Positions 1-64,000 of a stretch of DNA of 64,000 nucleotides are shown piece by piece. The stretch is from sequence record PP359696.1; one strand, written 5' to 3'. Both the position numbers and the translations under genes were made by a program. The DNA comes from Escherichia phage Ge15. How positions within the stretch are numbered: the stretch's first letter is position 1; each line of letters starts with the position of its first letter. The notes beneath the pieces are model-generated. The model searched no databases. It was given only the letters and a program-made list of their open reading frames with translations, and was not told the origin of the DNA.

Positions 1-1
1 A

Positions 2-1297
2 GATAATGTTCCACAAGATGGAGCTGAAGCAACTTTTGATTATGTATTAAAAGGACCTGCTGGACAAAAGACTATTAAAGTAGTTGCAACAAATACACTT
101 TCTGAAGGAGGCCCGGAAACGGCTGAAGCGACAACAACTATCACAGTTCAAAATAAGACACAAACGACTACCTTAGCTGTAACTCCTGCTAGTCCTGCGG
201 CTGGAGTGATTGGAACAGCCGTTCAATTTACCGCTGCCTTAGATTCACAGCCGCCAGGTGCATCTGCTACGTATCAATGGCACGTTGACGGTTCTCCTGT
301 AAGCGAAGCAACTGACGCTACATTCAATTACACTCCTGACACAAGCGGAGTTAAAACAATTAAGTGTGTAGCTCAAGTAACCGCGACAGATTATGATACA
401 AAGGAAGTTACTTCCAATGAAGTGTCACTGACTGTTAATAAAAAGACGCAGACAACTACATTAGCCGTAACTCCTGATAGTCCTTCAGCTGGAGTAATTG
501 GAACCCCAGTTCAATTTACTGCTGCCTTGGTTTCTCAACCTGTTGGAGCGTCTGCTACATATAAATGGTATGTAGATGATTCACAAGTTGGTGGAGAAAC
601 TAACTCTACATTTAACTATACTCCAACTACAAGTGGAGTAAAAAGAATTAAATGCGTAGCGCAAGTAACGGCAGAAAATTACAATGAAAAGGAAGTTACT
701 TCTAATGAAGTATCATTGACAGTTAATAAGAAGACAATGAATCCACAAGTTACATTGACTCCTCCTTCTATTAACGTTCAGCAAGATGCTTCGGCTACAT
801 TTACGGCTAATGTCACTGATGCTCCAGAAGAAGCACAAATCGAATATTCATGGAAGAAAGATTCTTCTCCTGTAGAAGAATCAACTAATGTATACACCGT
901 TGATACATCATCTATCGGAAGTCAAACTATTGAAGTTACTGCCACTGTTACTGTCACTGATTATGATAGCAAAACTATCACAGCAGAAGGTCAAGTTCAG
1001 GTAACTGATAAAGTTGCTCCAGAACCAGAAGGTGAATTGCCTTATGTTCATCCTCTTCCACATCGTACTTCAGCTTATATCTGGTGCGGTTGGTGGGTTA
1101 TGGATGAAATCCAAAAAATGACAGAAGAAGGTAAAGATTGGAAAACTGAAGATCCAGATAGTAAATACTACCTGCATCGTTACACCCTTCAGAAGATGAT
1201 GAAAGACTATCCAGAAGTTGATGTTCAAGAATCACGTAATGGATACATCATTCATAAAACTGCTTTAGAAACTGGTATCATCTATACCTATCCATAA
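2..1297 (+). CDS. hoc: Hoc outer capsid decoration protein, 5'-partial (frame open to window start)
   Basis: Tandem Ig-like repeats (TLAVTP.SP.AGVIGT.VQFTAAL) and C-terminus ...HKTALETGIIYTYP as I recall for T4 Hoc; position next to rnlB/gene 24. Confidence 0.85.
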   Translation, partial: DNVPQDGAEATFDYVLKGPAGQKTIKVVATNTLSEGGPETAEATTTITVQNKTQTTTLAVTPASPAAGVIGTAVQFTAALDSQPPGASATYQWHVDGSPVSEATDATFNYTPDTSGVKTIKCVAQVTATDYDTKEVTSNEVSLTVNKKTQTTTLAVTPDSPSAGVIGTPVQFTAALVSQPVGASATYKWYVDDSQVGGETNSTFNYTPTTSGVKRIKCVAQVTAENYNEKEVTSNEVSLTVNKKTMNPQVTLTPPSINVQQDASATFTANVTDAPEEAQIEYSWKKDSSPVEESTNVYTVDTSSIGSQTIEVTATVTVTDYDSKTITAEGQVQVTDKVAPEPEGELPYVHPLPHRTSAYIWCGWWVMDEIQKMTEEGKDWKTEDPDSKYYLHRYTLQKMMKDYPEVDVQESRNGYIIHKTALETGIIYTYP

Positions 1298-1302
1298 TCA
1301 TA

Positions 1303-1324
1303 AGGGGCTTCGGCCCCTTTCTTC
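1303..1324 (+). terminator. Hairpin GGGGC-TTCG-GCCCC plus T-run after hoc
   Basis: Stem-loop with UUCG tetraloop followed by TTTCTT. Confidence 0.6.
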
Positions 1325-1386
1325 ATTTTGAAAGCACACAAAACACAATCAGAAAATGATGTATATAATGGCACCAACTCGATAAC

Positions 1387-1602
1387 ATGAGATTGATTAT
1401 GAGAACTGAGGTTGTGGTGTTTACTCTTCATGAGTCTGGAAAGTCATTCATTGAAATTGCTCGTGAATTAAACTTACAGGCGAAAGAAGTGGCTGTATTA
1501 TGGGCTCGAGCTATGACTGCTAAGAATAAATTTGAAACTCGAGAAAAAGTTGTCTATAGAAAAAGACATATCAATAAAAAGGTGAAAAATGGAACAGTAT
1601 GA
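1387..1602 (+). CDS. Small hypothetical protein (T4 24.3 position), possible HTH
   Basis: ORF between hoc and rnlB; basic, helix-rich. Confidence 0.45.
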   Translation: MRLIMRTEVVVFTLHESGKSFIEIARELNLQAKEVAVLWARAMTAKNKFETREKVVYRKRHINKKVKNGTV

Positions 1603-1867
1603 TCTTTATGAAAATGAATCTTTTGCTAATCAATTACGTGAAAAAGCATTAAAAAGTAAACAGTTTAAGCTAGAGTGTTTTATTAAAGATTTTTCAGAAC
1701 TTGCTAATAAAGCAGCTGAACAAGGTAAAACATATTTTAGTTATTATTGCACTGCTCGCGATAAATTGATTACTGAAGAAATTGGTGATTGGCTGAGAAA
1801 AGAAGGATTCAGCTTTAAAGTCAATAGTGATCAGCGTGATGGTGATTGGTTAGAAATTACATTTTGA
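1589..1867 (+). CDS. Hypothetical protein (T4 24.2 position)
   Basis: ORF overlapping upstream gene end; synteny. Confidence 0.45.
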   Translation: MEQYDLYENESFANQLREKALKSKQFKLECFIKDFSELANKAAEQGKTYFSYYCTARDKLITEEIGDWLRKEGFSFKVNSDQRDGDWLEITF

Positions 1868-1876
1868 GGATTAATT

Positions 1877-2881
1877 ATGTTTAAAAAGTATAGCAGTCTT
1901 GAAAATCATTACAACTCTAAATTTATTGAAAAACTTTATAGCTTAGGATTGACTGGCGGCGAATGGGTAGCTCGTGAAAAGATTCACGGCACAAACTTTT
2001 CTTTGATTATTGAGCGTGATAAAGTAACTTGCGCTAAACGTACTGGACCGATTCTTCCTGCTGAAGATTTCTTTGGGTATGAAATTATTCTAAAGAATTA
2101 CGCTGATTCCATTAAAGCAGTACAAGATATTATGGAAACTTCAGCTGTTGTGACTTATCAAGTTTTTGGCGAATTCGCTGGACCTGGCATTCAGAAGAAT
2201 GTTGATTATGGTGATAAAGATTTTTATGTATTTGACATTATTGTCACTACAGAAAGTGGCGATGTAACTTATGTTGATGATTACATGATGGAATCGTTTT
2301 GTAATTCATTTGGGTTTAAAATCGCTCCACTTTTGGGTCGTGGTAAATTTGAAGAACTTATTAAATTGCCAAATGATTTGGATTCTGTTGTTCCGTCTTA
2401 TAATTTTACCGTAGATAATGCAGGTTTAATTGACGCTAACAAATGTGTTTGGAAAGCTGAAGCCAAAGGCGAAGTATTTACCGCTGAAGGATATGTATTG
2501 AAACCTTGTTATCCTTCTTGGCTGCCTAATCGCAATCGTGTAGCCATCAAATGCAAGAATTCTAAATTTAGTGAAAAGAAAAAGTCTGATAAGCCTATTA
2601 AAGCTAAAGTTGAACTGTCAGAAGCTGATAACAAATTGGTGGGGATTTTAGCTTGTTACGTTACACTAAACCGAGTAAATAACGTTATTTCTAAAATTGG
2701 CGAAATTGGTCCAAAAGATTTTGGAAAGGTGATGGGACTAACTGTTCAAGATATTTTGGAAGAAACTTCTCGTGAAGGTATTACTCTAACTCAAGCGGAT
2801 AATCCTTCTTTGATTAAAAAGGAATTAGTTAAAATGGTACAAGATGTACTTCGTCCGGCTTGGATTGAATTGGTAAGTTAA
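1877..2881 (+). CDS. rnlB: RNA ligase 2
   Basis: 334 aa; KIHGTN lysine-nucleotidyltransferase motif I; near-identical to T4 Rnl2 as I recall. Confidence 0.95.
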
Positions 2882-2882
2882 A

Positions 2883-2911
2883 TAAAAAGGGACCGAAAGG
2901 TCCCTTTGTTT
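2883..2911. terminator. Bidirectional hairpin GGGACC-GAAA-GGTCCC between convergent rnlB and gene 24
   Basis: Perfect stem-loop flanked by A-run and T-run. Confidence 0.65.
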
Positions 2912-4194
2912 TATTCATCAATGATAATTTTTGGTAGCTTAACACCTAATAAAACAGACAAATCTGAACGACCCGCCATTTTATCCATGTCTCCACCGTC
3001 AATTACTCTTGCTTCTTTTTCATCTTTTGCTACAGTGTAAGGATTTGCAGATAAAGCATATCTAACTAATAAACCGATAGATGGCTGCAAACTTTCTGGA
3101 TCAACTACAACTTTAAATGCACCTACATGTTCAGGGTCATCTAAGTCAAGACCTTCTGTATACGGAGCATAGAAAATTGACCCAACAATTTCTTTTTCAC
3201 CAATATTTTCTACTACGCCAACGATTACATAATCTAATGGGCTGTTGGTATCGCAATAAAGCGGTAAACCATTAGCTAAGAACCCATAGGCATTTTGTGA
3301 AAGATATTTGTCATCTTCTGGTTTATGTTTTAACCAACCTGATGCAGCAAGAATCGCAGCAGCACGAGCTGAAGCAACACAGAACGTTGCTGTATAAGTT
3401 GATTCTTTCTGGATATGTGAAACCATTTCACACACCATTCGGTATAATGAACGACCGGCTTCAGGTGCAGATGCATAACTCAAATCAATGAATCCAGTAT
3501 CAGTAATTCCTGTAACTTTATAGCGTTTTGACACTGTAATCAAAGACTGCAGAATATCTTTATTGATTTCATCTGCCATTTCGGTTGCAAGCAAATCTTC
3601 CAAGAAATTAGGAGCATCGAATCCATTTGCTTCTAAATCTTGTGCTAATTCAACTGTAATGCCAGTTTTAAGTTTACGAGATTTAACTGCGGTTTGCCAT
3701 TTATTAATCTGGAATCTAGCATCCGCAATTTCACTATCAGAGCTTTCAAATTTGCTTGTTACTGCAGCATCAGAAAATAGACGAACCTTTAAAAGAACAA
3801 TTGCAATCTGAAGAGCTAATTCTAAATCACTTTCTTCAATATCAGCAAATGGTGTATTTTCTAATACTTTATAAACGATATTATTATATTTGAATAAATC
3901 ACCTTTATTGAGAGTTAATTTAGACTCTTCTGTTAATTCTGTGATTTGTTCTCGGTCTACATACCCAGCTTCGCCAGCGTAAGTAGCACCAGTTTTAAAT
4001 GTAAATTCATTGTCTGGGTTAAGGTATTTGATACCATAAAAAGCAGCAACAGGTTGATTAGTTCTTTGCGTTGCTACAATGTCAGAATATATTAATTTAG
4101 TGGTAGCGCGAGTCAAAGCAACGAGATTTGGGCGACCGATTGAGTTGCTATTCGTTGTGGTTGATTCGCGCAGAAGTTCGTTGATTTTAGCCAT
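2911..4194 (-). CDS. 24: Head vertex protein gp24
   Basis: 427 aa; paralog of gp23; adjacent to gene 23. Confidence 0.9.
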   Translation of the reverse strand: MAKINELLRESTTTNSNSIGRPNLVALTRATTKLIYSDIVATQRTNQPVAAFYGIKYLNPDNEFTFKTGATYAGEAGYVDREQITELTEESKLTLNKGDLFKYNNIVYKVLENTPFADIEESDLELALQIAIVLLKVRLFSDAAVTSKFESSDSEIADARFQINKWQTAVKSRKLKTGITVELAQDLEANGFDAPNFLEDLLATEMADEINKDILQSLITVSKRYKVTGITDTGFIDLSYASAPEAGRSLYRMVCEMVSHIQKESTYTATFCVASARAAAILAASGWLKHKPEDDKYLSQNAYGFLANGLPLYCDTNSPLDYVIVGVVENIGEKEIVGSIFYAPYTEGLDLDDPEHVGAFKVVVDPESLQPSIGLLVRYALSANPYTVAKDEKEARVIDGGDMDKMAGRSDLSVLLGVKLPKIIIDE

Positions 4195-4222
4195 TGCGCT
4201 TTCCTTTTGGTTTATATGATTT

Positions 4223-4230
4223 ATTTATAC
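4223..4230 (-). promoter_or_regulatory. Late promoter TATAAATA upstream of gene 24
   Basis: Reverse complement of tatttata in the 23-24 intergenic gap. Confidence 0.55.
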
Positions 4231-4245
4231 CATAAAAACAACTAA

Positions 4246-4263
4246 AGGGACCCGAAGGTCCCT
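4246..4263 (-). terminator. Hairpin AGGGACC-CGAA-GGTCCCT downstream of gene 23
   Basis: Stem-loop immediately 3' of the gp23 stop. Confidence 0.5.
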
Positions 4264-4277
4264 TAAATCGTCAAAGA

Positions 4278-5843
4278 TTAGATACCTTTAACATATACAC
4301 GGCGGAAGTAAGCGTTTTTACCAAGGCTATTCAGAATAGAAGGCATACCGCTCTGGATGCGAGAAGCCGGAGCCTGAGCAGCGGATTCTGCAAATGGGTT
4401 GATACCGATACCGTAACGAGTTTTGAATCCCATTACTGGTTGGAAGTTCTTCGGATCGGAACCACGCAGCGGAGTCAGAGCTACATATGGAGCGTAGTAA
4501 ATACCAGCATCCATTTCGTTCGGACCTTTATAACCTACAGTGAAATAATCCTGTTTAGCATACTGGTCGATATATACACGGTATTTACCACCCAGAACAC
4601 CAGCAAATACTGACTTGGTAGTATCAGTGTTAAAGCCGGTAGCCAGACCCTGTGCAGCATAAGAAATGCCAGTATCAACTGAAGCCAGAACGTTAACTAC
4701 GTTACGGGAAGCGATAATGAAGTTACCTTCACCGCGACCGGTCTGACGAGCAATTTCAACTGCTTCTTTGTCAATCTGGAACAACAGAGCTTTAAAGGAT
4801 TCACCCGCCCAGCGAGCACCACGAATATCAATCGGATCCTGGAAGTCAAATACGCCAGCTTTAGAACCCGGAGTCAGGGTCATACCAGATTTACCAACCT
4901 GAGCTGAGTAATTAATCCAATCAACAACTTCGCGGTTGATTTCCAGCATGATTTCGGTAGCCAGAATACCAGACAGTTCAGCATCAGCATCCATACCGTG
5001 AACAGCGCGGAGGTCTTGTGCTAATTCGATAGAGTAAGCAGCTTTCAGCTGACGAGATTTAGCTTCGATAACTTGTTTATCGATACGGAAGCCCATTTCA
5101 TTCCATGGGTTATCGGTAGAACCGTTGAAACCTTCCTGAAGTTCAGCGATAGAAGTAGCCATACCTTCAGCGATTTCTACCAGTACACCAGCTTCCATTT
5201 GTTTCTTAACTTCGGCATCTAATTTAGTTGCATCAGTCGCGCCAGAATCAAGTGTTACGATAGCAGAAGCTTGCAGATATACAGTACCAGTTTCCTGGAA
5301 GAAGTGAGAATAGATGTCACCTACAACTGTAGTAGTATTAGCAGCCAAAGCTGGGAATTTCTTAGCAGCACCCTGACCAGAGAACATTGCATCTGGACCA
5401 TACATTGGGTGGAATGCTTCTTTAGCACCGGAAGCGATTGGGTCTTTACCATATACTGCGCGCAGTGCGAATACCTGACCAGTCGGGCTGTTCATCGGCT
5501 GAACACCGCAAATACCGAAAGCAATCAGGTTAGGAATAGCACGACGTACCATACCCATAACAGCTGGGCCAATCTGAGTTACTGCGCCAGAAGTCTGACC
5601 AGCAGCGATGTTAGTAGCGTTGTAACCGTGGTCACCACCGATTTCAGCTTCTGTTAAGAAAGAACCGAACGCCTGAGCGATTTTTTCGTCTTTGTACTCT
5701 GGAGCTGTCTGGAAATCTTTTTCCTGGTTTTCAAAGATTTTAGCGATAATCGCTTGTTTGCTATTAGCAATTTCCGGTAAACCTTCACCTTCCAGTAATG
5801 GTTTCCATTTGTTCAAAAGTTCAGCTTTAGTTTTGATAGTCAT
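4278..5843 (-). CDS. 23: Major capsid protein gp23
   Basis: 521 aa; sequence recognised as T4 gp23; host-like codon usage typical of a highly expressed late gene. Confidence 0.97.
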   Translation of the reverse strand: MTIKTKAELLNKWKPLLEGEGLPEIANSKQAIIAKIFENQEKDFQTAPEYKDEKIAQAFGSFLTEAEIGGDHGYNATNIAAGQTSGAVTQIGPAVMGMVRRAIPNLIAFGICGVQPMNSPTGQVFALRAVYGKDPIASGAKEAFHPMYGPDAMFSGQGAAKKFPALAANTTTVVGDIYSHFFQETGTVYLQASAIVTLDSGATDATKLDAEVKKQMEAGVLVEIAEGMATSIAELQEGFNGSTDNPWNEMGFRIDKQVIEAKSRQLKAAYSIELAQDLRAVHGMDADAELSGILATEIMLEINREVVDWINYSAQVGKSGMTLTPGSKAGVFDFQDPIDIRGARWAGESFKALLFQIDKEAVEIARQTGRGEGNFIIASRNVVNVLASVDTGISYAAQGLATGFNTDTTKSVFAGVLGGKYRVYIDQYAKQDYFTVGYKGPNEMDAGIYYAPYVALTPLRGSDPKNFQPVMGFKTRYGIGINPFAESAAQAPASRIQSGMPSILNSLGKNAYFRRVYVKGI

Positions 5844-5861
5844 TTGTGTTAACCTTTAAAA

Positions 5862-6671
5862 TTAGAAACGAGATGCGACTTTCGCATATACACTTACAAT
5901 ATCTTCTGCACCAGGTGCAGCTTTATCTTCTACAGCTTCAGTGACGAAATTCAGTCCGGCTGCTTCAGTATCAGGAGTATTTATACCCTCAGTAATAGTG
6001 CTTTCATCTTTATTAGACTTCTTCACCATTTCTACGATGGCACTCAATTTACTTGAGAATTCATCTGAATAATCCATACCTTCGACCAGAGCAGAGACTT
6101 TTTCTTTTTGAGACTCAGTCAGATCTTTAGTACTTTCGCTCAATGCCACTTCACGCTGCACATAATTGATATATGCGTCACGCTTATTGAGTTCTTCGAA
6201 CAGACGAGCTGATTCTTCTTTATGTTCTTGCAGCTCTTCTTCCATTTCAGCTACAACATCAACTGATTCTTCTGGAACAACAACGTTGTGTTCAACAAAG
6301 AGCTCTTTTAATCCACCAAGCATGGATTCAAACAGTTCGGCTTTGATGCCTTTATCAACTGCTAATTTATTTTCAGCGAGCCATTCTTTCGCAAGATGGT
6401 CGATGAATTTAGAAGCTTGCTCAGCGATTTTCTTCTCAGCTTTTTCTTCGGCTTCTTCTTTATTTTTTTCTACTTCTTCTTCTGCTTTTTCAGCAATTTT
6501 AGCGATATGAGATTCAGCTAATTTAACGGCGTGCTGCTTGACGGTAGCTTCGAATACAGTGCCGAAAGTTTCTTTTGCTTCCGGAGAAATATTAACTGAT
6601 TCGAAAATACTATCAAGAGCAACGGAAGCATCAATTTTCTGCGCTTCGGCAATCAGTTGTTCTTTAAGCAT
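5862..6671 (-). CDS. 22: Prohead core scaffolding protein gp22
   Basis: 269 aa, acidic coiled-coil; synteny. Confidence 0.88.
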   Translation of the reverse strand: MLKEQLIAEAQKIDASVALDSIFESVNISPEAKETFGTVFEATVKQHAVKLAESHIAKIAEKAEEEVEKNKEEAEEKAEKKIAEQASKFIDHLAKEWLAENKLAVDKGIKAELFESMLGGLKELFVEHNVVVPEESVDVVAEMEEELQEHKEESARLFEELNKRDAYINYVQREVALSESTKDLTESQKEKVSALVEGMDYSDEFSSKLSAIVEMVKKSNKDESTITEGINTPDTEAAGLNFVTEAVEDKAAPGAEDIVSVYAKVASRF

Positions 6672-6701
6672 TTTGTAGTCCTGTTGTTTAGATAATAATA
6701 T

Positions 6702-7340
6702 TTATAACGCTTTTTTCATGGCCTCTGCGAGAGCCATATAGGCGTCATCGGCACTTGTATCGGCTTCCGCCGTCTGTGATTCGGTAATTTCCTTAGGAGT
6801 TACCCATGCATCTGGAGCACTTGGACCCCATACTGCATCAACACCTACAGTTAATTTGAATCCTTCGTTTACGATACGATAACCTTTATTTGTGTCAGTC
6901 AATGAACCTAATCCACGAGAAGAAACTCCTGGAATCCATCCGGCACGAATATTAGCTGCTAATTTATCTCCAGGACCATGGTCACCTTCAATAACACGAG
7001 CTCGTCCGTATACGTCATTTCCTTTCCACCACATATCTTCTATAATGATAGCGGCTTGCATCGGGTCAACATTAGCGCGTGGAGGATGATTTAATTCTCC
7101 GAGAGCTTGTTTAGTTAAAACTTGCTCATTAATATAGTCTTTTACCGCTTTTTCTAATATACGTTTTGGATAAAGACGTTTATTTCTATTGACGACTTCT
7201 GCTTGCATGAATATTCCTTCGATGTATAAACCAGGTTTTAAACCTAAGTCTTTCCCATCATGGGATTCAAGCATTGGCACACCATCAATAATTTCGCCAG
7301 GTTGACCCCAAGTTTCAATTAGCAATTGGGGTTCATTCAT
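6702..7340 (-). CDS. 21: Prohead core protease gp21
   Basis: 212 aa; synteny 20-67-68-21-22-23. Confidence 0.9.
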   Translation of the reverse strand: MNEPQLLIETWGQPGEIIDGVPMLESHDGKDLGLKPGLYIEGIFMQAEVVNRNKRLYPKRILEKAVKDYINEQVLTKQALGELNHPPRANVDPMQAAIIIEDMWWKGNDVYGRARVIEGDHGPGDKLAANIRAGWIPGVSSRGLGSLTDTNKGYRIVNEGFKLTVGVDAVWGPSAPDAWVTPKEITESQTAEADTSADDAYMALAEAMKKAL

Positions 7341-7765
7341 TAGCTTAATCCTAATGCTTTACGGCGTTTAAGAGCTTTTTTACGCTTACGCTGAGCACGA
7401 GATTGACCTGCTGGATTGGCAATCTTCGTTTTGGTAGCTTTACGAGCAATTTGTCTACGTTTTGCTTTAGACAACCCGGTAGTTTGAAATGCATTACGTT
7501 CGCGGGTTTTGCGATCTTTAGTGCGAGTAATTTCACCACGGGCAGAAACATGTTTAACGATAAATTCATTTAACGGCATATTTTCATTAATAGAAGCTAA
7601 TGCAACCGCTAAATCAGTTTCATCATCAAGCATATTCTCGATAATTTTATTTATATCGTCTTTATTTAAAGCAGAAGACAACTCGTCAAAGCGACCCTGT
7701 GCTTCAGGAATAAGTGCTTCGACATTCTCGAGAACTAATTCATGAGTTTCAGGGATTAGAATCAT
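7340..7765 (-). CDS. 68: Prohead core protein gp68
   Basis: 141 aa; synteny. Confidence 0.75.
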
Positions 7766-8003
7766 TATTCATCATCCTCGTCTTCGTCAGAGTCTTTGTC
7801 TTTTTTGTCGTCTTTATCATCACTATCTTCATCCTCGTCTTCATCCTCGTCTTCAGGTTCTTCACCCTCGATTAAGAAATTACGAGCGATAGTGATTTTT
7901 TCTTCTTTGATTAAATCAGTCGTTCTTGCAGCCATGGCTTCAGCAAATAATTTACGAGCGGCTACGAGGTCGTTTGATTTAATAGCTTCAATTAAACCTT
8001 CCA

Positions 8004-8004
<1 letters not shown>
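7765..8004 (-). CDS. 67: Prohead core protein gp67 (acidic tail)
   Basis: 79 aa with poly-Asp/Glu C-terminus; synteny. Confidence 0.75.
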
Positions 8005-9629
<1,625 letters not shown>

Positions 9630-9661
9630 TTAAGCAGGATGGGGATTTCTCCCCATTCATT

Positions 9662-10153
9662 TTATTCCCAATAATCGAGAGCAAGAGTTACTTCAAAGGT
9701 TTGGATTTCATTGTTTGAATCCCAATCTAATTGAAGTTCACCCACGTTAGTAGGCCACAGGCCTTTAATTTCGACTTCTTTTGTTACAGTTTTAGCATCA
9801 CGAGCATATTGGCGAACAACAGCGCTCTTTTTATATTCTGCTGGTTTTCCACCAGTAATTTCGTTCCCTTGCCCAGCAGCAATGCTTTGCCAATCAACAA
9901 ACTTCTGGCGAGCATCATGTGCCTCATCGTTCATTACTGTAACAGTCCAGTCATCGAATGTACGATCGCCTGCTACGTTAATTTTACGGTTCATGAATCC
10001 GACTGGAATTTTTTCTACAATACCAGCTGGTAAAGCAGTGGCTTTACATTGAAACGTAAAATTTTGTCCAAGATAAGAAATTTCTACTTGGAATAAGTTA
10101 GGTCGAGCAAAATCACCAGATTCAAACGCTCGTGTTACATCATCTACAAACAT
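9662..10153 (-). CDS. 19: Tail tube protein gp19
   Basis: 163 aa; synteny. Confidence 0.9.
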   Translation of the reverse strand: MFVDDVTRAFESGDFARPNLFQVEISYLGQNFTFQCKATALPAGIVEKIPVGFMNRKINVAGDRTFDDWTVTVMNDEAHDARQKFVDWQSIAAGQGNEITGGKPAEYKKSAVVRQYARDAKTVTKEVEIKGLWPTNVGELQLDWDSNNEIQTFEVTLALDYWE

Positions 10154-10167
10154 ATTAGCCTCTGTAG

Positions 10168-10175
10168 TATTTATA
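10168..10175 (-). promoter_or_regulatory. Late promoter TATAAATA upstream of gene 19
   Basis: Reverse complement of tatttata. Confidence 0.55.
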
Positions 10176-10226
10176 TCCCTATGTTTAACCTAGGGCATAT
10201 AGAATTAAAGAATTAAGGATATAGTG

Positions 10227-10234
10227 TATTTATA
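10227..10234 (-). promoter_or_regulatory. Second late promoter TATAAATA upstream of gene 19
   Basis: Reverse complement of tatttata. Confidence 0.55.
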
Positions 10235-10235
10235 T

Positions 10236-10253
10236 GGCCTGCCGAAACAGGCC
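10236..10253 (-). terminator. Hairpin GGCCTG-CCGAAA-CAGGCC downstream of gene 18
   Basis: Stem-loop 3' of gp18 stop. Confidence 0.45.
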
Positions 10254-10269
10254 TTTAGAATGCACCGTA

Positions 10270-12249
10270 TTAACCTGCAAGACCAGTTAACTCATCGAAA
10301 TCTGCACCAGTAGCAGTTGCTACGAAGTTTAAGGTAATGTAGTTAATGCTTCTAGCCGGTTGGATGTAGAATGTTGCAACAAACTCATTTCTATCAATTA
10401 CTGACGGAGTGTTATTTGTTGTATCGCAAACTACACGATATTCATAAATTCCACCGAGAGCTTTAATTCCCTGTAAGTACTGGGCAGTTTCTGTGCGGAA
10501 TGATGAACGAGTAAACGCGTTGTTTAATTCGAACAAACGATATTTTGAACTACGTCCGATATTCGTTTTCAACATATTAAACAGACGACGAACGTTAATA
10601 CGATCAAATGGAGAAGGAACAGAAGTAGCTGTTTTATCACCATACAATACGTAACCATCACCACCTGTACCAGTTACCGGGTTGATAGCTTCTTGGTATA
10701 AACGGTCGCGCTGAGCCTGGCGAGTTTCAATAGCAAGTTTAATAACGTTAAGAATCTGGCCACGATTATAACCAGCTGGAGACATCCAAGTCTGAGATAC
10801 GTTATCAGTTCTTGCGCATAAACCAGCAATATCAGCTGCTAATGGAACCCAACGATTCACATCATTATATTTGTCATACTGATATTTGTAGTTGCCGTCA
10901 ATTGCTGCATAGGTTGAACTGATATTAAAGTTATTATCAGTGTATGAACCTGCTGCAGTTCTCCAGTTAACTAAATTATCTACTGCACGAGTTACAGGAA
11001 TTCCAACTACAGTTTCACGTGGTGGTGAGCACAATACTAAGCAATCTTGACGAGCATCACCAATTGAAACAACATGTTTTTGGACAGTAGATGCTGTTTC
11101 AAGAGATTCACCGGCACAAGAACCCGCAATAAACAGTTGAACGTCAACAGATTCGCGGTCAGCAAAGAAGTCCCAAGCTTCCATCAAATCTCCTGCTGTT
11201 ACTTCAGCATTTGATGATAATCCACCAGACAGAGTTAAAATTCCAGAGAAGCCTTCTGGCCAGTTTTGTGCAGTTGCAAAAATATATTCTGAACCACCTT
11301 TTGCGAAAAAGTCATCGATATAGATGTTACTATCGTAAATATCTTTTTCACCACGCTTAGTTGAAAGAACAACGCTTTGAACAATAGCATCATTACGACG
11401 AACTATAATAGCGTACTGTGAATCAGTTTGTGGTCCATATCCAAACACTGCTTTAGCAGTAGATGCACGAGTACCACCACCTGGATAAATTGGGAGTAAT
11501 GCAGAAGCTCCTTTTGCATAGTCAGCTTTAGATACGATTTCAATTTCAATTTTATCGCCTAATTCGCCTGGATAAAGAGCTACTACTCCTGGAATTCCGT
11601 ATTTTTCGAGATTTGCTTGAAAGTCAACCGCTGTCATAGCAGCTTCAGCATTTTCAATTTCAGCTAATAAAATACCAGAATCAGTAATAATTTTTCCGAG
11701 AGTTATTACTGCAGCTAAACCAGAGGAAGATGAAGAAATTTCCGCAGTCCAGTTAGAACCTAGTGTTGGATATTCACCGACTTCTTTCGCTTTAGCGATA
11801 ATTTTTGCAGTAGGAATATTAATTTTCTTGATTTTTCCATCTGCGTCTACTTCAGTAATTTTACCTTCAGTTTCAATATCATCTGAAACATATTTGACCG
11901 TGATTTTATCTCCAACTGCATAGTTACTACCTGGGGTAGAAATTGTGTATTCAATATTACCAGCAATCGGAGATGAGTTTTTAGCGGTATCTCTATCAAC
12001 AGCACGAACTACTCGTAAGTCATTTCCGTACTGCAAGAAATTCATCGCAGACATAAAATAGTCAGCAGTTTCAGCTGTTGGTTGACCAAAAGTATTAACT
12101 AAATCTACTTCATTTGTAACCTGTTTAATCTGAAAAGCAGGACCCCACTGGAATTTACCGGCCAAAGCTGCTGTACCAGTAGAGTTATTAACCACGGTGC
12201 TTTGAACCGTAGTTTCTTTGAGCTCAATGCCCGGAGATAATAAAGTCAT
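10270..12249 (-). CDS. 18: Tail sheath protein gp18
   Basis: 659 aa; synteny. Confidence 0.95.
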   Translation of the reverse strand: MTLLSPGIELKETTVQSTVVNNSTGTAALAGKFQWGPAFQIKQVTNEVDLVNTFGQPTAETADYFMSAMNFLQYGNDLRVVRAVDRDTAKNSSPIAGNIEYTISTPGSNYAVGDKITVKYVSDDIETEGKITEVDADGKIKKINIPTAKIIAKAKEVGEYPTLGSNWTAEISSSSSGLAAVITLGKIITDSGILLAEIENAEAAMTAVDFQANLEKYGIPGVVALYPGELGDKIEIEIVSKADYAKGASALLPIYPGGGTRASTAKAVFGYGPQTDSQYAIIVRRNDAIVQSVVLSTKRGEKDIYDSNIYIDDFFAKGGSEYIFATAQNWPEGFSGILTLSGGLSSNAEVTAGDLMEAWDFFADRESVDVQLFIAGSCAGESLETASTVQKHVVSIGDARQDCLVLCSPPRETVVGIPVTRAVDNLVNWRTAAGSYTDNNFNISSTYAAIDGNYKYQYDKYNDVNRWVPLAADIAGLCARTDNVSQTWMSPAGYNRGQILNVIKLAIETRQAQRDRLYQEAINPVTGTGGDGYVLYGDKTATSVPSPFDRINVRRLFNMLKTNIGRSSKYRLFELNNAFTRSSFRTETAQYLQGIKALGGIYEYRVVCDTTNNTPSVIDRNEFVATFYIQPARSINYITLNFVATATGADFDELTGLAG

Positions 12250-12280
12250 TTTTAATCCTCTTTAATATGCTTTAATATAT

Positions 12281-15418
<3,138 letters not shown>

Positions 15419-15459
15419 GATTTCTCCTAATCTGGGCTTTAATTAGTTTATAATATTTA

Positions 15460-17161
<1,702 letters not shown>

Positions 17162-17173
17162 TTAAAATCCTTT

Positions 17174-17189
17174 GGGGCCTTGCGGCCCC
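17174..17189 (-). terminator. Hairpin GGGGCC-TTGC-GGCCCC between wac and gene 13
   Basis: Perfect 6-bp GC stem. Confidence 0.4.
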
Positions 17190-17192
17190 ATG

Positions 17193-18656
17193 TTATGCTG
17201 GTGATAAAAAGGTAGAAAGTAATACCCATTTGCCGTCTTTACGAACGTAAGCTTGGCCATCTTTTGGAGCTTCAGGAATATAACCGGCTTCTTGGAGAGC
17301 TTGAACATCGTCTTGTAAAGAAGATATATTGCCTTTAGCTGTATTCACTTCTTGTGTAACTGATGCAATGTTAGTTTCGTTAGCTTTTATTGAATTGGTT
17401 AATCCGCGTTCTTCAACAGTTGAACCGTTTGGATTAGTTCCATTTACTAAAGTATTTAACGCTACAACTTGTCCTTTAATTCCTGTGCTGTTATTACCAA
17501 TCTCTACTTGTAGGTTTTGAACATCGTTATTCAAGCCTGAAACAGAAGTTTCAATTGTAGAAACTCGGTTTAAAAGAGACCCAGGAGGAGAAGGTTGTCC
17601 ACCGCTAGAATCAGTTCCAACAATTTGGTTTAACCACGAAACATTCGCTCTTAAACCAGATGAAGTGTTTTCACCGACGATTCCATTTAAAGATTCGATT
17701 GAAGTTGTATTATCTTTGATTTGGCCTTTAATACTCGAAGGAATATCATCTGAACCAATAGAAGTTTCAATAACGGTTAAACGCTGTTTAATACCTCCAC
17801 TTTGATTTAGCTCTAAATTAATAGATGCAATATTATCAGTGTTTGTATTAACACTCGTAATAATCGAATTATTTCCTGGATATCCTATTGAGGTCTTAAT
17901 AGCACTAATGTCAGACTCAACTGTTGTCTGTTTAGTGTCAATTTCATTTAAGCGGCTGTAAATGTTTTGTGAAAAAGACGGTGGTTTCGGTCCAAGCTCT
18001 TCGCGAAGATTACCAACTTCAATGGTCAAAGAACCTACATCAGATTCAATAAATTTTGTTTCTAATTCACTTAAACGTATTCCCTGTGAAGTAATGACAT
18101 CAGTATTATTAATAATGCGATGCTTCATTCCACTACTAGGATTTCCTACAACAGGAAGACCATTAATATCTTGACCGGTGTATTGTCCAAGTTCACGCTT
18201 TATCCACAGTAAATCATTTCTGATCGTTCTGTATACAGAGTTGGCCTCGGAGTTAAATGGACCAATATCAGCAAGAATGCTGTCAACCGTACTATTAGTT
18301 CCATTTAATATTTCTGTATGTTCACTGGTTAGCGTTTTAAGGTCAGAAATATCCTTTTTATTGATACTTATTTGTGCTAAAGCTTCTATATCACCAGATA
18401 CATCTAAGATGCCCTGGATGGTTTTAATATCACTATTTGCGGTTTCTAAAGATGTTTTAAGTATTCCAATGTTTTTATCAAGAACTTCAACATTTCTTAG
18501 TACAGAAACTGTAGGTCTATTCATTGAACCTTCACTTCCATACTGTGTATCAGCTCCTAAAATTTCTTCGCCGTTTTTAATCCAGGAAATGCGGCTCTGG
18601 CCCTCTGCAGGAGGGCCGTCAACGAATGGTAAGTCATTCAGTACAATATCTGTCAT
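17193..18656 (-). CDS. wac: Fibritin (whisker antigen control)
   Basis: 487 aa, long coiled-coil; C-terminal foldon-like [27 protein letters not shown]. Confidence 0.9.
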
Positions 18657-20236
18657 TCTTTTACCTTAATTATGTAGTTTAAAGAAATGTTCCATGGACG
18701 TGTTTCATTTCCAATTAATTCAGGACGATTTAATGTATATTTGGAATTTCGTTGTGATGCCGGGTCAATTTCATATCCATCATTGGTGAAGTATGAACGG
18801 TTATCCCAGTCAAGTCCTTTACGTGTACCAACAAAATTTGATCTACGGGTATTACCGAATGCCCCAGAATCATCATGCTCACCAAATCCACCAGCATGTT
18901 TATGATAAGACATCTGTTGTTTCTGTACTTCACCAACATATCCACCAGTACAACCTACACCTAATCTAGGTTTACCAAATTGGTCATTACCATTAACATT
19001 TGGATTTGTTAAGTGAGAGCCACGACCAGAGCCACGAACAAAAAGACCACGCATGTCAGGCAATCCAGGATTTGATGAGCTTCCGCCATATCTTGTTCCA
19101 ATTCTAGAAGCATATAATGGGCAATCTGACGCTGAAACAGTTCCACCGTGGCAAAAACGCCAAGCATCACTAGGAAGACTATCAGCGGCCCACATCATAA
19201 TAGCTCCGACAGGAATAGTTCTATCAATTTCATTTTGTGTTACGACACGCTTACCTTGAATATAACCACCGGTCATGTTAACTGTTCCGGTAATATTTGC
19301 TCCACCTGAAGCTATCGTGAGCGTATTATTAATGCGAAGTGTTCCATTAATAGTTTGACCACCTCTTTGGTGGATAACATCAGCATTCCAAGCTAGTGCT
19401 GATGAAGCATCACCTCCACTCTGTGAGCCGGCGGTTGTAGTTAATTTAACTACGCCTCTCATTGACGTTGTAGAACCACGACCATTAAGAGTTGCACCAG
19501 TAACAGCAACAGAAGCATTATTCGAGTTAACTTCTGACTGTGTTCCTAATTTAATTACGCCTTTATATTCTTCAGTAGCAGATGAATTCATAAACGTATA
19601 AGGAGAAATTGCATAGCCTTCTCTTAAAGTTCCCTGGCGAACCTGCGCTACTGTTGCTAATTGAACAACACCTTGGTCCGATTCGGTAGCTGTGGTTTCA
19701 GAAGGAGCAATTTGCGCAATTAGTTTAATAGCTAACTGTTGAGTTTTTAACGGAGTCATTGCAGTAGTATCATCTGCACCAGCTAATGCTTGCGGTAGAG
19801 ATGAAATTTTAATAACACCATTCGAGGATTCAGTTGAAACACGAGTTTCAAACGCATTATTAAGAGCAACAGTAAATTTAGCTGGAGTTATAGAAGATTC
19901 ATTATTAACTCCGGCAATGGCTTCATCATTGGTTGAATATCTTGTTAATCCATAAACAGTTTCAGTTGCGTTTGGATAAGATAATCTTGTTGCCAGCGTT
20001 GCTGGTGTAACTGCTTTGGTATTATTAGTTCCATCTATAACTTCCTGTTCAGTGGCAAGAAATAAAATTCCCTTTGTTGTTGACGATGCATCAGGAACTC
20101 CATTTACGCCAGCAGGAGAAATGGCTGCTATAGCAGCCTGAACATCAGTAATCTCTGCCGGAAAATTTGTACCAGTTGGATCAAATTTTACATAACGAGA
20201 TTCATTAGAAACGTGTTGATATGTATTATTACTCAT
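18653..20236 (-). CDS. 12: Short tail fiber gp12
   Basis: 527 aa; synteny. Confidence 0.88.
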
Positions 20237-20892
20237 GCTGTTCTCTCAAAATGATAAAATACTGTAGGAGTCTGCTGATTATCTAAAGTTACAGTTTGTG
20301 CGCCTAATAAATTCCATGTACCGTAGCCAGGTTTAGACTCAGAAATAATTTCCTGCGAAATAGTTATTCCATATGTAGAATATGTGCTTAATACATGTTT
20401 TTGATTATCTAAATAAGTAACTTCTAATTTACTACCATCTGTTGGATGGTCTTTATATGAGTTGATAGCAGTAAATGACGCAATAGCTTCTTGTAGCGCA
20501 ACGCGAACTTTTGCAACAAACTCGATAGCTGTCATTCCGGTTGTTGCTGAAACTGGAAGACCAAATACTAATACAGTAACAGGAGAACCAGGAGGAAGCG
20601 AATCATCTGTCACAGTTCCTGAAAATGCCCAATAATCAGTTTGAGAAACACCCTCAGGAGAAACACCAGTTTTATTAGTAATAATTGTACCAACGTCTTT
20701 TATAGAAAAATTATGAACATCATTAATAGCTGATTCTACGTTTGGTTCATAAAATCCTTTCGCTAATTGAGAAATTGTCACTGACCCAACCGATTGACGA
20801 TTCATTACATCGATGTCGCCAGTTTTAGGTCTAAAACCAAGAAAATCGGCTAAGCGGGAAATAACTCCCGCTTTATTATTAAGTAAACTCAT
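20233..20892 (-). CDS. 11: Baseplate wedge / short-tail-fibre attachment protein gp11
   Basis: Start trimmed to [13 protein letters not shown] (219 aa) as in T4. Confidence 0.88.
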
Positions 20893-22700
20893 TATGCAAT
20901 CCTTATCCAACGATAAACTGTAATATATGGTTGAATGTTAGTTATTGATGTTGGCGGAGTGTGAGTAGAGTTAGTAGATGCTTTAGCTTCACGGTATTTC
21001 GTGTAAACTGGACCAGATTCATCTGGATCGTATTGACATCCACCAACAATGACTGATCCATTTTCATCAACTATTAGAACTTCTTCATCTGTTTCAGTTG
21101 CAGGAAGATTAGCATTTTCCAATGTAACAGAAGTAGAACCACCTGTTCCACCTGCAGTATGCGAAGGATTTCCGCCAGAATCTAAATCGTTGTTATTTAG
21201 AGCAAAATTCGGATCCGAAATATCTTCATTCCATCCAACTAAAACTTTTCCTTGCCCAAATAATTTCCATGAGCCGAATCCCATATATGTAACAGGGTTG
21301 TTTGGATTAACAGCGTTTTCATATATAGTTCCAATAGGATAAATCGTATCGAAAATATTTGAAACAGCATTAAATTCGCGTTGATAAGATTGAACTGCTT
21401 CTACATTTGGCCAACCAATTTTATCGAAGTCTGTTAAATTTACATCACCAGAAATATCTACTCCCGGTCCTTGCGATACATAGAGATTATCAGTTTCATC
21501 AATAATCTCATCTTTTGTTAATAATGTACCCAAATCATTATTAAACCAGGTGATATTGATAATGTCACCATGCTCAAATACTCTATCAAAATGTAAAATT
21601 TCCGGTATGCCGTTTTCATCAGTTTCAACTGAATAGTCGGTATGAGACTGTTCCCAAGTTCCACCTAAAACAGAGCATTCTACTTCATCGTCTGAATCGG
21701 CACCAACACAATGAAATAATGGCATTCCAACTGTTCCAGCCAATTCTTGTAAAATTCCATTAAAACGGACCTCGAGAGAATTAGGATTAATAGGTTCACC
21801 TGGAATTAATCCAAAAGCTGAAAACGGAATTGATTTCATTGTTGATAAATCAGTAACGTAAATGCTTCCTTCTAAAGAAGTCTTTGACGTTAATTTTGAA
21901 TCTAACACTCTAATTTGACGTCTTGTATATGAACTTCTCCACTGTGATACGCCATCCATAAATGTTTCAATTTGAACAGTATCACCAATATTACAAGGCT
22001 GTCTTAATCGAATATTAAATCCATCAAGAGGAACTAGTTCTCCTTCATTTTCGCCCGGAGAGCCAAAATCACTGTTTTCGCTAAATACATCGCCATAATA
22101 TAATTCGTTACCACGATGTTTTACTCTGATGTTATTTACATTATAACTGGTTCCACGGAAAACATCTAAAAAGTCTGTTTGTCCTTGAACTTCGACTAAA
22201 AATTCTTTACGAGCTACATTACTAATGTCTGAACTGGTAATTTTGTCAATTTGTTTATTTTTGACATATTCCCAACGTCCTGGGGCACAATACACTAGTT
22301 CTAAATCGCTGAATTGAACATTAATTTCAACTGGTACTGCAGACCCTTTAATCGTATCACCGGAAGCAGCTACCAGTGTAACTGGATTAACGTTCCATGT
22401 AGCAAATACGTCTCTGGCTCTAATTACCTTGTTGTAATCATTAACTGTACCCTTTGGAAGATTTATAGTCACTCTTCCAGAAGATGTATTAATAGCGTAT
22501 GATTTTCCCCATTCAGCTTTTAATGTTTGTCCTGATGAAGCATTATAAGTTTTCCAGGCACCGGCTGAATATGGAACATCACCATCACCGAGTTCATAAT
22601 AAAGCTCATCAAAGTTTTCATTTATTTTTATACCACCTTTACGCAGGTAGTCACCGGTACCATCATCTACAACATTACCGATATTAATATTTTGTTTCAT
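20892..22700 (-). CDS. 10: Baseplate wedge / tail pin gp10
   Basis: 602 aa; synteny. Confidence 0.88.
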
Positions 22701-23566
22701 TATTGAGCCACCCCGATTTTCTGCGTAGCGATAACTTTAACTGCTGCTCTCATACCGACAGTTGAAGAACTTATAGTCGCCGTTACATAATTTTCTTTAA
22801 TACTAAATGCAATATTAGCGATTTCGTCTTCTTCGGTTTCATTCCCAACTCGCATGACAGCATATTCAGAAGAAATGACCTCTGAATTAACAGTATCCAC
22901 AAGAATATTTATTTCTGCTGTTTTAATTTTTCTTCCATCTATCGATTGGCATGTAACTAGTAATTTAGCCATATTGTATTCAGTGCGATGAAATAATGGA
23001 ATGTCAACTGATCCAGATGTAGAAATATTCCATGTACCTTCAGCTGGTGATTCCTTTTGTCCAAACATACTTTCAATAGAATAATTCCAAACCGATGTAG
23101 AATTATCAGATGAAATACAGCGTAAAGTTACTTTACTATATGGACTAGTTACTACTAAATTACCTGAAACACCTTTAATTGAATCAATAGCTTGAATTGT
23201 CAAAGGATTAGTAACTGATATTGATCCATTAGAGTTAATGAATTCAACACAATCGCCGAGTTCGCCTCTTTCAATGATAACTTTAACACCTACAGTAGAG
23301 GTATCAATATCATGCCTAGTGCCAACTTTTACTGGAGTTGCATACTCTGCAATAGAGTGTTTTTGATAATATCCAGTAGCATGGATAATTTGACCATCAG
23401 CTCCGGTGCCATTTGCTACTGCCATTTTACGTTGATCGCCAAACGCATTATAAATTGCGTTAAAATCACTATTAATTTTATTACCACCGTCGAATAAGAT
23501 ATCACCAGTAGAAGCGTTACCAATTTCGCCGGTATCAATCAATTTCTTTGGTTCTTGAATGAACAT
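22700..23566 (-). CDS. 9: Baseplate wedge, long-tail-fibre socket gp9
   Basis: 288 aa; synteny. Confidence 0.88.
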   Translation of the reverse strand: MFIQEPKKLIDTGEIGNASTGDILFDGGNKINSDFNAIYNAFGDQRKMAVANGTGADGQIIHATGYYQKHSIAEYATPVKVGTRHDIDTSTVGVKVIIERGELGDCVEFINSNGSISVTNPLTIQAIDSIKGVSGNLVVTSPYSKVTLRCISSDNSTSVWNYSIESMFGQKESPAEGTWNISTSGSVDIPLFHRTEYNMAKLLVTCQSIDGRKIKTAEINILVDTVNSEVISSEYAVMRVGNETEEDEIANIAFSIKENYVTATISSSTVGMRAAVKVIATQKIGVAQ

Positions 23567-23591
23567 AGCGGTTTCCTTATGAGTTTATAGT

Positions 23592-23599
23592 ATTTATAA
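23592..23599 (-). promoter_or_regulatory. Late promoter TATAAATA upstream of gene 9
   Basis: Reverse complement of tatttata. Confidence 0.5.
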
Positions 23600-23606
23600 A
23601 GAAAAA

Positions 23607-23624
23607 GGGAGCCCATGGGCTCCC
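23607..23624 (-). terminator. Hairpin GGGAGCCC-ATG-GGCTCCC downstream of gene 8
   Basis: Perfect palindrome. Confidence 0.45.
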
Positions 23625-23629
23625 TTAAG

Positions 23630-24634
23630 TTAAAATGTAAACAGAATATTGATTTCTTCTGTTTGATCCATTGCCATGATAATAGGTGGCCTATTTTCCA
23701 TATAAATCATTTCGCCCGAATGCCTCATTAAATCTTCCGGATCATAATAATCCTTTTCAGCTTTAACGTTTGGGTCATTTGGATGAGCTTTAGCTTCAAG
23801 AGGATTCGTGATTATTGATATTTGTCTAAATCCTTTATTTCCTGGCAATGCAGCTTCAGGAAAATAAACTGAATCTAAATATGCTTTAAAACGGATAGTA
23901 TTTGCCTTAACACGGTAAATTAATCCAAAATCATCTTGTTGCCAAGTGAGATTATCTTCATATCCCCATCTAGTCGGGTCTTCTTTTAATTCCTCAGGCC
24001 AAGGAACCACGATGTATTCATTCGTACATCTATTTATAGATACATCAGGCGGAATCTCAAATAGATATTCCCAAACATATCCGTCCCCAGGTTCAATTGT
24101 TCCTTCAGCATCTCCTCGGCCTTCAGGCGGAGTCATTGACCTAGCAGAAGGAGTCCATTTTCCACCTAACTTAAGGCATTCATCCTTATCAGTTAAAGAT
24201 GCGATTGAACACATTCCGGTATCAGGAACATCTAAACAACGATATACTAACCAGCCTGCGCCAGATTCAGTAGCATTGTAAGGAGCTGAGTTACACACTA
24301 CAATATCGTTAATTCTAAATGTATATGGATCCGGATATCTAGTATCTCCCCAATCTCGACGAGGAATAACTGCATCAAGCATAGATGGAAGAACCTTCAC
24401 GGTTCCCATCATATGAGTCCACATGTCAGTTACACCTAATACGGAATCGGTAGGATAAGGTGGAGCAAAGCCCACCTCATTTTCATTTGATGACCACGGT
24501 TCTGATCTTCCAAATGTGATAAAGATAGTGTTTTTATCCGGACCACTTCCAATTGAATTATAAAAATTCAACATTTTTTCTGTTCTAAATTTTGAAGTAA
24601 CTATCGCACGATAGATAACACTTGAATCATTCAT
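23630..24634 (-). CDS. 8: Baseplate wedge gp8
   Basis: 334 aa; synteny. Confidence 0.88.
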   Translation of the reverse strand: MNDSSVIYRAIVTSKFRTEKMLNFYNSIGSGPDKNTIFITFGRSEPWSSNENEVGFAPPYPTDSVLGVTDMWTHMMGTVKVLPSMLDAVIPRRDWGDTRYPDPYTFRINDIVVCNSAPYNATESGAGWLVYRCLDVPDTGMCSIASLTDKDECLKLGGKWTPSARSMTPPEGRGDAEGTIEPGDGYVWEYLFEIPPDVSINRCTNEYIVVPWPEELKEDPTRWGYEDNLTWQQDDFGLIYRVKANTIRFKAYLDSVYFPEAALPGNKGFRQISIITNPLEAKAHPNDPNVKAEKDYYDPEDLMRHSGEMIYMENRPPIIMAMDQTEEINILFTF

Positions 24635-27600
24635 CTATTTTAACCTGTGTTGGATTTTCAGGGTCTCTTGGATTTCCTATATTATCTTTTAGACGTTTAT
24701 TAACTAAATCCCTAAATTGTGCAAATGTTGTTCCAGATGCATCGAATAAAGGACTCATTAATTTACGTCGTTCAGACGGCAATTGACCTTGAAATATTGA
24801 ATTGTTATTTTCAGCATTATAGTCATCAGGAAGAGGATATTCTACGCCAGCCATTGGGCCAGGCTCATAAATTGCTTCGCCTGTTACCGAATCATGCTCA
24901 ATTTCACCGGTTGGAGTTAATTTAGCTACTCTATCAGCATATTCAGTAGGCAATCCAGAATCCCATTTGTAGTTTTTGTATTTATTAATTATAGTCTCTG
25001 TATGTTTAAGAGTTAAACCAACATTAATAAACATTGTTAAAAGGGTAATTGCTATAAATCCAAATCCTACTGGATGAACAAAACGAATAACGTCAGATTT
25101 CCAGCGGGAAGAAGGTAAATTGGATTTAATTTTCATTACATAATATGATCGACTTCTATTAATATAGTCTATATTATTTTGAAGCAAATCCTTTCCTTTA
25201 ACCCCACGAATAATTTCGCCTTCAAAACTAGGAAGTCTTTCTGCTTTAACTTCTTGACCGGCAATCAATCTTCCCAAAAGATTATGAATAGTTACGGTCC
25301 ATTGCAATTTACCATTAGAATAGCTTCTTTCTATATAAGTAACATTACATCTTCCTGTAGCTGTATAAATCGTTTGTCCTACTAAGTCTTCAGTCAAAGA
25401 ATCAGATTGAACGATTATATCATATTCAGTACCAGCCCCAGATTCAATTTCAATTTCAACTTCTTCATTATAAAGAACTTTAAAAAGAAATTTGTATGAT
25501 GCTTCAATTCCTTTAGTAGAATAAAAATCATAGCTACGTGATTCGAAAAATCTTGTAACAGCATCACGTTTGTCAGCATTTAAATAAATGTTTCTTTTAT
25601 ATATCTCTGACCACAAATATTCCCATGCATGCTCTTCTCGTGGATATTTGTTACGAATTAAATTTCGTAAATTGTTATACTGAGTTCCATATCCATCAGA
25701 AAGATACTGAATATATGCTTCGCAAAATGCCTCAAAATTCGAATCCTGCAACAAATAAGAATCAGGCATCATTGTGCCAATCAATGGTCTTAAATCAGGG
25801 TCAGCTAATCCACGCTCTTCTTCGGGCGACCAAGGAGTTTCATGCTCTTGGTTTTGTAAAAATGCTTTTAAAAATACTTCAGTTGGCTTCCAAATAATTT
25901 CGACAGTGTCTCTAACACGATAGTTAAAATCATAGTAAGAAATTATTTCACCAGAGGCTTTATAGAAAAGCATCCCAGATGCATATTTTTTAAATCCAGT
26001 GAATTTAACATTTGGCATTACTATAGTACAATCGCCATCATCCCAGTATTCATGAACTAATCTATCTGGTGATGTTTCCGGAATATTTTCTATAACTTTA
26101 GTGTATTTTAAATCAGCATAAACTACTACAACCCTATCGGAGTTGTTTATCCAACAACGTGTGTTAGATTTTTTAGACCAGTTAAAGAACGGTTCTGCGT
26201 AGTATTTCATCGGCTGAGGCGTAAAAGTTTCCCAATCAGACTTTTCATCTGCTATAAATGCCATCATATGATAATGCTTATCAGCTAACCATTCACGAGG
26301 AAATTCATATTTAACAGCACCGATTAACTGATATTTTGCTGCAGTTTCAGGGTCATTAACAACATTATCACTTAAAAATTTAAAATTACTCGATGATAGA
26401 GAAACTAATTTACCATCAGTTGACATATTCGCATACCCCGGTTGAATACGTCTTCTTTCTTCTTCAGTGTTGCCAAAAACTCTTTTCCACGTTTTTGTGT
26501 CGTGATTTAAAACATATATTCCTTTATCAGCAGAATCAATTATTTTTGATGTTCTAGGATTAGCATTTAATGTTTCAACTTCACCGATAATAAGAGCAAA
26601 AACTTTATCACCAATAGAATCCATTTTATAGCATACTGCTTTAGGATTTCCGGTTATAGTCATTGTATCAGGTTCAAAAAGCCTTTCCGAATATGTTGGA
26701 GATAATGGATCAGAATCTATAGGTGCATTACTCGTTTTTATGTATCTAACTTTGTCTCTGGCAACAACGTAAATGTAATCATCGGTGCAAGTAATAGCTT
26801 CTGCAATGCGATATACATTCGCTGGTAAAGTCGCGTAAGTGGCAAAAATTTCTACATCAAATCCTAAATGTAATTGGTCGCCAAGTTTAGCGAATGTTAT
26901 ATCCTGAGAACTAAATCTGACATCGTCAGCTGACCATCTAACATCAGTCGATTTGCGGCCATAGAAAATCTTGTCGTATCCTAGAACGTATGTTGTGTTC
27001 GCAGATTGGTAATATACTGTCTTAGATAAAGGATATCCTACGCGGTCATTGAAGAGCTTTACAGCTTTCCAAGTTTGTCCTTTATCATTGGATACTTTAA
27101 CTACAGGTTGATAACGCTCAAAAAGGTATAAAATCCCTTCTGATTCCATCAAATAAACTCGGTTAATATCCTTACATACTTGCTGAATAGAACCTTGTAT
27201 TTCATGATATTCATTTTCACCAATAATAAAATTACTTATTGATGAAACGTCAACATATGATGGGCTGAATTGAAATGATTCATTCATCAATGCAGCCATT
27301 ATAGTGTCATTATTAAAATTAACATAATCAGAATTATTAAGAGTAAATTTTTCCTGAATGAATTTATTAGCTAATTGCATTTCAATCATGTTTTGAAATG
27401 TATAAGCATTTGTAGCAAAAGTTTCAAACTCTTCGGTATAAATCCAATCAGACTGCTCAAAATCTTGTGCAGCTGTAGCTACTCTGATAATGTATGATGT
27501 CAATGGGTCAGCATCATCAAAAAAGAAGCTGTTATTTGCAGTATATCCTAAGTTAATCCATCTGTATTGATTACTCGGGAGATTTTCCCCCGAGTTTGTT

Positions 27601-27725
27601 TTTGTCTCAGCGATTTCTACAAAATAGTAGAAATTAGCACCAACGTCATCCCAGCGTACTTGCACCTGATTTGCGGATAACTTGGAAATTCTGAGACTAG
27701 TGACTGAAGGTGCTTTTACTGTCAT
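24627..27725 (-). CDS. 7: Baseplate wedge initiator gp7
   Basis: 1032 aa; synteny. Confidence 0.92.
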   Translation of the reverse strand: MTVKAPSVTSLRISKLSANQVQVRWDDVGANFYYFVEIAETKTNSGENLPSNQYRWINLGYTANNSFFFDDADPLTSYIIRVATAAQDFEQSDWIYTEEFETFATNAYTFQNMIEMQLANKFIQEKFTLNNSDYVNFNNDTIMAALMNESFQFSPSYVDVSSISNFIIGENEYHEIQGSIQQVCKDINRVYLMESEGILYLFERYQPVVKVSNDKGQTWKAVKLFNDRVGYPLSKTVYYQSANTTYVLGYDKIFYGRKSTDVRWSADDVRFSSQDITFAKLGDQLHLGFDVEIFATYATLPANVYRIAEAITCTDDYIYVVARDKVRYIKTSNAPIDSDPLSPTYSERLFEPDTMTITGNPKAVCYKMDSIGDKVFALIIGEVETLNANPRTSKIIDSADKGIYVLNHDTKTWKRVFGNTEEERRRIQPGYANMSTDGKLVSLSSSNFKFLSDNVVNDPETAAKYQLIGAVKYEFPREWLADKHYHMMAFIADEKSDWETFTPQPMKYYAEPFFNWSKKSNTRCWINNSDRVVVVYADLKYTKVIENIPETSPDRLVHEYWDDGDCTIVMPNVKFTGFKKYASGMLFYKASGEIISYYDFNYRVRDTVEIIWKPTEVFLKAFLQNQEHETPWSPEEERGLADPDLRPLIGTMMPDSYLLQDSNFEAFCEAYIQYLSDGYGTQYNNLRNLIRNKYPREEHAWEYLWSEIYKRNIYLNADKRDAVTRFFESRSYDFYSTKGIEASYKFLFKVLYNEEVEIEIESGAGTEYDIIVQSDSLTEDLVGQTIYTATGRCNVTYIERSYSNGKLQWTVTIHNLLGRLIAGQEVKAERLPSFEGEIIRGVKGKDLLQNNIDYINRSRSYYVMKIKSNLPSSRWKSDVIRFVHPVGFGFIAITLLTMFINVGLTLKHTETIINKYKNYKWDSGLPTEYADRVAKLTPTGEIEHDSVTGEAIYEPGPMAGVEYPLPDDYNAENNNSIFQGQLPSERRKLMSPLFDASGTTFAQFRDLVNKRLKDNIGNPRDPENPTQVKIDE

Positions 27726-29704
27726 TGTGATATAGGCTCCAAATCGATAGTTAAGTATTGTGGACGTAAGTCATTTTCAAATACAATCAGTGAACCGTCG
27801 CGAGTAAAAATAACATCATCGGTTGGGTCAGAATATAATTCGATGGTCTGAACTTCAAATTTTTCAGATGTTAAATTAATTTTAGCGATATTCCAATAAA
27901 TCACATCAGCTGGATAATTTATTTCACCGATAACATAGTATTTGTCGCGTCCATCAGAATTTGCTAATTTGTTAAAATCGTTGCCTGTATACGGCTGAAT
28001 GTTTTCATTTTCTGTAACATCGCCAGAAGCAAATGGACCAATAATAACTTTACCAATTCCTTTAGAATCTCGGTCTGTTGATACTATACGAACGTCATAT
28101 AATACATCTTCTTCTAAACCAGTATCAGGATTTACAACCTTTCGTCCAGAATTAAATGAAAACGTATTAGATTCCATAGAACGATCTTTTATTTGATTAT
28201 TGTATTTAATACCTGCTTCAGGCGTTTTATAGAAGTTTTGTACTTCACGAACAATTTGAATTGTCGCTGATGAGCCAATGATAGAGTGATCTGCATCATC
28301 TACATATGTCAACATCTTAGATTTAGCGAAAGATGAGTTAAAAATTTCTACGTCTTCGGTATAATAACGATCAATTTTATCAATTATTTGACCTTCGAGC
28401 CACTGTTCGGATTCTTGTAGCTTATTTAAAGCATATGTGACTTTTAAATTAGTCTTAATAAAAAGATAATTAGGAGAAATAATTGATGGCGTAATAGGAG
28501 CTAAATTATAGTCTTTGAGATAATTTTTAATATCTTCGCGCTGTACAGTAGTTAAATATAGCCCTGATTTAGGTTTAGCAGCAATAAATGCATAACCAGG
28601 TTTAGTAGAATCAGTGAACGTCTGAACTGCTTGAATAATAGAACCAAATCTCTCTGAAACGAATGTATCATAGTCAGTCGCAGTTACGCAGCGTTGCTGG
28701 GTTTCGCGTTTAATAGTACCCAATTCGCGAATACGTTCAATATCTTCTGGATCGCCGCCGCCATCTGCCCCAACAAAATCTGGGTCATCGTTTGGATTTT
28801 CATTAATGTTGATGACAGTTATATTTGTCAATGTATCTGCATATGAAAATCCGACTGCGCCATTCGCATCTGCGCCGTTAGTACTGATGTACTCAATAAC
28901 AATCGTAGAGTTCTGGGTAGGTTTAAGACCCCCAATATAATTAGCAGTCAATGCTCCTTCTGCCGCATTAACAGAAATCTCACCTTCACCAAAATAAAAC
29001 TCAGTATTTCCATCAATAGTTTCACGCATGTAGTAAATTGTTGATGTAGAACCAGCATGAACCATTGACTTTCTTGTCCAGTTAATCCATTCTGCTCCAT
29101 CAACGTACAGTTTAACTTGGTTTCTATCTATATTTTTGTCATAAATGATAATAGGTGTTAATTTATCATAAATGATTTCAGTTCTTACTATACGCCCCTG
29201 GGCTAATTTTAAACGCGGAAAATATTGGTTATTTTTATCGCGAATAGCAATAACATCTTCGGTAGATACAAAGTTATAAGGATTAACGGAAGTATCTTTT
29301 GCATATGCTAAAAAGCGAGTACCACGAGGAATAGTAATGTAATTTCTATTCAATGCATCTGTACAAGTTAGCATAATTTCAGTTTGAGCAGCTGATTTTG
29401 AAGTAGGTAAATATCCATTATCTTGTGCAGCTTGAACTACTGAACTACGCAAATTAGCAGTACGCATAAAGCTTTCATACAAGGCAGCATTACCAAACTG
29501 CTGAATGTACAATGTATTATAAGCCAAAAGGTCGCACAGAACGTTTAATCTTGAGCCTTCAAAATCATAATCCAAAAATTCATTTTGGCCATTAAGCCAT
29601 TCAATGAGGTTTTGTTTTATTTCAGCAAATGTACCCCCGACGAATATCTCGGGAATAGCATTTGCTGTTCTTGTTAATTGATAATTTACAGGGGTATTTG
29701 CCAT
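27722..29704 (-). CDS. 6: Baseplate wedge gp6
   Basis: 660 aa; synteny. Confidence 0.92.
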   Translation of the reverse strand: MANTPVNYQLTRTANAIPEIFVGGTFAEIKQNLIEWLNGQNEFLDYDFEGSRLNVLCDLLAYNTLYIQQFGNAALYESFMRTANLRSSVVQAAQDNGYLPTSKSAAQTEIMLTCTDALNRNYITIPRGTRFLAYAKDTSVNPYNFVSTEDVIAIRDKNNQYFPRLKLAQGRIVRTEIIYDKLTPIIIYDKNIDRNQVKLYVDGAEWINWTRKSMVHAGSTSTIYYMRETIDGNTEFYFGEGEISVNAAEGALTANYIGGLKPTQNSTIVIEYISTNGADANGAVGFSYADTLTNITVININENPNDDPDFVGADGGGDPEDIERIRELGTIKRETQQRCVTATDYDTFVSERFGSIIQAVQTFTDSTKPGYAFIAAKPKSGLYLTTVQREDIKNYLKDYNLAPITPSIISPNYLFIKTNLKVTYALNKLQESEQWLEGQIIDKIDRYYTEDVEIFNSSFAKSKMLTYVDDADHSIIGSSATIQIVREVQNFYKTPEAGIKYNNQIKDRSMESNTFSFNSGRKVVNPDTGLEEDVLYDVRIVSTDRDSKGIGKVIIGPFASGDVTENENIQPYTGNDFNKLANSDGRDKYYVIGEINYPADVIYWNIAKINLTSEKFEVQTIELYSDPTDDVIFTRDGSLIVFENDLRPQYLTIDLEPISQ

Positions 29705-29712
29705 TTTAAATC

Positions 29713-30006
29713 CTATTTAATGAATACTTTAGATGATGCCTGAGCCACAGTATCACCGCATGATATTGGATCAGCCATTTGAACAGCTTTCTTTCCAGTG
29801 ACATATACCTTAGAAGTTCTAGGTTGTGTCACTCCGCCATGTGTTTCATATGGCTTTTTAATTTCTGTATGTTCTGTAATTGGATCACCTGCTACGAGAA
29901 CAGCAATTCCTCCAGTGAATACTTTACTTTGTGTAGCATTCACAACTGTTGGAGGCCATGCTTCATGGCCGGCAGTAACACACTTATCATAACTTAATCC
30001 TGACAT
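29713..30006 (-). CDS. 5.4: PAAR-repeat spike tip protein gp5.4
   Basis: 97 aa; synteny between genes 5 and 6. Confidence 0.8.
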
Positions 30007-30561
30007 TTATGGCCTCTCATACACATAGCTTCTCAATTTATTAGCCCAACGACTCCAATTTCCAACTATAGTTTTTGTGTAATTTTTAACAAGAGTTTTT
30101 CTTATTGGAGCTGGAGGATTCGTTGGTTCAGTAGTATCAGAAGATGACCTAGAATTACTGCCAGAACCTCCAGATTCACTTTGTTCTTGGTAGTCATATA
30201 TTAATGTTACTTCGTAAGTGAATGTCTTCTGGAGGTTTTGAGGAGCTTTCCATAAATATAACTGAGTATTAGAATCAGTTGGAAGGTCTTCCCATGAAGC
30301 AGCAGTTTTAAATTCATCGCCTAAACGATATTTCAACGCATCATTTCCAAATCCAAATACAGATTCATACGTTCCATATAAACGATTTTCTTCTACTAAA
30401 ACCCCAGGAGTTTCTTCGTAACTAGTTATATTTATAGATACTAACGTTTCACCTGTTTCTAATTGAGCAGTAAAGGTGACGTCGATAGAAGAACCTTCCA
30501 TGGATTCTCCTAAATCAGCGCTCATTGGAAGTATATTAGCCAATGTCAATCCTCGATCCAT
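30007..30561 (-). CDS. Hypothetical protein (gene 5.1 position); start uncertain (ATG 30561 or 30525)
   Basis: ORF between gp5 and gp5.4; first track codon is TTG. Confidence 0.5.
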
Positions 30562-32263
30562 CAATTGTGTATTGACCAGATGAAATAGAACTCATAGATG
30601 CCATTTTTTCTGTCCAATCACCACCAACGTCCCAATCAACTGTCCCAGCAACTTTCCAAGAAAGATTTCCATTTACTGTATTAGTCTGATTTCCTTCAAC
30701 TAAAGTGGTAGCATCTCCTTTAACTGTAATGTCAGCATTACCTTCAACTACAATAGTAACATTACCTTTGACTAGGAGAGTTCCATTACCTTCAACCGTC
30801 TTAGTTTCATCGCCACGCACAAATATCGTATTGCTTCCATCTATTTGGTGAAGACGATTATCCATGTTGTAATAAATTTCTGATCCACCGACGTTAGTCT
30901 TTTTATCACCGGCTACCAAAAAATTACCATCAGCGTTGGTTATATCATACAAATTATCAACAGTTTTTCTTGTTCTTCTCCCTGACGGTGATACTTCTTC
31001 ATAAGTTCCAGTTGGATGAACTAATCTATATCGTTCTTGCCCAGGGGTATCATCAAATTCCTGAATATGTCCACTTTCAGTTTCCATTGTATGCACATAA
31101 GGATATTCGCCTTTATATGAAGAAACTGGTTCTTTGAATAAAATTCTCGAGTCATTTGGAATAGGAGGGTCAGCAGGGTCAGAAGATTTAGTTACAGTCG
31201 CAGCCATTGCCGATAAAGACCTAGCCGGAGTTTTCACTTCAACACCATATGATTCCAAATTCCCCGTAAGAATAATCATGGTAACACGGGATGCACGGCC
31301 TTTTGTTTGTTGATACCACAATGAATCACGACCGGCTTTATATGCTTTTTCCCAATCTCCTGCTAACATAGCAGTTAACATTGTGTTAAATTTAGCTACA
31401 CCGCCAACACCCATCTGAAATGCCATATTTTCTAATGCCATTTGGCGAGAACGGTTGACAGCTTGCCAGACTGGTCCTACTTTAGAATGTGATTTAATAT
31501 CACGTTGCATATCAGCCAAATCACGCTCAAATAAAGTCGTCGCTTCTTCCATTGTAATAGAACCTGGATTTCCTGTAATTTCACGACCAACTTGTTTTGA
31601 TAAAACTTTATTAATTTGAGCCATATCACGAACTGGCTGCTTCATGATAAGATGACCAATTCCAATTGTCGGATATCCTTCGGTATCCCAATAAACTTTT
31701 AGTCTTAATCCTTCATCACGGCGAAGCATTTCAGCCATTGACATATTTGGATTATCATCAGTTGGAATCTCTGATAGTGGTCTATCATCAGGATTTATTG
31801 CAGTGTCTAAGTTACTATCTTGGATAACGTTAGAAGACGAATCATATCCTACTTCTCCGCCTTGGTTTAGTACGTTAGTATCATTTCCTAGACGTCTAGG
31901 ATACTGTCCAGTTGGGTCAGAAAATCCTTCAAGTCTATTAGGTTTTTCGCGAACTATTCCGCCATATGTACCAAGGACAATTCCGTTAGTTTTCCATTTG
32001 TCTAAAAAATGACCATAAACTCTAGTTCCTTCTACCGGACCAGTAACGGAGCCTCCAATTCCAGACATTGCTGCAGAAGTTATAGGTTGAATAACTGACA
32101 TCCATGGTAATTTATCAGTTGGAATACCCATTACATCGCCTTGGGCTCTTTGAGGTGGATGCAAACCAACCACACGAACACGAACACGACCTAATTTTAA
32201 TGGGTCCATTCTATCTTCAACAACACCAACAAACCAATTAAGGTTATTACTTATCATTTCCAT
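30536..32263 (-). CDS. 5: Baseplate hub and tail lysozyme gp5 (cell-puncturing device)
   Basis: 575 aa; internal lysozyme domain EMLRRDEGLRLKVYWDTEGYPTIGIGHL related to e; C-terminal beta-helix VEGN repeats. Confidence 0.95.
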   Translation of the reverse strand: MEMISNNLNWFVGVVEDRMDPLKLGRVRVRVVGLHPPQRAQGDVMGIPTDKLPWMSVIQPITSAAMSGIGGSVTGPVEGTRVYGHFLDKWKTNGIVLGTYGGIVREKPNRLEGFSDPTGQYPRRLGNDTNVLNQGGEVGYDSSSNVIQDSNLDTAINPDDRPLSEIPTDDNPNMSMAEMLRRDEGLRLKVYWDTEGYPTIGIGHLIMKQPVRDMAQINKVLSKQVGREITGNPGSITMEEATTLFERDLADMQRDIKSHSKVGPVWQAVNRSRQMALENMAFQMGVGGVAKFNTMLTAMLAGDWEKAYKAGRDSLWYQQTKGRASRVTMIILTGNLESYGVEVKTPARSLSAMAATVTKSSDPADPPIPNDSRILFKEPVSSYKGEYPYVHTMETESGHIQEFDDTPGQERYRLVHPTGTYEEVSPSGRRTRKTVDNLYDITNADGNFLVAGDKKTNVGGSEIYYNMDNRLHQIDGSNTIFVRGDETKTVEGNGTLLVKGNVTIVVEGNADITVKGDATTLVEGNQTNTVNGNLSWKVAGTVDWDVGGDWTEKMASMSSISSGQYTIDGSRIDIG

Positions 32264-32837
32264 AAGATTTCTCCATTATACGTATAAGGTCGTTCATAAA
32301 TGAATTGATGTCTGATTTTGCTATTATTTTTATTTGACGAAGTTTTTCATTTTCAAGAACAGCAGCTTCATACGTATCTACCGCAGCAAGTGCTCCTTCA
32401 TATTGAGGATATTTTCTAGCTTTATCGCCTTTGTCATACCAAACATATGGATTATCATCATATGATATTAAATTATAAAATTTTTCACCGTTCTCATTCA
32501 CATGATATACTATTTGGTCTCCACCTACGTTTTTGTATTTTTGTATAGATGCTTGATAAGCAGCTTCTTGCGAAGTAATCCATCCATAATACGGATCATA
32601 ATTATCATTACACATCAATAAAACCCAATACAACTGCGGATTTCCATATATAGCATTTGCTAATTCTTCAGGGCGTGGTGAACCTTTAATATAATAAGTA
32701 CGTAAGCGGTATCCCGCAAGAGCACGTTTGAAATAGTCTTTATAGTTTCTAAAAATATCTGTCATAGGAATAGTCGGCGCGTTTTTATTCACCGTTTTGG
32801 CCGCATATTCAATCGGATCAAAAAATGTAAAGAGCAT
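32247..32837 (-). CDS. 53: Baseplate wedge gp53
   Basis: 196 aa; synteny. Confidence 0.85.
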   Translation of the reverse strand: MLFTFFDPIEYAAKTVNKNAPTIPMTDIFRNYKDYFKRALAGYRLRTYYIKGSPRPEELANAIYGNPQLYWVLLMCNDNYDPYYGWITSQEAAYQASIQKYKNVGGDQIVYHVNENGEKFYNLISYDDNPYVWYDKGDKARKYPQYEGALAAVDTYEAAVLENEKLRQIKIIAKSDINSFMNDLIRIMEKSYGNDK

Positions 32838-32851
32838 GGGCCCTCCTGTTT

Positions 32852-32873
32852 ATAAATATATTATCTATTTATA
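32852..32873. promoter_or_regulatory. Divergent late promoters (TATAAATA on both strands) between gene 53 and gene 4
   Basis: tttataaatatattatctatttataagg carries TATAAATA on + and on - strand. Confidence 0.55.
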
Positions 32874-32884
32874 AGGAGAATCCA

Positions 32885-33337
32885 ATGGCATATTCTGGAA
32901 AATGGGTTCCTAAAAATATATCAAAATATAGAGGTGACCCTAAAAAAATTACGTATAGATCAAATTGGGAAAAATTCTTTTTTGAATGGTTAGATAAAAA
33001 TCCAGAAATTATTGCATGGGGTAGTGAAACAGCAGTAATTCCTTATTTTTGTAATGCAGAAGGGAAAAAACGTAGATACTTCATGGATATTTGGATGAAA
33101 GATTCTTCTGGACAAGAATTTTTTATTGAAATAAAACCTAAAAAAGAAACACAACCACCAGTTAAACCGGCACATCTAACAACCGCAGCGAAGAAAAGAT
33201 TTATGAATGAAATTTATACATATTCCGTTAATACTGATAAATGGAAAGCAGCGCAAGCTTTAGCTGAAAAGCGTGGAATAAAATTTAGAATTCTAACAGA
33301 AGATGGATTAAGAGCTCTTGGCTTTAAGGGGGCATAA
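32885..33337 (+). CDS. 4: Head completion protein gp4
   Basis: 150 aa; synteny 4-2-3-1-57A-57B. Confidence 0.85.
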
Positions 33338-34161
33338 TGGCTATTTTTCAAATAATTAATGAAAGCACTCCCCAAGTTCCAAAGGTTAAGCAATCATTAA
33401 ACGAAAAGAAATGGATTCAGATAGGTCTTGAATACAGAAAGGCCAAAGCAAAAGGAATGACAGGAAAGCAATTTGCTGAAGAAAGAGGAATCAAATACTC
33501 TACGTTTACTTCGGCAATGTCAAAATATGCTTCAGGAATTAAAACGGCTGAAAAGATTCAAAAGCTTGAATCAAAACCAATGAATAAACTCAATAAGCAA
33601 GAAAGACAACTGCTTATGATAAATTCATTCAGGCAAACATTGCGTGATAAAATTCGTAATGAAGGTGCAGCAATTAATAATAAAACCAGAAAGTGGTTTG
33701 CTGAAACTATTAAGCAAGTAAAAGGACATAAAGTTGTTCGCCCGCAGCCGGGACGAATATATGCTTTTGCTTATGATGCTAAACACAAGGAAACTCTTCC
33801 TTATTGGGATAAATTTCCTTTGATAATTTACCTTGGTTTAGGTAAACATAATTTAATGTACGGATTGAACTTGCACTATATTCCACCTAAAGCTCGTCAG
33901 CAATTTCTAGAAGAGCTTTTAAAGCAATATTCAAATACACCTACTATTACTAATAAAACGAAATTAAAAATTGATTGGAGTCAAGTGAAAGGATTTAGGG
34001 GTGCAGACCAAATGATTAAGGCATATATACCTGGTAATATTATGGGTAGCCTCGTTGAAATCGCCCCGAAAGACTGGGCGAACGTTGTGTTAATGCCACT
34101 TCAGCAGTTCGTTTCAAAAGGAAAACGTTTCTCTGCAAACAAAGTCTGGTCAAATATCTAA
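33337..34161 (+). CDS. 2: DNA end protector gp2
   Basis: 274 aa; synteny. Confidence 0.85.
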
Positions 34162-34267
34162 TTCTATTATCTTCCATTCTTTTCTATTGTTTGTTCTAAT
34201 TGGAATTGAATGGAAGGGACTTAGACCCATTATACCACCAACATTTATGAAGCATTATGAGGAATAT

Positions 34268-34798
34268 ATGTCGCAAGCACTACAACAAATTTTTAACCAA
34301 GCAAATACAACTAACTTTGTAGTATCAATACCGCATAGTAATACTACATCCGCTTTTACTTTAAATGCTCAGTCAGTTCCTATTCCGGGAATTAGGATAC
34401 CTGTTACTGATACCGTGACTGGGCCGTTTGGACTAGGCCGAGCACAACGTCCAGGTGTTACATTTGAGTACGACCCACTCATCGTGAGATTTATAGTTGA
34501 TGAAGAGCTTAAGTCGTGGATAGGAATGTATGAATGGATGCTAGGAACTAGTAACTATCTTACAGGCGAAAATACTGCCCAAAAAACAGGTCCTGAATAC
34601 ATTACGCTTTACATTTTAGATAATAGTAAAACTGAAATCGTGATGTCAATAAATTTTTATAAGCCCTGGGTTTCTGACCTGTCTGAAGTAGAATTTAGCT
34701 ACACAGAAGATTCAGACCCAGCCTTAGTATGCACAGCAACGATTCCTTATACGTATTTTCAAGTAGAAAAAGATGGAAAAATTATAGCAGAAGTTTAA
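34268..34798 (+). CDS. 3: Tail completion / sheath stabiliser gp3
   Basis: Start trimmed to MSQALQQ giving 176 aa as in T4. Confidence 0.8.
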   Translation: MSQALQQIFNQANTTNFVVSIPHSNTTSAFTLNAQSVPIPGIRIPVTDTVTGPFGLGRAQRPGVTFEYDPLIVRFIVDEELKSWIGMYEWMLGTSNYLTGENTAQKTGPEYITLYILDNSKTEIVMSINFYKPWVSDLSEVEFSYTEDSDPALVCTATIPYTYFQVEKDGKIIAEV

Positions 34799-34847
34799 TG
34801 CTTCAGTTTCATGTGTTATAATCTTAACTAAATTTGAGGAGAAACAT

Positions 34848-35560
34848 ATGAAACTAATCTTTTTAAGTGGTGTAAAGCGTAGTGGAAAAGATACTACTGC
34901 AGATTTTATTATGAATAATTATTCTGCAGTTAAATATCAACTTGCTGGTCCTATTAAGGATGCATTGGCTTATGCATGGGGTGTATTTGCAGCAAACACT
35001 GACTATCCTTGTTTAACTCGTAAAGAGTTTGAAGGAATTGACTATGATCGTGAAACTAATTTAAATCTGACTAAATTAGAAGTAATTACGATTATGGAAC
35101 AAGCATTTTGCTATCTTAATAGTAAAAGCCCAATTAAAGGTGTGTTTGTTTTTGATGACGCAGTTAATTTCGTAGCATTTAACAAGATTGCTGACGTTAT
35201 AAATAATATTGAAGATCAATGGTCAGTCCGTCGTCTGATGCAAGCCCTAGGTACGGATTTGATTGTTAATAACTTCGACCGCATGTATTGGGTAAAATTA
35301 TTTGCTTTAGATTATCTTGATAAATTTAACTCAGGTTATGATTATTATATCGTTCCTGATACTCGTCAAGATCATGAAATGGATGCGGCTAGGGCGATGG
35401 GTGCTACAGTAATTCATGTAGTTCGTCCTGGTCAAAAATCCAATGATACACATATTACAGAAGCTGGATTGCCAATTCATGATGGCGATTTAGTAATTAC
35501 AAACGATGGTTCTCTTGAAGAACTTTTTTCTAAAATTAAAAATACACTAAAGGTACTATA

Positions 35561-35561
<1 letters not shown>
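34848..35561 (+). CDS. 1: dNMP kinase gp1
   Basis: 237 aa; N-terminal P-loop-like GVKRSGKDT; synteny. Confidence 0.88.
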
Positions 35562-36258
<697 letters not shown>

Positions 36259-36270
36259 TTTCACAAAGTT

Positions 36271-36300
36271 GTTTACATACTGATGAGGTAGTGATACTAT
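36271..36300 (+). promoter_or_regulatory. T4-type early promoter (GTTTAC -35, GATACTAT -10) with inverted repeat flanking the -10
   Basis: gtttacatactgatgaggtagtgatactattacctcatca. Confidence 0.7.
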
Positions 36301-36330
36301 TACCTCATCAAAATTAATTAGGAAAATAAA

Positions 36331-36588
36331 ATGAAAACTTTCAAAGAGTTTGCTACAAAAACTACTATCACTGAATCTTCCCACGGTATGGAAGTAAAGC
36401 TTGGAATGGCTTTAGCTGAAGCTGAGCGTCTTTTCTCTCGTATTAAAGAACTTGCTGCTGCAGTCGATCCTTCATCTTTTAAAGGAGACCAAACTAAAGT
36501 TAAAGCACTTTTAGCATTATGCTCAGATGCAGGAGAAATTGCTAAAAATGGTTCTAAGATGAAGAAACGATTAGAAGATTTAAAATAA
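36331..36588 (+). CDS. Internal-protein-like ORF with capsid targeting sequence (MKTFKEF...TE)
   Basis: N-terminal CTS consensus; IPI locus position after 57B. Confidence 0.65.
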   Translation: MKTFKEFATKTTITESSHGMEVKLGMALAEAERLFSRIKELAAAVDPSSFKGDQTKVKALLALCSDAGEIAKNGSKMKKRLEDLK

Positions 36589-36600
36589 TTTCACAAAGTT

Positions 36601-36630
36601 GTTTACACAGGGTTTTAGTAGTGATACTAT
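36601..36630 (+). promoter_or_regulatory. T4-type early promoter
   Basis: gtttacacagggttttagtagtgatactat. Confidence 0.65.
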
Positions 36631-36664
36631 TACTCTATCAAAACAAAACCAAATGGAAATCAAA

Positions 36665-36898
36665 ATGAAAACTTTCAAAGAGTTTATCGCTGAATCTTCT
36701 GATGTAAAAGTTGAGTTTATTTACACCGGCAAGAAAGATAAAATGGGTGAAATGCCTCATGGAGTTCTTCGTGATGCATTAGATAATTTCGGTCAACTCG
36801 CCGCAGAAGATTACGGTGATAAAATTGTTGTTACTGGTCCTGCTGCAGTTATTGAAAAATGGGCAGCAGAAAATAAATCAATTTTTCGTAAAAAATAA
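36665..36898 (+). CDS. Internal-protein-like ORF with CTS (MKTFKEFIAE)
   Basis: Start trimmed to MKTFKEFIAESS; CTS consensus. Confidence 0.6.
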   Translation: MKTFKEFIAESSDVKVEFIYTGKKDKMGEMPHGVLRDALDNFGQLAAEDYGDKIVVTGPAAVIEKWAAENKSIFRKK

Positions 36899-36928
36899 GT
36901 TTACTTTTAGATAGGGTAGTGATACTAT
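36899..36928 (+). promoter_or_regulatory. T4-type early promoter with inverted repeat (GATAGGGTA / TACCCTATC) around the -10
   Basis: gtttacttttagatagggtagtgatactattaccctatc. Confidence 0.7.
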
Positions 36929-36956
36929 TACCCTATCAACTACCGAGGAGAATAAA

Positions 36957-37142
36957 ATGAAACGTTGTGAATTAATTCGAAATGTTGCTATTGCAATTTC
37001 TGCTTCCGCTTTTAGTTTTTCAATGTTTGTTGGATTTATATGCGGATTATTGACTACAGCAGAAAATGTGTTTTCACTTGTAGTAGCATTTTTAATTGGT
37101 TTAATTGCTATCGTTATGGATAAAATTTCTAAAGGTGAATAG
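36957..37142 (+). CDS. Small two-TM membrane protein
   Basis: 61 aa, two hydrophobic helices. Confidence 0.5.
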   Translation: MKRCELIRNVAIAISASAFSFSMFVGFICGLLTTAENVFSLVVAFLIGLIAIVMDKISKGE

Positions 37143-37143
37143 A

Positions 37144-37524
37144 ATGTACAAAGTGTATGCGGATTATCAGGCTAATCCATCTGAAAAGCCAGGTTGTCAA
37201 ATTGGATGGGCTCATGATACTTTGCTTGAAGCAGTAGATGCTGCTCAAAAATTGGGATATAAATATGTAGAGATTGTTCAACCGTCAGGAAAGGTTATTA
37301 CTCTTGAAGAGTTCAATAACATTAAACCAAACTTTTTACTTTTTGCAGGTGATAATTATTATCCTCGTGGTGGATATGCTGATTTAATCGCGAAAGCCGC
37401 TACCGAAGATGAACTCCGTGATATTATCAAAGAAAATGAAAACAAACCAGATTATGGTTCTAATCGCTTTGATTGGTGGCAAATTGTAAATGCCAATACG
37501 CATACTATTGTTGATGAAGGTTGA
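37144..37524 (+). CDS. Hypothetical protein
   Basis: Start trimmed to MYKVYADYQ. Confidence 0.5.
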   Translation: MYKVYADYQANPSEKPGCQIGWAHDTLLEAVDAAQKLGYKYVEIVQPSGKVITLEEFNNIKPNFLLFAGDNYYPRGGYADLIAKAATEDELRDIIKENENKPDYGSNRFDWWQIVNANTHTIVDEG

Positions 37525-37814
37525 TAATGATTCTTTACGCGAAAGTATCATCCATTGAAAATGGATATAAATATGATCAAGACGCGGCTAAAGCCTTGAT
37601 TGATGATTATGGCATTTTAACATATTTTGAAGTTGAAAAGGTTTACATTGACCGTTCATCTTCACAAGTTAAATTAGTGAAGGAAGACCGTAAATTTAAT
37701 ACAGTAAATTTTGATTTCTTTATCGAAACAGAAAAAGGTCCTCTTGAATATGATATTTTCAAGAATCCTTTGGGTCTTGAATGTATCGTAAATATGTATC
37801 ATCATAAATGGTAA
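37521..37814 (+). CDS. Hypothetical protein
   Basis: ORF with overlapping start. Confidence 0.45.
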   Translation: MIMILYAKVSSIENGYKYDQDAAKALIDDYGILTYFEVEKVYIDRSSSQVKLVKEDRKFNTVNFDFFIETEKGPLEYDIFKNPLGLECIVNMYHHKW

Positions 37815-37911
37815 ATATGCTTTAAGAATTATTTGTTATTATTAATTCATACCGCACTGATTAATACCCTCTATCATCAAGGGTTCTTGTTTGAGAGCCT
37901 TTGTTAATAAT

Positions 37912-37984
37912 TGGGAATTAGCCAAGTTGGTAAGGCACTGGATTTTGATTCCAGGATGCAAAGGTTCGAGTCCTTTATTCCCAG
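37912..37984 (+). tRNA. tRNA-Gln (UUG)
   Basis: Cloverleaf by eye; anticodon loop ttTTGat; T-arm aaaggTTCGAGTccttt. Confidence 0.8.
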
Positions 37985-37985
37985 C

Positions 37986-38072
37986 GCGAGAATGGTCAAA
38001 TTGGTAAAGGCACAGCACTTAAAATGCTGCGGAATTATTTCCTTGTGGGTTCGAGTCCCACTTCTCGCACCA
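37986..38072 (+). tRNA. tRNA-Leu (UAA), long variable arm, CCA encoded
   Basis: Acceptor gcgagaa/ttctcgc; anticodon loop ctTAAaa. Confidence 0.8.
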
Positions 38073-38077
38073 AATTT

Positions 38078-38151
<74 letters not shown>

Positions 38152-38197
38152 ATTTATGACTCGTCGTGAGACGCTCAGTTCTTTATTAGGGACTGAT

Positions 38198-38806
38198 ATG
38201 CATTTTTATCTTTATAAAATAACAAATAAAATTAATAATAAAATTTATATTGGTGTGCATTCTACCGAAAATTTAGATGATGGATATATGGGTTCTGGTA
38301 AATTATTAAAAAGAGCCCAAGATAAATATGGTATAGAAAATTTTTCTAAAGAAATATTAGAGTATTTTGATGATAAAGAATCTATGCTTGAAGCCGAGAA
38401 AAATATTGTCACAGAAGAGTTTTTAAATAGACCAGATGTGTATAATTTAAAACTTGGAGGTGAAGGTGGATGGGACCATATAAATAATTATCCTATGACA
38501 GATCAGCAACGCGAATTAATTTCATTGGGTGTTAAAAAGGCACATTCTAACGGAAAATTAAAAGGATGGTCTTCAAATGGATTAATGAAGAATGGCTTTA
38601 CTGGTAAAACTCATTCTCAAGAAGCTAAACGTAAAATAGCAAAAGCAAACGAAGCAAAAGTTTCTGCGGATGAAAGAAAAAGAAGAATAGAAATTTCTAA
38701 ATTATATGATTTTTCTAAGCGTGGTGAATTATCTAAATATGCTAAGCATATTGGCGTAAGTCATACTCAAGCAAAAAGAATTCTAAATCAAATTAACAAT
38801 ATATAA
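38198..38806 (+). mobile_element. segB: GIY-YIG homing endonuclease (SegB-like) inside the tRNA array
   Basis: N-terminal FYLYKITNKINNKIYIGVHS GIY-YIG motif; basic C-terminal DNA-binding region; T4 segB sits in the tRNA region. Confidence 0.8.
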
Positions 38807-38812
38807 ATATTT

Positions 38813-38902
38813 GGAGGCGTGGCAGAGTGGTTTAATGCACCGGTCTTGAAAACCGGCAGTCGCTCCGGCGACTCATAGGTTCAAATCCTATCGCCTCCGC
38901 CA
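38813..38902 (+). tRNA. tRNA-Ser (UGA), long variable arm, CCA encoded
   Basis: Acceptor ggaggcg/cgcctcc; anticodon loop ctTGAaa. Confidence 0.8.
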
Positions 38903-38908
38903 GTTTTT

Positions 38909-38984
38909 GCTGATTTAGCTCAGTAGGTAGAGCAACTCACTTGTAATGAGAAGGTCGGCGGTTCGATTCCGTCAATCAGCACCA
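38909..38984 (+). tRNA. tRNA-Thr (UGU), CCA encoded
   Basis: Anticodon loop ctTGTaa; T-arm GGTTCGATTCC. Confidence 0.75.
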
Positions 38985-38985
38985 A

Positions 38986-39060
38986 GGCCCTGTAGCTGGA
39001 AGGTTCAAGCAAGCGACTCATAATCGCCAGATGGTGGTTCAATTCCACCCAGGGCCACCA
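38986..39060 (+). tRNA. tRNA-Ile/Met (CAU), CCA encoded
   Basis: Acceptor ggccctg/cagggcc; anticodon loop ctCATaa; T4 has a CAU tRNA read as Ile. Confidence 0.7.
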
Positions 39061-39066
39061 AATTAA

Positions 39067-39153
39067 GGGGAGTTATCCCGTAGAGGTAGCGGTGTGGACT
39101 GTAAATTCATTGTCATTGCGACTCGGGTGGTTCGACTCCACCACTCCCCACCA
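39067..39153 (+). tRNA. tRNA-Tyr (GUA), type II, CCA encoded
   Basis: Acceptor ggggagt/actcccc; anticodon stem with G-U pairs, loop ctGTAaa; long variable arm. Confidence 0.6.
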
Positions 39154-39157
39154 ATTT

Positions 39158-39232
39158 GGATGTGTAGCTCAATGGCAGAGCGATCGCCTGTTAAGCGATT
39201 GGTTATAGGTTCGAATCCTATCACGTCCGCCA
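39158..39232 (+). tRNA. tRNA-Asn (GUU), CCA encoded
   Basis: Anticodon arm atcgc-ctGTTaa-gcgat; T-arm GGTTCGAATCC. Confidence 0.75.
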
Positions 39233-39346
39233 AATTTGTGACAACTGTCACATTAATATCTACTTGACGCGATTATAGGGGTTGAACTGATCACTCTTCT
39301 CTTAATTTCGTGTGAAGACATCTTGATTGTTGGAGTAGGTATTAAT

Positions 39347-39422
39347 GTGGCCGTAGTTCAGTTGGTAGAACTCGAGATTGTGATTCTCGTAGTCATGGGT
39401 TCGACTCCCATCGGTCACCCCA
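39347..39422 (+). tRNA. tRNA-His (GUG), CCA encoded
   Basis: Anticodon arm cgaga-ttGTGat-tctcg; T-arm GGTTCGACTCC. Confidence 0.7.
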
Positions 39423-39426
39423 ATTA

Positions 39427-39502
39427 CGGGGCATAGCTCAGAAGGAAGAGCAAGGACCTTCTAAGTCCTAGGTCGTAGGTTCGATCCCTACTGCCTCGAC
39501 CA
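39427..39502 (+). tRNA. tRNA-Arg (UCU), CCA encoded
   Basis: Anticodon arm aggac-ctTCTaa-gtcct; T-arm GGTTCGATCCC. Confidence 0.8.
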
Positions 39503-39520
39503 ATTATAAGTGAGGAAAAT

Positions 39521-39871
39521 ATGAAAGGTAATGTTTATTTAGTAGTTCATGATTTAACATTTTACTTCAATGAATATGAAAAACATATCTCATTTCGTGA
39601 AATTAATTTACTTTATCAACATGCGGATTATATTTATATTCAAAACGAATTTGGTCATTGGCAATTTCTCAAAAATCGTTCATTTGGCTTAGATGGTTAC
39701 GAATACTTTGAACGTAAAGACCTTTTAGATAAAATTCCGTTATCTACGCAATATCAAAATCACAAATCTTTATATAAATGCCGTCCAATTCGAAATGTTG
39801 AATCCGCGTATGAAGCAATTGATTTATGGCGTGAACGCCGTAAACAGATTGATGCTTTAAAAGAATATTAA
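39521..39871 (+). CDS. Hypothetical protein
   Basis: 116-aa ORF immediately after tRNA-Arg. Confidence 0.5.
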   Translation: MKGNVYLVVHDLTFYFNEYEKHISFREINLLYQHADYIYIQNEFGHWQFLKNRSFGLDGYEYFERKDLLDKIPLSTQYQNHKSLYKCRPIRNVESAYEAIDLWRERRKQIDALKEY

Positions 39872-39879
39872 GAAACCGG

Positions 39880-40175
39880 GTCGCTACCGGTAAGTCGTCG
39901 GACTGATGTTCCCTGAGTAAGGAATTGCGTTAATAATCTTTGCGTTTATTGATGCCCTCTTACATCACAGCAGAAACGGCGCACCGAATTATCGATTCGA
40001 GGAAATATCTTTGCCGTAAGCCGAGTAGCGTTTTTGACGGAACGTTCGGATATGGTCGAGATATGGCCTTTTAAAAATATTGAGTAGCGTCAACTGCTTA
40101 ATAACCGGGTTCGAATCCCGGCGTTTCGTACAAACACTTGCCTTAGCAGGTGGAACCCCGACAAGGTTGCCGCAA
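39880..40175 (+). ncRNA. Candidate structured stable RNA region (possibly the T4 species 1/2 RNA equivalent)
   Basis: About 300 nt with no convincing + strand ORF; T-arm-like CCGGGTTCGAATCCCGG; ends at a terminator. Confidence 0.3.
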
Positions 40176-40205
40176 GGCTTAGCCCCAGCCGAAAGGTTGG
40201 GGCTT
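40176..40205 (+). terminator. Rho-independent terminator GCCCCAGCC-GAAA-GGTTGGGGC plus T-run
   Basis: GNRA hairpin and TTTTT. Confidence 0.75.
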
Positions 40206-40210
40206 TTTAG

Positions 40211-40218
40211 TATAAATA
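40211..40218 (+). promoter_or_regulatory. Late promoter TATAAATA upstream of the CTS ORF at 40255
   Basis: Exact TATAAATA 37 bp before the ATG. Confidence 0.6.
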
Positions 40219-40254
40219 AGTATATTAAAACCACGAATTAAAACAGGAAATAAG

Positions 40255-40728
40255 ATGAAATCATATGCTCAATTTTTAAATGAAGCGGTGTTAAATGAAG
40301 CATCTAGCACCGAAATTCAAGCTGTCGCAAAAGCTGCCATTGCCGCGGGTAAATATTCCTATAAAGATGCTTCCGATGAATCACGATTCCAATTTGCTCG
40401 TGATATGAAAGCCGAAGGATTTACAGGGAATGCAGTTAGTATGGCTTGGAAAAGTTTAGTTGCTACTGGAGCTGCTTTTGCAAAGGCTTCAGGTAAACCT
40501 GCTCCTAAGGCTGACCCTAAAGCAGCACAAGAGAAAAATATTGTTAAAGGAATTATCTCCAAATATGAAGCTATCCTTAAAGAGCTTTTAGTAATCAAAA
40601 CTGAAGGCCAAAAACTAGCTCGTGCTTATAGTTTCAAAGATAACCCACATGCTCACTCTCTTGAGTATGTTGAAGACATTCAAAAAATTATTAAAGACCG
40701 CATTTGGTCTGCTAAACAAATCAAATAA
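40255..40728 (+). CDS. Internal-protein-like ORF with CTS-like N-terminus (MKSYAQFLNEA)
   Basis: CTS-like start; late promoter; flanked by repeated terminator. Confidence 0.55.
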   Translation: MKSYAQFLNEAVLNEASSTEIQAVAKAAIAAGKYSYKDASDESRFQFARDMKAEGFTGNAVSMAWKSLVATGAAFAKASGKPAPKADPKAAQEKNIVKGIISKYEAILKELLVIKTEGQKLARAYSFKDNPHAHSLEYVEDIQKIIKDRIWSAKQIK

Positions 40729-40734
40729 CATTCT

Positions 40735-40764
40735 TAGCCCTAGCCGAAAGGTTGGGGCTTTTTG
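40735..40764 (+). terminator. Rho-independent terminator, near-identical copy of the one at 40176
   Basis: cttagccctagccgaaaggttggggcttttt. Confidence 0.75.
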
Positions 40765-40898
40765 GTATCTAGGCCTTTCCAGGCCTCTCTAGACATCATT
40801 TAGTTTCTACCCTTTATAATATATTATCCTATCCTTTGATTTCCCCTCCCTGCCCTAGAATTCCCCAAAACTTTTTAAAAATTTTTTTTCACAAAACG

Positions 40899-40937
40899 GT
40901 TTACATCCTTGTCCTTCCATGGTACTATACAACTATC
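40899..40937 (+). promoter_or_regulatory. T4-type early promoter (GTTTAC ... GGTACTATACAACTATC)
   Basis: One of four copies of an identical 17-bp -10 cassette. Confidence 0.7.
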
Positions 40938-40971
40938 AACTACTGATACAGAAAACAACTTGGAGAATGAA

Positions 40972-41235
40972 ATGGATAATTACGGCGAACTGTTCAACTT
41001 CTTTATGAAATGTGTTTCAGAAGATTTTGGTCGTACAGTGAATGATATTAAAGTTATCGGTCCTGATCATCCGATGTTTGAAACTTATGCAGTAATGGGT
41101 AATGAAGATGGTCAGTGGTATACTGTAAAGGTTGTAATTAATATGTTCACGGCAGAAGGTTATGTTAAACTGTCTTCTAAAGTTTACCATGATAACGACG
41201 AAATCGCAGAAGAATATTTCAATAATATGAAATAA
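40972..41235 (+). CDS. Hypothetical protein
   Basis: Start trimmed to MDNYGELF after RBS GGAG; the upstream track extension is translated promoter. Confidence 0.55.
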   Translation: MDNYGELFNFFMKCVSEDFGRTVNDIKVIGPDHPMFETYAVMGNEDGQWYTVKVVINMFTAEGYVKLSSKVYHDNDEIAEEYFNNMK

Positions 41236-41265
41236 GTTTACACAGGCTCATGATTGAGATATTAT
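41236..41265 (+). promoter_or_regulatory. T4-type early promoter with inverted repeat
   Basis: gtttacacaggctcatgattgagatattatgagcc. Confidence 0.55.
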
Positions 41266-41291
41266 GAGCCTATAACTTTGAGGAGAACATT

Positions 41292-41627
41292 ATGAAACGT
41301 AACTTTAGTAAAGCTTTTTGTAATAGAAATTATTATCCTGAAGAGCTTTTTGAATCTAAGGACTTTAAAGAGTTTAACGAACGTTCTCAAAACATGCCTG
41401 TACAATGGGTGTTAGATTATGCCAAACGTATCTTTGAAGGTGTACGTTGGTTCAGTCCTGATGATGAAGCCCCATATTTTCAAAGGGCATGGTCTATAGT
41501 CAATCAAGCTTATATTGATGCTTTAGAAAATATTAATATTATGGATGATGATGATGCTTTGTTAATCATCGATGAGTCTATTAATAGTAGTATCGATAAA
41601 TTTATTGATGAATTGGACGAAGAATAA
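41292..41627 (+). CDS. Hypothetical acidic protein
   Basis: 111-aa ORF with RBS. Confidence 0.5.
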   Translation: MKRNFSKAFCNRNYYPEELFESKDFKEFNERSQNMPVQWVLDYAKRIFEGVRWFSPDDEAPYFQRAWSIVNQAYIDALENINIMDDDDALLIIDESINSSIDKFIDELDEE

Positions 41628-41663
41628 GTTTACAAACTCTTGGGAGTAGAGTATAATACTCCC
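41628..41663 (+). promoter_or_regulatory. T4-type early promoter with inverted repeat GGGAGTA / TACTCCC around GAGTATAAT
   Basis: gtttacaaactcttgggagtagagtataatactccc. Confidence 0.7.
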
Positions 41664-41701
41664 ACGGATTATAAAACCCTTAATTAACTAAAGGAAATGC
41701 T

Positions 41702-42295
41702 ATGAACATGCTGAAGAAAATTGTTGAGTTTATTCGCACTAAACTTGGTTCTGCTATGGCTAAAAATTTATCTGTTGAAGAACAGTATACTGCTGCGGCA
41801 GCAAAACTACTTGATAAGATTAAAGATCTAAAAACTGCTTCTGTTAAATCTATTAATGAAGAAAAACGTATTCGTGAACTTATTGTCGAAAAGAATCGAC
41901 AGGCCGAATCAAAAGAGCGTGAAATTCGCAAGCTTCTTTCTGAAGGTCAAGATGTAACAATGCATGCTAAACTCGGCTTGCTATATCGTCGAACAGCTGA
42001 ACAGTTGACTACTAAAGCTGATGGTTATGCTGAAATGCGAATTGAAATCGCCAAGAAAGTAGTTGAATTGGATGATGCTCGCCAAGAACTTGCAGTTAAA
42101 TTGGAATATATCCGTGAAACTCGTGCAGCAAATGCCCTTGGAATTAGTACTGCTGATGATGTAGTTGAAATTGCAGCGCTAACTAAAGTTGATATTGAAG
42201 ATACTCTCGCCCGAGTTGAAACCTTTAATGGTAATATTTCTGGGGTTGAAACTACCTCTGCCGATGTTCAGGAATATATTAATTCTCTGAAATAA
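41702..42295 (+). CDS. Coiled-coil protein, possibly PspA/IM30-like
   Basis: 197 aa; N-terminal amphipathic helix then long heptad-repeat helices; similarity to PspA judged by eye only. Confidence 0.35.
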
Positions 42296-42300
42296 TGATA

Positions 42301-42316
42301 AGGGGCTTCGGCCCCT
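42301..42316 (+). terminator. Hairpin AGGGGC-TTCG-GCCCCT
   Basis: UUCG stem-loop after the ORF; weak U-tract. Confidence 0.4.
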
Positions 42317-42336
42317 ATTACTTGGAGTAAGTAGGA

Positions 42337-42942
42337 ATGAAAATGCAAAGTGATTTCAATTCAATGTTTGAAGAGTTCCAAAGACAGGTTGATGTTCCAG
42401 ACCAATTACTAAATGCTCTTAAACGCATGGCAGAAGGACGTAATTACTATTGGGGGTCTTCATATGAAACTGATGAAAGTCTTTCTGGATTTTATAAAGG
42501 TAAAAAGTCTTTAATACGTCCTGGAATACTTATTAACAGTATTGAATCAATTCATTCATTGACATGTGATTTTGATGTTGAATTTACTGATTTCATTTCT
42601 CCTGAATGGACGGTTTGTTATTTAAACGACGATTATGATTATCTTGGCGTTTATAGTTTAAGTGACGCATGGTTTAAACGTAATTTACAAAAGTCAAATT
42701 TATTCTATATTGATACTACTGTAAAATTTCAGGGCAAGAAATATTTCTTTACTCTTATAGTTGATTCTGAAACGAAGCATGAAAATAAACGTATTCTTAG
42801 TAAAAAGAATATCTTAACTATTGTCGATGATCTTTTTGATAAATTCGTAGAAAATCCTAATTTTGAAAGCGATTTATTATTAGAAAAATTTGTTAAGGAA
42901 TGTAGAGAATATGTCAAAGCCATCACTATACCTTCCAAGTGA
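42337..42942 (+). CDS. Hypothetical protein; near-C-terminal KFVKECREY motif
   Basis: 201-aa ORF; shares motif with the next three ORFs. Confidence 0.5.
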   Translation: MKMQSDFNSMFEEFQRQVDVPDQLLNALKRMAEGRNYYWGSSYETDESLSGFYKGKKSLIRPGILINSIESIHSLTCDFDVEFTDFISPEWTVCYLNDDYDYLGVYSLSDAWFKRNLQKSNLFYIDTTVKFQGKKYFFTLIVDSETKHENKRILSKKNILTIVDDLFDKFVENPNFESDLLLEKFVKECREYVKAITIPSK

Positions 42943-43303
42943 ACCTGTGAAGTATGAACTAAAGCGTCAGCTAATTCCTACTGATGTATTAATAGGTCCT
43001 GTGACAGCTATATCATTTGTAATTCTATTGATTGTTGGAATGGTTATAGACTTTATGACTGATATTGAATCTGACGTAATATTTTTGTTAGTATTAATTC
43101 TTCCATTAGTAGTTCCATTTTTATTGGTACCTGTAAATTGGGTAGGATATTGGTATCAAGGAAGGCATTATCGTAAACGTGTACGTGAATGGAAAGCTCA
43201 GTGTAAAAAGATTAAAAAGGAACACCAGCTTAAACTAAATATGTATGAATTTAATGAAATTATGAAATTTGTTAAGGAATCACGATGCAAAAGCCAAAAC
43301 TAA
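42911..43303 (+). CDS. Membrane protein (2-3 TM), C-terminal KFVKESRCK motif
   Basis: Start trimmed to MSKPSLYLP; hydrophobic helices. Confidence 0.5.
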   Translation: MSKPSLYLPSEPVKYELKRQLIPTDVLIGPVTAISFVILLIVGMVIDFMTDIESDVIFLLVLILPLVVPFLLVPVNWVGYWYQGRHYRKRVREWKAQCKKIKKEHQLKLNMYEFNEIMKFVKESRCKSQN

Positions 43304-43659
43304 ATAAAGTCAAATATTCTTTTTCTGAGTCATTTTTAATTTTTGCTGTGGCGTTGGCTGCAGCTCTTGCTGGTAGTCTTATTGGATTAATGATTGACTG
43401 TATTATTTTAAACATCCGCAGTAACGTCAGCGGTATAGTAGATATAATAGAAGTTTGGAGTGAACTTCATTATACTATAGCAATTTCATTATTTTCATTC
43501 TTTAGTATCATTTTATATTTTCATTATGATAATTTTAAAATAAATTGGCAAAGAAAAAAGGATTACAAAATACAATTAAAAGAATATAATAACTACATGT
43601 CTTATATTGAAAATGAATCAATGAAAGAATTCGTGAATGATTGTAGGAAAATCAAATGA
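43285..43659 (+). CDS. Membrane protein (2 TM), C-terminal EFVNDCRKIK motif
   Basis: Hydrophobic helices; overlaps neighbours. Confidence 0.5.
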   Translation: MQKPKLNKVKYSFSESFLIFAVALAAALAGSLIGLMIDCIILNIRSNVSGIVDIIEVWSELHYTIAISLFSFFSIILYFHYDNFKINWQRKKDYKIQLKEYNNYMSYIENESMKEFVNDCRKIK

Positions 43660-44144
43660 TTTTAAAAACTCGCTGGTATGATTTAGATGATGGGGACGAT
43701 GGCATTTCAGTCGATAGAGTTGACTGGAGCGGCTGTTCTGAAGATACAAAGAAACGATTAATTAGGGAGTTTAGAATGGGATATCAAGCAGTTAAGCCAT
43801 CTACTGTAACAGATGATAAATTCGTGTGTATTCAAAATGGTCGTGCTAAGTTAACGAACGCTGATTGGTTCACAGATAAGAAGGTTATTCTGTGGTATAT
43901 TATTAGTTTTCCTGTGACATCATTTGTATTTTGCTTCTTTGGAGAAAGTCCAGTAGGCAGAACGGAAGATTGGATTCTTTTAATTATACTTGTTAATATT
44001 TTTACAGCAGCAGTACTATCAGGAATATGGTGCGTGTTCATTGAAATGCCATGGCGGTTACGTAGGCAGCAAAAGATTTTTGATGAAAAGAAATATACTC
44101 AAAATTTAAATAATTTTATCACTGAATGCAGGAAATTAAAATGA
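43656..44144 (+). CDS. Membrane protein (2 TM), C-terminal NFITECRKLK motif
   Basis: Hydrophobic helices; ATGA overlaps on both sides. Confidence 0.5.
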   Translation: MILKTRWYDLDDGDDGISVDRVDWSGCSEDTKKRLIREFRMGYQAVKPSTVTDDKFVCIQNGRAKLTNADWFTDKKVILWYIISFPVTSFVFCFFGESPVGRTEDWILLIILVNIFTAAVLSGIWCVFIEMPWRLRRQQKIFDEKKYTQNLNNFITECRKLK

Positions 44145-44581
44145 AAACATTATCAGCTGGTATTATCTTTATGACAGAAGATAAAGATTTATTTATGGGA
44201 CGAGTTACTGGTTCTCGTAAGCCTGGAATGATGGCACATCGCTGGGATATTCCAAAGGGGCGTGTAGAAAATTCTGATTTAAGCGCATTAGATGCAGCAC
44301 GAAGAGAATGCTCAGAAGAGACTGGTTTTAACAATTATAATCCAGACCTTCTAGAAGACCTAGGTGTATTTAAATATTCTAGTAATAAAGACTTACAGTT
44401 ATTTTATTATACGATTCCAGTAGAGCATGAGATGTTCAGAAATTGCCATTGCGAGTCTTATTTTGAAAATAAAGATGGTGTTATGATTCCAGAGATGGAT
44501 GCTTTTGCCCTTATTCCTCGTACTCAGTGGCAATATGTGATGGGTCCTTCACTTTACCGAATAATGAACAGCCTCTTTTAA
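44126..44581 (+). CDS. nudE: Nudix hydrolase NudE
   Basis: 151 aa; Nudix box region RECSEETGF; directly upstream of e. Confidence 0.8.
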   Translation: MQEIKMKTLSAGIIFMTEDKDLFMGRVTGSRKPGMMAHRWDIPKGRVENSDLSALDAARRECSEETGFNNYNPDLLEDLGVFKYSSNKDLQLFYYTIPVEHEMFRNCHCESYFENKDGVMIPEMDAFALIPRTQWQYVMGPSLYRIMNSLF

Positions 44582-45112
<531 letters not shown>

Positions 45113-45116
45113 AGTT

Positions 45117-45157
45117 GTTTACTTTCTCCTAGAACTGTGATAGTATATTCACAGTTA
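45117..45157 (+). promoter_or_regulatory. T4-type early promoter with inverted repeat GAACTGTGA / TCACAGTT
   Basis: gtttactttctcctagaactgtgatagtatattcacagtt. Confidence 0.65.
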
Positions 45158-45171
45158 CTTGGAGGGATAAA

Positions 45172-45588
45172 ATGACTCGTATTAATTTGACTTTAGTATC
45201 TGAACTTGCTGATCAGCATTTAATCGCAGAATACCGTGAATTGCCACGTGTTTTTGGTATAGTTCGTAAACACGTGGCAAATGGTAAGCGGGTTAAAGAT
45301 TTTAAAATATCTTCCGAGTTTATTTTAGGTTCTGGTCATGTTACGTTCTTTTACGATAAGTTAGAATTTTTGCGAAAGCGTCAATCAGACATTATAACGG
45401 AATGCTTAAAACGTGGGTTTAGTATAAAAGATACTGAAGTTCCTGACATCAGTGATATTCCAGCAGAATGGAAAAATGATTATAATCCATGCAAATCAGC
45501 TATTAAATTGAGTCAACAACGACTCGATGAAAAAATTTTAATGAAGCCACACTGGTACAAGTATTACGGCAAAAATATTTACATTTAA
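45172..45588 (+). CDS. denV: Endonuclease V (pyrimidine dimer DNA glycosylase)
   Basis: 138 aa; [17 protein letters not shown]...[10 protein letters not shown] matches T4 DenV but is clearly diverged. Confidence 0.92.
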
Positions 45589-45597
45589 AGGAAACAT

Positions 45598-45915
45598 ATG
45601 AAAACGTATAAAGAATTTATTGCAGAATCTGCCGCAGGACAACGTGTAGAAGGCGGTTATATTTGGATTGAAGAAGTTGAGCCACCTAGTCGTACTTCTA
45701 CTGGTAAATGGAAAATTACTGTCGATGGTCCTGGCGGAAAACGCAGAACTTTAAAAGAAATTAATGGATATTATAGTGAAGCTCTTTCAGACGCGGGCAC
45801 TTATATGATGCAAATTATGATTAAAAATCCAGAAAATCGTTTTGCAGCTAGAGTTTTCCGCCGCATTGGAAATAAACTTTACGATGCATATTCTAAAAAT
45901 TTTCCTAAAGCATAA
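45598..45915 (+). CDS. Internal protein with CTS (IPII-like)
   Basis: MKTYKEFIAES CTS; 105 aa basic protein. Confidence 0.7.
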   Translation: MKTYKEFIAESAAGQRVEGGYIWIEEVEPPSRTSTGKWKITVDGPGGKRRTLKEINGYYSEALSDAGTYMMQIMIKNPENRFAARVFRRIGNKLYDAYSKNFPKA

Positions 45916-45931
45916 AAATTAAAGGAAACAT

Positions 45932-46405
45932 ATGAAAACATATCAAGAATTTATTACTGAAGCAGCTATTAATTCTCAAATTATTGCTGAATCTTTTACT
46001 GATCTTTTGAAATTTAAAAAAGGTCAAAAAATCACTGCTGTATTGGATGATGGTACAGAAGTTGAGATGGATGTACAGGGATATAATTATGCAGTAGATG
46101 GAAAACTGTATAATAAATCTCATGCTAAATTTGATTCATTTGACGACTTTGTTAATACAGTTGAAGATGAAAAAACTCGTAGATCCATTGCAACTGGTGA
46201 TGCTAAGGTTCTTATGGCACACGGCCATGAACGCATTCGCGCTAAGCAGAATAAAATGGGCGAAGATAATTTCGCATTAGTTGGTTATCAATCTGGTAAA
46301 CAAACTTATGGTTATCAGCGTACTGCTACCATGTATAACAAAAATGGTAAAATCGCTTTCGTGAATAGTAAAGGTTCTGTTCAGTACGTTAAATCGTTCA
46401 AATAA
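45932..46405 (+). CDS. Internal protein with CTS (IPIII-like)
   Basis: MKTYQEFITEAA CTS; 157 aa. Confidence 0.7.
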   Translation: MKTYQEFITEAAINSQIIAESFTDLLKFKKGQKITAVLDDGTEVEMDVQGYNYAVDGKLYNKSHAKFDSFDDFVNTVEDEKTRRSIATGDAKVLMAHGHERIRAKQNKMGEDNFALVGYQSGKQTYGYQRTATMYNKNGKIAFVNSKGSVQYVKSFK

Positions 46406-46540
46406 TATGGGAACAGCCTGGACCTCATTTGAGGTATTCCCGCCAACCTGTGATAAGGTCGAGCCAAAGCGCGGTAATGGGTAATGCAGGAATGGACAAC
46501 TCATGTGCCATGGAATGGCCCAAAAATTAAGAGAGAAAAT

Positions 46541-47083
46541 ATGAAAACATTTTTAACTGGCCCGTATCTATCCCTGATGAATGCTTTTACACACCATTCT
46601 GATGCTAGAGTAGAAGAAATTTGTAAAAACGAATATATCCCGCCATTTGAAGAATTACTTAAACAGTACTGTACACTTCGTATAGATGGTGGACGTCAAT
46701 CCGGTAAATCACTTGCTGTGACTAACTTTGCTGCTAATTGGCTGTATGATGGCGGAACAGTTATTGTTCTATCTAATACTTCAGCTTACGCTAAAATTTC
46801 TGCAAATAACATTAAAAAGGAATTTTCGCGTTATTCTAATGATGATATACGTTTTCGTTTATTTACTGATTCTGTGCGCAGTTTTATTGGTAATAGAGGT
46901 AGCAAGTTCAGAGGTTTATCGCTTTCACGAATTTTGTATATAATTGATGAGCCTGTTAAATCTCCTGATATGGATAAAATTTACGATATTCATATTGAAA
47001 CTGTGCAACACTGTTGTCGAAGCTATAATGCTGAAACAGGTGAAACAGTTCGTCCTCAATTTTTTGTGATTGGAATGCAATGA
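46541..47083 (+). CDS. Small P-loop NTPase
   Basis: Start trimmed to MKTFLTGPY; Walker A GGRQSGKS and Walker B-like ILYIIDEP. Confidence 0.55.
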   Translation: MKTFLTGPYLSLMNAFTHHSDARVEEICKNEYIPPFEELLKQYCTLRIDGGRQSGKSLAVTNFAANWLYDGGTVIVLSNTSAYAKISANNIKKEFSRYSNDDIRFRLFTDSVRSFIGNRGSKFRGLSLSRILYIIDEPVKSPDMDKIYDIHIETVQHCCRSYNAETGETVRPQFFVIGMQ

Positions 47084-47409
47084 TGACAGACACACAGCTT
47101 TTCGAATATCTTTATTTTTCGCCAAAAACTATTAAAAATAAATTGGTGAATCATTTTGAAATTTTGGCAAATAACAACGTCTTGAGCGAATTTTATCCTA
47201 AGCAATACAAATTACAAAAAGGCGTATTCAAAGGATGCAGAGTTTTGTGTACTGCTCCTAACGCGCAGTTAATGAATAAAATTCCATATTTTACCATGGA
47301 ATTTATTGATGGACCTTTTAAAGGACTAATCACCCAAAGTTTAATGGCATATGATTCTGAGCCATTTTTAATTAAAGAACAATCTTGGATAAATTTATTT
47401 TCTAATTGA
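47080..47409 (+). CDS. Hypothetical protein translationally coupled to the P-loop NTPase
   Basis: ATGA start/stop overlap. Confidence 0.5.
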
Positions 47410-47416
47410 GGTTTAT

Positions 47417-47779
47417 ATGAAAGCATATCAAATTCTTGAAGGCACACATAAAGGTACTATTTATTTTGAAGATGGTATTCAAGCACGAATTATTGTCTCT
47501 AAAACCTTTAAAGAGGACTCTTTTGTAGACCCAGAAATTTTCTATGGTTTGCATGCCCGTGAAATTGAAATTGAGCAACAGCCTACAGTTAAAATTGAAG
47601 GTGGTCAACACCTGAACGTTAACGTTCTGCGTCGCGAAACTTTGGAAGATGCAGTTAAGCATCCGGAAAAATATCCGCAGCTGACCATCCGTGTATCCGG
47701 TTATGCAGTTCGCTTTAACTCTCTGACTCCGGAACAGCAGCGCGACGTTATTGCTCGTACCTTTACTGAGAGTTTGTAA
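47417..47779 (+). CDS. Autonomous glycyl-radical cofactor (GrcA/YfiD-like)
   Basis: C-terminal ~60 aa ([60 protein letters not shown]) matches E. coli GrcA glycyl-radical domain as I recall it; N-terminus is phage-specific. Confidence 0.9.
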
Positions 47780-48000
47780 TGGCAAAGATAATTATTGAAG
47801 GTTCTAAAGATGTGCTAAATGCTTTCGCCGAGTGGTTTAGTAATTCAGGCGAACAGCAATTTAATGAAGCCTGGAATATGGGTGATATTGATGGAATTTA
47901 TCCTACGACAGAAATTTCTGTTCAAGGATATGGCATTCATGAACCTATTCGTTTAGTTGAATATGATTTATGTACTGGTGAGGAAGTCAAATATGATTGA
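47779..48000 (+). CDS. Hypothetical small protein
   Basis: 73-aa ORF, coupled start. Confidence 0.45.
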   Translation: MAKIIIEGSKDVLNAFAEWFSNSGEQQFNEAWNMGDIDGIYPTTEISVQGYGIHEPIRLVEYDLCTGEEVKYD

Positions 48001-48259
48001 AGACATTAAAGGTTATAAGCCGCATACTGAAGAGAAAATCGGTAAAGTGAATGCTATTAAAGACGCTGAAGTTCGTTTAGGACTTATCTTTGACGCTTTA
48101 TACGATGAATTCTGGGAAGCACTAGATAATTGTGAAGATGATGAACTCGCGAAGAATTATGCTGAAAGCCTCGATCAGTTAACTATTGCTAAAACGAAAC
48201 TCAAAGAAGCCAGTATGTGGGCTTGTCGTGCAGTGTTCCAACCAGAGGAAAAATACTAA
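47993..48259 (+). CDS. Hypothetical small protein
   Basis: Start trimmed to MIEDIKGY. Confidence 0.45.
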
Positions 48260-48537
48260 TGGCTCAATTAAGTGCAGGGTTTGGTTATGAGTATTATACT
48301 GCACCTCGTCGTGTATCTGCCGCTCCTAAGAAAATTCAAAGTCTTGATGACTTCCAGGAAGTAGTCCGTAAAGCTTTTCAGGACTATGCACGTTATCTTA
48401 AAGAAGATTCACAGGACTGTCTCGAAGAAGATGAAATTGCTTACTATGAGCAGCGTCTTGAACAGCTTAAAAACTTACATGAGGTTCGTGCAGAAGTTTC
48501 AAAGTCTATGAATAAATTGATTAGATTTAAAGAATAA
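48259..48537 (+). CDS. Hypothetical small protein
   Basis: Start trimmed to MAQLSAGF. Confidence 0.45.
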
Positions 48538-48539
48538 CT

Positions 48540-48589
48540 GTTTACTTTTCCTCTTGACTGTGGTATAATTTTTCTATCAGTTAAGAGGA
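48540..48589 (+). promoter_or_regulatory. T4-type early promoter (GTTTAC, TGGTATAAT) with flanking inverted repeat
   Basis: gtttacttttcctcttgactgtggtataatttttctatcagttaagagg. Confidence 0.7.
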
Positions 48590-48596
48590 GAATAAC

Positions 48597-49058
48597 ATGA
48601 CTATCAACACAGAAGTTTTTATCCGTCGAAATAAGCTCCGTCGTCACTTTGAGTCGGAGTTTCGTCAAATTAACAATGAGATTCGTGAGGCATCAAAAGC
48701 AGCAGGGGTCTCATCGTTTCATCTAAAATATTCTCAGCATCTTCTTGATCGTGCAATTCAACGGGAGATTGATGAGACATATGTTTTTGAATTATTCCAT
48801 AAAATAAAAGATCATGTTTTAGAAGTTAATGAATTCCTGAGTATGCCTCCGCGTCCTGACATTGACGAGGATTTTATTGATGGGGTTGAATATCGTCCTG
48901 GACGTTTAGAAATCACAGATGGAAATCTTTGGCTTGGATTTACAGTTTGTAAGCCTAATGAGAAGTTCAAAAACCCGTCACTTCAATGCAGGATGGCAAT
49001 TATCAACAGTCGTCGTTTACCAGGAAAGGCTTCTAAAGCAGTAATTAAAACTCAATGA
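48597..49058 (+). CDS. regB: Endoribonuclease RegB
   Basis: 153 aa; sequence recognised as T4 RegB. Confidence 0.9.
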   Translation: MTINTEVFIRRNKLRRHFESEFRQINNEIREASKAAGVSSFHLKYSQHLLDRAIQREIDETYVFELFHKIKDHVLEVNEFLSMPPRPDIDEDFIDGVEYRPGRLEITDGNLWLGFTVCKPNEKFKNPSLQCRMAIINSRRLPGKASKAVIKTQ

Positions 49059-49065
49059 GGTAAAC

Positions 49066-49611
49066 ATGAGAAAAGCACTACTCGCTGGTCTATTGGCCAT
49101 TTCAATGATGGCACATAGCTCCGAGCATACTTTCAGTAATGTCCAACTCGATAACATGCGTTACGCGTATCAATTCGGGGAACAATTTTCTAAGGATGGA
49201 AAATATAAAACACACAAAAATATCCACAAGAGCGGATTAGGTCATATAATGGCTGCCATTTTATGGCAAGAAAGCTCTGGCGGAGTTAATTTAAAATCTA
49301 AACCAAAGCATCACGCCTACGGAATGTTCCAAAATTATTTGCCTACTATGCGAGCAAGAGTTAAGGAACTTGGTTATAATATGACCGATGCTGAAATAAA
49401 AAGAATGTTGAATAAACGGTCCAATTCAGCTTCCTGGGCGTACATTGAACTTTCTTATTGGTTAAATATACATAAGGGCGATATAAGAAAAGCAATATCC
49501 TCTTATAATTCGGGATGGAATGTTAAAGCAGGTTCTAAATATGCTTCTGAAGTCCTAGAAAAGGCTAATTACCTTAAAAATAATAAACTTTTGGAAATAG
49601 TAAATGACTAA
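49066..49611 (+). CDS. Secreted protein with lytic-transglycosylase-like motif (vs.1 position)
   Basis: Signal peptide MRKALLAGLLAISMMAHS; WQESSGG...YGMFQ resembles the ES...G..Q transglycosylase motif. Confidence 0.45.
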   Translation: MRKALLAGLLAISMMAHSSEHTFSNVQLDNMRYAYQFGEQFSKDGKYKTHKNIHKSGLGHIMAAILWQESSGGVNLKSKPKHHAYGMFQNYLPTMRARVKELGYNMTDAEIKRMLNKRSNSASWAYIELSYWLNIHKGDIRKAISSYNSGWNVKAGSKYASEVLEKANYLKNNKLLEIVND

Positions 49612-49945
49612 AATTTTGGTTTTATGTATAGGATTAATTTCATTTTCTGCGTTAGCAGATACATCATATACTGAAATTAGAGAGTATGTAAACCGTACTG
49701 CAGCGGATTATTGCGGGAAAAATAAAGCATGCCAAGCTGAATTTGCGCAGAAATTAATATATGCATATAAAGACGGAGAAAGAGATAAATCAAGCAGATA
49801 CAAAAATGATACATTGTTAAAACGATATGCTAAAAAGTGGAATACCTTAGAATGTTCAGTTGCGGAGGAGAAAGATAAAGCCGCTTGTCATTCAATGGTT
49901 GACCGTTTGGTAGATTCTTATAATCGAGGATTGAGTACTAGATGA
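49604..49945 (+). CDS. Secreted cysteine-containing small protein
   Basis: Signal peptide with ALA cleavage site; four Cys. Confidence 0.45.
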   Translation: MTKILVLCIGLISFSALADTSYTEIREYVNRTAADYCGKNKACQAEFAQKLIYAYKDGERDKSSRYKNDTLLKRYAKKWNTLECSVAEEKDKAACHSMVDRLVDSYNRGLSTR

Positions 49946-50421
49946 TTGTAAAATATATCAAGGGCGATATTGTCGCCCTCTTTCTTGAAGGTAATATTAT
50001 TGCGCACGGGTGCAATTGTTTTCATACAATGGGCAGTGGTGTAGCTGGTCAATTAGCAAGAGCCTATCCCAAAATTTTAGAAATAGATAAGACCACAACT
50101 GAATATGGTTCGCGTGAAAAACTCGGTGATATGTCTATTGTTTTTAAACATAAACCTAATGGTTTTGGCATATGTTATAACTTGTATACGCAATACGAAC
50201 CAGGTCCTAATCTTGATTATGGTGCTTTAGTAAACTGCATGATAGAATTAAATCTACAGGCAGAAACCCTTTTGTTTAAACCGGTAATTTACATTCCACG
50301 CATAGGTTGTGGTATTGCTGGCGGCGATTGGGATAAGGTTTCTAAATTAATCGACATGTTTACTCCTGATATTGATTTAATAGTGGTGGATTATGAAAGT
50401 GCATTACCCGCATCCGTTTGA
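49942..50421 (+). CDS. Macro domain protein (ADP-ribose binding/processing fold)
   Basis: KGDIVAL...IAHGCNCFHTMGSGVAGQLARAYP and IPRIGCGIAGGDWD match the two glycine-rich macro-domain motifs. Confidence 0.7.
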   Translation: MIVKYIKGDIVALFLEGNIIAHGCNCFHTMGSGVAGQLARAYPKILEIDKTTTEYGSREKLGDMSIVFKHKPNGFGICYNLYTQYEPGPNLDYGALVNCMIELNLQAETLLFKPVIYIPRIGCGIAGGDWDKVSKLIDMFTPDIDLIVVDYESALPASV

Positions 50422-50605
50422 TCCTAAAAACAAAGCAGTAATTATTCGTCAATGGGAACGCATTTGCCGTACTAAATGTCCAATTAATAGTCCACATGAT
50501 GTAGATAAAGACTACATTGGAACATTCGTTGAATATACCTTTATTGATAAGAAAGGTCGTAAACAACATGTAGAAGAATATTGCTTAAAGGTTACATGGT
50601 TATGA
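50393..50605 (+). CDS. Hypothetical small protein
   Basis: 70-aa ORF. Confidence 0.4.
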   Translation: MKVHYPHPFDPKNKAVIIRQWERICRTKCPINSPHDVDKDYIGTFVEYTFIDKKGRKQHVEEYCLKVTWL

Positions 50606-50626
50606 GCCAAACTAGTATTCTTAAAA

Positions 50627-50809
50627 ATGCCCACTGTGAAAAGTGTAAGTGGCCGGTTGTTTTTTGCTTTATGCAACGATGAAATGGCTTGTGATTTCGA
50701 TTATTGGTGCTATTGTTCTAATAAAGGATGCATCAATCATAAAGGTGAAGGATTTTATTCAGGATTTTACCCTTATCCTGATTTCGTTAAAGAAGGTAAA
50801 CCAAAATGA
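50627..50809 (+). CDS. Cysteine-rich small protein
   Basis: 60 aa with eight Cys. Confidence 0.4.
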   Translation: MPTVKSVSGRLFFALCNDEMACDFDYWCYCSNKGCINHKGEGFYSGFYPYPDFVKEGKPK

Positions 50810-50982
50810 ATGATGATTTAAAATATCAATTATTACGTGAACTTGATGTTTTGATTGAACTTTCTGCACAAAAAGGATTTATAATTGGATCGGGTCAAAA
50901 AGACCCCAACGGTCATTCAATCGTAGCGGTTATGAATCAGAAACGAGTCATTTTAAAACTTTTGGGGATTGACATACTGTGA
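50806..50982 (+). CDS. Hypothetical small protein (58 aa, below ORF-track cutoff)
   Basis: ATG after RBS, open to TGA at 50980-50982, ATGA overlap upstream. Confidence 0.4.
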   Translation: MNDDLKYQLLRELDVLIELSAQKGFIIGSGQKDPNGHSIVAVMNQKRVILKLLGIDIL

Positions 50983-51164
50983 GCCTAAGCAAAGAACAAA
51001 AAGATAAATTGTTTGAGCTTATCCATGAACTTCTAGATGAGCATGCAGAAGCAAACACCTTTTATGATGAATACGGCCCGCTATCTCCCGAACAGCAGGA
51101 AGAATTTGCTGATCGGTTTGATAAGAAAGAAAATGAATTAATAGCTTATGTGAATACGCTTTAA
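50979..51164 (+). CDS. Hypothetical acidic small protein (GTG start)
   Basis: 61-aa ORF overlapping upstream stop. Confidence 0.4.
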   Translation: MSLSKEQKDKLFELIHELLDEHAEANTFYDEYGPLSPEQQEEFADRFDKKENELIAYVNTL

Positions 51165-51173
51165 GAAGGTGAT

Positions 51174-51755
51174 ATGGCGAGTTTAATTTTTACTTATGCA
51201 GCAATGAATGCTGGAAAATCTGCTTCTCTTTTGACTGCTGCACATAATTATAAAGAACGTGGAATGAGTGTATTAGTTCTTAAGCCTGCTATTGATACTC
51301 GCGATTCTGTCTGTGAAGTTGTTTCTCGCATTGGAATTAAACAGGAAGCGAATATTATTACAGATGATATGGATATTTTCGAGTTCTATAAATGGGCTGA
51401 AGCACAAAAAGATATTCATTGCGTATTTGTAGATGAAGCTCAGTTTTTAAAAACTGAACAGGTGCACCAATTAAGCCGAATTGTTGATACATATAATGTT
51501 CCTGTTATGGCTTATGGATTAAGGACTGATTTCGCTGGAAAATTGTTTGAAGGTTCTAAAGAACTTTTAGCGATTGCAGATAAACTTATTGAACTAAAGG
51601 CAGTTTGTCATTGCGGCAAAAAAGCGATTATGACAGCTCGATTAATGGAAGATGGAACACCAGTTAAAGAAGGTAATCAAATCTGTATTGGTGATGAAAT
51701 TTATGTTTCTTTGTGCAGAAAACATTGGAATGAATTAACTAAAAAGCTTGGTTAG
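51174..51755 (+). CDS. tk: Thymidine kinase
   Basis: 193 aa; P-loop NAGKSASLL, VDEAQF and C-terminal Cys zinc motif. Confidence 0.92.
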   Translation: MASLIFTYAAMNAGKSASLLTAAHNYKERGMSVLVLKPAIDTRDSVCEVVSRIGIKQEANIITDDMDIFEFYKWAEAQKDIHCVFVDEAQFLKTEQVHQLSRIVDTYNVPVMAYGLRTDFAGKLFEGSKELLAIADKLIELKAVCHCGKKAIMTARLMEDGTPVKEGNQICIGDEIYVSLCRKHWNELTKKLG

Positions 51756-51797
51756 TGCAAAAGTTATAAATAGGTTTATCTAACTAAAGGGGTATAT

Positions 51798-52010
51798 ATG
51801 CTACAATTAACTGAAAAGCAACTTCGCAATCTTACTGTGCTTCAATTAGATGAAATTCGTAGGGAAGTTGGAAATATCATTTCAGCTTTGCGTCGAGAAG
51901 TATCACTCAACCAATCTCCGGCAGACTATACTAGATTGCGAAATTTTGAAAAATACCTTGATAAAGTTAAGGCCGTGCATCGGCATAAAGTAAATACAGG
52001 ACAAAAATGA
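51798..52010 (+). CDS. Hypothetical small protein (rI.-1 position)
   Basis: 70-aa ORF between tk and rI. Confidence 0.5.
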
Positions 52011-52022
52011 TAGGAGGCCTTT

Positions 52023-52316
52023 ATGGCCTTAAAAGCAACGGCACTATTTGCCATGCTAGGATTGTCATTTGTTTTATCTCCATCGATTGAAGCGAATGTC
52101 GATCCTCATTTTGATAAATTTATGGAATCTGGTATTAGGCACGTTTATATGCTTTTTGAAAATAAAAGCGTAGAATCGTCTGAACAATTCTATAGTTTTA
52201 TGAGAACGACCTATAAAAATGACCCGTGCTCTTCTGATTTTGAATGTATAGAACGAGGCGCGGAGATGGCACAATCATACGCTAGAATTATGAACATTAA
52301 ATTGGAGACTGAATGA
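52023..52316 (+). CDS. rI: Lysis inhibition regulator RI
   Basis: 97 aa; N-terminal signal-anchor MALKATALFAMLGLSFVLSPS; recognised as T4 RI. Confidence 0.88.
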   Translation: MALKATALFAMLGLSFVLSPSIEANVDPHFDKFMESGIRHVYMLFENKSVESSEQFYSFMRTTYKNDPCSSDFECIERGAEMAQSYARIMNIKLETE

Positions 52317-52699
52317 AATTCAGCGACTTTTCACAAAGTGGAAAACCTTCAAAGGCAGATGAATACTTAGGTTTATTAATGGCTGCACAAGCTTATTTTC
52401 ATTCTGCACATTTTGAAACTAAAAGTTATGCTAGACACAAAGCATACGATTTTATTTTCTCCGAGTTGCCAGATTTGATTGATAAATTTGGTGAGCAATA
52501 TTTGGGGTATTCTGGTAGAAAATACACACCTTCAATTCCAGATGCCAGTAAACTTCCTACCGACACAATTAAAATGATTGATCACATACTAGACCAATCT
52601 AACAGCATTTATAAAGAAATGCCTCCAGCCATCCAAAGCACGATAGATGATATTACTGGAATGTTTTACCAGAGTAAGTATCTTCTTTCCCTCGAATAA
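52313..52699 (+). CDS. Hypothetical protein (rI.1 position)
   Basis: 128-aa ORF overlapping rI stop. Confidence 0.5.
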
Positions 52700-52703
52700 C
52701 ATT

Positions 52704-52727
52704 AGTCTCCTTCGGGAGACTTTTTTC
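52704..52727 (+). terminator. Rho-independent terminator AGTCTCC-TTCG-GGAGACT plus T6
   Basis: Perfect UUCG hairpin and TTTTTT. Confidence 0.8.
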
Positions 52728-52736
52728 ATTTTACCG

Positions 52737-52775
52737 GTTTACTTTCCGTTTGAGCTGTGGTACTATACAACTATC
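52737..52775 (+). promoter_or_regulatory. T4-type early promoter (GTTTAC ... GGTACTATACAACTATC)
   Basis: Second copy of the identical -10 cassette. Confidence 0.7.
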
Positions 52776-52794
52776 GGATAAAGAGGAGAACATC

Positions 52795-52983
52795 ATGAAA
52801 ATTGAAGCACTCAATCAAGAAGGAAATATCTACGTCATCATTAATGGTGATTTTTTCGTCGACATGGATGAAGTTACTAGTGAAGAACTTGTAGAATTTC
52901 TTAAGAAACGTTATAATATGTGTGATGAAGTTGCAACTCACATGGCGTGTGCAATATTCTCTCTTTCATATGTGGTGGAATAA
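52795..52983 (+). CDS. Hypothetical small protein
   Basis: Start trimmed to MKIEALNQ after RBS GAGGAG. Confidence 0.5.
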
Positions 52984-53186
52984 TGATTAGTATCGAACAA
53001 GCGGATAAAATTAAGGAATTGGTAGCTTTAATTCGTAAAGCAGATGAGGAACTTAGTGACTTTGCTTGGTTTTCGTCAGGCATTGCAAATAAAAGTATTG
53101 AAGAACTTGAAGCTAAAGTTGATAATGCTTTAGAAGCGTTAGATATGTTTCTTGATGAAATTATCGATCATAATACGAGAGTTTAA
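52983..53186 (+). CDS. Small helical protein (tandem family member 1)
   Basis: Start trimmed to [13 protein letters not shown]. Confidence 0.45.
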   Translation: MISIEQADKIKELVALIRKADEELSDFAWFSSGIANKSIEELEAKVDNALEALDMFLDEIIDHNTRV

Positions 53187-53188
53187 TT

Positions 53189-53383
53189 ATGCTAACACGT
53201 GAACAGTTTGAAAAAATCATTAAATTAGCACGTGATATTGAAATAGATTCATATCAATTAGCAGTTGAGCATTGTGAAGGATATTCATACGACGGTATAG
53301 AAGCAGCTAAAAGAGATTTGGATAAATCCAAAGCTAAGTTAGTTCAATATCTTGAAATGATTAGGTGGAATAATGAAAACTGA
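53189..53383 (+). CDS. Small helical protein (tandem family member 2)
   Basis: 64 aa; MLTREQFEKIIKL. Confidence 0.45.
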   Translation: MLTREQFEKIIKLARDIEIDSYQLAVEHCEGYSYDGIEAAKRDLDKSKAKLVQYLEMIRWNNEN

Positions 53384-53546
53384 AAAGCAGATGTTTTTAA
53401 TGAAGCTAATTGAAGAATATGCTAATGCAGTTTCTGACTATGAGTATTCTGCTCGGGAAAGAGGTACAGCTTTCGCAAAAGAAGAAATGAAAATCATGGT
53501 TGATGCTCACACAAAGCTTCAGAATTTTATTGAAAACGTCATTTAA
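53373..53546 (+). CDS. Small helical protein (tandem family member 3; 57 aa, below track cutoff)
   Basis: ATG after RBS AGGTGG, open to TAA at 53544-53546. Confidence 0.4.
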   Translation: MKTEKQMFLMKLIEEYANAVSDYEYSARERGTAFAKEEMKIMVDAHTKLQNFIENVI

Positions 53547-53548
53547 TG

Positions 53549-53579
53549 GTTTACAAGTTGGCAAGGTTATGGTATAGTA
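53549..53579 (+). promoter_or_regulatory. T4-type early promoter
   Basis: gtttacaagttggcaaggttatggtatagta. Confidence 0.6.
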
Positions 53580-53710
53580 ATCTTGTCAACTGCCAAGGAG
53601 AAGAGAATGAAAGTTTTGTTTGTTGTGTATGTGGTGATTCAATATAATTACCCAATGTTTACTTATAATCTGGTGAACAACATTATTGATATGATTCAGA
53701 GGAGTATGTA

Positions 53711-54256
53711 ATGACGGTAGCGGCGAAACGATTAGTATTAGAAGTTAGTTCACTTTTTGGTGAATTGGCTATAGAAAAAGTAAATAATATGTATCGTTTG
53801 ACACAAGAAGACGATATGCTGTATTTTACGCCTAGTGAAATCATTCATTTAACCAAAATTGAAAATCCTTATACTGATAAAATTGTAAGCATTAATGATG
53901 AGCATAAAATTCATTTTTATTCTTCATGCCCAGGATTTAATATTGAAAGCGAGTCAATATGCTTATCAGTTATCCATTGGGATAGTTTTATAGATAAGAT
54001 TAAATATTTTTATTATTCTAATGAAAGAAAACATAGTTTAAAATGGTTTAAAAATTGCAATGCTATTATTACTAACGCTTGCAATCAGAATGATGAAACT
54101 GTTTTAAACGTATCAAAATGTTATGAAGATGGAGATGTCTTAACTATTCGTCAAATTGATGATTTTCGAGCACATATTGTCACATTTACCAAAGACGAAG
54201 CTATTGCACTAAAGACTTATCTTGATTCTGTCATTCCAACTATGATTTCAAAGTGA
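53711..54256 (+). CDS. Hypothetical protein (paralog pair member A)
   Basis: 181 aa; shares GFNIE and C-terminal A.LK.YL..V.P.M motifs with next ORF. Confidence 0.5.
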   Translation: MTVAAKRLVLEVSSLFGELAIEKVNNMYRLTQEDDMLYFTPSEIIHLTKIENPYTDKIVSINDEHKIHFYSSCPGFNIESESICLSVIHWDSFIDKIKYFYYSNERKHSLKWFKNCNAIITNACNQNDETVLNVSKCYEDGDVLTIRQIDDFRAHIVTFTKDEAIALKTYLDSVIPTMISK

Positions 54257-54262
54257 GGAAAT

Positions 54263-54784
54263 ATGTTTATTTCAAGTGAAAGTGGTTTAATTCGTGTTGA
54301 ATTTAAAAATGACATCTTTCTTATTCAAGGAGATGATATTATTAAAATGAGTTATGACGAAATCAAGAAAATTTGTCATGCTCTTGAAAGTCATGGAAAA
54401 GTGAACGCTGTTATTGATATTGGCGATTTATGGGTGACACTTTATGAAGTATCCGAAGGATTTAACATTGAAGATGAAAATAACATTTTAGCTATTGATA
54501 AAAGAACTGATTTGCTTGATGTGTTAAAAGTTTATGAACAGTCAAACGGTGGAAGAAAAGCTGTATTGATTTATCAAAAACCGCATTCATGTGGAACTGC
54601 TTCAATCATTTCAAATATTGAAGGCGAAGTTGATACTTATATGTGTGTTTTAAAAGCTGGTGGTGACCGTCATCCGGATTTTATTTCTATTCGTCAAAAC
54701 AATGGAGAAATTTCATTATCAAAATCAGAAGCTGAAGCTATGATTAAGTATTTAACAACCGTTACGCCTTCAATGAAAGGATAA
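54263..54784 (+). CDS. Hypothetical protein (paralog pair member B)
   Basis: 173 aa; see member A. Confidence 0.5.
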   Translation: MFISSESGLIRVEFKNDIFLIQGDDIIKMSYDEIKKICHALESHGKVNAVIDIGDLWVTLYEVSEGFNIEDENNILAIDKRTDLLDVLKVYEQSNGGRKAVLIYQKPHSCGTASIISNIEGEVDTYMCVLKAGGDRHPDFISIRQNNGEISLSKSEAEAMIKYLTTVTPSMKG

Positions 54785-54786
54785 TT

Positions 54787-55248
54787 ATGATTATTAATGA
54801 AAACTCTTGGCACTATAAATTATTCAAATTGTTTAACGATGAATGGCAACGACCTAAGACATTATGCGCATATTTTTGGTCTATTGCCATTCCTACATTT
54901 TTCGTTTCTATTTTTGGATGTGTTATACTCGTAGGGCTAACAATTATTTGTGCAGAAAGCCTACAACGTTGGCTTATTTTCGGTAGTTTATGGACTCTTC
55001 TTCCATCGGCATTTATACTTGCACTTTTGGTTGTTTTACTTATTATCGGTTCATTTGTTATTCCTGCACATTTGCGTGAAAAATATAAAGATTATAAATG
55101 GAAAAAGGATTATGCTTTACACGTAGAAAATATTGATAGGGCGTATAAAGGTTTACCTCCTATTCAACCCAAGAAATCGGTTATCGTTGAATTTTTAAAA
55201 GCTCGTAAAGCTAAAGTATGTCCTGTTATTGAATATAAGGCTGAATGA
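54787..55248 (+). CDS. Multi-TM membrane protein
   Basis: 153 aa with 3-4 hydrophobic helices; stop overlaps the NTase start. Confidence 0.5.
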   Translation: MIINENSWHYKLFKLFNDEWQRPKTLCAYFWSIAIPTFFVSIFGCVILVGLTIICAESLQRWLIFGSLWTLLPSAFILALLVVLLIIGSFVIPAHLREKYKDYKWKKDYALHVENIDRAYKGLPPIQPKKSVIVEFLKARKAKVCPVIEYKAE

Positions 55249-56258
55249 TGAAAACAGTAATGAAAAGCTATTTTGGTAGTCATCTTTATGGAACTTCTAC
55301 CCCAGAATCTGATGTAGATTTTAAAGAAATCTTTGTTCCTCCTGCTCGTGATATTCTTATCGGAAATGTTAAAGAGCATATGAGTAAAAATACCAACAAC
55401 ACATCATCTAAAAACACTAAAGATGATATTGACCACGAATTGTATAGTCTTAAGTATTTCTTTAAATTAGCAGCAGATGGTGAAACTGTAGCATTAGATA
55501 TGCTTCACACTCCACCTGAACTAGTGGTTAAATCTGATTTGCCTGATGTGTGGAAGTTTATTCAAGACAACCGTTCTCGTTTTTATACGACTAACATGAA
55601 ATCCTATTTAGGATATGTCCGCAAGCAAGCTTCTAAATACGGTGTCAAGGGTTCTCGTTTGGCTGCATTACGCGATGTATTGAAAGTAGTTAATCAAATC
55701 CCTGAGCAATGGGTTGATTACCAAGAAGACGGTTCCATTAAGCAGCGTCGTACTAAAGTTGAAGATATTAAGCATCGTCTTCCAGAAAACGAATTCTGTG
55801 AATGGGTGTTCCATAATCATGAGAAAACAGGTCCACAAACGTTCTATACAGTGCTGGGTCGTAAATATCAGACAACGCTTTCTCTTATTGAGCTTAAGCA
55901 GTCACTGAACAAATTAGATGCTGAATATGGTGAACGTGCTCGTAAAGCCGAAGCTAATGAAGGTATTGATTGGAAAGCACTAAGTCATGCTTGTCGTGGT
56001 GGACTTCAACTATTGGAAATTTACAAAACTGGCGACTTGATTTATCCACTCCAAGATGCTCCATTTATTCTCGACGTGAAGTTGGGTAAACATCCATTTA
56101 AAACAGTTCAAGAGTTTTTGGAAGATGTGGTCGATCAAGTAGAAGCAGCATCTACTGAAGCTTCTAAGAACGGTATGCAGCAAAAAGTAGACATGGGTTT
56201 CTGGGATGACTTCCTTGAGAAGGTCTATCTTGAAAACCACCGAAGTTATTATAAATGA
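55245..56258 (+). CDS. Predicted nucleotidyltransferase (Pol-beta superfamily signature)
   Basis: N-terminal GSHLYGTSTPESDVDF fits hG[GS]x9-13Dh[DE]h; 337 aa with helical C-terminal region. Confidence 0.55.
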   Translation: MMKTVMKSYFGSHLYGTSTPESDVDFKEIFVPPARDILIGNVKEHMSKNTNNTSSKNTKDDIDHELYSLKYFFKLAADGETVALDMLHTPPELVVKSDLPDVWKFIQDNRSRFYTTNMKSYLGYVRKQASKYGVKGSRLAALRDVLKVVNQIPEQWVDYQEDGSIKQRRTKVEDIKHRLPENEFCEWVFHNHEKTGPQTFYTVLGRKYQTTLSLIELKQSLNKLDAEYGERARKAEANEGIDWKALSHACRGGLQLLEIYKTGDLIYPLQDAPFILDVKLGKHPFKTVQEFLEDVVDQVEAASTEASKNGMQQKVDMGFWDDFLEKVYLENHRSYYK

Positions 56259-56260
56259 TA

Positions 56261-56286
56261 GGGAGCCTTCGGGCTCCCTTTTTTAT
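56261..56286 (+). terminator. Rho-independent terminator GGGAGCC-TTCG-GGCTCCC plus T-run
   Basis: Perfect UUCG hairpin followed by TTTTTTATTT. Confidence 0.8.
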
Positions 56287-56308
56287 TTCAAAAATTTTTC
56301 ACAAAGTT

Positions 56309-56347
56309 GTTTACAAGCATAAAGCTTTATGGTACTATACAACTATC
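56309..56347 (+). promoter_or_regulatory. T4-type early promoter (GTTTAC ... GGTACTATACAACTATC)
   Basis: Third copy of the identical -10 cassette. Confidence 0.7.
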
Positions 56348-56376
56348 AAAACAAATGAGTAAATTGGAGATACAAA

Positions 56377-56577
56377 ATGACTACTTTGAATAAACGTTTC
56401 GGTAAAGCTAAATCTGGGTGTGCAGCTGAACGTCGTTATGTTTTCGCTCAGTTAGAAGATGTAGAGTATCAGATTAATCAAGTTCACATTACTGGTATCG
56501 AGCCTATGTGTGGCCTTGAAGCTCTTCGTGAAGTTCGTGACGGGTATCGTCGTGACATCGAAGAAATGTCAAAATAA
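56377..56577 (+). CDS. Hypothetical small protein
   Basis: 66-aa ORF with own promoter. Confidence 0.45.
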   Translation: MTTLNKRFGKAKSGCAAERRYVFAQLEDVEYQINQVHITGIEPMCGLEALREVRDGYRRDIEEMSK

Positions 56578-56616
56578 GTATACAAACTGATAGGACTATG
56601 TTATAGTAGTCCTATC
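56578..56616 (+). promoter_or_regulatory. T4-type early promoter variant (GTATAC) with inverted repeat GATAGGACTA / TAGTCCTATC
   Basis: gtatacaaactgataggactatgttatagtagtcctatc. Confidence 0.6.
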
Positions 56617-56634
56617 AAATCAAAGGAGAATAAA

Positions 56635-57603
56635 ATGAAAACTGTAACTATCAATAAGGGTATCTACTTTGGCAAAGAAATCTCTGGAACTTTTGAGCTC
56701 TTAGGCGAATGGTTCCCAGATAATGCTCCGGTAGATGCACAAGGAGATGGTAAAGTTTTTGTTGAAATTGACGGTAAACGTCGCGGTGTTTGGGTTTACA
56801 AATCAGATATTTCATATGATGGTGTAAAAGTTGAAGAAGTTAAAGAATCGTATGAAGATATGAAAACCCGCATTAATAAAAGATTTAATGTTATGGGAAT
56901 GATGACGAATGGTATTATTAATGGAAATATTCGTTCATTAATTATCTCTGGCGCAGCAGGTATTGGTAAAACGTATTCTTTAGATAAAGCTTTAAATAAA
57001 GCAAATGATATTGGATACATTGAATATAAAAGCATTAATGGTAAAATCTCTGGTATCGGTCTTTATGAACAGCTTTGGAATAATCGTGAAGAGAATTCTG
57101 TCCTTTTGATTGATGATGTGGATGTTTTCTCTGATATGGACATTCTTAATCTTCTGAAAGCTGCTCTGGACACCGGAGAGACCCGCAAAGTCTGCTGGAG
57201 CACTGCATCTTCTTACTTAGAAGAAAAAGGCATTGAGCGTGAGTTTGAATTTAAAGGAACGATTGTTTTTATCACAAACGTTGACATTGACCGCGAATTA
57301 GACCGTGGTACTAAACTTGCTCCACATTTACAAGCATTAGTTTCCCGCTCGGTTTATTTAGATTTGGGTGTTCACACTAATGAAGAAATTATGGTCAGGG
57401 TTGAAGATGTTATTCTTTCAACTGACATGATGCAAAAACGCGGTCTTTCTGATGAAGAAACTTATAAAGCATTATCATGGATGAAAGTCAATGTTAATCG
57501 TTTACGCAATGTTTCACTGCGTACTGCACTTTATCTTGCTGACTTTATTATGACCGACAAAAACGGTTGGGAAGAAATCGCTGAGGTTACTCTTCTGAAA
57601 TAA
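56635..57603 (+). CDS. AAA+-type ATPase with N-terminal extra domain
   Basis: Walker A GAAGIGKT, Walker B VLLIDDVD, sensor-1-like VFITN; 322 aa. Confidence 0.6.
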   Translation: MKTVTINKGIYFGKEISGTFELLGEWFPDNAPVDAQGDGKVFVEIDGKRRGVWVYKSDISYDGVKVEEVKESYEDMKTRINKRFNVMGMMTNGIINGNIRSLIISGAAGIGKTYSLDKALNKANDIGYIEYKSINGKISGIGLYEQLWNNREENSVLLIDDVDVFSDMDILNLLKAALDTGETRKVCWSTASSYLEEKGIEREFEFKGTIVFITNVDIDRELDRGTKLAPHLQALVSRSVYLDLGVHTNEEIMVRVEDVILSTDMMQKRGLSDEETYKALSWMKVNVNRLRNVSLRTALYLADFIMTDKNGWEEIAEVTLLK

Positions 57604-57701
57604 TTCATAAGAGGCCTTCTATGACAAAAAGGCAGTTCAGAAATAGATTATATGGACTGCCATCAAAAAGATGACTAGAATTAAACTAGTAAATGGAGGT
57701 A

Positions 57702-58007
57702 ATGATGTTATACTCAAAGGCTCGTGAAATTTACGAAACTAAAATTAAAGAAGCAGTATTTCAGTTCGCAACAACGATGCGATGGACAAATGACTGGGAG
57801 TATTCAAAAAATCATAAGAAGCCCTTGGTGACAAGAAAGGCTCATATGTTAGTGTTAATAGACCGTGAGCAGATTAAAGCCCGAGAAGCCCTCCAGAATC
57901 ATAAAAAGGCTGCCTTTGAATGGTTTATGGATAATACTGCTCCTGAGACTAAGAAAGCGGTCAGCGCATGGTTCAGTGGAAAAAATTGTGAAAGAAGTTT
58001 CTTTTAG
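57702..58007 (+). CDS. Hypothetical protein
   Basis: Start after GGAGG RBS. Confidence 0.45.
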   Translation: MMLYSKAREIYETKIKEAVFQFATTMRWTNDWEYSKNHKKPLVTRKAHMLVLIDREQIKAREALQNHKKAAFEWFMDNTAPETKKAVSAWFSGKNCERSFF

Positions 58008-58009
58008 TT

Positions 58010-58048
58010 GTTTACAAGACCGTTCCTCTGTGGTACTATACAACTATC
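58010..58048 (+). promoter_or_regulatory. T4-type early promoter (GTTTAC ... GGTACTATACAACTATC) with flanking inverted repeat
   Basis: Fourth copy of the identical -10 cassette. Confidence 0.7.
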
Positions 58049-58067
58049 AACTACGGAGGAACACAAA

Positions 58068-58595
58068 ATGAACGCTAAAGATATTTTCAACCTGGTAAAT
58101 TACAACGATGGTAAATTTAAATCAGAAGCACAAAGCAAGTTCTTTAATGACATCTCAATCGGAGGTGAAATCACGGTTGATGGAGGACAAATTTACAAAT
58201 CCCGTTGGAATTGGATCGTTATTATTGATGAGATTGGTATCGTAGAAATTTATAAAAATACGAATAAAAATCGTACATTACACTGGTCTCGTGATACTAA
58301 CGAACAGTACAAAAAGGATAAAGCATCTAAATTATCTCGTGTAACTCAAGAAGATATTGAGTTCATCAAGAAAGATATTTTGATGTATGATAACTTAATT
58401 GCTGAAGAGCAAGCTGTTATTGATAAATTTGACGAGATTAAAGCTTCTCGTGAAATTCCTGATTTTATGAAAGAATCAGTAAATGAACGATACACTCTCA
58501 TTTCAGAGCGTATTGAAACTTACAAAAAGCAAAGAGCTGAACGCCAGAATACTCTTCGGAAGTTTGAAGAACGGTTAAAGACGGTACTCGCATAA
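58068..58595 (+). CDS. Hypothetical protein
   Basis: Start trimmed to MNAKDIFNL after RBS GGAGG. Confidence 0.5.
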   Translation: MNAKDIFNLVNYNDGKFKSEAQSKFFNDISIGGEITVDGGQIYKSRWNWIVIIDEIGIVEIYKNTNKNRTLHWSRDTNEQYKKDKASKLSRVTQEDIEFIKKDILMYDNLIAEEQAVIDKFDEIKASREIPDFMKESVNERYTLISERIETYKKQRAERQNTLRKFEERLKTVLA

Positions 58596-58650
58596 CCGCT
58601 TTATACCAAGGATGGTATAATGGTTCTAAGCCCTTTTAATTGAGATTATT

Positions 58651-59052
58651 ATGAAACAGTTGATAATTAAAAGATTGAATTTATTGATATGTTGTTTATG
58701 TATAGTAATTGCATATGGTTATTACGTAATTAATGATTATATGCATTATAAAGATTATGATGTTACTGTAGTTAATACCATTACAGGAACACAAGGAAAA
58801 GGGTCTAGTTTATCGTTTATTGCTGTATATGAACTCAAAGACGGTTATAGATTTAGTGAATATATTTCCCCAGAGATGTATTCTTCAATAGAAAAAGGTG
58901 ATAATATTACTGTAAGTTTACGTCCTTTCGACGTAAAACAGACATGGTTTGATAATATTGTTTGGTTCTTTGGAATGGCATTAGTTCAGTCTATATGTGG
59001 TACTTATATAGTTTGTTCAATCTTATTCCGCGTAATTAATAAAATTGAGTGA
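58651..59052 (+). CDS. Membrane protein (N- and C-terminal TM helices)
   Basis: 133 aa; hydrophobic segments at both ends. Confidence 0.45.
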   Translation: MKQLIIKRLNLLICCLCIVIAYGYYVINDYMHYKDYDVTVVNTITGTQGKGSSLSFIAVYELKDGYRFSEYISPEMYSSIEKGDNITVSLRPFDVKQTWFDNIVWFFGMALVQSICGTYIVCSILFRVINKIE

Positions 59053-59059
59053 GGAAAAT

Positions 59060-59947
59060 ATGTCAGTAGTAATTAATAATGTCAATGCAGTAATTAAATC
59101 TTTAGTTAATAAAAAATTGAATGAATGGACTGTACTTCGTCGTGGAGAGCCAGATAAATTTTTTCATAGATTTAACCCAACTTTGGATTTGAATGTTATT
59201 GACAGAGATGTTCATGCTGAAATTTTAGATAAATTTAAAGTTGATATTGGGTTTGGATTAGATAAACATTTACAACGAACAAACGGGTCTGGAATGGGTT
59301 TATCTAATCGCATTATGAAAGCCCTTAATAAAATTGGAGCATTGTCTCGTATTAACGCGAGTGAAATCCTTCGTAATTATAATAAAGGATATGACCTTTA
59401 CGGTCGACTAATGCCGAAATTATCATTTGACCAAATGATCGCAGATTTGTGGGAAAATCAACGACGATTATTAGCATTAGGCGCTAGATTAGCTAAAGGT
59501 CTAGATAAACAAATGATTTTTAAGACCAATAATACAGAAGACCTTAAATGCTTTAAATTTAGTATTCGCGGCGATGATTATTACGTCAGAGCTCGCTCTA
59601 CAGATTATGTTAATATGGGGCATCATCTCTGTTTAGCTTTTGAAGTTTTAAAAGAAGCCGGAACATTAGAATATGTGTCTGGTGCTAAATGCCCGATTGG
59701 TTCAAGTTGTATTTTAATTTATCGCCCGGATGAATCCAGTTTAACTAAATTGCCTACAAAACCTGTACCAGTTCGTAGTAATGAAAAATATTCCGAGCAA
59801 ATTGATTATTTTAATAAGCAAATTGAAGAGCTGAATATTTCTATTCAACAGTATGACGATGAAATTTTCAGACTATCTGGATTGAGTAGTAAAGCTAAAT
59901 CTGAGCGTGAAAAATTAATTAAAATTGTTGATTTACTTAAATCTTAA
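59060..59947 (+). CDS. Hypothetical protein with C-terminal coiled coil (array member 1)
   Basis: Start trimmed to MSVVINNV after RBS GAGG. Confidence 0.5.
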   Translation: MSVVINNVNAVIKSLVNKKLNEWTVLRRGEPDKFFHRFNPTLDLNVIDRDVHAEILDKFKVDIGFGLDKHLQRTNGSGMGLSNRIMKALNKIGALSRINASEILRNYNKGYDLYGRLMPKLSFDQMIADLWENQRRLLALGARLAKGLDKQMIFKTNNTEDLKCFKFSIRGDDYYVRARSTDYVNMGHHLCLAFEVLKEAGTLEYVSGAKCPIGSSCILIYRPDESSLTKLPTKPVPVRSNEKYSEQIDYFNKQIEELNISIQQYDDEIFRLSGLSSKAKSEREKLIKIVDLLKS

Positions 59948-59955
59948 GGAACACT

Positions 59956-60981
59956 ATGAAAACTCGTTCTCAAATTGAAGATATGGTTCGTAATGCCAGC
60001 TATACCCGTAATGTTATGACATTTTTGTGCCAAAATAATTTAGACCCTGATAAAGTTAATCGTGATATTCACTTTAAGTATATGAATAGCAGTGAATGGT
60101 TACGTCATTTTAATGAAGCAGGGTATATTACTCAAATGACTGCTCGTGAGCAGCTCACCGATTTCTGTAAAACTATTGATTATAAAAATCCTCTATTTGT
60201 TCAAGGCGTTGGTCAAAGTAAGGTCGATTTATCATCTGGATTTTTCAATCCGAATCATTATCGTATTGAATGGAGATTTATTGCTCTGTTCCGTAGACAA
60301 TTAAAGCAAATTTTGTCTACTGCTAGTCGATTAAAAGGCTCTGATATTAACTTAAAGAACCTGAAATTTGATGGTTATACTCTTCAGATGGAAGTAAGAC
60401 CATTAAAAGAAAATAATAGAACTGCACGAATTAGCTTTAAACCTAATACAAAAAATTCTCTTTCAATTTGTGAATGCCTTAAATCACAGTTGACAGAAGC
60501 ATTTAAGTATATGGATGTTGTTGCTGCTGTTCAATCTAAGATTTTACCTCGTTTTGAACGATTTAAGTTAGATACAACATCATATGAACTTGATATGATC
60601 GTTTCATTTAAATACGATTTTTTGAGAAAGGACGAAGTCCCGCAAGAGAAAAAGCAGGAAGTACAAGATAACTTAAATTTAAATTTATCCAATTACTTAT
60701 CAAACGATCCTAAATTTTGGATGTATAGTTCAGGTAATAAAGATGCATGGAAATTTAATAAAGTGAATTTTCTTCCTATTGAAAATCCGAGTCTTAAACC
60801 TGTTGAAAAATGGCATGCAGATGCAATTGAGAAGTCTATCAAGGCAGTAGATGATGAACTCGTTAAAGCAACTAATGAAGTGCTAGAAGCTGAAAAGATG
60901 TTGGAAAAAGCTCAAGAAAAAGTCAAAAATCTTACGAAGCAACGTTCTAAACTGAACAATGCACTAAATGCACTGAACTAG
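59956..60981 (+). CDS. Hypothetical protein with C-terminal coiled coil (array member 2)
   Basis: 341 aa; MKTR start; C-terminal heptad repeats. Confidence 0.5.
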   Translation: MKTRSQIEDMVRNASYTRNVMTFLCQNNLDPDKVNRDIHFKYMNSSEWLRHFNEAGYITQMTAREQLTDFCKTIDYKNPLFVQGVGQSKVDLSSGFFNPNHYRIEWRFIALFRRQLKQILSTASRLKGSDINLKNLKFDGYTLQMEVRPLKENNRTARISFKPNTKNSLSICECLKSQLTEAFKYMDVVAAVQSKILPRFERFKLDTTSYELDMIVSFKYDFLRKDEVPQEKKQEVQDNLNLNLSNYLSNDPKFWMYSSGNKDAWKFNKVNFLPIENPSLKPVEKWHADAIEKSIKAVDDELVKATNEVLEAEKMLEKAQEKVKNLTKQRSKLNNALNALN

Positions 60982-61010
60982 TTTACATTGCCACAAGGAT
61001 GTGGTATAAT
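60981..61010 (+). promoter_or_regulatory. T4-type early promoter (GTTTAC, TGGTATAAT)
   Basis: gtttacattgccacaaggatgtggtataat. Confidence 0.7.
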
Positions 61011-61038
61011 GTTCTTACTTTCTACTGAGGAGATTATT

Positions 61039-62040
61039 ATGACTCGTAACGAATATATCAAATCATTCAATAGCGTTATTGATGATAAAGCTATACCGAT
61101 GTTTGGTCAAAATATCATTCTTTCTATTATCAATCAATGGCTCAATAGTGTTGATGCAAGTATTGTTTCTTCTGCTAAATTTATTCATGAAATTCGTAAA
61201 ATTTCTAGCCGTGTAGATAAAGATGTTATCAAGAAAACTTTTAAAGAGTCTCGTCTTCTTTCATATTTGGTTAATCGGGATATTCTTGGTAATTTTGGGA
61301 AAGAAATTAAACGAACCAAAGATGTAGTAGGATATAATTGGTTCGGTGATGTTAATTCTTATCATCTTAATAATAAAGAAGACCCTGAGAATATTTTTAC
61401 TCGTCGTTGGATTAGTAATTTCAGACTTTTCAAAGGACAAATTCTAAAATCAGCTTCTAAATTATGTTATGGCGATTATCGTCAAATTCATCCTTTGGCT
61501 TCTGATATGATTATCGTAAAAGAATATGAGCTTGATGAAAATAAAGTAGCTATTTTTGTGAATTATGGATTTTTTACACCAAACGCTAACCAAAAGAATA
61601 TTAATAAATTTTTCTCAATTGCTAGCACTATAACTCGTCAGTTAGAGACTGCATTACTTTGTATGGAAACAGTAGAAAATATTCATACATATCCTTTTAA
61701 GAATATATGCGGATGGGAAGGATATAAAATTATAATTAGCCTTCGTGAAGTGAAACGTACGTACTCACCGACTGATAAAGAAATTTACCAACAAAAATGT
61801 GATGAAATTGTGAATACTCCTAAAGAAGAAACTACCCTTGAAGAACTAATGGAATGTCTTGACGATTCGCCTGAACCGATAGAAATTCGTCCAGAAGTTA
61901 TTGCACTAGAAAAAGCTTATAAAGAAGTTCTAGAAATTTCTAATAAAGCGCAGAAAGAATATGAGAAGGCTAAAAGGATTTGGGAAGAATCTGTTAATCG
62001 CCTTGATCGTTTGGAACAAGCTTTACAGTTAATTAAGTAA
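61039..62040 (+). CDS. Hypothetical protein with C-terminal coiled coil (array member 3)
   Basis: Start trimmed to MTRNEYIKSF after RBS GAGGAG. Confidence 0.5.
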   Translation: MTRNEYIKSFNSVIDDKAIPMFGQNIILSIINQWLNSVDASIVSSAKFIHEIRKISSRVDKDVIKKTFKESRLLSYLVNRDILGNFGKEIKRTKDVVGYNWFGDVNSYHLNNKEDPENIFTRRWISNFRLFKGQILKSASKLCYGDYRQIHPLASDMIIVKEYELDENKVAIFVNYGFFTPNANQKNINKFFSIASTITRQLETALLCMETVENIHTYPFKNICGWEGYKIIISLREVKRTYSPTDKEIYQQKCDEIVNTPKEETTLEELMECLDDSPEPIEIRPEVIALEKAYKEVLEISNKAQKEYEKAKRIWEESVNRLDRLEQALQLIK

Positions 62041-62092
62041 TTTAAAGCCAAGGATGGCTCGGAGTATAAATCATTAACCAAGTGAGAAGAAC

Positions 62093-63022
62093 ATGAAAAC
62101 TCGTAAACATTATATTGATTATTTTGACAGTCTTATTATTAAACACCGTAATTATCAGATCGGACACAGAGCAGTAATCAATAATATTCTTCGTGATTTC
62201 CTTCAATATGTTGGCCAGGAAAATCATATCTGTAAAGATACTCAAAACGCTTATTCTCATTCGTTGGGCAATTTGCTTCAATGGTTTAAACGTTCTCGTA
62301 TGTTATCTTCTACTGTAGCTCGCGATAACATTAAAAACTTTATGAAGCCGAGCTTTATTAAATCTGAGACATCTATAACTGATTTGGTTGAATTTACTAT
62401 TGTTAACGATGTTAAAAAGACCCATTTGGCTGATTGGTTATCTACCATTCCTGAAACTAAATTTGCTGATAAATTTGCTTGTCAATTCAATGACCAAGTG
62501 AATATGCTTTTTAAGCATGCTCGCAAACTATTTACCGCGGGCGATGACCGTACAAATACAGTTCATGTTAAGGACTGGGTTATTGCTGATGAAGTAACAC
62601 ACAAGCCAGGTGGTTCATCAGTATTAATTAATATCCAGGTTCCTTATTATTACTCACGTAATCTCGGCACCATGAACTCTAGAGAAATTAATAAGCACAA
62701 CAAAACTATTCGTTCGTTATCTTATAAACTCCGCATGATGTTAAAAATCATGGACGTAGTAGAAATGTATGACGAAACCGAAGATAATGGTTCAATGTTA
62801 TACAGTTCACGCATTTTAATTAAACTGAAGAACCCTAATACATATAAGACAGTTGTAAAAGAGCCTAAAGTAGAAAAGATTGATAACTTGAGCGAAGAAC
62901 GTGAATACCTCAAATCTCGACTAGTTGAAGTTGAAGCTCAGATTGCCGAACACACTAAATTGTTAAAAGCTCTTAATGCAAAAGCAAATGGTTTACGTAA
63001 TGCTATTGAGGTATTGAAATGA
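62093..63022 (+). CDS. Hypothetical protein with C-terminal coiled coil (array member 4)
   Basis: 309 aa; MKTRKHYIDYF start resembles members 2 and 3. Confidence 0.5.
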   Translation: MKTRKHYIDYFDSLIIKHRNYQIGHRAVINNILRDFLQYVGQENHICKDTQNAYSHSLGNLLQWFKRSRMLSSTVARDNIKNFMKPSFIKSETSITDLVEFTIVNDVKKTHLADWLSTIPETKFADKFACQFNDQVNMLFKHARKLFTAGDDRTNTVHVKDWVIADEVTHKPGGSSVLINIQVPYYYSRNLGTMNSREINKHNKTIRSLSYKLRMMLKIMDVVEMYDETEDNGSMLYSSRILIKLKNPNTYKTVVKEPKVEKIDNLSEEREYLKSRLVEVEAQIAEHTKLLKALNAKANGLRNAIEVLK

Positions 63023-63408
63023 AAAAGCGTCTATTAGAAGATATTGCAGCTTCAAGTAATTCCAGTCTAATTAAAATTATTATGGCTGGTGAAGAAGACG
63101 ATCTGGAAATGCGCGGAAAGATTCATGGTTGTGATGATTTAGATTTTAAACCTCCAGCCTGGGATGCTATTATGGTTATGGTTGAACGTCGCGAAAGGGC
63201 TTCTAAAAACGTTCCTAATTGTCCTGAATGCGGTACTGAACAAGTTCAATTGATTAACTGGCGTAAACCGGAACTTGAATATAAATGCCGTCATTGCAAA
63301 CATAAATTTAGTAAGCATGCTCCGGAAATGGTTAAATTACCTGACTCTACTGAGTTCTTTAAAGAACTTGCGAGTGTTCAACCAATGCCTAATAATATTT
63401 TGGATTAA
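63019..63408 (+). CDS. Zinc-ribbon protein
   Basis: CPECG ... CRHCKHKF four-Cys motif; ATGA-coupled start. Confidence 0.5.
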
Positions 63409-63409
63409 A

Positions 63410-63652
63410 ATGACAAAGCGTAAAGAATATATGGAGACTGCTGAAAAGGCAGTCCGTGAATTAGCAATAGCGTATTATAATGAACATGGTAAATTTCCTG
63501 ATAGATATAGCGTGCTTAAATCTGCTTTAACTCGTTCATATAAAAATATGCTATCAGAAGTAAGTGATATTATATACAAACATAAAGAACAAACAGGTCA
63601 AAGTCTTGATTACGACGAGACTTTTAAACAAGTACTAGGAATTAAGGAATAA
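63410..63652 (+). CDS. Hypothetical small protein
   Basis: Start trimmed to [10 protein letters not shown] just after the upstream stop. Confidence 0.45.
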
Positions 63653-63653
63653 T

Positions 63654-63917
63654 ATGTTTAAAGTATATGGTTATGATAGCAACATCCATAAATGTGTGTA
63701 TTGCGATAATGCAAAACGTCTCTTGACTGTGAAGAAACAGCCATTTGAATTTATCAACATTATGCCGGAAAAAGGTGTTTTTGATGATGAGAAAATCGCT
63801 GAGCTTCTGACGAAACTAGGTCGTGATACTCAAATTGGTTTGACAATGCCACAAGTATTTGCTCCTGATGGAAGTCATATTGGTGGATTTGACCAACTGC
63901 GAGAATATTTTAAATGA
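63654..63917 (+). CDS. nrdC: Glutaredoxin/thioredoxin NrdC
   Basis: 87 aa; CVYC active site; recognised as T4 NrdC. Confidence 0.93.
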   Translation: MFKVYGYDSNIHKCVYCDNAKRLLTVKKQPFEFINIMPEKGVFDDEKIAELLTKLGRDTQIGLTMPQVFAPDGSHIGGFDQLREYFK

Positions 63918-64000
63918 TGCTCGAAGGAAATGACTATATTCATGATTACCGCGGAAGCGCGGTATATGTAGGTGATGAAGTTGCAGTTTATTATGGGTAT
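63914..64000 (+). CDS. 5' end of next ORF, 3'-truncated by window end
   Basis: ATG overlapping nrdC stop (ATGA); open to window end. Confidence 0.35.
   Translation, partial: MMLEGNDYIHDYRGSAVYVGDEVAVYYGY

What the first reader, a model, noticed from the sequence alone, without database searches (positions are those of the whole stretch)
40176..40764. CTS-like ORF with a late promoter, flanked by two copies of the same terminator
ORF 40255-40728 starts MKSYAQFLNEA, a diverged CTS. It has a TATAAATA late promoter 37 bp upstream, consistent with expression during head assembly. It is bracketed by two ~31-bp copies of the same terminator hairpin (CTTAGCCC[C/T]AGCCGAAAGGTTGGGGCTTTTT at 40176 and 40735). 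The duplicated terminator suggests the unit was inserted as a cassette.
Basis: partly seen in the sequence, partly recalled or inferred. Interest (0 to 1): 0.55.

Follow-up and report, generated by a model that had tools for sequence, protein, structure and literature searches.

The report
Unannotated T4-type internal-protein gene cassette
This is a small late-gene cassette in a T4-like phage whose protein carries the signal that T4 uses to load proteins into its head for injection; it is common among T4 relatives but missing from T4 itself, so it has stayed labelled "hypothetical".

Summary
ORF 40255-40728 (157 aa) has TATAAATA at 40211-40218. It is bracketed by two 31-bp copies (30/31 identical) of one strong terminator hairpin at 40178-40208 and 40733-40763.

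The window is a Tequatrovirus. The unit lies between the tRNA/rnaD/rnaC operon and gene e.8. T4 and PST have a single hairpin there, with the same outer flanks, so the 555-bp unit is an indel bounded exactly by the repeat. The hairpin occurs only once or twice per genome.

The leader MKSYAQFLNEA keeps the four experimentally important capsid-targeting-sequence positions: Y4 and F7 for targeting, L8 and E10 for processing. Only four of 6,158 possible start sites in the window match this core, and the other three are the canonical internal-protein genes. Orthologs in five named Tevenvirinae genera plus unclassified Klebsiella/Yersinia-type phages keep the leader, and some are closer to the consensus (MKTYNEFL.E, MKFKEFLAEA).

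The site holds zero, one or two such cassettes; the second is a divergent paralog of the RB69ORF149c type.

Packaging, late transcription and the mature protein's function remain untested. The fold is uninformative, and the usable virion mass-spectrometry data were silent.

Because the gene sits at this locus in several genera, T4 more likely lost it than the window phage gained it.

Verdict: a new member of a known kind, moderately interesting.

The parts
39992..40130 (+). rnaC (species 1 RNA) homolog, the last gene of the tRNA/rnaD/rnaC transcription unit; context for hairpin copy 1
   Evidence: 98% identical alignment to the T4 rnaD/rnaC region; coordinates transferred from the T4 annotation
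40178..40208 (+). Hairpin copy 1 (stem 40181-40204, GAAA loop, T5). It is the intrinsic terminator of the tRNA/rnaC operon and the left boundary of the cassette
   Evidence: T4 has this copy with the same left flank
40211..40218 (+). T4-type late promoter box TATAAATA, 2 nt after the terminator T-run
   Evidence: conserved at this position in 12 of 19 related loci, with AATAAATA or CATAAATA variants in others
40245..40249 (+). Shine-Dalgarno AGGAA, 5 nt before the ATG
   Evidence: read directly from the sequence
40255..40728 (+). ORF of 157 aa, member of phrog_2280; candidate internal (head-packaged) protein
40255..40299 (+). Leader MKSYAQFLNEAVLNE: CTS-like propeptide with two L-N-E sites for the prohead protease (after E10 and after E15)
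   Evidence: predicted disordered, pLDDT below 50 for residues 4-14
40300..40488 (+). Conserved three-helix N-domain (residues 16-78; invariant A-G-K-Y-S-Y and other positions)
   Evidence: this is the only part shared at the sequence level with the Klebsiella/Yersinia-phage versions
40489..40536 (+). Pro/Lys/Ala-rich flexible linker (residues 79-94)
40537..40725 (+). C-terminal antiparallel helical hairpin domain (residues 95-157); replaced by a different helical domain in the Klebsiella/Yersinia versions
40733..40763 (+). Hairpin copy 2 (stem 40736-40759). It is the terminator of the cassette and its right boundary
   Evidence: its right flank matches the T4 sequence that follows T4's single copy
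40209..40763 (+). The 555-bp unit (promoter + ORF + one hairpin) that is present here and absent from T4 and PST
40900..40928 (+). Early (sigma-70-type) promoter of e.8 (TTTACA-17-TACTAT with TG); shows that the next transcription unit starts after the cassette
   Evidence: conserved in T4

Best explanation
The unit is a self-contained late-gene cassette that encodes a previously unrecognised T4-type internal protein.

Expression. Early and middle transcripts from the tRNA/rnaD/rnaC operon stop at hairpin copy 1. The TATAAATA box 2 nt further on then drives late, gp55-dependent transcription of the ORF, which ends at hairpin copy 2. The protein is therefore made mainly when proheads assemble.

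Packaging. The N-terminal leader acts as a capsid targeting sequence that carries the protein into the prohead scaffolding core. The prohead protease gp21 then cuts after L-N-E (E10 and/or E15). This releases a basic mature protein of about 15.5 kDa, which stays in the head with the DNA and is injected into the next host. By analogy with IPI* and IPIII, it probably acts there against a host function such as a defence system.

Mobility. The two hairpin copies provide about 31 bp of homology. The T4 recombination system can use this homology to excise, or by exchange between co-infecting phages to re-insert, the whole unit. This explains why related phages have zero, one or two such cassettes at exactly this site.

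Shown here: the anatomy, the precise indel boundaries, conservation of the leader, promoter and hairpins, and the locus polymorphism.

Inferred: late-only transcription, packaging, cleavage, injection and the anti-host role.
For: Anatomy and repeat statistics.

Genome context. The window is a Tequatrovirus, with the unit between rnaC and e.8.

Indel boundaries. T4 and PST have a single hairpin with the same outer flanks. The hairpin occurs 1-2 times per genome across 812 phage records and 1,299 places.

CTS evidence.
- Targeting depends on residues 4 and 7 and processing on residues 8 and 10 (PMC9026906).
- gp21 cuts after Glu in I/L-x-E (PMC12991175).
- The ORF has Y4, F7, L8 and E10, plus a second LNE.
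- The motif matches only 4 of 6,158 candidate starts, the other three being the canonical CTS genes; shuffles give 0.24.
- Ortholog leaders are MKTYNEFLNES, MKTYNEFLMTEA, MKSYAEFLTEQ, MKFKEFLAEA, MLKFNEFLAEG, MINFSDFLNEG and MITFNDILAEG, in proteins down to about 26-40% identity.
- The leader is predicted to be disordered. The mature part is basic (pI 9.5), like the CTS proteins at 45598 and 45932.

Late promoter. TATAAATA directly follows the upstream hairpin in 12 of 19 loci, with one-mismatch variants in others. No sigma-70 promoter is predicted upstream.

Polymorphic locus.
- RB69 and vB_EcoM_G50 carry a second CTS ORF there (MKTYAEFLTEA...), with its own late-like box and hairpin. It is found in 165 records and belongs to the same PHROG.
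- KP1 versus ValerieMcCarty03 is an independent presence/absence case.

Precedents. Repeat-mediated ORF excision is documented for PeSL cassettes (PMC2839356). IPIII is needed in some hosts, and IPI inhibits GmrSD (PMC9391042; PMC3012670).
Against: There is no direct evidence of packaging. The only virion LC-MS/MS of a phage with an identical protein (SH7) did not list it. That run found just 14 proteins and none of the canonical internal proteins either, so it is uninformative.

The leader is only 6/11 identical to MKTYQEFIAEA.

The mature part has no similarity to IPI, IPII or IPIII and no informative fold or family match, so the anti-host role rests on analogy.

The N-domain is unusually conserved across genera for an arms-race effector.

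In one Yersinia-phage-type locus no late promoter box lies in the 95 nt upstream. In Mosigvirus-type loci the box is AATAAATA, whose activity is unknown.

An internal L-K-E at residues 108-110 could lead to further cleavage.
Confidence: 0.6

Rival explanations
1. A late-expressed but non-packaged accessory protein. On this view the N-terminal resemblance to the CTS is a coincidence of a short amphipathic N-terminus or serves another purpose, and the protein acts in the cytoplasm of the producing cell late in infection.
For: Identity to the canonical CTS is only 6/11. The protein is not listed in the SH7 virion proteome. The N-domain is strongly conserved across genera, which is more typical of a housekeeping interaction than of an arms-race effector. 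No record names it an internal protein.
Against: The four functionally mapped CTS positions are all retained, and the motif is otherwise found only in the three canonical CTS genes of the window. The leader is the best-conserved feature of the extreme N-terminus down to about 26% overall identity, and it converges on the canonical consensus in several lineages. A paralog at the same site carries MKTYAEFLTEA. The SH7 dataset also missed all canonical internal proteins.
Confidence: 0.2
2. A prohead-core accessory protein. The leader targets it into the scaffolding core, but gp21 degrades it to small peptides (as happens to gp22 and gp68-type core proteins), so it has an assembly role and is not injected as a functional protein.
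For: It has a CTS-like leader and late expression, as the main explanation requires. In addition there is an internal L-K-E site at residues 108-110, and a long helical hairpin of the kind common in scaffolding proteins.
Against: The gene is dispensable: T4, PST and ValerieMcCarty03 lack it, and frameshifted alleles exist. The internal LKE lies inside a predicted helix. The locus polymorphism, with 0-2 cassettes, resembles that of host-range-type internal proteins rather than assembly factors.
Confidence: 0.12
3. Not a functional gene: a chance ORF between two copies of a duplicated terminator.
For: None beyond the lack of any functional annotation.
Against: The ORF is conserved in at least 469 phage records at full length. 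It has orthologs in five named genera plus unclassified Klebsiella/Yersinia-type phages, in-frame indels only, a good Shine-Dalgarno, a PHROG family (E = 1.6e-60), and a confidently folded model for residues 18-71 and 88-154.
Confidence: 0.01

Closest known systems
T4 internal proteins IPI, IPII, IPIII and the polymorphic IP cassettes of T-even phages (Repoila et al. 1994, EMBO J 13:4181, cited from my own knowledge and via PMC9026906; Mullaney & Black 1996)
   Same: Shared features: a short N-terminal leader with the CTS core (aromatic at 4, Phe at 7, aliphatic at 8, Glu at 10) and an I/L-x-E protease site; a small, basic, non-essential protein; mature parts unrelated between family members; residence in a presence/absence-polymorphic site flanked by repeated regulatory DNA; and a location in the same early-region neighbourhood (ipI - tRNA - e - ipII/III).
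   Different: It lies at a third site (rnaC/e.8), not at the ipI or ipII/ipIII loci. The flanking repeat is a terminator hairpin, not the roughly 70-bp early/late promoter element; the window's own gene at 36665 shows the classic form. It has a dedicated late promoter and no early one. The leader is more diverged (6/11). The mature part has a two-domain build that is conserved across genera. Packaging has never been shown, and every record examined calls it hypothetical.
PeSL (promoter-early stem-loop) mobile regulatory cassettes of T4-type phages (Arbiol et al. 2010, PMC2839356; Comeau et al. 2014, PMC4122927)
   Same: An accessory ORF is bracketed by two copies of a conserved regulatory element containing a G/C-rich stem-loop terminator. 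A close relative has a single element and no ORF at the same site. This is consistent with excision or insertion by homologous recombination between the elements, and the cassette brings its own promoter and terminator.
   Different: There is no sigma-70 early promoter in the repeated element; a late promoter abuts the left copy only. The element is not dispersed through hyperplastic regions and occurs only at this locus, 1-2 (rarely 3) copies per genome. Mini-circles were not tested.
RB69ORF149c-type protein (RB69, vB_EcoM_G50 gp133 and 165 phage records)
   Same: It occupies the same locus and has the same build: a late-like box, the CTS leader MKTYAEFLTEA, an N-domain, a Pro/Lys/Ala linker, a helical C-domain and its own hairpin. 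It belongs to the same PHROG, phrog_2280.
   Different: Its mature sequence is highly diverged; profile comparison finds only a weak C-terminal match. It can replace our ORF (RB69) or follow it (G50).

Membership tests
T4-type internal proteins (CTS-targeted, gp21-processed, head-packaged) | N-terminal capsid targeting sequence: residues 4 and 7 needed for targeting, residues 8 and 10 for processing (IPIII mutagenesis) | tested here: met
   The ORF has Y4, F7, L8 and E10. The motif is found only here and in the 3 canonical CTS genes among 6,158 candidate starts; shuffles give 0.24. It is conserved in orthologs.
T4-type internal proteins (CTS-targeted, gp21-processed, head-packaged) | Prohead-protease site I/L-x-E at the end of the leader | tested here: met
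   L8-N9-E10 and L13-N14-E15 are present. The column equivalent to E15 is invariant in the 8-sequence family alignment. This is sequence-level evidence only; cleavage was not observed.
T4-type internal proteins (CTS-targeted, gp21-processed, head-packaged) | Physical presence of the processed protein in the virion and injection with the DNA | not testable with these tools
   The SH7 virion LC-MS/MS (identical protein) lists 14 proteins and no internal proteins at all, so it is uninformative. The ValerieMcCarty03/04 MS detects canonical IPs, but that phage lacks the cassette. The AR1 proteome paper is not held.
T4-type internal proteins (CTS-targeted, gp21-processed, head-packaged) | Expression at the time of prohead assembly (late promoter) | tested here: inconclusive
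   A consensus TATAAATA lies 36 nt before the ATG and is conserved in 12 of 19 loci. No sigma-70 promoter is predicted, and a terminator lies directly upstream. No transcript data are available.
T4-type internal proteins (CTS-targeted, gp21-processed, head-packaged) | Location in one of the two classical polymorphic IP loci (next to ipI, or between e and denV), flanked by the repeated early/late promoter element | tested here: not met
   It lies between rnaC and e.8 and is flanked by a repeated terminator instead. The window's classical IP genes are at 36665, 45598 and 45932. The site is nevertheless polymorphic, with 0-2 CTS cassettes.
PeSL mobile regulatory cassettes | Repeated composite element combining a strong sigma-70-like early promoter and a stem-loop | tested here: not met
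   The repeat contains only the stem-loop and T-run. No sigma-70-like site is predicted at either copy, and a late promoter follows copy 1 only.
PeSL mobile regulatory cassettes | The ORF flanked by two elements is replaced by a single element in a close relative | tested here: met
   T4 and PST have one hairpin with identical outer flanks.
PeSL mobile regulatory cassettes | Many dispersed copies in hyperplastic regions | tested here: not met
   There are 2 copies in the 64-kb window and 1-2, rarely 3, per complete genome.
PeSL mobile regulatory cassettes | Formation of excised mini-circles during infection | not testable with these tools
   This requires inverse PCR on infected cells (method in PMC2839356).
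Intrinsic (rho-independent) terminator | G+C-rich stem-loop followed by a T-run | tested here: met
   Each copy has a 10-bp stem with 6-7 G-C pairs, a GAAA loop and T5; -20.6 and -18.3 kcal/mol. Other groups annotated the same feature as a terminator in the G50, NR1, Aplg8 and fPS-2 records.

The most novel reading that the evidence does not exclude
phrog_2280 proteins would be a widespread, overlooked class of injected T-even internal proteins. They would be encoded at a third internal-protein locus (rnaC/e.8) in late-only cassettes of the form terminator - late promoter - CTS ORF - terminator, which are gained, lost and duplicated by recombination between the terminator copies. Their conserved N-domain and swappable helical C-domain would neutralise a host defence or another early host function in hosts that T4 itself does not need to face.
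Probability: 0.35. Interest if true: 0.6.

Novelty: new member of a known kind. Interest (0 to 1): 0.45.

Why it matters
Internal proteins are the first phage proteins to reach the host cytoplasm. The two that have been studied functionally counter host defences or decide host range: IPI* acts against GmrSD, and IPIII is needed in ECOR17.

This family is in roughly 500 sequenced T-even-type phages, many of them therapy or biocontrol candidates. It is absent from T4, which explains why it has never been studied and is labelled "hypothetical" in every record examined.

Recognising it as a candidate injected protein gives a cheap, direct experiment: virion MS, leader-GFP targeting, and deletion followed by plating on strain panels. 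It also adds a third internal-protein locus, and a late-promoter/terminator variant of the repeat-mediated cassette shuffling already known in these phages.

Tried and rejected

(2) Virion proteomics.
- The SH7 dataset is too shallow.
- The ValerieMcCarty03/04 dataset is deep, but that phage has an empty site, and the stored supplement is truncated.
- The fPS-2/65/90 paper has no proteomics.
- The AR1 paper, Repoila 1994 and the T4 genome review are not held.

(3) Strict concerted evolution of the two hairpin copies. I rejected this idea. The stem variants GACC, AGCC and TTCC occur in mixed combinations between the upstream and downstream copies across genomes. That pattern fits recombinational shuffling but not homogenisation.

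(4) The idea that the ORF at this site in RB69 is an unrelated alternative cargo. I rejected this: it belongs to the same PHROG and is a divergent paralog.

(5) Homology of the mature part to IPIII. None was found beyond the first 8 residues.

(6) Recent insertion into the window phage. This is unlikely, because the gene occupies the same position after the tRNA cluster in Tequatro-, Mosig-, Dhaka- and Jiaodavirus and in unclassified Klebsiella-phage loci.

Full report
**1. What is there**

The window is a T4-like (Tequatrovirus) genome. The 1.8 kb around the finding is 97% identical to phages KIT03, slur03 and wV7, and matches 773 phage records. The + strand runs in the direction of T4 early transcription.

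The layout around the finding is as follows:
- a CTS gene of the ipI locus at 36665;
- a cluster of ten tRNA genes at 37912-39502, split by a GIY-YIG seg-type gene;
- an extra ORF at 39521-39871;
- rnaD and rnaC homologs at about 39868-40130;
- the unit in question;
- the early promoter of e.8 at about 40900-40928, followed by e.8, e.7 and e.6;
- the lysozyme gene e, with its two late promoters at 44584 and 44597;
- denV, then two more CTS genes at 45598 and 45932.

- ORF 40255-40728, 157 aa, starting MKSYAQFLNEA.
- TATAAATA at 40211-40218.
- A Shine-Dalgarno AGGAA at 40245-40249.
- Two 31-bp copies of CTTAGCCC[C/T]AGCCGAAAGGTTGGGGCTTTTT at 40178-40208 and 40733-40763. They are 30/31 identical, and none of 100 shuffles gave a match.
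- Each copy folds as a 10-bp stem with a GAAA loop and a T-run, at -20.6 and -18.3 kcal/mol.

**2. The repeat marks a true cassette boundary**

T4 has no such ORF. After rnaC comes a 48-nt trailer, then one hairpin (TTAGCCCCGACCGAAAGGTTGGGGCTTTTT), then GGTATCTAAGCCTTTCCAGACC..., and then the e.8 promoter.

The T4 left flank aligns with the left flank of the window's copy 1 at 98% identity. The T4 right flank aligns with the sequence after copy 2 at 93-95%. The difference between the two genomes is therefore exactly one repeat period of 555 bp: late promoter, ORF and one hairpin. Yersinia phage PST has the same empty configuration.

A 41-nt query spanning the hairpin hits 812 phage records at 1,299 places. 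Phages that carry the ORF have two places, and T4/PST-type phages have one. The hairpin is thus specific to this locus and is not a dispersed family.

**3. The leader behaves like a capsid targeting sequence**

According to the review of Black's work (PMC9026906), the first 10 residues of IPIII suffice for packaging. Targeting depends mainly on residues 4 and 7, and processing on residues 8 and 10. gp21 cuts after Glu in I/L-x-E (PMC12991175).

The ORF has Y4, F7, L8 and E10, followed by a second L-N-E at residues 13-15.

I scanned every ATG, GTG and TTG in all six frames of the window for M..[YF]..F[ILV].E. Four of 6,158 candidates match: the three canonical CTS genes (36665 MKTFKEFIAES, 45598 MKTYKEFIAES, 45932 MKTYQEFITEA) and this ORF. 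Codon-block shuffles give 0.24 matches on average.

More telling, the leader is conserved in orthologs that have otherwise diverged strongly, and several are closer to the canonical consensus than the window's copy:
- MKTYNEFLNES and MKTYNEFLTEQ (Dhakavirus)
- MKSYAEFLTEQ (Mosigvirus)
- MKTYAQFLMTEA
- MKFKEFLAEA (Jiaodavirus)
- MITFNDILAEG (Klebsiella phages of the vB_Kpn_F48 type)
- MLEYSEFLKELFCEA (Yersinia phage fHe-Yen9-01)
- MLKFNEFLAEG, MINFSDFLNEG and MKSFSSFLNEG (metagenomic relatives)

In the family alignment the Glu of the second site (E15) is invariant. AlphaFold2 leaves residues 4-14 at pLDDT below 50, as expected for a propeptide. The predicted mature protein is about 15.5 kDa with pI 9.5, similar to the basic CTS proteins at 45598 and 45932.

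At the DNA level the leader codons are only 18-24/33 identical to the canonical ones. The resemblance is therefore maintained at the peptide level and is not a recent recombination scar.

**4. The regulatory build is conserved**

I examined 19 loci from five named genera and unclassified phages. The ORF is always preceded by a terminator hairpin:
- In 12 loci the hairpin is followed within 2-5 nt by an exact TATAAATA.
- Mosigvirus-type loci have AATAAATA.
- The F48-type Klebsiella-phage loci have CATAAATA further upstream.
- One Yersinia-type locus has none within 95 nt.

No sigma-70-like promoter is predicted between the upstream terminator and the ATG in the window. The simplest reading is that the tRNA-operon terminator insulates the gene from early transcription, and that the gene is switched on from its own late promoter. 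This is inferred from sequence; I found no transcript data for a carrier phage.

**5. The site is a polymorphic locus for CTS genes**

The ORF family (phrog_2280, E = 1.6e-60) occurs in 511 phage records, 469 of them at full length. It always lies directly after the tRNA/rnaC region.

RB69 carries a different-looking ORF at the same place. This is RB69ORF149c, which starts MKTYAEFLTEAAKLPSEADL. That type occurs in 165 records.

In vB_EcoM_G50 the two types lie in tandem. Our ORF and its hairpin come first. Then come an AATAAATA box, the second CTS ORF (187 aa) and a hairpin of its own, followed by the same right flank as in T4. The second ORF also scores in phrog_2280 (E = 8e-53). It is therefore a divergent paralog with the same architecture: leader, N-domain, Pro/Lys/Ala linker and helical C-domain.

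Within Jiaodavirus, KP1 has the cassette and ValerieMcCarty03 has a clean empty site. The locus thus holds zero, one or two cassettes.

Because the gene is at this position in several genera, ancestral presence with repeated loss is more parsimonious than insertion into the window phage. Exchange between co-infecting phages can move it either way.

The flanking direct repeat of the same hairpin is confined to Tequatrovirus and Mosigvirus. In Dhakavirus and Jiaodavirus the downstream hairpin is a different one. Across genomes the stem variants (GACC, AGCC, TTCC) combine freely between the two positions. That pattern fits recombinational shuffling rather than strict homogenisation.

**6. The protein**

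The AlphaFold2 model (mean pLDDT 75) shows four parts:
- a disordered leader;
- a three-helix N-domain (residues 18-71, pLDDT 80-90), carrying the invariant AGKYSY motif and several other invariant positions;
- a flexible Pro/Lys/Ala linker;
- a long antiparallel helical hairpin (residues 88-154).

The Klebsiella/Yersinia versions keep the N-domain but have a different helical C-domain.

I found no Pfam, PADLOC or PDB-sequence match. Fold searches return only family members or generic helical hairpins. The HMMER profile search of 1.84 billion representatives finds just 13 proteins, all of this type. The family resembles the canonical internal proteins only over the leader. The function of the mature protein is therefore unknown, and an anti-host role rests on analogy with IPI* and IPIII.

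**7. Direct evidence sought and not found**

- Shigella phage SH7 encodes an identical protein. Its published LC-MS/MS lists only 14 virion proteins and none of the canonical internal proteins, so the absence of this protein means nothing.
- The deep Jiaodavirus virion proteome detects the canonical internal proteins (66 PSM), but that phage lacks the cassette.
- Other candidate papers were not held or had no proteomics.

**8. Comparison with what is known**

The closest known kind is the T-even internal-protein cassette of Repoila et al. 1994 (own knowledge; cited in PMC9026906): small unrelated ORFs that share an 11-residue leader, in polymorphic loci flanked by repeated regulatory DNA. The window's gene at 36665 shows that classic form, with GTTTAC...GTGATACTATTAC repeated on both sides.

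The present unit differs in four ways:
- the locus (rnaC/e.8);
- the nature of the repeat (a terminator);
- its late-only promoter;
- a mature part that is conserved across genera.

The mechanism of gain and loss matches the PeSL model (PMC2839356). However, the element lacks the early promoter that defines a PeSL, and it is not dispersed through the genome. I therefore file the unit as a new member of the internal-protein kind and as PeSL-like in behaviour, not as a PeSL.

**9. Verdict**

My confidence that the protein is a CTS-targeted, gp21-processed head protein is about 0.6. My confidence that it is a real, late-expressed accessory gene in a repeat-bounded cassette is above 0.9.

Interest is moderate. 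The principle is known, but this is a widespread, unannotated candidate injected protein that T4-centred work could not have seen.

Noticed in passing
window 36601-36935: The CTS gene at 36665-36898 (MKTFKEFIAES, phrog_8111 'internal virion protein') is flanked on both sides by a repeated early-promoter element (GTTTAC...GTGATACTATTAC at about 36601-36636 and about 36900-36935). This is the classic internal-protein cassette arrangement, and it contrasts with the terminator repeat of the finding.
   Followed up: partly
window 44629-46405: The gene order here is e, denV, then two CTS genes (45598, 105 aa, phrog_3966 'unknown function'; 45932, 157 aa, phrog_3155 'internal virion protein'). T4 has e, ipIII, ipII, denV. 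Neither CTS gene has its own exact TATAAATA; the nearest are the two late promoters in front of e (44584, 44597).
   Followed up: partly
window 38156-38806: A GIY-YIG seg-type homing-endonuclease gene (annotated segD in AR1) splits the tRNA cluster between tRNA-Gly and tRNA-Ser. In T4, segB sits between tRNA-Ile and tRNA-Arg. The tRNA set also differs: 10 tRNAs here, including Tyr, Asn and His, against 8 in T4.
   Followed up: no
window 39521-39871: A 116-aa ORF (phrog_3355, unknown function) lies between tRNA-Arg and rnaD. In T4 the two RNA genes are adjacent. This is another presence/absence difference inside the tRNA operon.
   Followed up: no
window 40540-40552 (GAGAAAAATATT); L011 about 976-990 (A7 run): An A-run at the linker/C-domain junction coincides with frameshift-truncated database alleles that keep only the leader and N-domain (P0006 with 10 member sequences, P0008, P0009). 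These could be sequencing errors, pseudogenes or slippage-prone variants.
   Followed up: partly
L011 (vB_EcoM_G50) 1182-1900: The second cassette's own hairpin (CCCTATC-TAAAT-GATAGGG, -10.5 kcal/mol) is unrelated in its stem, but it is followed by the same CTTTTTGG[C/T]ATCTAGGCCTTTC right flank. This suggests that the junctions lie at the T-run.
   Followed up: partly
L006 (phage 04086, OR842557) upstream of position 901: The record contains NNN and a stray fragment of this same ORF (coding GKYSYKDASDEE) just upstream of the hairpin. This is most likely an assembly artefact.
   Followed up: no
L010 (phage LQ5) 1540-2168 and L009 (vB_EcoM_005) 2132-2686: In Dhakavirus-type genomes a 184-aa predicted membrane ORF (MKLLKYLSWVLLVP...) follows the CTS ORF. 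In LQ5 the CTS ORF is missing, and the hairpin plus TATAAATA is joined directly to this membrane ORF.
   Followed up: partly

Follow-up and report, generated by a model that had tools for sequence, protein, structure and literature searches.

Four consecutive early genes of Escherichia phage Ge15, e.5, e.4, e.3 and e.2, encode proteins that end in a common tail module of ~12-19 residues, [LIM]-x-x-F-[IV]-x-[ED]-C-R-[KE], and comparison of codons among relatives shows that in four Tevenvirinae genera purifying selection acts on this tail as a peptide, independent of the downstream ribosome-binding site (RBS). The explanation preferred here, with moderate confidence, is that duplication spread a junction cassette, which was retained as a common, presumably docking, cytoplasmic helix.

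Locus identity and gene layout

The window, a 64-kb stretch of Ge15 DNA, comes from a Tequatrovirus, and the four open reading frames (ORFs) are T4 e.5, e.4, e.3 and e.2, located 5′ of nudE and the lysozyme gene (Table 1). Full-length PHROG profiles match all four, the proteins are 82-95% identical to their T4 orthologues (NP_049741-NP_049738) with order unchanged between e.6 and nudE, and the order between e.6 and nudE/e is identical in T4, Sf25, and 16 further loci. The e.2 gene, which is frameshifted by a -1/+1 indel pair in reference T4, is intact in Ge15 and encodes a soluble N-terminal domain of ~75 aa, then two transmembrane (TM) segments, then the tail. Gene content of the e.3-to-e.2 interval differs between genera.

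Successive genes overlap by 32, 19, 4, and 4 nt, and AAGGAA or AGGAAA stands 5-10 nt before each ATG, inside the upstream ORF, a layout from which translational coupling of the e.5-e.4-e.3-e.2-nudE run is predicted. No promoter or terminator was found at the four junctions, and RNA structure there was rejected, as junction RNAs folded no better than shuffles (z +0.2 to +1.3).

Table 1. Coordinates of genes, tail modules and Shine-Dalgarno-like elements in the Ge15 window, counted from its first nucleotide
Feature	Coordinates	Strand	Description	Full-length profile match or orthologue
GC-rich hairpin	42301..42316	+	UUCG loop; between e.6 and e.5; upstream boundary of the coupled run	
e.5 CDS	42337..42942	+	201 aa; soluble, no TM segment	phrog_2607, E 2e-108; T4 NP_049741
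e.5 tail module	42880..42906	+	L-E-K-F-V-K-E-C-R; inside predicted helix 180-195	
AAGGAA	42895..42900	+	SD-like, read from sequence; K-E codons of e.5 tail; 10 nt before e.4 ATG (42911)	
e.4 CDS	42911..43303	+	130 aa; 2 TM segments, N-in/C-in; 32-nt overlap with e.5	phrog_2604, E 9e-71
e.4 tail module	43259..43285	+	I-M-K-F-V-K-E-S-R; Cys position is S, I or V in the e.4 family	
AAGGAA	43274..43279	+	SD-like, read from sequence; K-E codons of e.4 tail; 5 nt before e.3 ATG (43285)	
e.3 CDS	43285..43659	+	124 aa; 2 TM segments; 19-nt overlap with e.4	phrog_2330, E 2e-61
e.3 tail module	43621..43647	+	M-K-E-F-V-N-D-C-R	
AGGAAA	43645..43650	+	SD-like, read from sequence; R-K codons of e.3 tail; 5 nt before e.2 ATG (43656)	
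e.2 CDS	43656..44144	+	162 aa; ATGA overlap (4 nt) with e.3	phrog_2203, E 9e-78
e.2 tail module	44106..44132	+	L-N-N-F-I-T-E-C-R	
AGGAAA	44130..44135	+	SD-like; R-K codons of e.2 tail; 5 nt before probable nudE ATG (44141)	
nudE CDS	44141..44581	+	Nudix hydrolase; final gene of the run with predicted translational coupling	PF00293, E 1e-13

The tail motif and its rarity

The four proteins end in ...EKFVKECREYVKAITIPSK (e.5), ...MKFVKESRCKSQN (e.4), ...KEFVNDCRKIK (e.3), and ...NNFITECRKLK (e.2), and both the ORFs and these peptides lie where a sequence-only reading of the window had placed them. Six-frame translation of the window contains exactly four matches to F[VI].[ED][CS]R, all of them these tails, where chance would supply ~0.04 across the ~10.9k residues of the window's ORFs; another ~91 kb, from the genome of the nearest relative, adds no match (~155 kb in total), and the motif occurs at 0/115 other closely spaced same-strand junctions in the same ~155 kb. 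When tail profiles were built with one family left out and run against 2,173 ORFs, the tails of the remaining families ranked top or nearly top (the e.3 profile finding e.5 at E=0.016 and e.2 at E=0.035, the e.5 profile finding e.2 at E=0.003), with e.4 scoring more weakly. Each motif had also been said to overlap the start of the next gene. This is not always true of the start codon, as the Arg codon ends 5, 0, 9, and 9 nt before the following ATG (e.5, e.4, e.3, and e.2, the nudE start being taken as 44141), but the motif does abut or overlap the next RBS.

Relationships among the four proteins

On profile comparison (hhalign), e.4 and e.3 align over 111 columns (93%, E 2.5e-7), and sequence similarity shows them to be tandem paralogues over their whole length. 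The match between e.3 and e.2 is confined to the 19-aa tail (89%, E 2.6e-6) and comparison of the e.4 and e.2 profiles returned nothing; an e.4::e.2 fusion joined at PVT..SFV hints at some TM1 similarity between the two. The e.5 of Tequatrovirus and Mosigvirus and the Gaprivervirus protein at the e.5 position have only the 14-aa tail in common by BLASTP. As far as these alignments show, similarity is limited to the tail for e.2, e.5, and a 2-TM protein resembling RB69ORF133c. A single tandem-duplicated family of all four genes was considered and rejected, whole-protein homology being found only for e.4/e.3. The tail is thus conserved at the peptide level on non-homologous bodies, one of the marks expected of a SLiM-like docking motif.

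Conservation in relatives

A small set of orthologues, from 18 loci, covers four related genera of one subfamily (Tevenvirinae). The tail is retained in Mosigvirus (L001), Gaprivervirus (L007, L019-21), and Dhakavirus-type (L015-18) orthologues at 20-54% overall identity, with the consensus [LIM]-x-x-F-[IV]-x-[ED]-C-R. Within families, F, E/D, and C (or R) are invariant; exceptions at core positions are found in e.4, where S, I or V stands in place of Cys, and in Gaprivervirus and Dhakavirus e.3, where K replaces R, and the motif, as read from these sequences, tolerates substitution at 'core' positions. The V or I at +1 tends to track the genome and not the gene family.

Codon usage in the tail varies among orthologues, with Arg encoded by AGA, AGG, CGA, CGT or CGC, Phe by TTT or TTC, and Cys by TGT or TGC. 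Identical motif residues have differing codons at 3/5 positions in e.2 and at 2/5 to 3/5 in e.4, much as elsewhere in the gene (0.36-0.61), and within the same genome the e.3 tail reads TTC GTG AAT GAT TGT and the e.2 tail TTT ATC ACT GAA TGC. Tequatrovirus and Mosigvirus e.5 are identical over 24 nt in the tail region; some nucleotide conservation in e.5 and e.4 reflects a dual-coding constraint, because their tails run partly into the frame or RBS of the following gene. The Shine-Dalgarno (SD) element also moves, lying across orthologues in K-E, R-K or R-G-K codons or 10+ nt past the motif, whose end stands 0-22 nt before the next ATG; in Gaprivervirus e.5 it follows the motif, which ends 22 nt upstream of the ATG. 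The earlier proposal that conservation acts at the protein level is borne out by this codon variation and SD shift, together with the absence of the motif from the other junctions.

An exhaustive phmmer search with e.5 gave five cluster representatives among 1.84 billion proteins, full-length searches with e.5 and e.2 returned close T-even relatives only, and a tail-only profile run against a 5.8-billion-protein index, in a search that favours matches of similar length, found fragments of the same families only; the e.2-e.5 families are ORFans.

Junction repeats and gene loss

In Ge15, the 16-nt AAATTTGTTAAGGAAT is present unchanged in the e.5 and e.4 tails, and those of e.3 and e.2 have AGGAAA in common, e.3 reading TGTAGGAAA; in T4-type genomes, both of the latter carry the full 9-nt repeat TGCAGGAAA. 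The statement in the sequence-only reading that codons differ between copies therefore holds in part, and the convincing codon evidence is that from orthologues. Junctions are alike in DNA in pairs, e.5/e.4 with e.4/e.3 and e.3/e.2 with e.2/nudE (z 3.1 and 5.7 against shuffles), the similarity extends beyond the next start codon, and the 5′ ends of e.2 and nudE resemble each other out of frame (GCTGGTAT). Such similarity points to copying of a 'tail + RBS + first codons' cassette each time a gene was added.

Natural deletions and fusions fall at the same places. One locus (L006) has precisely lost e.2, its e.3 ending ...DCRKLK and abutting nudE, with the breakpoint inside TGCAGGAAA; e.4 is deleted in L015-L018, and in L017/L018 e.5 ends ...ECREYAKEVQNGTA and abuts e.3; and P0082 is an in-frame e.4::e.2 fusion. 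Genome comparison thus shows the tail/junction repeats to be live recombination substrates, at which natural loss of e.2 or e.4 has been precise and leaves an in-frame hybrid tail and an intact junction.

Topology, expression, and dispensability

Three of the four had been read as membrane proteins with two to three helices, and TM prediction agrees on the number of proteins and corrects the number of helices: e.4, e.3, and e.2 have exactly two TM segments each, with an acidic loop between them and 9-15 K+R following TM2. The tails are predicted to be cytoplasmic. Monomer models place the tail in a helix in e.5 (H180-195; pLDDT 62.9, weak) and in e.2 (H103-161; pLDDT 49.6, low confidence), and the hydrophobic moments of the tails are modest and uneven (0.04-0.42). 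If the tail is helical, the aliphatic residue (-3), F (0), I/V (+1), and C (+4) would lie on one face.

Early RNA and protein have been detected for all four T4 genes (PMC9697503, supplement files 4 and 6). CRISPRi-ART knock-down of each of T4 e.2-e.5 was scored 'Not Fit', with no fitness defect (PMC11879866, supplement file 15), and the genes are dispensable under laboratory conditions. Pfam, NCBIfam, and PADLOC gave no significant family for the four proteins or for e.6, leaving a PspA-like assignment of e.6 unsupported, and PHROGs offered only unknown-function or generic 'membrane protein' families for the four. By gene name, e.2-e.5 were found in the literature only in omics and CRISPRi supplements, and a limited literature search found no published description of the common tail.

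Proposed explanation and alternatives

A common interaction motif, already suggested in the sequence-only reading, is the most economical functional reading of these sequences; that interpretation is supported in part, having overlooked the e.4/e.3 paralogy, the sharing of the tail alone by e.2 and e.5, and the repeats as a recombination substrate. Under the preferred explanation, the tail would lie in the cytoplasm, carried by a soluble protein in the case of e.5 and by membrane-anchored ones in the case of e.4, e.3, and e.2, and would serve as a common docking helix. The tails may bundle together, tethering e.5 to an early inner-membrane complex, or every tail may bind one cytoplasmic partner, host or phage; in either case single members could be lost because the members would be interchangeable. 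A bolder version of this explanation is offered tentatively. The tails might be the assembly code of an unrecognised early T-even complex on the cytoplasmic face of the inner membrane, in which interchangeable 2-TM anchors (e.4, e.3, e.2, and ORF133c) and soluble e.5 would be linked by an amphipathic, Cys-containing helix, perhaps arranged about a metal or host target that all have in common, while the same 50-60-nt 'tail + RBS + start' cassette would double as an in-frame splice point for adding or dropping subunits with coupling kept.

It is unlikely that the peptide has no function of its own and that the tail is a scar of junction or tandem duplication, kept by overlap constraint, occasional gene conversion, and short divergence. 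Paired junctions that are alike in DNA, including the out-of-frame 5′ ends of e.2 and nudE, would be expected of such a scar, as would the identical 16-mer in e.5 and e.4 and the V/I state that tends to follow the genome over the gene family, and the sampled genera all belong to one subfamily. However, dual coding cannot account for retention of the e.3, e.2, and ORF133c tails, which share no more than 4 nt with the following gene; codons differ between e.3 and e.2 within a genome, against recent conversion; and the tail is still recognisable where bodies are at 20-34% identity or past recognition.

Distinctly improbable is a tail/junction repeat maintained as a linker that lets gene cassettes be gained, lost, and exchanged in frame with coupling intact, a coding counterpart of PeSL (promoter-early stem-loop) cassettes. 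Selection for homology predicts the opposite of what is seen, exact repeats of only 9-16 nt and codons that differ between copies, and future evolvability is only weakly selected relative to a peptide under direct selection. The precise e.2 and e.4 deletions and the e.4::e.2 fusion do break within repeats, the content of the e.3-to-e.2 interval varies among genera, and PeSL-mediated shuffling is documented in RB49/phi1 (PMC2839356; PMC4122927), but any repeat would be just as likely to give crossovers as a by-product.

The guess that these genes encode superinfection-exclusion or lysis-timing factors, with the tail as their common interaction motif, is highly doubtful and was not upheld. Early expression, the predicted inner-membrane location of three of the four, and laboratory dispensability are compatible with it, but the proteins lack sequence relation to Imm, Sp, rI, rIII or any annotated family (single-sequence phmmer with the four found no relative among the genome's other ORFs, imm, sp, rIII, and rI included), knock-down caused no fitness defect, and one member, e.5, is a 201-aa soluble protein. 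The tails are also predicted to be cytoplasmic, whereas Sp and rI of T4 act in the periplasm.

That the common residues are a mere by-product of the downstream SD and an AT-rich initiation region, the objection that the sequence-only reading had itself raised, is scarcely credible and already contradicted: an SD-like AAGGAA or AGGAAA does lie within K-E or R-K codons of every copy, all junctions overlap or abut, and their RNAs are unstructured, as open initiation regions would be, but other coupled or close junctions are free of the motif, the SD shifts relative to it, F, I/V, E/D, and C, none of them part of the SD, are conserved through synonymous changes (Arg by AGR and CGN), and masking of SD positions leaves excess similarity.

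Significance and comparison with known systems

T4 e.5, e.4, e.3, and e.2 (PHROGs 2607, 2604, 2330, and 2203; newer Pfam identifiers PF26876, PF26873, and PF26896) carry no annotation beyond conserved hypothetical or predicted membrane protein, with a separate database entry for each family. To our knowledge, about half of T4 genes still lack an assigned function, and e.2-e.5 are typical examples. Because four or five otherwise unrelated proteins have one peptide in common, experiments have a definite point of entry to these genes, and the peptide suggests joint action that would account for silent single knock-downs. The junction cassette would likewise be a route to gene gain and loss inside a coupled run without disturbing neighbours, complementing intergenic PeSL shuffling. 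Practical importance is modest, as the phage does not need these genes in the laboratory and they are limited to a few closely related genera.

PeSL cassettes shuffle modules within the hyperplastic regions of T4-type genomes (Arbiol et al. 2010, PMC2839356; Comeau et al. 2014, PMC4122927). Like them, the e.5-e.2 repeats are short and sit at gene boundaries of a variable T4-type region, and recombination between copies deletes or exchanges whole genes, as in the gene-sized indels of L006, L015-L018, and P0082. PeSLs place an early (sigma-70-like) promoter and a terminator stem-loop in an intergenic spacer, and neither was present at the e.5-e.2 junctions, where the repeat is instead coding (tail, RBS, and start) and conserved as a peptide.

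The e.5-e.2 products also resemble T4 Imm, Sp, rI, and rIII in being small, early, non-essential, and putatively envelope-associated, and differ from them in having no detectable homology and in the predicted topology of the functional part, a cytoplasmic tail. The acidic C-terminal tip of SSB and clamp-binding motifs are short C-terminal docking motifs common to unrelated proteins. The e.5-e.2 tail is unrelated to these in sequence, and its carriers are clustered, paralogue-like phage ORFans and not dispersed cellular proteins; the likeness, an analogy of mechanism only, is that a short conserved terminal peptide on unrelated bodies suggests delivery to a common partner.

Gene neighborhood and annotation

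The neighboring early T4 genes e.5, e.4, e.3 and e.2 of the window encode proteins in which a conserved C-terminal peptide, F-[VI]-x-[ED]-[CS]-R, predicted to be cytoplasmic and helical, is carried on non-homologous bodies. The window comes from a Tequatrovirus genome and has 99.4% identity to Shigella phage Sf25 over this stretch. Its first ~34 kb (1-34161) correspond to Sf25 1-34336 in reverse orientation, and the match coordinates suggest that the remainder is the far end of the Sf25 record, so that the window would cross the arbitrary start of that linear record, in keeping with circular permutation of the genome.

The genes overlap by 32 nt (e.5/e.4), 19 nt (e.4/e.3) and 4 nt (e.3/e.2), and e.2 overlaps the probable start of nudE (44141) by 4 nt; lysozyme gene e and denV follow nudE. 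The T4 annotation gives nudE 151 aa, with a start equivalent to 44126, within the E-C codons of the e.2 tail. The alternative ATG at 44141 has an AGGAAA Shine-Dalgarno sequence (SD) 5 nt upstream and an ATGA overlap with e.2, and the upstream ATG is altogether missing from a natural e.2-deletion phage (L006). The true NudE start is probably 44141, giving 146 aa. No promoter comparable to that of e.6 was found in the region upstream of e.5. PhAPEC2 and other records label the hairpin between e.6 and e.5 a terminator, but the T-run after it on the + strand is poor; its role may be partial termination or RNA stabilization.

All four genes are already known, catalogued as hypothetical with a separate family each, and none matched any Pfam-A, NCBIfam or PADLOC model. 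Public records give them conflicting automated labels (sulfurtransferase, phosphoserine phosphatase, site-specific RNA endonuclease, DNA primase, terminase small subunit), none of which was supported by profile and structure searches. These are narrow ORFan families; an exhaustive HMMER search with e.5 returned just 5 cluster representatives among 1.84 billion proteins.

Features of the e.5-e.2 region and tails of orthologous proteins (positions in the window unless a locus is named)
Feature	Position	Length	Description	Orthologue tails
Sigma-70-like promoter	41629-41657		Strong; upstream of e.6	
Hairpin	42301-42316		GC-rich, perfect, UUCG tetraloop, GGGGCTTCGGCCCC; between e.6 and e.5	
e.5	42337-42942	201 aa	phrog_2607, full-length match	QFIMECREY, RFI[TAK]ECREY
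e.4	42911-43303	130 aa	phrog_2604, full-length match	EFVKEIRC, EFIKEVRN
e.3	43285-43659	124 aa	phrog_2330, full-length match	NFIKECRK, TFIKECKS
e.2	43656-44144	162 aa	phrog_2203, full-length match	SFIEECRK
Fifth tail carrier	Mosigvirus locus L001, 5509-5814		RB69ORF133c-like, 2-TM; tail NLENFIKECRGK	

A conserved peptide on unrelated bodies

The tail peptides quoted in the sequence-only reading were confirmed in all four ORFs. In the six-frame translation of the window F[VI].[ED][CS]R matched four times, each match being one of these tails, and it was absent from another ~91 kb of Sf25 sequence; composition predicts about 0.04 matches across the ~10.9k ORF residues of the window. A leave-one-family-out test searched 2,173 ORFs with tail profiles, each made from the orthologues of a single family. 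With the e.3 profile, the tails of e.5 (E 0.016) and e.2 (E 0.035) came second and third; with the e.5 profile, e.2 came second (E 0.003). The e.4 tail was a weaker member.

In profile-profile comparison, e.4 and e.3 are whole-length paralogues (93% probability, E 2.5e-7, 111 columns), aligned through an M-x-K-P-x-L N-terminus, two TM segments, a basic stretch and the tail; the e.3 match to e.2 is confined to the last 19 residues (89%, E 2.6e-6), and e.4 and e.2 did not match. The Gaprivervirus protein at the e.5 position matched Tequatro/Mosigvirus e.5 by BLASTP in a 14-residue tail only (E 3e-4 to 9e-4), with a weak 24-column body match by hhalign (66%). The rest of the genome contained no further relatives. 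The N-terminal domain of e.2 (residues 1-75; window 43656-43880), RWYDLDDGDDGI.VD.VDW..C, is conserved in Gapriver- and Dhakavirus e.2, has an apparent second copy elsewhere in some Tequatrovirus genomes (ESh24 57607-57729, 58% identity over 41 aa) and weakly matches the gp40 ORF by phmmer (E 0.086); Mosigvirus ORF133c has two TM segments and the tail without this domain.

The cluster also occurs in Mosigvirus PhAPEC2 (L001), Gaprivervirus TH40 and relatives (L007, L019-L021) and Dhakavirus-type contigs (L015-L018), where orthologues with 20-54% overall identity to the window proteins still retain tails. With a conserved aliphatic residue at -3 included, the motif becomes [LIM]-x-x-F-[IV]-x-[ED]-C-R. 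The earlier claim that codons differ between copies finds its support across orthologues and is weaker within the window, where the e.5 and e.4 tails contain an identical 16-mer, AAATTTGTTAAGGAAT, and those of e.3 and e.2 have AGGAAA in common (the full 9-nt TGCAGGAAA in T4). Its companion claim, conservation at the protein level, stands, as tails persist in orthologues with varied codons (Arg AGA/AGG/CGA/CGT/CGC; Phe TTT/TTC; Cys TGT/TGC) and a shifting SD. Identical residues with different codons are about as frequent in the motif as in the remainder of each gene. The next gene's SD lies within K-E (AAGGAA), R-K (AGGAAA) or R-G-K (GAGGAAA) or downstream of the motif, whose end is 0 to 22 nt upstream of the next ATG, and the junction RNAs show no more structure than shuffles (z +0.2 to +1.3). 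On these observations the peptide is the conserved entity, and the ribosome-binding site (RBS) uses whichever Lys, Glu or Arg codons are present.

Probable junction duplication and gene loss

The tail probably spread by junction duplication, and recombination has occurred at the repeats. Junction DNA is similar between e.5/e.4 and e.4/e.3 (z 3.1; observed score reached in 5 of 500 shuffles) and between e.3/e.2 and e.2/nudE (z 5.7; none of 500 shuffles as high), a pairing that would be expected if a 'tail + RBS + start' cassette were copied at each gene addition. The first ~25 nt of e.2 (43656-43683) resemble those of nudE (44141-44168) in different frames, sharing GCTGGTAT, which suggests that the duplication reached into the downstream gene.

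Three natural variants indicate that these repeats are still recombinationally active. In L006, an IMG/VR contig, e.2 is absent and e.3 adjoins nudE, ending in ...DCRKLK (e.3 body, e.2 ending), with the breakpoint within the 9-nt repeat. L015-L018 lack e.4, and in L017 and L018 e.5 ends in ...ECREYAKEVQNGTA, an e.4-type ending, immediately before e.3. P0082, from phage vB_EcoM-UFV05, is an in-frame e.4::e.2 fusion at PVT..SFV in TM1, with e.4 residues 1-32 followed by e.2 from TM1 on. As most genera have both e.2 and e.4, deletion is the simplest reading of these variants. A 60-aa protein of phage OLB35 (P0013) is an apparent e.3/e.4 mosaic; both chimeras are additional signs of recombination among paralogous segments. 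Reference T4 (NC_000866, L008) has a broken e.2, unlike the intact 162-aa gene of the window, with -1 and +1 indels at the equivalents of window 43944 and 44020, 76 nt apart, leaving a 102-aa truncated protein and two short ORFs, the last ending in NFITECRKLK; the 102-aa form recurs in other isolates (P0080, 22 member sequences). Given these deletions, the fusion and the broken T4 e.2, individual members are expendable.

Mosig-, Gapriver- and Dhakavirus genomes have 3-4 tandem small soluble ORFs (65-101 aa; L001 3357-4151, L007 5691-6713) in the interval from e.3 to the e.2-type gene. The extreme C-termini of these ORFs share another motif, G-W-V-[SA]-S-S-x-x-C, making them the second set of adjacent genes with a common tail in this hyperplastic region.

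Predicted topology and proposed role

By hydropathy, e.4, e.3, e.2 and ORF133c each have exactly two TM segments and e.5 has none, which upholds the earlier call of three membrane proteins and narrows its two to three helices to two. The inter-TM loop is short and acidic, and 9-15 Lys+Arg follow TM2; by the positive-inside rule this charge pattern places both termini, hence the tails, in the cytoplasm, a compartment predicted to be shared with soluble e.5. AF2 models put the e.5 motif within a C-terminal helix (residues 180-195, pLDDT about 60-70) and, at low confidence, the e.2 tail as an extension of the TM2 helix. As a matter of geometry, positions -3, 0, +1 and +4 of a helical tail would fall within a 100-degree arc, forming a hydrophobic stripe between Glu(+3) and Arg(+5).

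In T4-infected E. coli, e.2-e.5 are all early transcripts and all four proteins are detected, e.4 and e.5 early, e.2 in the middle period and e.3 late (PMC9697503, supplement files 4, 6). Genome-wide dCas13d knock-down scored all four as 'Not Fit', that is, with no fitness defect, and recorded their prior essentiality as unknown (PMC11879866, supplement file 15).

The tail may serve as a common docking helix, a function to which we give an even chance or slightly less. The tails could self-associate, tethering soluble e.5 to the two-TM anchors, or every tail could bind one common cytoplasmic partner; translational coupling and silent single knock-downs would fit co-produced, partly redundant subunits. 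That the tail is instead a functionless scar of duplication is unlikely, as its codons have diverged within genomes and it is conserved even where genes do not overlap. Less probable still is a DNA-level recombination linker: crossovers do occur, but against it the repeats are short and diverge in their codons. The sequence-only reading had proposed superinfection-exclusion or lysis-timing factors, a role not borne out and now improbable, there being no homology and the functional end lying in the cytoplasm. A pure RBS artefact is contradicted by its direct control, a survey of closely spaced same-strand junctions over ~155 kb in which the motif occurred at 4 of 119, exclusively those of e.5-e.2, and by the varying SD position, and is the most improbable reading.

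Comparison with known systems

A limited literature search turned up no account of the shared tail, the fifth carrier or tail-mediated precise deletions. The importance of the genes is limited, as they are dispensable and phylogenetically narrow; the tail gives a testable handle on four T4 ORFans. T4-type hyperplastic regions are known to shuffle genes by boundary-repeat recombination at promoter-early stem-loop (PeSL) cassettes (PMC2839356; PMC4122927). We rate the present finding as an instance of such boundary-repeat-mediated modular evolution in coding form and with a shared peptide motif: PeSLs are intergenic promoter-terminator cassettes, whereas the e.5-e.2 repeats are coding.

Follow-up and report, generated by a model that had tools for sequence, protein, structure and literature searches.

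The vs genes of bacteriophage T4, which belong to the early or delayed-early class, include the neighbours vs.8 and vs.7. [quoted passage not shown] Two further studies bear on the surroundings of these genes. A viable genome-reduced T4 had lost the block from vs.3 to denV (PMC9825161), which makes vs.8 and vs.7 accessory, and vs.3, a neighbour of the pair, is the anti-Thoeris sponge TadIV-1 (PMC13243611), so that the gene cluster contains counter-defence genes. Here we describe the corresponding locus of Escherichia phage Ge15, at which the more novel object is not the protein pair but the GC-rich stretch preceding it, mentioned in passing by the initial annotation.

The vs.8 and vs.7 genes of Ge15

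We analysed a stretch of 64,000 nucleotides of Ge15 (PP359696.1), referred to as the window, which comes from a T4-like phage and whose + strand is the T4 minus strand. Around the locus lie genes for internal proteins and a GrcA-like protein as well as denV, nudE, RegB and a near-identical T4 lysozyme, and a 1.2-kb query around the locus matched 809 phage records, nearly all Tequatrovirus-like. The two ORFs under study are orthologues of the long-annotated, uncharacterised T4 genes vs.8 and vs.7 (Table 1). Ge15 vs.8 shares 89% identity with residues 41-219 of T4 vs.8 as annotated (NP_049732) and matches phrog_1488 over residues 3-180 (E 9.3e-79), while Ge15 vs.7 is 97% identical to its T4 counterpart (NP_049731) and matches phrog_2049 (E 7.3e-54). 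The gene order in T4 is vs.8 (T4p119), vs.7 (T4p118), the GrcA-like vs.6, and then vs.5, vs.4, vs.3 and regB, and the two phages are alike in the order of the pair, in its 4-nt overlap and in the downstream neighbours vs.6/GrcA-like and regB. The upstream neighbour of vs.8 differs, being denV in T4 and an ipIII-like gene in Ge15. Most of these landmarks had been picked out by the initial annotation: the ORF of about 180 amino acids with two Walker motifs does encode 180 residues, with GGRQSGKS and ILYIIDEP where they had been placed, the ATGA overlap of stop and start codons is as described, and the flanking internal-protein and GrcA-like genes carry DUF7412 upstream and Gly_radical downstream.

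Table 1. Features of the locus and related genes in the Ge15 window; RNA helices and protein folds are predictions.
Feature	Position (nt)	Strand	Details
Large terminase gp17 of Ge15	12284-14113	minus	
ipIII-like internal protein (DUF7412)	45932-46405		upstream neighbour of the RNA element and vs.8
Conserved pseudoknotted RNA element (predicted), GC-rich stretch	46409-46519	+	covariance model, covariation
P1 hairpin	46409-46441	+	GGGAA 46409-13 : UUCCC 46437-41
P0 5' strand	46417-46420	+	CCUG, inside P1 loop
Inner hairpin inside P1	46423-46434	+	CCUCA 46423-27 : UGAGG 46430-34
Three-way-junction core	46442-46482	+	
P2	46442-46482	+	GCC 46442-44 : GGU 46480-82
P3	46446-46459	+	ACCU 46446-49 : AGGU 46456-59; loop GUGAUA
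P4	46460-46474	+	C46460:G46474; G46463-C46464 : G46471-C46472; variable top
P0 3' strand	46487-46490	+	CAGG, pairs with CCUG 46417-20
3' hairpin	46507-46519	+	GCCA[UGGAA]UGGC; T4-like phages only; about 20 nt before vs.8 start
vs.8 orthologue	46541-47083	+	180 aa; stand-alone terminase-type ASCE P-loop NTPase (predicted)
Walker A, GGRQSGKS	46688-46711	+	residues 50-57; invariant in 20 homologues
Walker B, ILYIIDEP, with catalytic glutamate	46931-46954	+	residues 131-138; on predicted strand 131-135
ATGA overlap, vs.8 stop/vs.7 start	47080-47083	+	TGA 47081-47083, ATG 47080-47082; same in T4
vs.7 orthologue	47080-47409	+	109 aa; helices and SH3/KOW-like barrel (predicted); two GPFKG-type motifs
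GrcA-like gene (Gly_radical)	47417-47779		downstream neighbour of vs.7
regB, true copy in the window	48597-49058		

An in-frame ATG is also present upstream of the vs.8 start, at 46484, and finds no support as the initiation codon, since nearly all homologues begin with M-(K/R)-T-F-L-T, which in Ge15 places the start at 46541. In the T4 record, vs.8 (219 aa) begins 40 codons earlier, inside the RNA element described below, in a frame that is closed in Ge15, and this RefSeq start is very probably too early by that margin. Homologues of vs.8 are few, stand-alone in every case and about 160-185 amino acids long: a word-indexed search returned 27, and a profile search of 1.84 billion representative proteins returned 51 clusters. 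Using tblastn, we found vs.8 in 1010 phage records, all from enterobacterial phages with genomes of roughly 150-186 kb save for one hit in a 100-kb record, and among these records none is rV5-like and none is from a phage of Pseudomonas or Vibrio. Only T4-like phages that infect enterobacteria carry the vs.8/vs.7 pair. The vs.8 match of phage T2 falls into three pieces, and truncated fragments occur among the homologues (P0013, P0018, P0027); the longer remote homologues P0033, P0054 and P0063 contain no extra fused domains that we could find. Several GenBank records name both ORFs "endoribonuclease/RegB"; for vs.8 the label has no basis, hhalign of its profile against the RegB of the window giving a probability of 0.05%.

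The vs.8 P-loop domain and its junction with vs.7

Across 20 vs.8 homologues, reaching down to 41% identity, residues G50, G51, R52, Q53, S54, G55 and K56 of the Walker A motif are invariant or nearly so. In the Walker B motif of the same set, L132, I135, E137 and P138 are invariant, Y133 and I134 are nearly so, and residue 136 is either aspartate or glutamate. Conservation of this kind points to selection and not to chance. Several arginines and the C-terminal FFVIGMQ are likewise invariant to approximately 40% identity in homologues from many genera. An AlphaFold2 model of vs.8 (pLDDT 80, pTM 0.80) begins with N-terminal helices that are followed by a five-stranded alpha/beta core, and the protein thus combines the features by which ASCE P-loop proteins are recognised, namely Walker A, Walker B with its catalytic glutamate, and a predicted sheet core. 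On this model vs.8 is predicted to be a single RecA-like ASCE P-loop domain. The ASCE features, the five-stranded core and the invariant catalytic residues support the initial annotation's reading of the ORF as a small P-loop NTPase, and we infer from the sequence that vs.8 probably binds and hydrolyses ATP.

The only family-specific sequence signal that we obtained for vs.8 is to terminases. The PHROG terminase profile phrog_2 matches residues 43-149, which extend from Walker A to Walker B, at E 1.2e-5, and an hhalign comparison with Ge15's own gp17 places GGRQSGKS on LSRQLGKT (gp17 residues 160-167, within an alignment region of 160-205); the Pfam model Terminase_6N scores 13.1 bits, under its gathering score of 22. 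The dipeptide R-Q is typical of terminase Walker A motifs, as in the SRQLGKT of gp17, and vs.8 conserves both a Walker A of this terminase type (R-Q-x-G-K-S/T) and LYIIDE. By fold, the vs.8 model scores as close to SF2 helicase domains as to the terminase ATPase, and a Foldseek search of the PDB returned only generic helicase matches with TM about 0.5. Nothing significant emerged from a PDB sequence search with the vs.8 profile, and Pfam, NCBIfam and PADLOC scans of vs.8 and vs.7 gave no match above threshold. Judged by sequence, the nearest relatives of vs.8 are the ATPase domains of large terminases, an assignment that the preprint (10.64898/2026.04.30.721860) reached independently.

The partner protein vs.7 has a different architecture. 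An alignment-seeded search recovered 43 homologues, nearly all tagged PF26834, whose most conserved features are two G-P-F-K-G-like motifs, a motif that recalls the KOW signature. Structural modelling predicts two N-terminal helices followed by an SH3/KOW-like barrel; the small beta-barrel predicted for the C-terminal half finds its best matches among SH3/KOW domains, including the KOW domains of Spt5/NusG and the SH3-like tandem of Kin17. No discussion of vs.7 was found in the literature that we searched.

Co-occurrence of the two genes in relatives had been set beforehand as a test of the pairing, and vs.8 and vs.7 proved to be adjacent in every T4-like lineage examined. Including unannotated copies, vs.7 lies directly downstream of vs.8 at 16 of 16 T4-like loci with enough sequence; in phages phiR1-RT and Pet-CM3-4 the vs.7 ORF is present though unannotated (L032 3132-3380 and L033 3172-3585). 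The junction GGAAUGCAAUGAUG, in which the stop codon lies inside the start, is almost invariant even at 37-44% vs.8 identity. Eight divergent loci keep GGAATGCAATGATG, with the variants GGATTACAATGATG (L008) and GGAATGCAATAATG (L032), and the vs.8 C-terminus always reads V-I-G-M-Q. A conserved overlapping junction is strong evidence of selection on translational coupling and would by extension favour a complex of fixed ratio. Together with the adjacency, it lends support to the co-translated unit that had been suggested at the outset, and from the gene arrangement we infer that vs.8 and vs.7 associate physically as a complex.

The GC-rich stretch upstream of vs.8

Positions 46406-46540, which had been remarked upon as unusually GC-rich, have a GC content of 47.4% compared to a mean of 35.9% (sd 5.1%) for 135-nt windows, only 2.4% of which are as rich within the 64 kb. 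Alignment with related sequences indicates that this stretch forms a structured, pseudoknotted RNA roughly 110 nt long, four of whose helices, the pseudoknot among them, show covariation. The structure is a prediction, and it is founded on covariation as opposed to energy: minimum free energy (MFE) folding of single sequences could not be told from that of shuffled ones (z -0.7 and -0.4), and the folds that it gave are mutually inconsistent. The core comprises three helices, P2, P3 and P4, the last of which has the form C(G)AG...CGG. In 22 hand-collected cores, one P2 position shows CG, UA and GC pairs, and slide controls collapse. We extended the comparison to 57 distinct cores in an alignment that leans towards the structure because it was fitted to the covariance model and in which, as in our covariation alignments generally, related sequences are present and counts denote cells and not independent events: here one P2 position is CG in 35, GC in 11, AU in 7 and GU in 2, the next pair is CG in 35, GC in 7, AU in 5 and UA in 4, the inner P4 pair is CG in 38, UA in 11 and GC in 2, and 90% of cells are paired as against 20-49% with the 3' partner slid. 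P3 never varies and is therefore uninformative on covariation. The same is true of the 3' hairpin, which barely varies and speaks neither for nor against pairing by this measure; it is conserved in all T4-like copies, just before the ribosome-binding region of vs.8.

The remaining helices lie outside this core. A P1 helix that ends 4-6 nt before the core occurs in all 17 representatives despite their unrelated P1 sequences; pair 12:59 of alignment A8, which belongs to P1, is CG in five sequences and GC in four, and the inner hairpin undergoes compensatory changes from CCUCAU/AUGAGG to CCUUAU/AUAAGG in one locus (L020). RNAalifold applied to nine T4-like elements proposed a long-range helix, P0, between the P1 loop and a segment some 10 nt beyond the core, and since P0 crosses P1 the result is a pseudoknot. 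Four of five P0 pairs change on both sides among these nine sequences, one of them showing CG, GC, AU and UA. [quoted passage not shown] Per-sequence shuffle tests of P0 were mostly not significant where the helix has 3-4 bp, and the support for P0 consists of the aligned covariation and a crude pooled family-wide test (5.35 versus 4.83 +/- 0.11 for shuffles). Several other pairings were considered and dropped: a long ACC/GUG...CGC/GGU hairpin fitted the second L027 copy poorly, CUAACC:GGUUAG of the Pseudomonas type is broken in L005, where P2 covaries instead, and GUAA:UUAC never varies and is absent from other lineages.

The element has a wider range than vs.8. BLAST with 146 nt matched 1035 phage records, many of which have nothing annotated under the match, and two unrelated phages, the rV5-like phage FV3 and Pseudomonas phage PsgM04F, share a 44-nt core at 86-95% identity. 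In PsgM04F the copy sits between tRNA-Thr and tRNA-Gly, and the FV3 and L004 elements are likewise beside tRNA genes. A more divergent copy in Vibrio phage F97 is about 1.2 kb from its nearest tRNA. Our covariance model R1 finds a single copy in the window (46441-46483, 65 bits) and two copies in each of three other phages. A loose pattern scan of IMG/VR yielded 75 loci, 74 of which match the covariance model, and a same-strand tRNA gene lies within 600 nt, at its nearest 40-47 nt away, in 18 of the 32 loci that were scanned for tRNAs and scored at least 37 bits. In T4-like phages the tRNA cluster lies about 7 kb upstream of the element, which always precedes vs.8 or an internal-protein gene. 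A Klebsiella phage (L030) and Salmonella phage STP4-a (L009) each have an inserted internal-protein gene bracketed by two copies, an arrangement that fits the difference in denV/ip gene order between Ge15 and T4. The gene downstream of the element in FV3 encodes an unrelated protein with no known function, and there is thus no downstream gene common to the lineages. The core had 0 matches in 185,579 bacterial and archaeal species genomes.

We compared the element with described RNAs. Rfam 15 gave no match overlapping 46409-46519 at E<=10, with HDV-type models included, and when 11 related loci were searched against Rfam only tRNAs reached gathering scores. ARAGORN found no tRNA or tmRNA at the element, its 10 tRNAs falling at 37912-39502 instead, and Rfam agrees. 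The core sequence was not found in the literature searched. Possible resemblances to the twister L4 loop, HDV J4/2, the 16S 530 loop, a tRNA-Tyr/His anticodon loop of the kind that is a TGT substrate, and CRISPR repeats were supported by no test, and we claim none of them.

Based on these comparisons, we consider the element to be a genuine new structured RNA family, as judged by conservation and covariation, with members in rV5-like, Pseudomonas, Vibrio, jumbo and uncultured phages. On balance we think it likely that the phages share a widespread and hitherto undescribed class of pseudoknotted RNA, about 85-115 nt in length, with an almost invariant three-way-junction core (ACCUGURANAAGGUC...CGGUAA), located mostly in tRNA operons and serving a probable trans-acting or catalytic role in tRNA biology, translation or counter-defence, as opposed to being a mere vs.8 leader. 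The trans-acting or catalytic role is suggested by its presumed transcription with tRNA operons in most lineages, and the wider range of the RNA makes it independent of vs.8. The RNA would then be an independent functional module, either a stable processed RNA or a leader, that T4-like phages keep before vs.8; it could be a ribozyme, an element that binds a ligand or a protein, or a stable RNA processed out of transcripts of the tRNA type. For T4-like phages, a further role as vs.8 leader is possible.

Two other accounts of the stretch were weighed. It could act as DNA, either as a promoter or terminator or as a recombination or cassette boundary at which internal-protein genes are shuffled. 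The two copies that bracket internal-protein genes in L030 and STP4-a speak for this, as does the gene order around the element, in which T4 is unlike Ge15, and one paper uses the phrase "promoter of vs.8". Against it, four helices have compensatory base changes, the G-U pairs of the element work only on the + strand, and no promoter or terminator signal rises above chance: a sigma-70 scan gave 9 sites compared to 10.0 +/- 3.4 expected, none of them in 46406-46540, and no intrinsic terminator was found on the + strand. Duplication by recombination does not in any case conflict with an RNA function, of which it may be a secondary consequence, and we regard a DNA role as improbable. The second account, that the stretch is an N-terminal coding extension of vs.8 as in the 219-amino-acid RefSeq T4 protein, is refuted. 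T4 annotates the stretch as the 5' end of vs.8, the first 120 nt of that ORF (T4 64,8xx-64,912) being its counterpart in the alignment, an open frame does run through it in T4, and some database vs.8 proteins of 194-196 amino acids have extensions. However, the T4/Ge15 alignment is interrupted by indels (6, 1 and 7 nt), in-frame stops close the extension in Ge15, and the annotations of different phages translate these conserved nucleotides in three different frames (FMCHGMAQ, TTHVPWNGP and NSCAMEWP), which together exclude coding; moreover, phages without vs.8 conserve the stretch between the genes of their tRNA regions, and its base pairs covary.

These observations matter in several ways. 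A covarying pseudoknotted RNA has apparently been hidden inside an ORF annotation of the well-studied T4 genome, and constructs made from the RefSeq T4 vs.8 annotation would include this structured RNA and a spurious peptide. The same RNA recurs across phage lineages, mostly within tRNA operons, and its recurrence suggests a conserved and unexplored function that is directly testable in T4, where the region is deletable.

Role of the pair and comparison with known systems

The overall explanation towards which we lean, with somewhat better than even confidence, joins an RNA module to a terminase-like vs.8 that is coupled to vs.7 in an ATP-binding complex with an accessory role in the phage-host relationship. 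Under this proposal, vs.7 would be made in a fixed ratio to vs.8 through translational coupling and would then join vs.8 in a complex that mimics a terminase ATPase early in infection, at the interface of phage and host. For the role itself our preferred reading, offered tentatively, is that the pair serves counter-defence or acts as a decoy whose masking or modulating subunit is vs.7; we prefer it because EcAvs2 toxicity has been reported for vs.8 alone (10.64898/2026.04.30.721860). The same toxicity means that vs.8 triggers the sensor, which fits a decoy poorly unless vs.7 alters the outcome. If vs.8 is always made with its partner, tests of vs.8 function or of Avs2 recognition in infection should use the pair. 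While vs.8 and vs.7 are known, annotated T4 genes, they become newly interesting as a sensor-visible look-alike with an obligate-looking partner that has gone unconsidered in recent work.

A rather unlikely alternative is that the pair is a nucleic-acid module in which a minimal helicase- or translocase-like NTPase works with a KOW/SH3 subunit that binds nucleic acid or a partner, maybe with RNA or tRNA substrates and possibly with the structured RNA upstream. The similarity of vs.7 to KOW/SH3 domains and to the SH3 domains inserted in RecD, Dda and Pif1, all SF1B helicases, speaks in favour of such a module, and the RNA element consistently precedes vs.8 in T4-like phages. However, vs.8 has a single RecA-like domain, whereas helicases, to our knowledge, need two such domains or an oligomeric ring. 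Furthermore, no helicase family reaches sequence significance for vs.8, and many phages with the RNA element have no vs.8, which argues against an obligate link. Very little probability attaches to the idea that the pair is an evolutionary remnant, a drifting fragment of a duplicated terminase gene with inherited Walker motifs beside a neighbouring ORF: the block is dispensable in T4, the T2 gene is split and truncated fragments are known, but the catalytic residues, arginines and FFVIGMQ stay invariant to about 40% identity, the length of vs.8 is steady at 173-181 amino acids, its overlap with vs.7 is conserved at the nucleotide level, and about 1000 phage genomes carry it.

We return to the preferred reading, an RNA module beside a coupled, terminase-like protein pair, to compare each part with its closest described counterpart. 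HDV-like self-cleaving ribozymes occur next to phage tRNA genes, a setting common to the element described here. The HDV-like ribozymes, including the "theta" type, also share its nested pseudoknot topology, in which P1a, P0a, a hairpin, P1b, a peripheral domain and P0b follow one another. Unlike these ribozymes, the element does not have the conserved J4/2 cytosine, its linker being AAUG here and UUACAU or CU elsewhere. Its conserved nucleotides lie in the domain that matches the dispensable HDV P4, and P1 closes with G-C and not with G-U. Because the catalytic cytosine is missing and no HDV-type Rfam model matched at E<=10, we do not assign the element to the HDV-like ribozymes.

For vs.8, the reference is the terminase ATPase of T4 gp17 (Terminase_6N; PDB 2o0h), a protein of 610 amino acids compared to the 180 of vs.8. 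Unlike a whole large terminase, vs.8 has neither the RNase H-like nuclease domain nor ATPase subdomain II and ends after the fifth core strand; it is dispensable and partnered by vs.7, whereas gp17 is partnered by a small terminase. The second point of reference is Ksap1 and Ksap2, non-terminase activators of Avs2 that are described as small, lineage-restricted phage proteins with a terminase-ATPase-like sheet (10.64898/2026.04.30.721860). Sequence comparison found no relationship between vs.8 and either protein, and vs.8 differs from both in having intact Walker motifs and a coupled partner.

Reading frames and names of vs.8 and vs.7 in other records

The RefSeq CDS of T4 vs.8 (219 aa) very probably has its annotated start 40 codons too early: the conserved start of vs.8 is M41 of that annotation (MRTFLTG), and the 40-codon N-terminal extension covers the structured RNA, which would consequently be carried along in any construct made from the annotated ORF. 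In Yersinia phage phiR1-RT and Cronobacter phage Pet-CM3-4, the annotation "gap" immediately 3' of vs.8 holds an unannotated vs.7 homologue that, in both phages, starts at the conserved overlapping junction. The vs.8 match in phage T2 is broken into three pieces, which would mean either frameshifts or sequencing errors, and vs.8 may have been lost naturally in this phage.

We surveyed the names given to counterparts of window 46541-47409 in the GenBank records of slur02/04/11/13, JK23, teqhal and teqsoen, together with those of the homologues found. In several records both vs.8 and vs.7 go under the name 'endoribonuclease' or 'RegB'; elsewhere vs.8 appears as 'terminase large subunit', and in ValerieMcCarty03 it is labelled 'IpIII' and vs.7 'DNA ligase'. 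The RegB-type name for vs.8 finds no support in the sequence and is an annotation error.

Coordinates of the features discussed
Feature	Locus	Position	Remark
T4 vs.8 extension over RNA	L001 (T4, NC_000866)	6794-6913, minus	T4 64,793-64,912; window counterpart 46409-46540
vs.7 homologue, unannotated	L032 (phiR1-RT)	3132-3380	
vs.7 homologue, unannotated	L033 (Pet-CM3-4)	3172-3585	
vs.8 match, T2	AP018813.1	61756-62288	hit H156
RNA element pair bracketing ip genes	L030 (Klebsiella phage)	2026-2068 and 2548-2590	
RNA element pair bracketing ip genes	L009 (Salmonella phage STP4-a)	1499-1541 and 2410-2443	
Inner hairpin CCUCUCCUCAUGAACGUCGUGUCCUCUGAGUGA	A8 (alignment of nine T4-like elements)	columns 22-56	e.g. 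L009 about 1458-1492
Tandem RNA cores	L027	365-407 and 479-519	
Tandem RNA cores	L071	9023-9065 and 9137-9177	
Tandem RNA cores	L068	832-874 and 918-959	
Tandem RNA cores	L062	5095-5135 and 5206-5248	
Pseudomonas-phage-type locus, element between hairpins	L003	2370-2870	
Pseudomonas-phage-type locus, element between hairpins	L004	1900-2300	
Pseudomonas-phage-type locus, element between hairpins	L005	300-700	
Pseudomonas-phage-type locus, element between hairpins	L014, L021, L028, L040, L073		
T4 vs.3 orthologue	Window	48217-48537	

The RNA element and its surroundings

Gene order upstream of vs.8 differs between the window (45172-46405; e, denV, ipII-like, ipIII-like [DUF7412, 157 aa]) and T4 (L001 6940-8416; e, ipIII, ipII, denV). 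In other phages, two copies of the RNA element flank the internal-protein (ip) genes. The comparison suggests that ip cassettes also use the element as a boundary at which they recombine.

In T4-like elements of types B and C, the inner hairpin CCUCUCCUCAUGAACGUCGUGUCCUCUGAGUGA hardly varies. Within it lie a CCUCC run that resembles an anti-Shine-Dalgarno sequence and a mini-ORF of 7 codons (AUG AAC GUC GUG UCC UCU GAG UGA); a plain CCUCA...UGAGG hairpin takes its place in T4 and the window. Some phages carry two tandem RNA cores spaced by about 45-115 nt, the second copy differing at the top of helix P4 (e.g. GCC[CGC]GGC).

tRNA regions and the vs.3 orthologue

Loci with the Pseudomonas-phage-type element bear repeated long hairpins (CACAACAGGUAAGAGCAYU...AGUGCUCUUAUCGUUGUG) on both sides of it, some of which enclose a conserved loop of ~50 nt (GCAGGUUUACAUGGUGGACUUGAUUGCCACGGAGUACGAAGCAAAGUGC), and these repeats look like additional structured RNAs of the tRNA region that have escaped annotation. 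A covariance model scan of the window's own tRNA cluster (37912-39502) found no copy of the RNA element. This cluster encodes ten tRNAs (Gln, Leu, Gly, Ser, Thr, Met, Tyr, Asn, His and Arg); T4 has eight tRNA genes, a set partly different from that of the window.

The window also holds an orthologue of T4 vs.3, which was lately identified as TadIV-1, a type IV Thoeris signal sponge (PMC13243611). The window ORF is of the 'long' (>80 aa) type, which is active according to the same study.

Follow-up and report, generated by a model that had tools for sequence, protein, structure and literature searches.

What does a lone macro domain do between regB and tk of a T4-like phage? In the window, that is, the whole 64-kb stretch of Escherichia phage Ge15 DNA analysed here, a reading of the letters had placed a 159-aa macro domain protein at this position, with three possible functions: reversal of host ADP-ribosylation, degradation of ADP-ribose-derived defence signals, or tuning of the phage's own modifications. 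The gene does lie between regB and tk, and its adjoining genes are vs and tk.3:

48541..48569, plus strand: sigma-70-like promoter match (TTTACT-17-TATAAT, upstream TG) from a consensus scan, ahead of regB
48597-49058: regB, upstream of tk.4
49604..49945, plus strand: vs, next to tk.4 on the upstream side, coding for the valyl-tRNA synthetase modifier (97% identity with T4 Vs)
49942..50421, plus strand: tk.4/adfM-type gene, ATG start and TGA stop, with a 159-aa product that is one macro domain
50393..50605, plus strand: tk.3 homolog, the downstream neighbour, 96% identical to T4 Tk.3
51174-51755: tk, downstream of tk.4

The order in the window is regB, vs.1, vs, tk.4, tk.3 and, further on, tk, which is the T4 arrangement with tk.4 in the slot between vs and tk.3. 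The vs stop and the tk.4 start share 4 nt (ATGA), and the 3' end of tk.4 overlaps tk.3 by 29 nt. The promoter match ahead of regB is a weak candidate for an early promoter of the co-oriented regB-vs.1-vs-tk.4 run; in the same consensus scan, promoter matches in the region did not exceed those in shuffled controls. No second macro-domain gene was found in the 64-kb window or in positions 1-120 kb of the related genome AdolfPortmann.

The tk.4 product is a genuine macro domain and not a chance similarity. It matches the Pfam Macro family (PF01661) with E=2.4e-8 and 34.4 bits, above the gathering score of 22, over profile positions 2-117 (116 of 118 covered), and its AlphaFold2 model has a mean pLDDT of 94.0 and a pTM of 0.89. 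Foldseek searches of the PDB with this model, a check that the original prediction had proposed, return the solved macrodomains TARG1, BT1257, Poa1p, DarG, and SCO6735 at probability 1.00 and TM 0.70-0.83; MacroD-like viral Mac1 structures rank lower (TM about 0.66). By sequence the top PDB match is BT1257 (E=1.5e-10 with the single sequence, 3e-20 with a profile). Both glycine-rich motifs on which the macro-domain call had been based are present as ADP-ribose-binding loops, the first (HGCNCFHTMGSGVAGQLARAYP) spanning residues 22-43 and the second (IPRIGCGIAGGDWD) residues 118-131, and the call is correct. Relatives of tk.4 occur in 2,768 phage records (tblastn), and the product belongs to PHROG 335 (E=2.5e-71), a family named 'phosphatase'. 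The protein is probably a standalone macrodomain hydrolase of the ALC1/TARG1-like class that is expressed early.

Whether a T4 ortholog was already annotated in this way had been left as a question, and it was. The window product is 58% identical to T4 Tk.4 over 154 aa (E=3e-69), and the annotation 'phosphatase; contains A1pp phosphatase motif' of T4 tk.4 (NP_049723) goes back to the early 2000s, the motif appearing in Nolan et al. 2006 (PMC1524935); several GenBank records name the exact window allele 'macro domain protein'. The window gene is thus tk.4 (adfM) of a T4-like Tequatrovirus, and the macro-domain reading is right but already known. A recent preprint describing HIDEN-SEQ reports that tk.4 was the sole hit of a transposon screen and that its knock-out sensitises T4 to DarTG2; the gene was renamed adfM, for anti-DarT factor Macrodomain (10.1101/2025.11.20.689424). 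Of the functions first suggested, reversal of host ADP-ribosylation, with DarTG-bearing hosts as the test, agrees with these published genetics. T-even phages, Bas35-47 among those assayed, had been described as resistant to DarTG2, with the factor unknown in that paper (PMC11257639); the literature yielded no experiment that challenged Bas44 or the window allele directly with DarTG2. Erasure of a host DNA ADP-ribose mark by a phage macrodomain is already published, so the locus represents no new kind of system. It fits a layered anti-DarTG toolkit of T-even phages, with AdfA and AdfN acting against DarTG1 and Tk.4/AdfM against DarTG2.

The active site can be read from an alignment of 70 relatives, and three segments carry it:

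50005..50052, plus strand: first ADP-ribose-binding loop, H22-Q37 (HGCNCFHTMGSGVAGQ), with invariant columns in the 70-sequence alignment
50179..50193, plus strand: catalytic-position motif N80-L-Y-T-Q84, with Gln84 where K80 of DarG and K84 of TARG1 sit
50296..50331, plus strand: second glycine-rich, diphosphate-binding loop, P119-W130 (PRIGCGIAGGDW), with P119, G122, G124, and W130 invariant

The glycine stretches themselves are MGSGVAG (residues 30-36) and GCGIAGG (residues 122-128), in which G33, G122, and G124 are invariant; across the alignment the invariant residues of the first loop are H22, G23, N25, C26, G33, and A35. Gln84, N25, and H22 are strictly invariant among the 70 relatives, down to 39% identity, and the window allele retains all invariant residues of the family. 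Three independent alignments place Gln84 in the catalytic-lysine column: in the profile-to-PDB alignment 'NlYtQ' stands opposite 'LITK' of TARG1, in hhalign NLYTQ stands opposite NFPTK of DarG (probability 98.7%), and MAFFT places NLYTQ with 'NMIGQ' of SCO6735 and BT1257. N25 shares its column with the loop-1 Asn of DarG and of PhiKZ AdfM, H22 aligns with Poa1p H23, the residue mutated in PDB entry 6LFS, and T29 corresponds in position to Poa1p S30. D125, the second catalytic residue of TARG1, aligns with A126. By motif register, invariant Ala35 presumably stands where MacroD enzymes have their catalytic Asp (N-x6-GGG-V-D motif). A comparison of catalytic residues with DarG and MacroD enzymes, which had been proposed at the outset, thus comes out divided: neither the DarG/TARG1 lysine nor the MacroD aspartate is present, and an invariant glutamine occupies the lysine position, as in SCO6735. 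The active site of the T-even enzyme is accordingly Gln-type, like that of SCO6735, and not of the DarG lysine type.

The best explanation of the gene, which we hold with moderate confidence, is that tk.4/adfM encodes a hydrolase that takes DarT2 ADP-ribose off phage DNA, a substrate that we infer by analogy. The enzyme would bind ADP-ribose placed by host DarT2 on thymidines of phage ssDNA (TNTC motifs); Gln84, N25, and H22 would hold a water molecule and the distal ribose in position, and hydrolysis of the N-glycosidic bond at C1'' would release free ADP-ribose and leave the DNA intact, so that replication could proceed and the abortive defence of DarTG2 would fail. This mechanism is proposed because the T4 tk.4 knock-out genetics combine with biochemistry on a Gln-type and a Lys-type enzyme. 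The Gln-type SCO6735 cuts thymidine-linked ADP-ribose from DNA faster than DarG or TARG1 and relieves the toxicity of DarT, and the Q85A substitution abolishes its activity (PMC9411070). The Lys-type PhiKZ AdfM (gp104) removes DarT2 ADP-ribose from DNA in vitro, and its N23A variant has reduced activity (PMC13309987). The name AdfM is now borne by two unrelated subfamilies, T4 Tk.4 and PhiKZ gp104.

Several points weigh against DNA ADP-ribose removal. The support from T4 comes from one purely genetic preprint, on an allele 58% identical to the window copy. The window protein lacks the extended 'mobile loop' of the SCO6735/BT1257 subclass, which exceeds the loop of DarG or TARG1 by about 5 residues (PMC9411070), and a crude neighbour-joining (NJ) tree groups the Tk.4 clade with Adpp and not with SCO6735 or DarG. 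Adpp, at 39% identity, has the matching signature but a proven activity as an ADP-ribose-1''-phosphate (ADPR-1''-P) phosphatase.

This last point leads to the reading implied by the old 'A1pp phosphatase' label, in which the main substrate is ADPR-1''-P and the protein is an Adpp/Poa1p-like phosphatase that would detoxify or recycle ADPR-1''-P from RES-type NADases (aRES) or from RNA 2'-phosphotransferase reactions. The window protein has 39% identity (E=1e-27) with gp176 of Achelous, the ortholog of Vibrio phage Gary Adpp (Achelous and Gary are 98.7% identical), and the Adpp motifs match, Gln included: HxCNC, NxYxQ, and GCGxAGGDW. Gary Adpp turns ADPR-1''-P into ADPR in vitro, and aRES is not overcome without it (10.64898/2026.01.28.702374). 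In the NJ tree Adpp is the nearest characterised relative of the Tk.4 clade and branches off at the base of the large phage clade to which Tk.4 belongs. Poa1p ranks high among the structural matches, H22 and T29 corresponding to its H23 and S30, and RefSeq, like PHROG 335, calls the family 'phosphatase'. In both reactions a leaving group is displaced at C1'' of the distal ribose, and a single active site could therefore serve both. The active-site residues were tried as a discriminator between a DNA-ADP-ribose hydrolase and an ADPR-1''-P phosphatase and failed: Tk.4-type and Adpp-type proteins share all conserved residues, and the signature therefore cannot separate the two substrates. The same Gln-type signature bears on the annotation of thousands of phage proteins now called 'phosphatase' or 'macro domain'.

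What makes the phosphatase reading unlikely is genomic setting and phenotype. Adpp functions only as a member of the Adps-Adpp-Namat (NARP1-AP) operon, whose products turn the resulting ADPR back into NAD+; Achelous carries Adps-Adpp-Namat, and the window gene instead lies between vs and tk.3. An association with NARP1 was rejected: a tblastn search of the 64-kb window and of positions 1-120 kb of AdolfPortmann for homologs of Adps and Namat detected neither (best E=0.28). Without NARP1 the dephosphorylation of ADPR-1''-P gives back no NAD+. The Adpp loop after the Gln is also 7 residues longer than that of the window protein, and T4 tk.4, the true ortholog, has no known phenotype other than DarTG2 sensitivity.

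A very unlikely alternative to DNA ADP-ribose removal is that the protein, in the manner of MacroD/YmdB or TARG1, reverses protein ADP-ribosylation or deacetylates O-acetyl-ADP-ribose, acting on host marks or on the phage's own Alt/ModA/ModB marks. TARG1 is indeed the best Foldseek match (E=2e-10, TM 0.73/0.82), homologs appear in some sources under the name 'O-acetyl-ADP-ribose deacetylase (regulator of RNase III)', and genes for Alt, Alt2, and two Mod ADP-ribosyltransferases are present in AdolfPortmann; SCO6735 is also somewhat active in removing ADP-ribose from proteins (PMC9411070). However, both catalytic residues of TARG1 are replaced (K84 by Q84, D125 by A126), and a MacroD/YmdB assignment was rejected on the missing Asp and on a score of 16.8 bits against the NCBIfam O-acetyl-ADP-ribose deacetylase model NF001661, whose cut-off is 291. 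The Alt, ModA, and ModB marks sit on arginine, a linkage that macrodomain hydrolases are not known to cleave, and tuning of the phage's own marks is the weakest of the three functions first suggested.

Macro domains bind many ADP-ribose derivatives and the window protein lacks the canonical catalytic Lys, so its action might in principle be non-catalytic, as a sponge or binder of ADP-ribose-derived immune signals (Thoeris gcADPR) or as a stoichiometric inhibitor of DarT2; catalytically dead SCO6735 Q85A still inhibits DarT through interaction (PMC9411070). The invariance of Gln84, N25, and H22 among the 70 relatives instead fits a catalytic site, with the equivalent Gln essential in SCO6735, and two relatives, PhiKZ gp104 and Gary Adpp, are proven enzymes. 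We consider a non-catalytic role highly improbable.

Classification of the product as a DarG homolog or orphan antitoxin was rejected: against NCBIfam NF048014 (PADLOC DarG) the product scores 28 bits where the cut-off is 250, over profile positions 2-138 of 338 and hence over the macro part only, the catalytic Lys and the C-terminal domain are missing, and darT does not adjoin the gene. Among 80 bacterial loci with homologs at 34-43% identity, none had DarT2 within 4 kb (tblastn with a single P. aeruginosa DarT2 probe), which leaves an origin as an 'orphan DarG antitoxin' unsupported; the genes that recur beside these homologs have housekeeping roles (ileS/lspA, rpoC/rpsL/rpsG), and Adps- or Namat-like genes occur at only 3-5 of the 80.

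The window copy of tk.4 departs from its neighbourhood in one further respect:

49980..50417, plus strand: allelic cassette that differs from T4, with both flanks about 97-100% identical to T4 DNA

It shows in a 60-nt identity profile against T4, and the first mismatch with T4 falls at 49980. The window tk.4 protein is 58% identical to T4 and 92.5% identical to Dhakavirus JS98, whereas for the products of vs, vs.1, regB, tk.3, and tk the corresponding values are 95-100% (T4) and 45-74% (JS98). A JS98-like gene amid T4-like flanks argues for gene-precise cassette exchange, and the window copy is, judged by these identities, a JS98-type (Dhakavirus) allele inserted with gene precision into a T4-like neighbourhood. 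The tk.4 gene of AdolfPortmann is 100% identical to the window gene; identification of the window as AdolfPortmann was rejected, since the ends of the window are only 95-96% identical to that genome and the full identity is confined to tk.4. The source of the window is thus a relative of that phage, a mosaic Tequatrovirus. More than 300 sequenced phages carry the window allele.

In the second loop it is the window sequence, GCGIAGG, that matches the family consensus, and T4 GAGIGKG is the outlier. Residues specific to the allele lie at 41-79, at 95-118, and in this loop. It is conceivable, though quite unlikely, that the T4-type (GAGIGKG) and JS98-type (GCGIAGG) alleles, the two common classes of tk.4, are not interchangeable and differ in substrate range, and that the Gln-type clade consists of bifunctional C1''-hydrolases. 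Were this so, the alleles might differ in the DarT2 families or DNA contexts that they serve, or in preference for thymidine-ADP-ribose DNA versus ADPR-1''-phosphate from RES NADases; cassette shuffling among T-even genera would follow from variation in the ADP-ribose-based defences that hosts carry, and the Gln-type phage clade would cover both DNA-modifying and NAD-depleting defence. The window offers a natural second allele in a T4-identical context, ready-made for allele-swap work on substrate specificity.

Compared with known systems, the window protein resembles DarG (PDB 5M31, 5M3I) and PhiKZ gp104 in fold class (TM about 0.73-0.77), in the Asn of loop 1, and in the proposed job, removal of DarT2 thymidine-ADP-ribose from DNA. 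It differs from both in having NLYTQ where they have FPTK with the catalytic lysine, and from DarG also in lacking a C-terminal DarT-binding domain and an adjoining darT; the match to DarG is E=1e-24 for PhiKZ gp104 and 1e-5 for the window protein. Human TARG1/OARD1 (PDB 4J5R), the best Foldseek match, is likewise compact and similar in size and can also reverse thymidine-ADP-ribosylation by DarT, but it is 20% identical, and its dyad K84/D125 is replaced by Q84/A126. Yeast Poa1p (PDB 6LFQ) has HxCNC and the fold in common with the window protein; in the sequence alignment it has Ser and not Gln at the Gln84 position.

SCO6735 (PDB 5E3B) and BT1257 (PDB 2FG1), which are 54% identical to each other, share with the window protein the Gln in place of the catalytic Lys, a GCGLAGG-type second loop, and in loop 1 the His (H22) and the Cys-Asn pair (C24, N25). 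They have Asp at the position of C26, are about 25% identical to the window protein, and are bacterial housekeeping or stress proteins and not phage proteins; BT1257 has a 6-residue insertion after the Gln relative to the Tk.4 family profile, where the window loop is as short as that of TARG1. Adpp shares membership of PHROG 335 and the three motifs with Gln, and differs in operon setting and loop length.

T4 Tk.4, for which anti-DarTG2 activity is known from genetics on the T4 allele only, differs from the window protein by its 58% identity, by the second loop (GAGIGKGNW in T4, GCGIAGGDW in the window; 4 of 10 positions differ), and by a C-terminus that in the window has 4 additional residues and extends 29 nt into tk.3. 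The two genes nevertheless occupy the same slot between vs and tk.3 and are identical over their first 38 nt, and their products share the single-macro-domain architecture, the length class (159 and 155 aa), and residues H22, N25, Q84, G122, G124, and W130.

The macro domain ORF lies between regB and tk, as the original prediction had placed it; on the + strand the gene order is as follows:

48597-49058, + strand, regB
49066-49611, + strand, vs.1
49604-49945, + strand, vs, immediate upstream neighbor of the ORF
49942-50421, + strand, tk.4/adfM-type ORF, intact, ATG start, TGA stop, 159 aa
50393-50605, + strand, tk.3, immediate downstream neighbor of the ORF
50596-50809, small ORF, 70 aa, only a partial 73% match to Dhakavirus JS98
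50806-50982, small ORF, 58 aa, no counterpart in T4 or JS98
50979-51164, tk.2-like small ORF, 61 aa, identity 87% to JS98, 52% to T4
51174-51755, + strand, tk, separated from tk.3 by the three small ORFs

The vs stop codon and the start codon of the ORF overlap as ATGA, and the last 29 nt of the ORF are shared with tk.3. In T4 the tk.4 stop and tk.3 start share ATGA; here (50393-50421) that ATG lies in another frame than tk.4, which runs 29 nt into tk.3. The resulting C-terminal tail is ESALPASV, with its last four residues predicted to be disordered (pLDDT <50).

The protein has a macro fold. Pfam PF01661 matches over nearly the whole profile (34.4 bits; gathering score 22), PHROG 335 matches with E=2.5e-71, and AlphaFold2, given 69 sequences, yields a model with pLDDT 94.0 and pTM 0.89. 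The top Foldseek matches in the PDB are all macrodomains: TARG1, BT1257, Poa1p, DarG of Thermus and of Mycobacterium, and SCO6735 (probability 1.00; TM 0.70-0.83). Both glycine-rich motifs of the original prediction are present, at residues 22-43 and 118-131; its observation is thus confirmed and its interpretation supported, for a gene that was already known. The ORF is the ortholog of tk.4, which occupies the vs/tk.3 slot of T4 (NC_000866), where its annotation reads "phosphatase; Tk.4; contains A1pp phosphatase motif". The exact allele of the window appears as "macro domain protein" in several GenBank records, so the question of whether a T4 ortholog had been annotated in this way is answered in the affirmative. 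The A1pp assignment was noted earlier (Nolan et al., 2006; PMC1524935).

Among 70 aligned relatives, reaching down to 39% identity, H22, G23, N25, C26, G33, A35, N80, Y82, Q84, P119, G122, G124, and W130 are invariant. Q84 occupies the catalytic-lysine column of TARG1 (K84) and DarG (K80) in three independent alignments: the family profile against PDB sequences, in which A126 is the counterpart of TARG1 D125; hhalign against a DarG set (probability 98.7%); and MAFFT with all reference sequences. Comparison with DarG and MacroD/YmdB therefore recovers neither the DarG lysine nor the MacroD aspartate but a Gln-type site. A MacroD/YmdB-type deacetylase is unlikely: the score against that model is 16.8 bits (cut-off 291), and Ala35 is invariant at the position of the MacroD catalytic Asp. 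SCO6735 and BT1257, the latter the best PDB sequence match, form a subclass defined by this exchange of Lys for Gln, although the subclass has a longer "mobile loop" that the ORF lacks. On DNA, SCO6735 removes thymidine-linked ADP-ribose more quickly than DarG or TARG1 do; it also relieves DarT toxicity, its Q85A mutant has no activity, and a water-mediated mechanism has been proposed (PMC9411070). Since SCO6735 is active with Gln at this position, the absent lysine is no argument against DNA de-ADP-ribosylation by the ORF. A purely non-catalytic role as sponge or DarT2 binder is improbable, given that the catalytic-site residues are strictly invariant and that two relatives are proven enzymes.

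DarTG2 resistance of T-even phages was earlier attributed to an unidentified factor, in assays that included BASEL phages Bas35-47 (PMC11257639). In the HIDEN-SEQ preprint (10.1101/2025.11.20.689424), a T4 transposon library was screened on a DarTG2 host with tk.4 as the single significant hit, and its clean knock-out sensitized T4 to DarTG2; the authors renamed it adfM and proposed, on this genetic basis, a role in clearing DarT2-attached ADP-ribose from DNA. The T4 knock-out matches the original suggestion that the protein could reverse host ADP-ribosylation. Whereas the fold, orthology, Gln-type site, and cassette mosaicism are shown by the present data, we infer the substrate, expression timing, and in vivo role of this allele. 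The most likely mechanism, with moderate confidence, is that thymidine-ADP-ribose installed by DarT2 on phage ssDNA would be hydrolyzed by the ORF protein through a Gln-type site resembling that of SCO6735. Expression would probably be early, as weakly suggested by the co-oriented run behind a sigma-70 promoter-like site ahead of regB.

The further suggestion that the protein tunes the phage's own modifications by trimming Alt/Mod marks is unlikely because these marks are arginine-linked. Outside the window, the related Tequatrovirus AdolfPortmann is annotated with Alt and Alt2, two ADP-ribosyltransferases of Alt type encoded in tandem, as well as with two Mod genes (26497-30654 of L005 and 35192-36414 of L006, both from its record), and thus carries several ADP-ribose writers beside a single macrodomain eraser.

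A serious rival to DNA-ADP-ribose hydrolysis is a main role like that of the phage macrodomain Adpp, which converts ADPR-1''-phosphate, the product of aRES NADase defense, to ADPR, from which the NARP1 pathway rebuilds NAD+; in Vibrio phage Gary it is encoded within an Adps-Adpp-Namat operon (2026 preprint, 10.64898/2026.01.28.702374). This operon is also present in Vibrio phage Achelous, whose Adpp (98.7% identical to that of Gary) is 39% identical to the ORF. All three motifs recur in Adpp (as AHQCNC, NVYGQ, and GCGLAGGDW), the main difference being that its loop after the Gln is 7 residues longer, and in a crude NJ tree Adpp is the nearest characterized relative of the large Tk.4-containing phage clade; conserved residues therefore cannot separate the two activities. 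A single active site may, we suggest, serve both, as both reactions act at C1'' of the distal ribose and displace a leaving group there. Against an Adpp-like main role, the ORF lies outside any NARP1 operon, and Adps/Namat homologs are absent from the window and AdolfPortmann 1-120 kb (best E=0.28); without NARP1, dephosphorylation of ADPR-1''-phosphate returns no NAD+.

DarG identity was rejected, as PADLOC and NCBIfam models match the macro half only (28 bits; cut-off 250); the C-terminal DarT-binding domain of DarG is missing, and no darT gene neighbors the ORF. Bacterial relatives (80 loci, 34-43% identity) are standalone homologs with the same HGCNC, YTQ, and GxGxAGGDW motifs, and are widespread, including Ruegeria, Desulfobacter, Hyphomicrobiaceae, and Verrucomicrobia. 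Housekeeping genes (ileS/lspA, rpoC/rpsL/rpsG) are frequent neighbors, and a few of the homologs (on bacterial contigs L014, L032, L035, L038, L046) adjoin Adps- or Namat-like genes. An "orphaned antitoxin" origin is unsupported, given these neighborhoods and the lack of DarT2 within 4 kb at all 80 loci with a single DarT2 probe.

The allele is divergent from that of T4. Its product shares just 58% identity with T4 Tk.4, while the flanking proteins are much closer to T4 (RegB 99%, Vs.1 100%, Vs 97%, Tk.3 96%, Tk 99.5%). A 60-nt profile gives ~100% DNA identity to T4 up to 49979, 38-85% over 49980-50417, and 97-100% again in tk.3. Against JS98 the pattern inverts (Tk.4 92.5%, flanks only 45-74%); the allele was therefore swapped between T-even genera at gene-level precision, and tk.4 is a site of cassette mosaicism. 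The 480-bp ORF has DNA-level matches in 565 phage records. Both types are common: 318 phage records carry the window-type allele at ≥90% identity, and the T4 type is present in 224 at ≥90%, with 159 more at 80-90%. The ORF is 100% identical to that of AdolfPortmann (Bas44, MZ501046); the window ends (1-2000, 62001-64000) are only 95-96% identical, so the window comes from a related mosaic Tequatrovirus.

The 5' junction with T4 directly follows a G+C-rich hairpin at 49961-49979 (AGGGCGAT-ATT-GTCGCCCT; 8 pairs in the scan), ~20 nt inside the coding region and conserved in both T4 and JS98 (local 65-nt RNAfold energy about -14 kcal/mol); its conservation may be purely protein-level, since the stretch encodes the conserved KGDIVAL. 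A second block with little or no T4 similarity, 50598-51170, holds the three small ORFs, among which no counterpart of T4 tk.1 was found.

What remains new is the divergence of tk.4 alleles and the possible overlap of DNA-ADP-ribose hydrolase and ADPR-1''-phosphate phosphatase activities within one phage clade. The name AdfM was also given independently to PhiKZ gp104, which strips DarT2 ADP-ribose off DNA in vitro (Cell Reports, 2026; PMC13309987). With its FPTK motif, PhiKZ AdfM belongs to the true DarG relatives of lysine type, matching 5M3I with E=1e-24 (1e-5 for the ORF), whereas T4 Tk.4 AdfM is Gln-type and Poa1p/Adpp-like; one name thus covers two macrodomain subfamilies, with a risk of annotation confusion.
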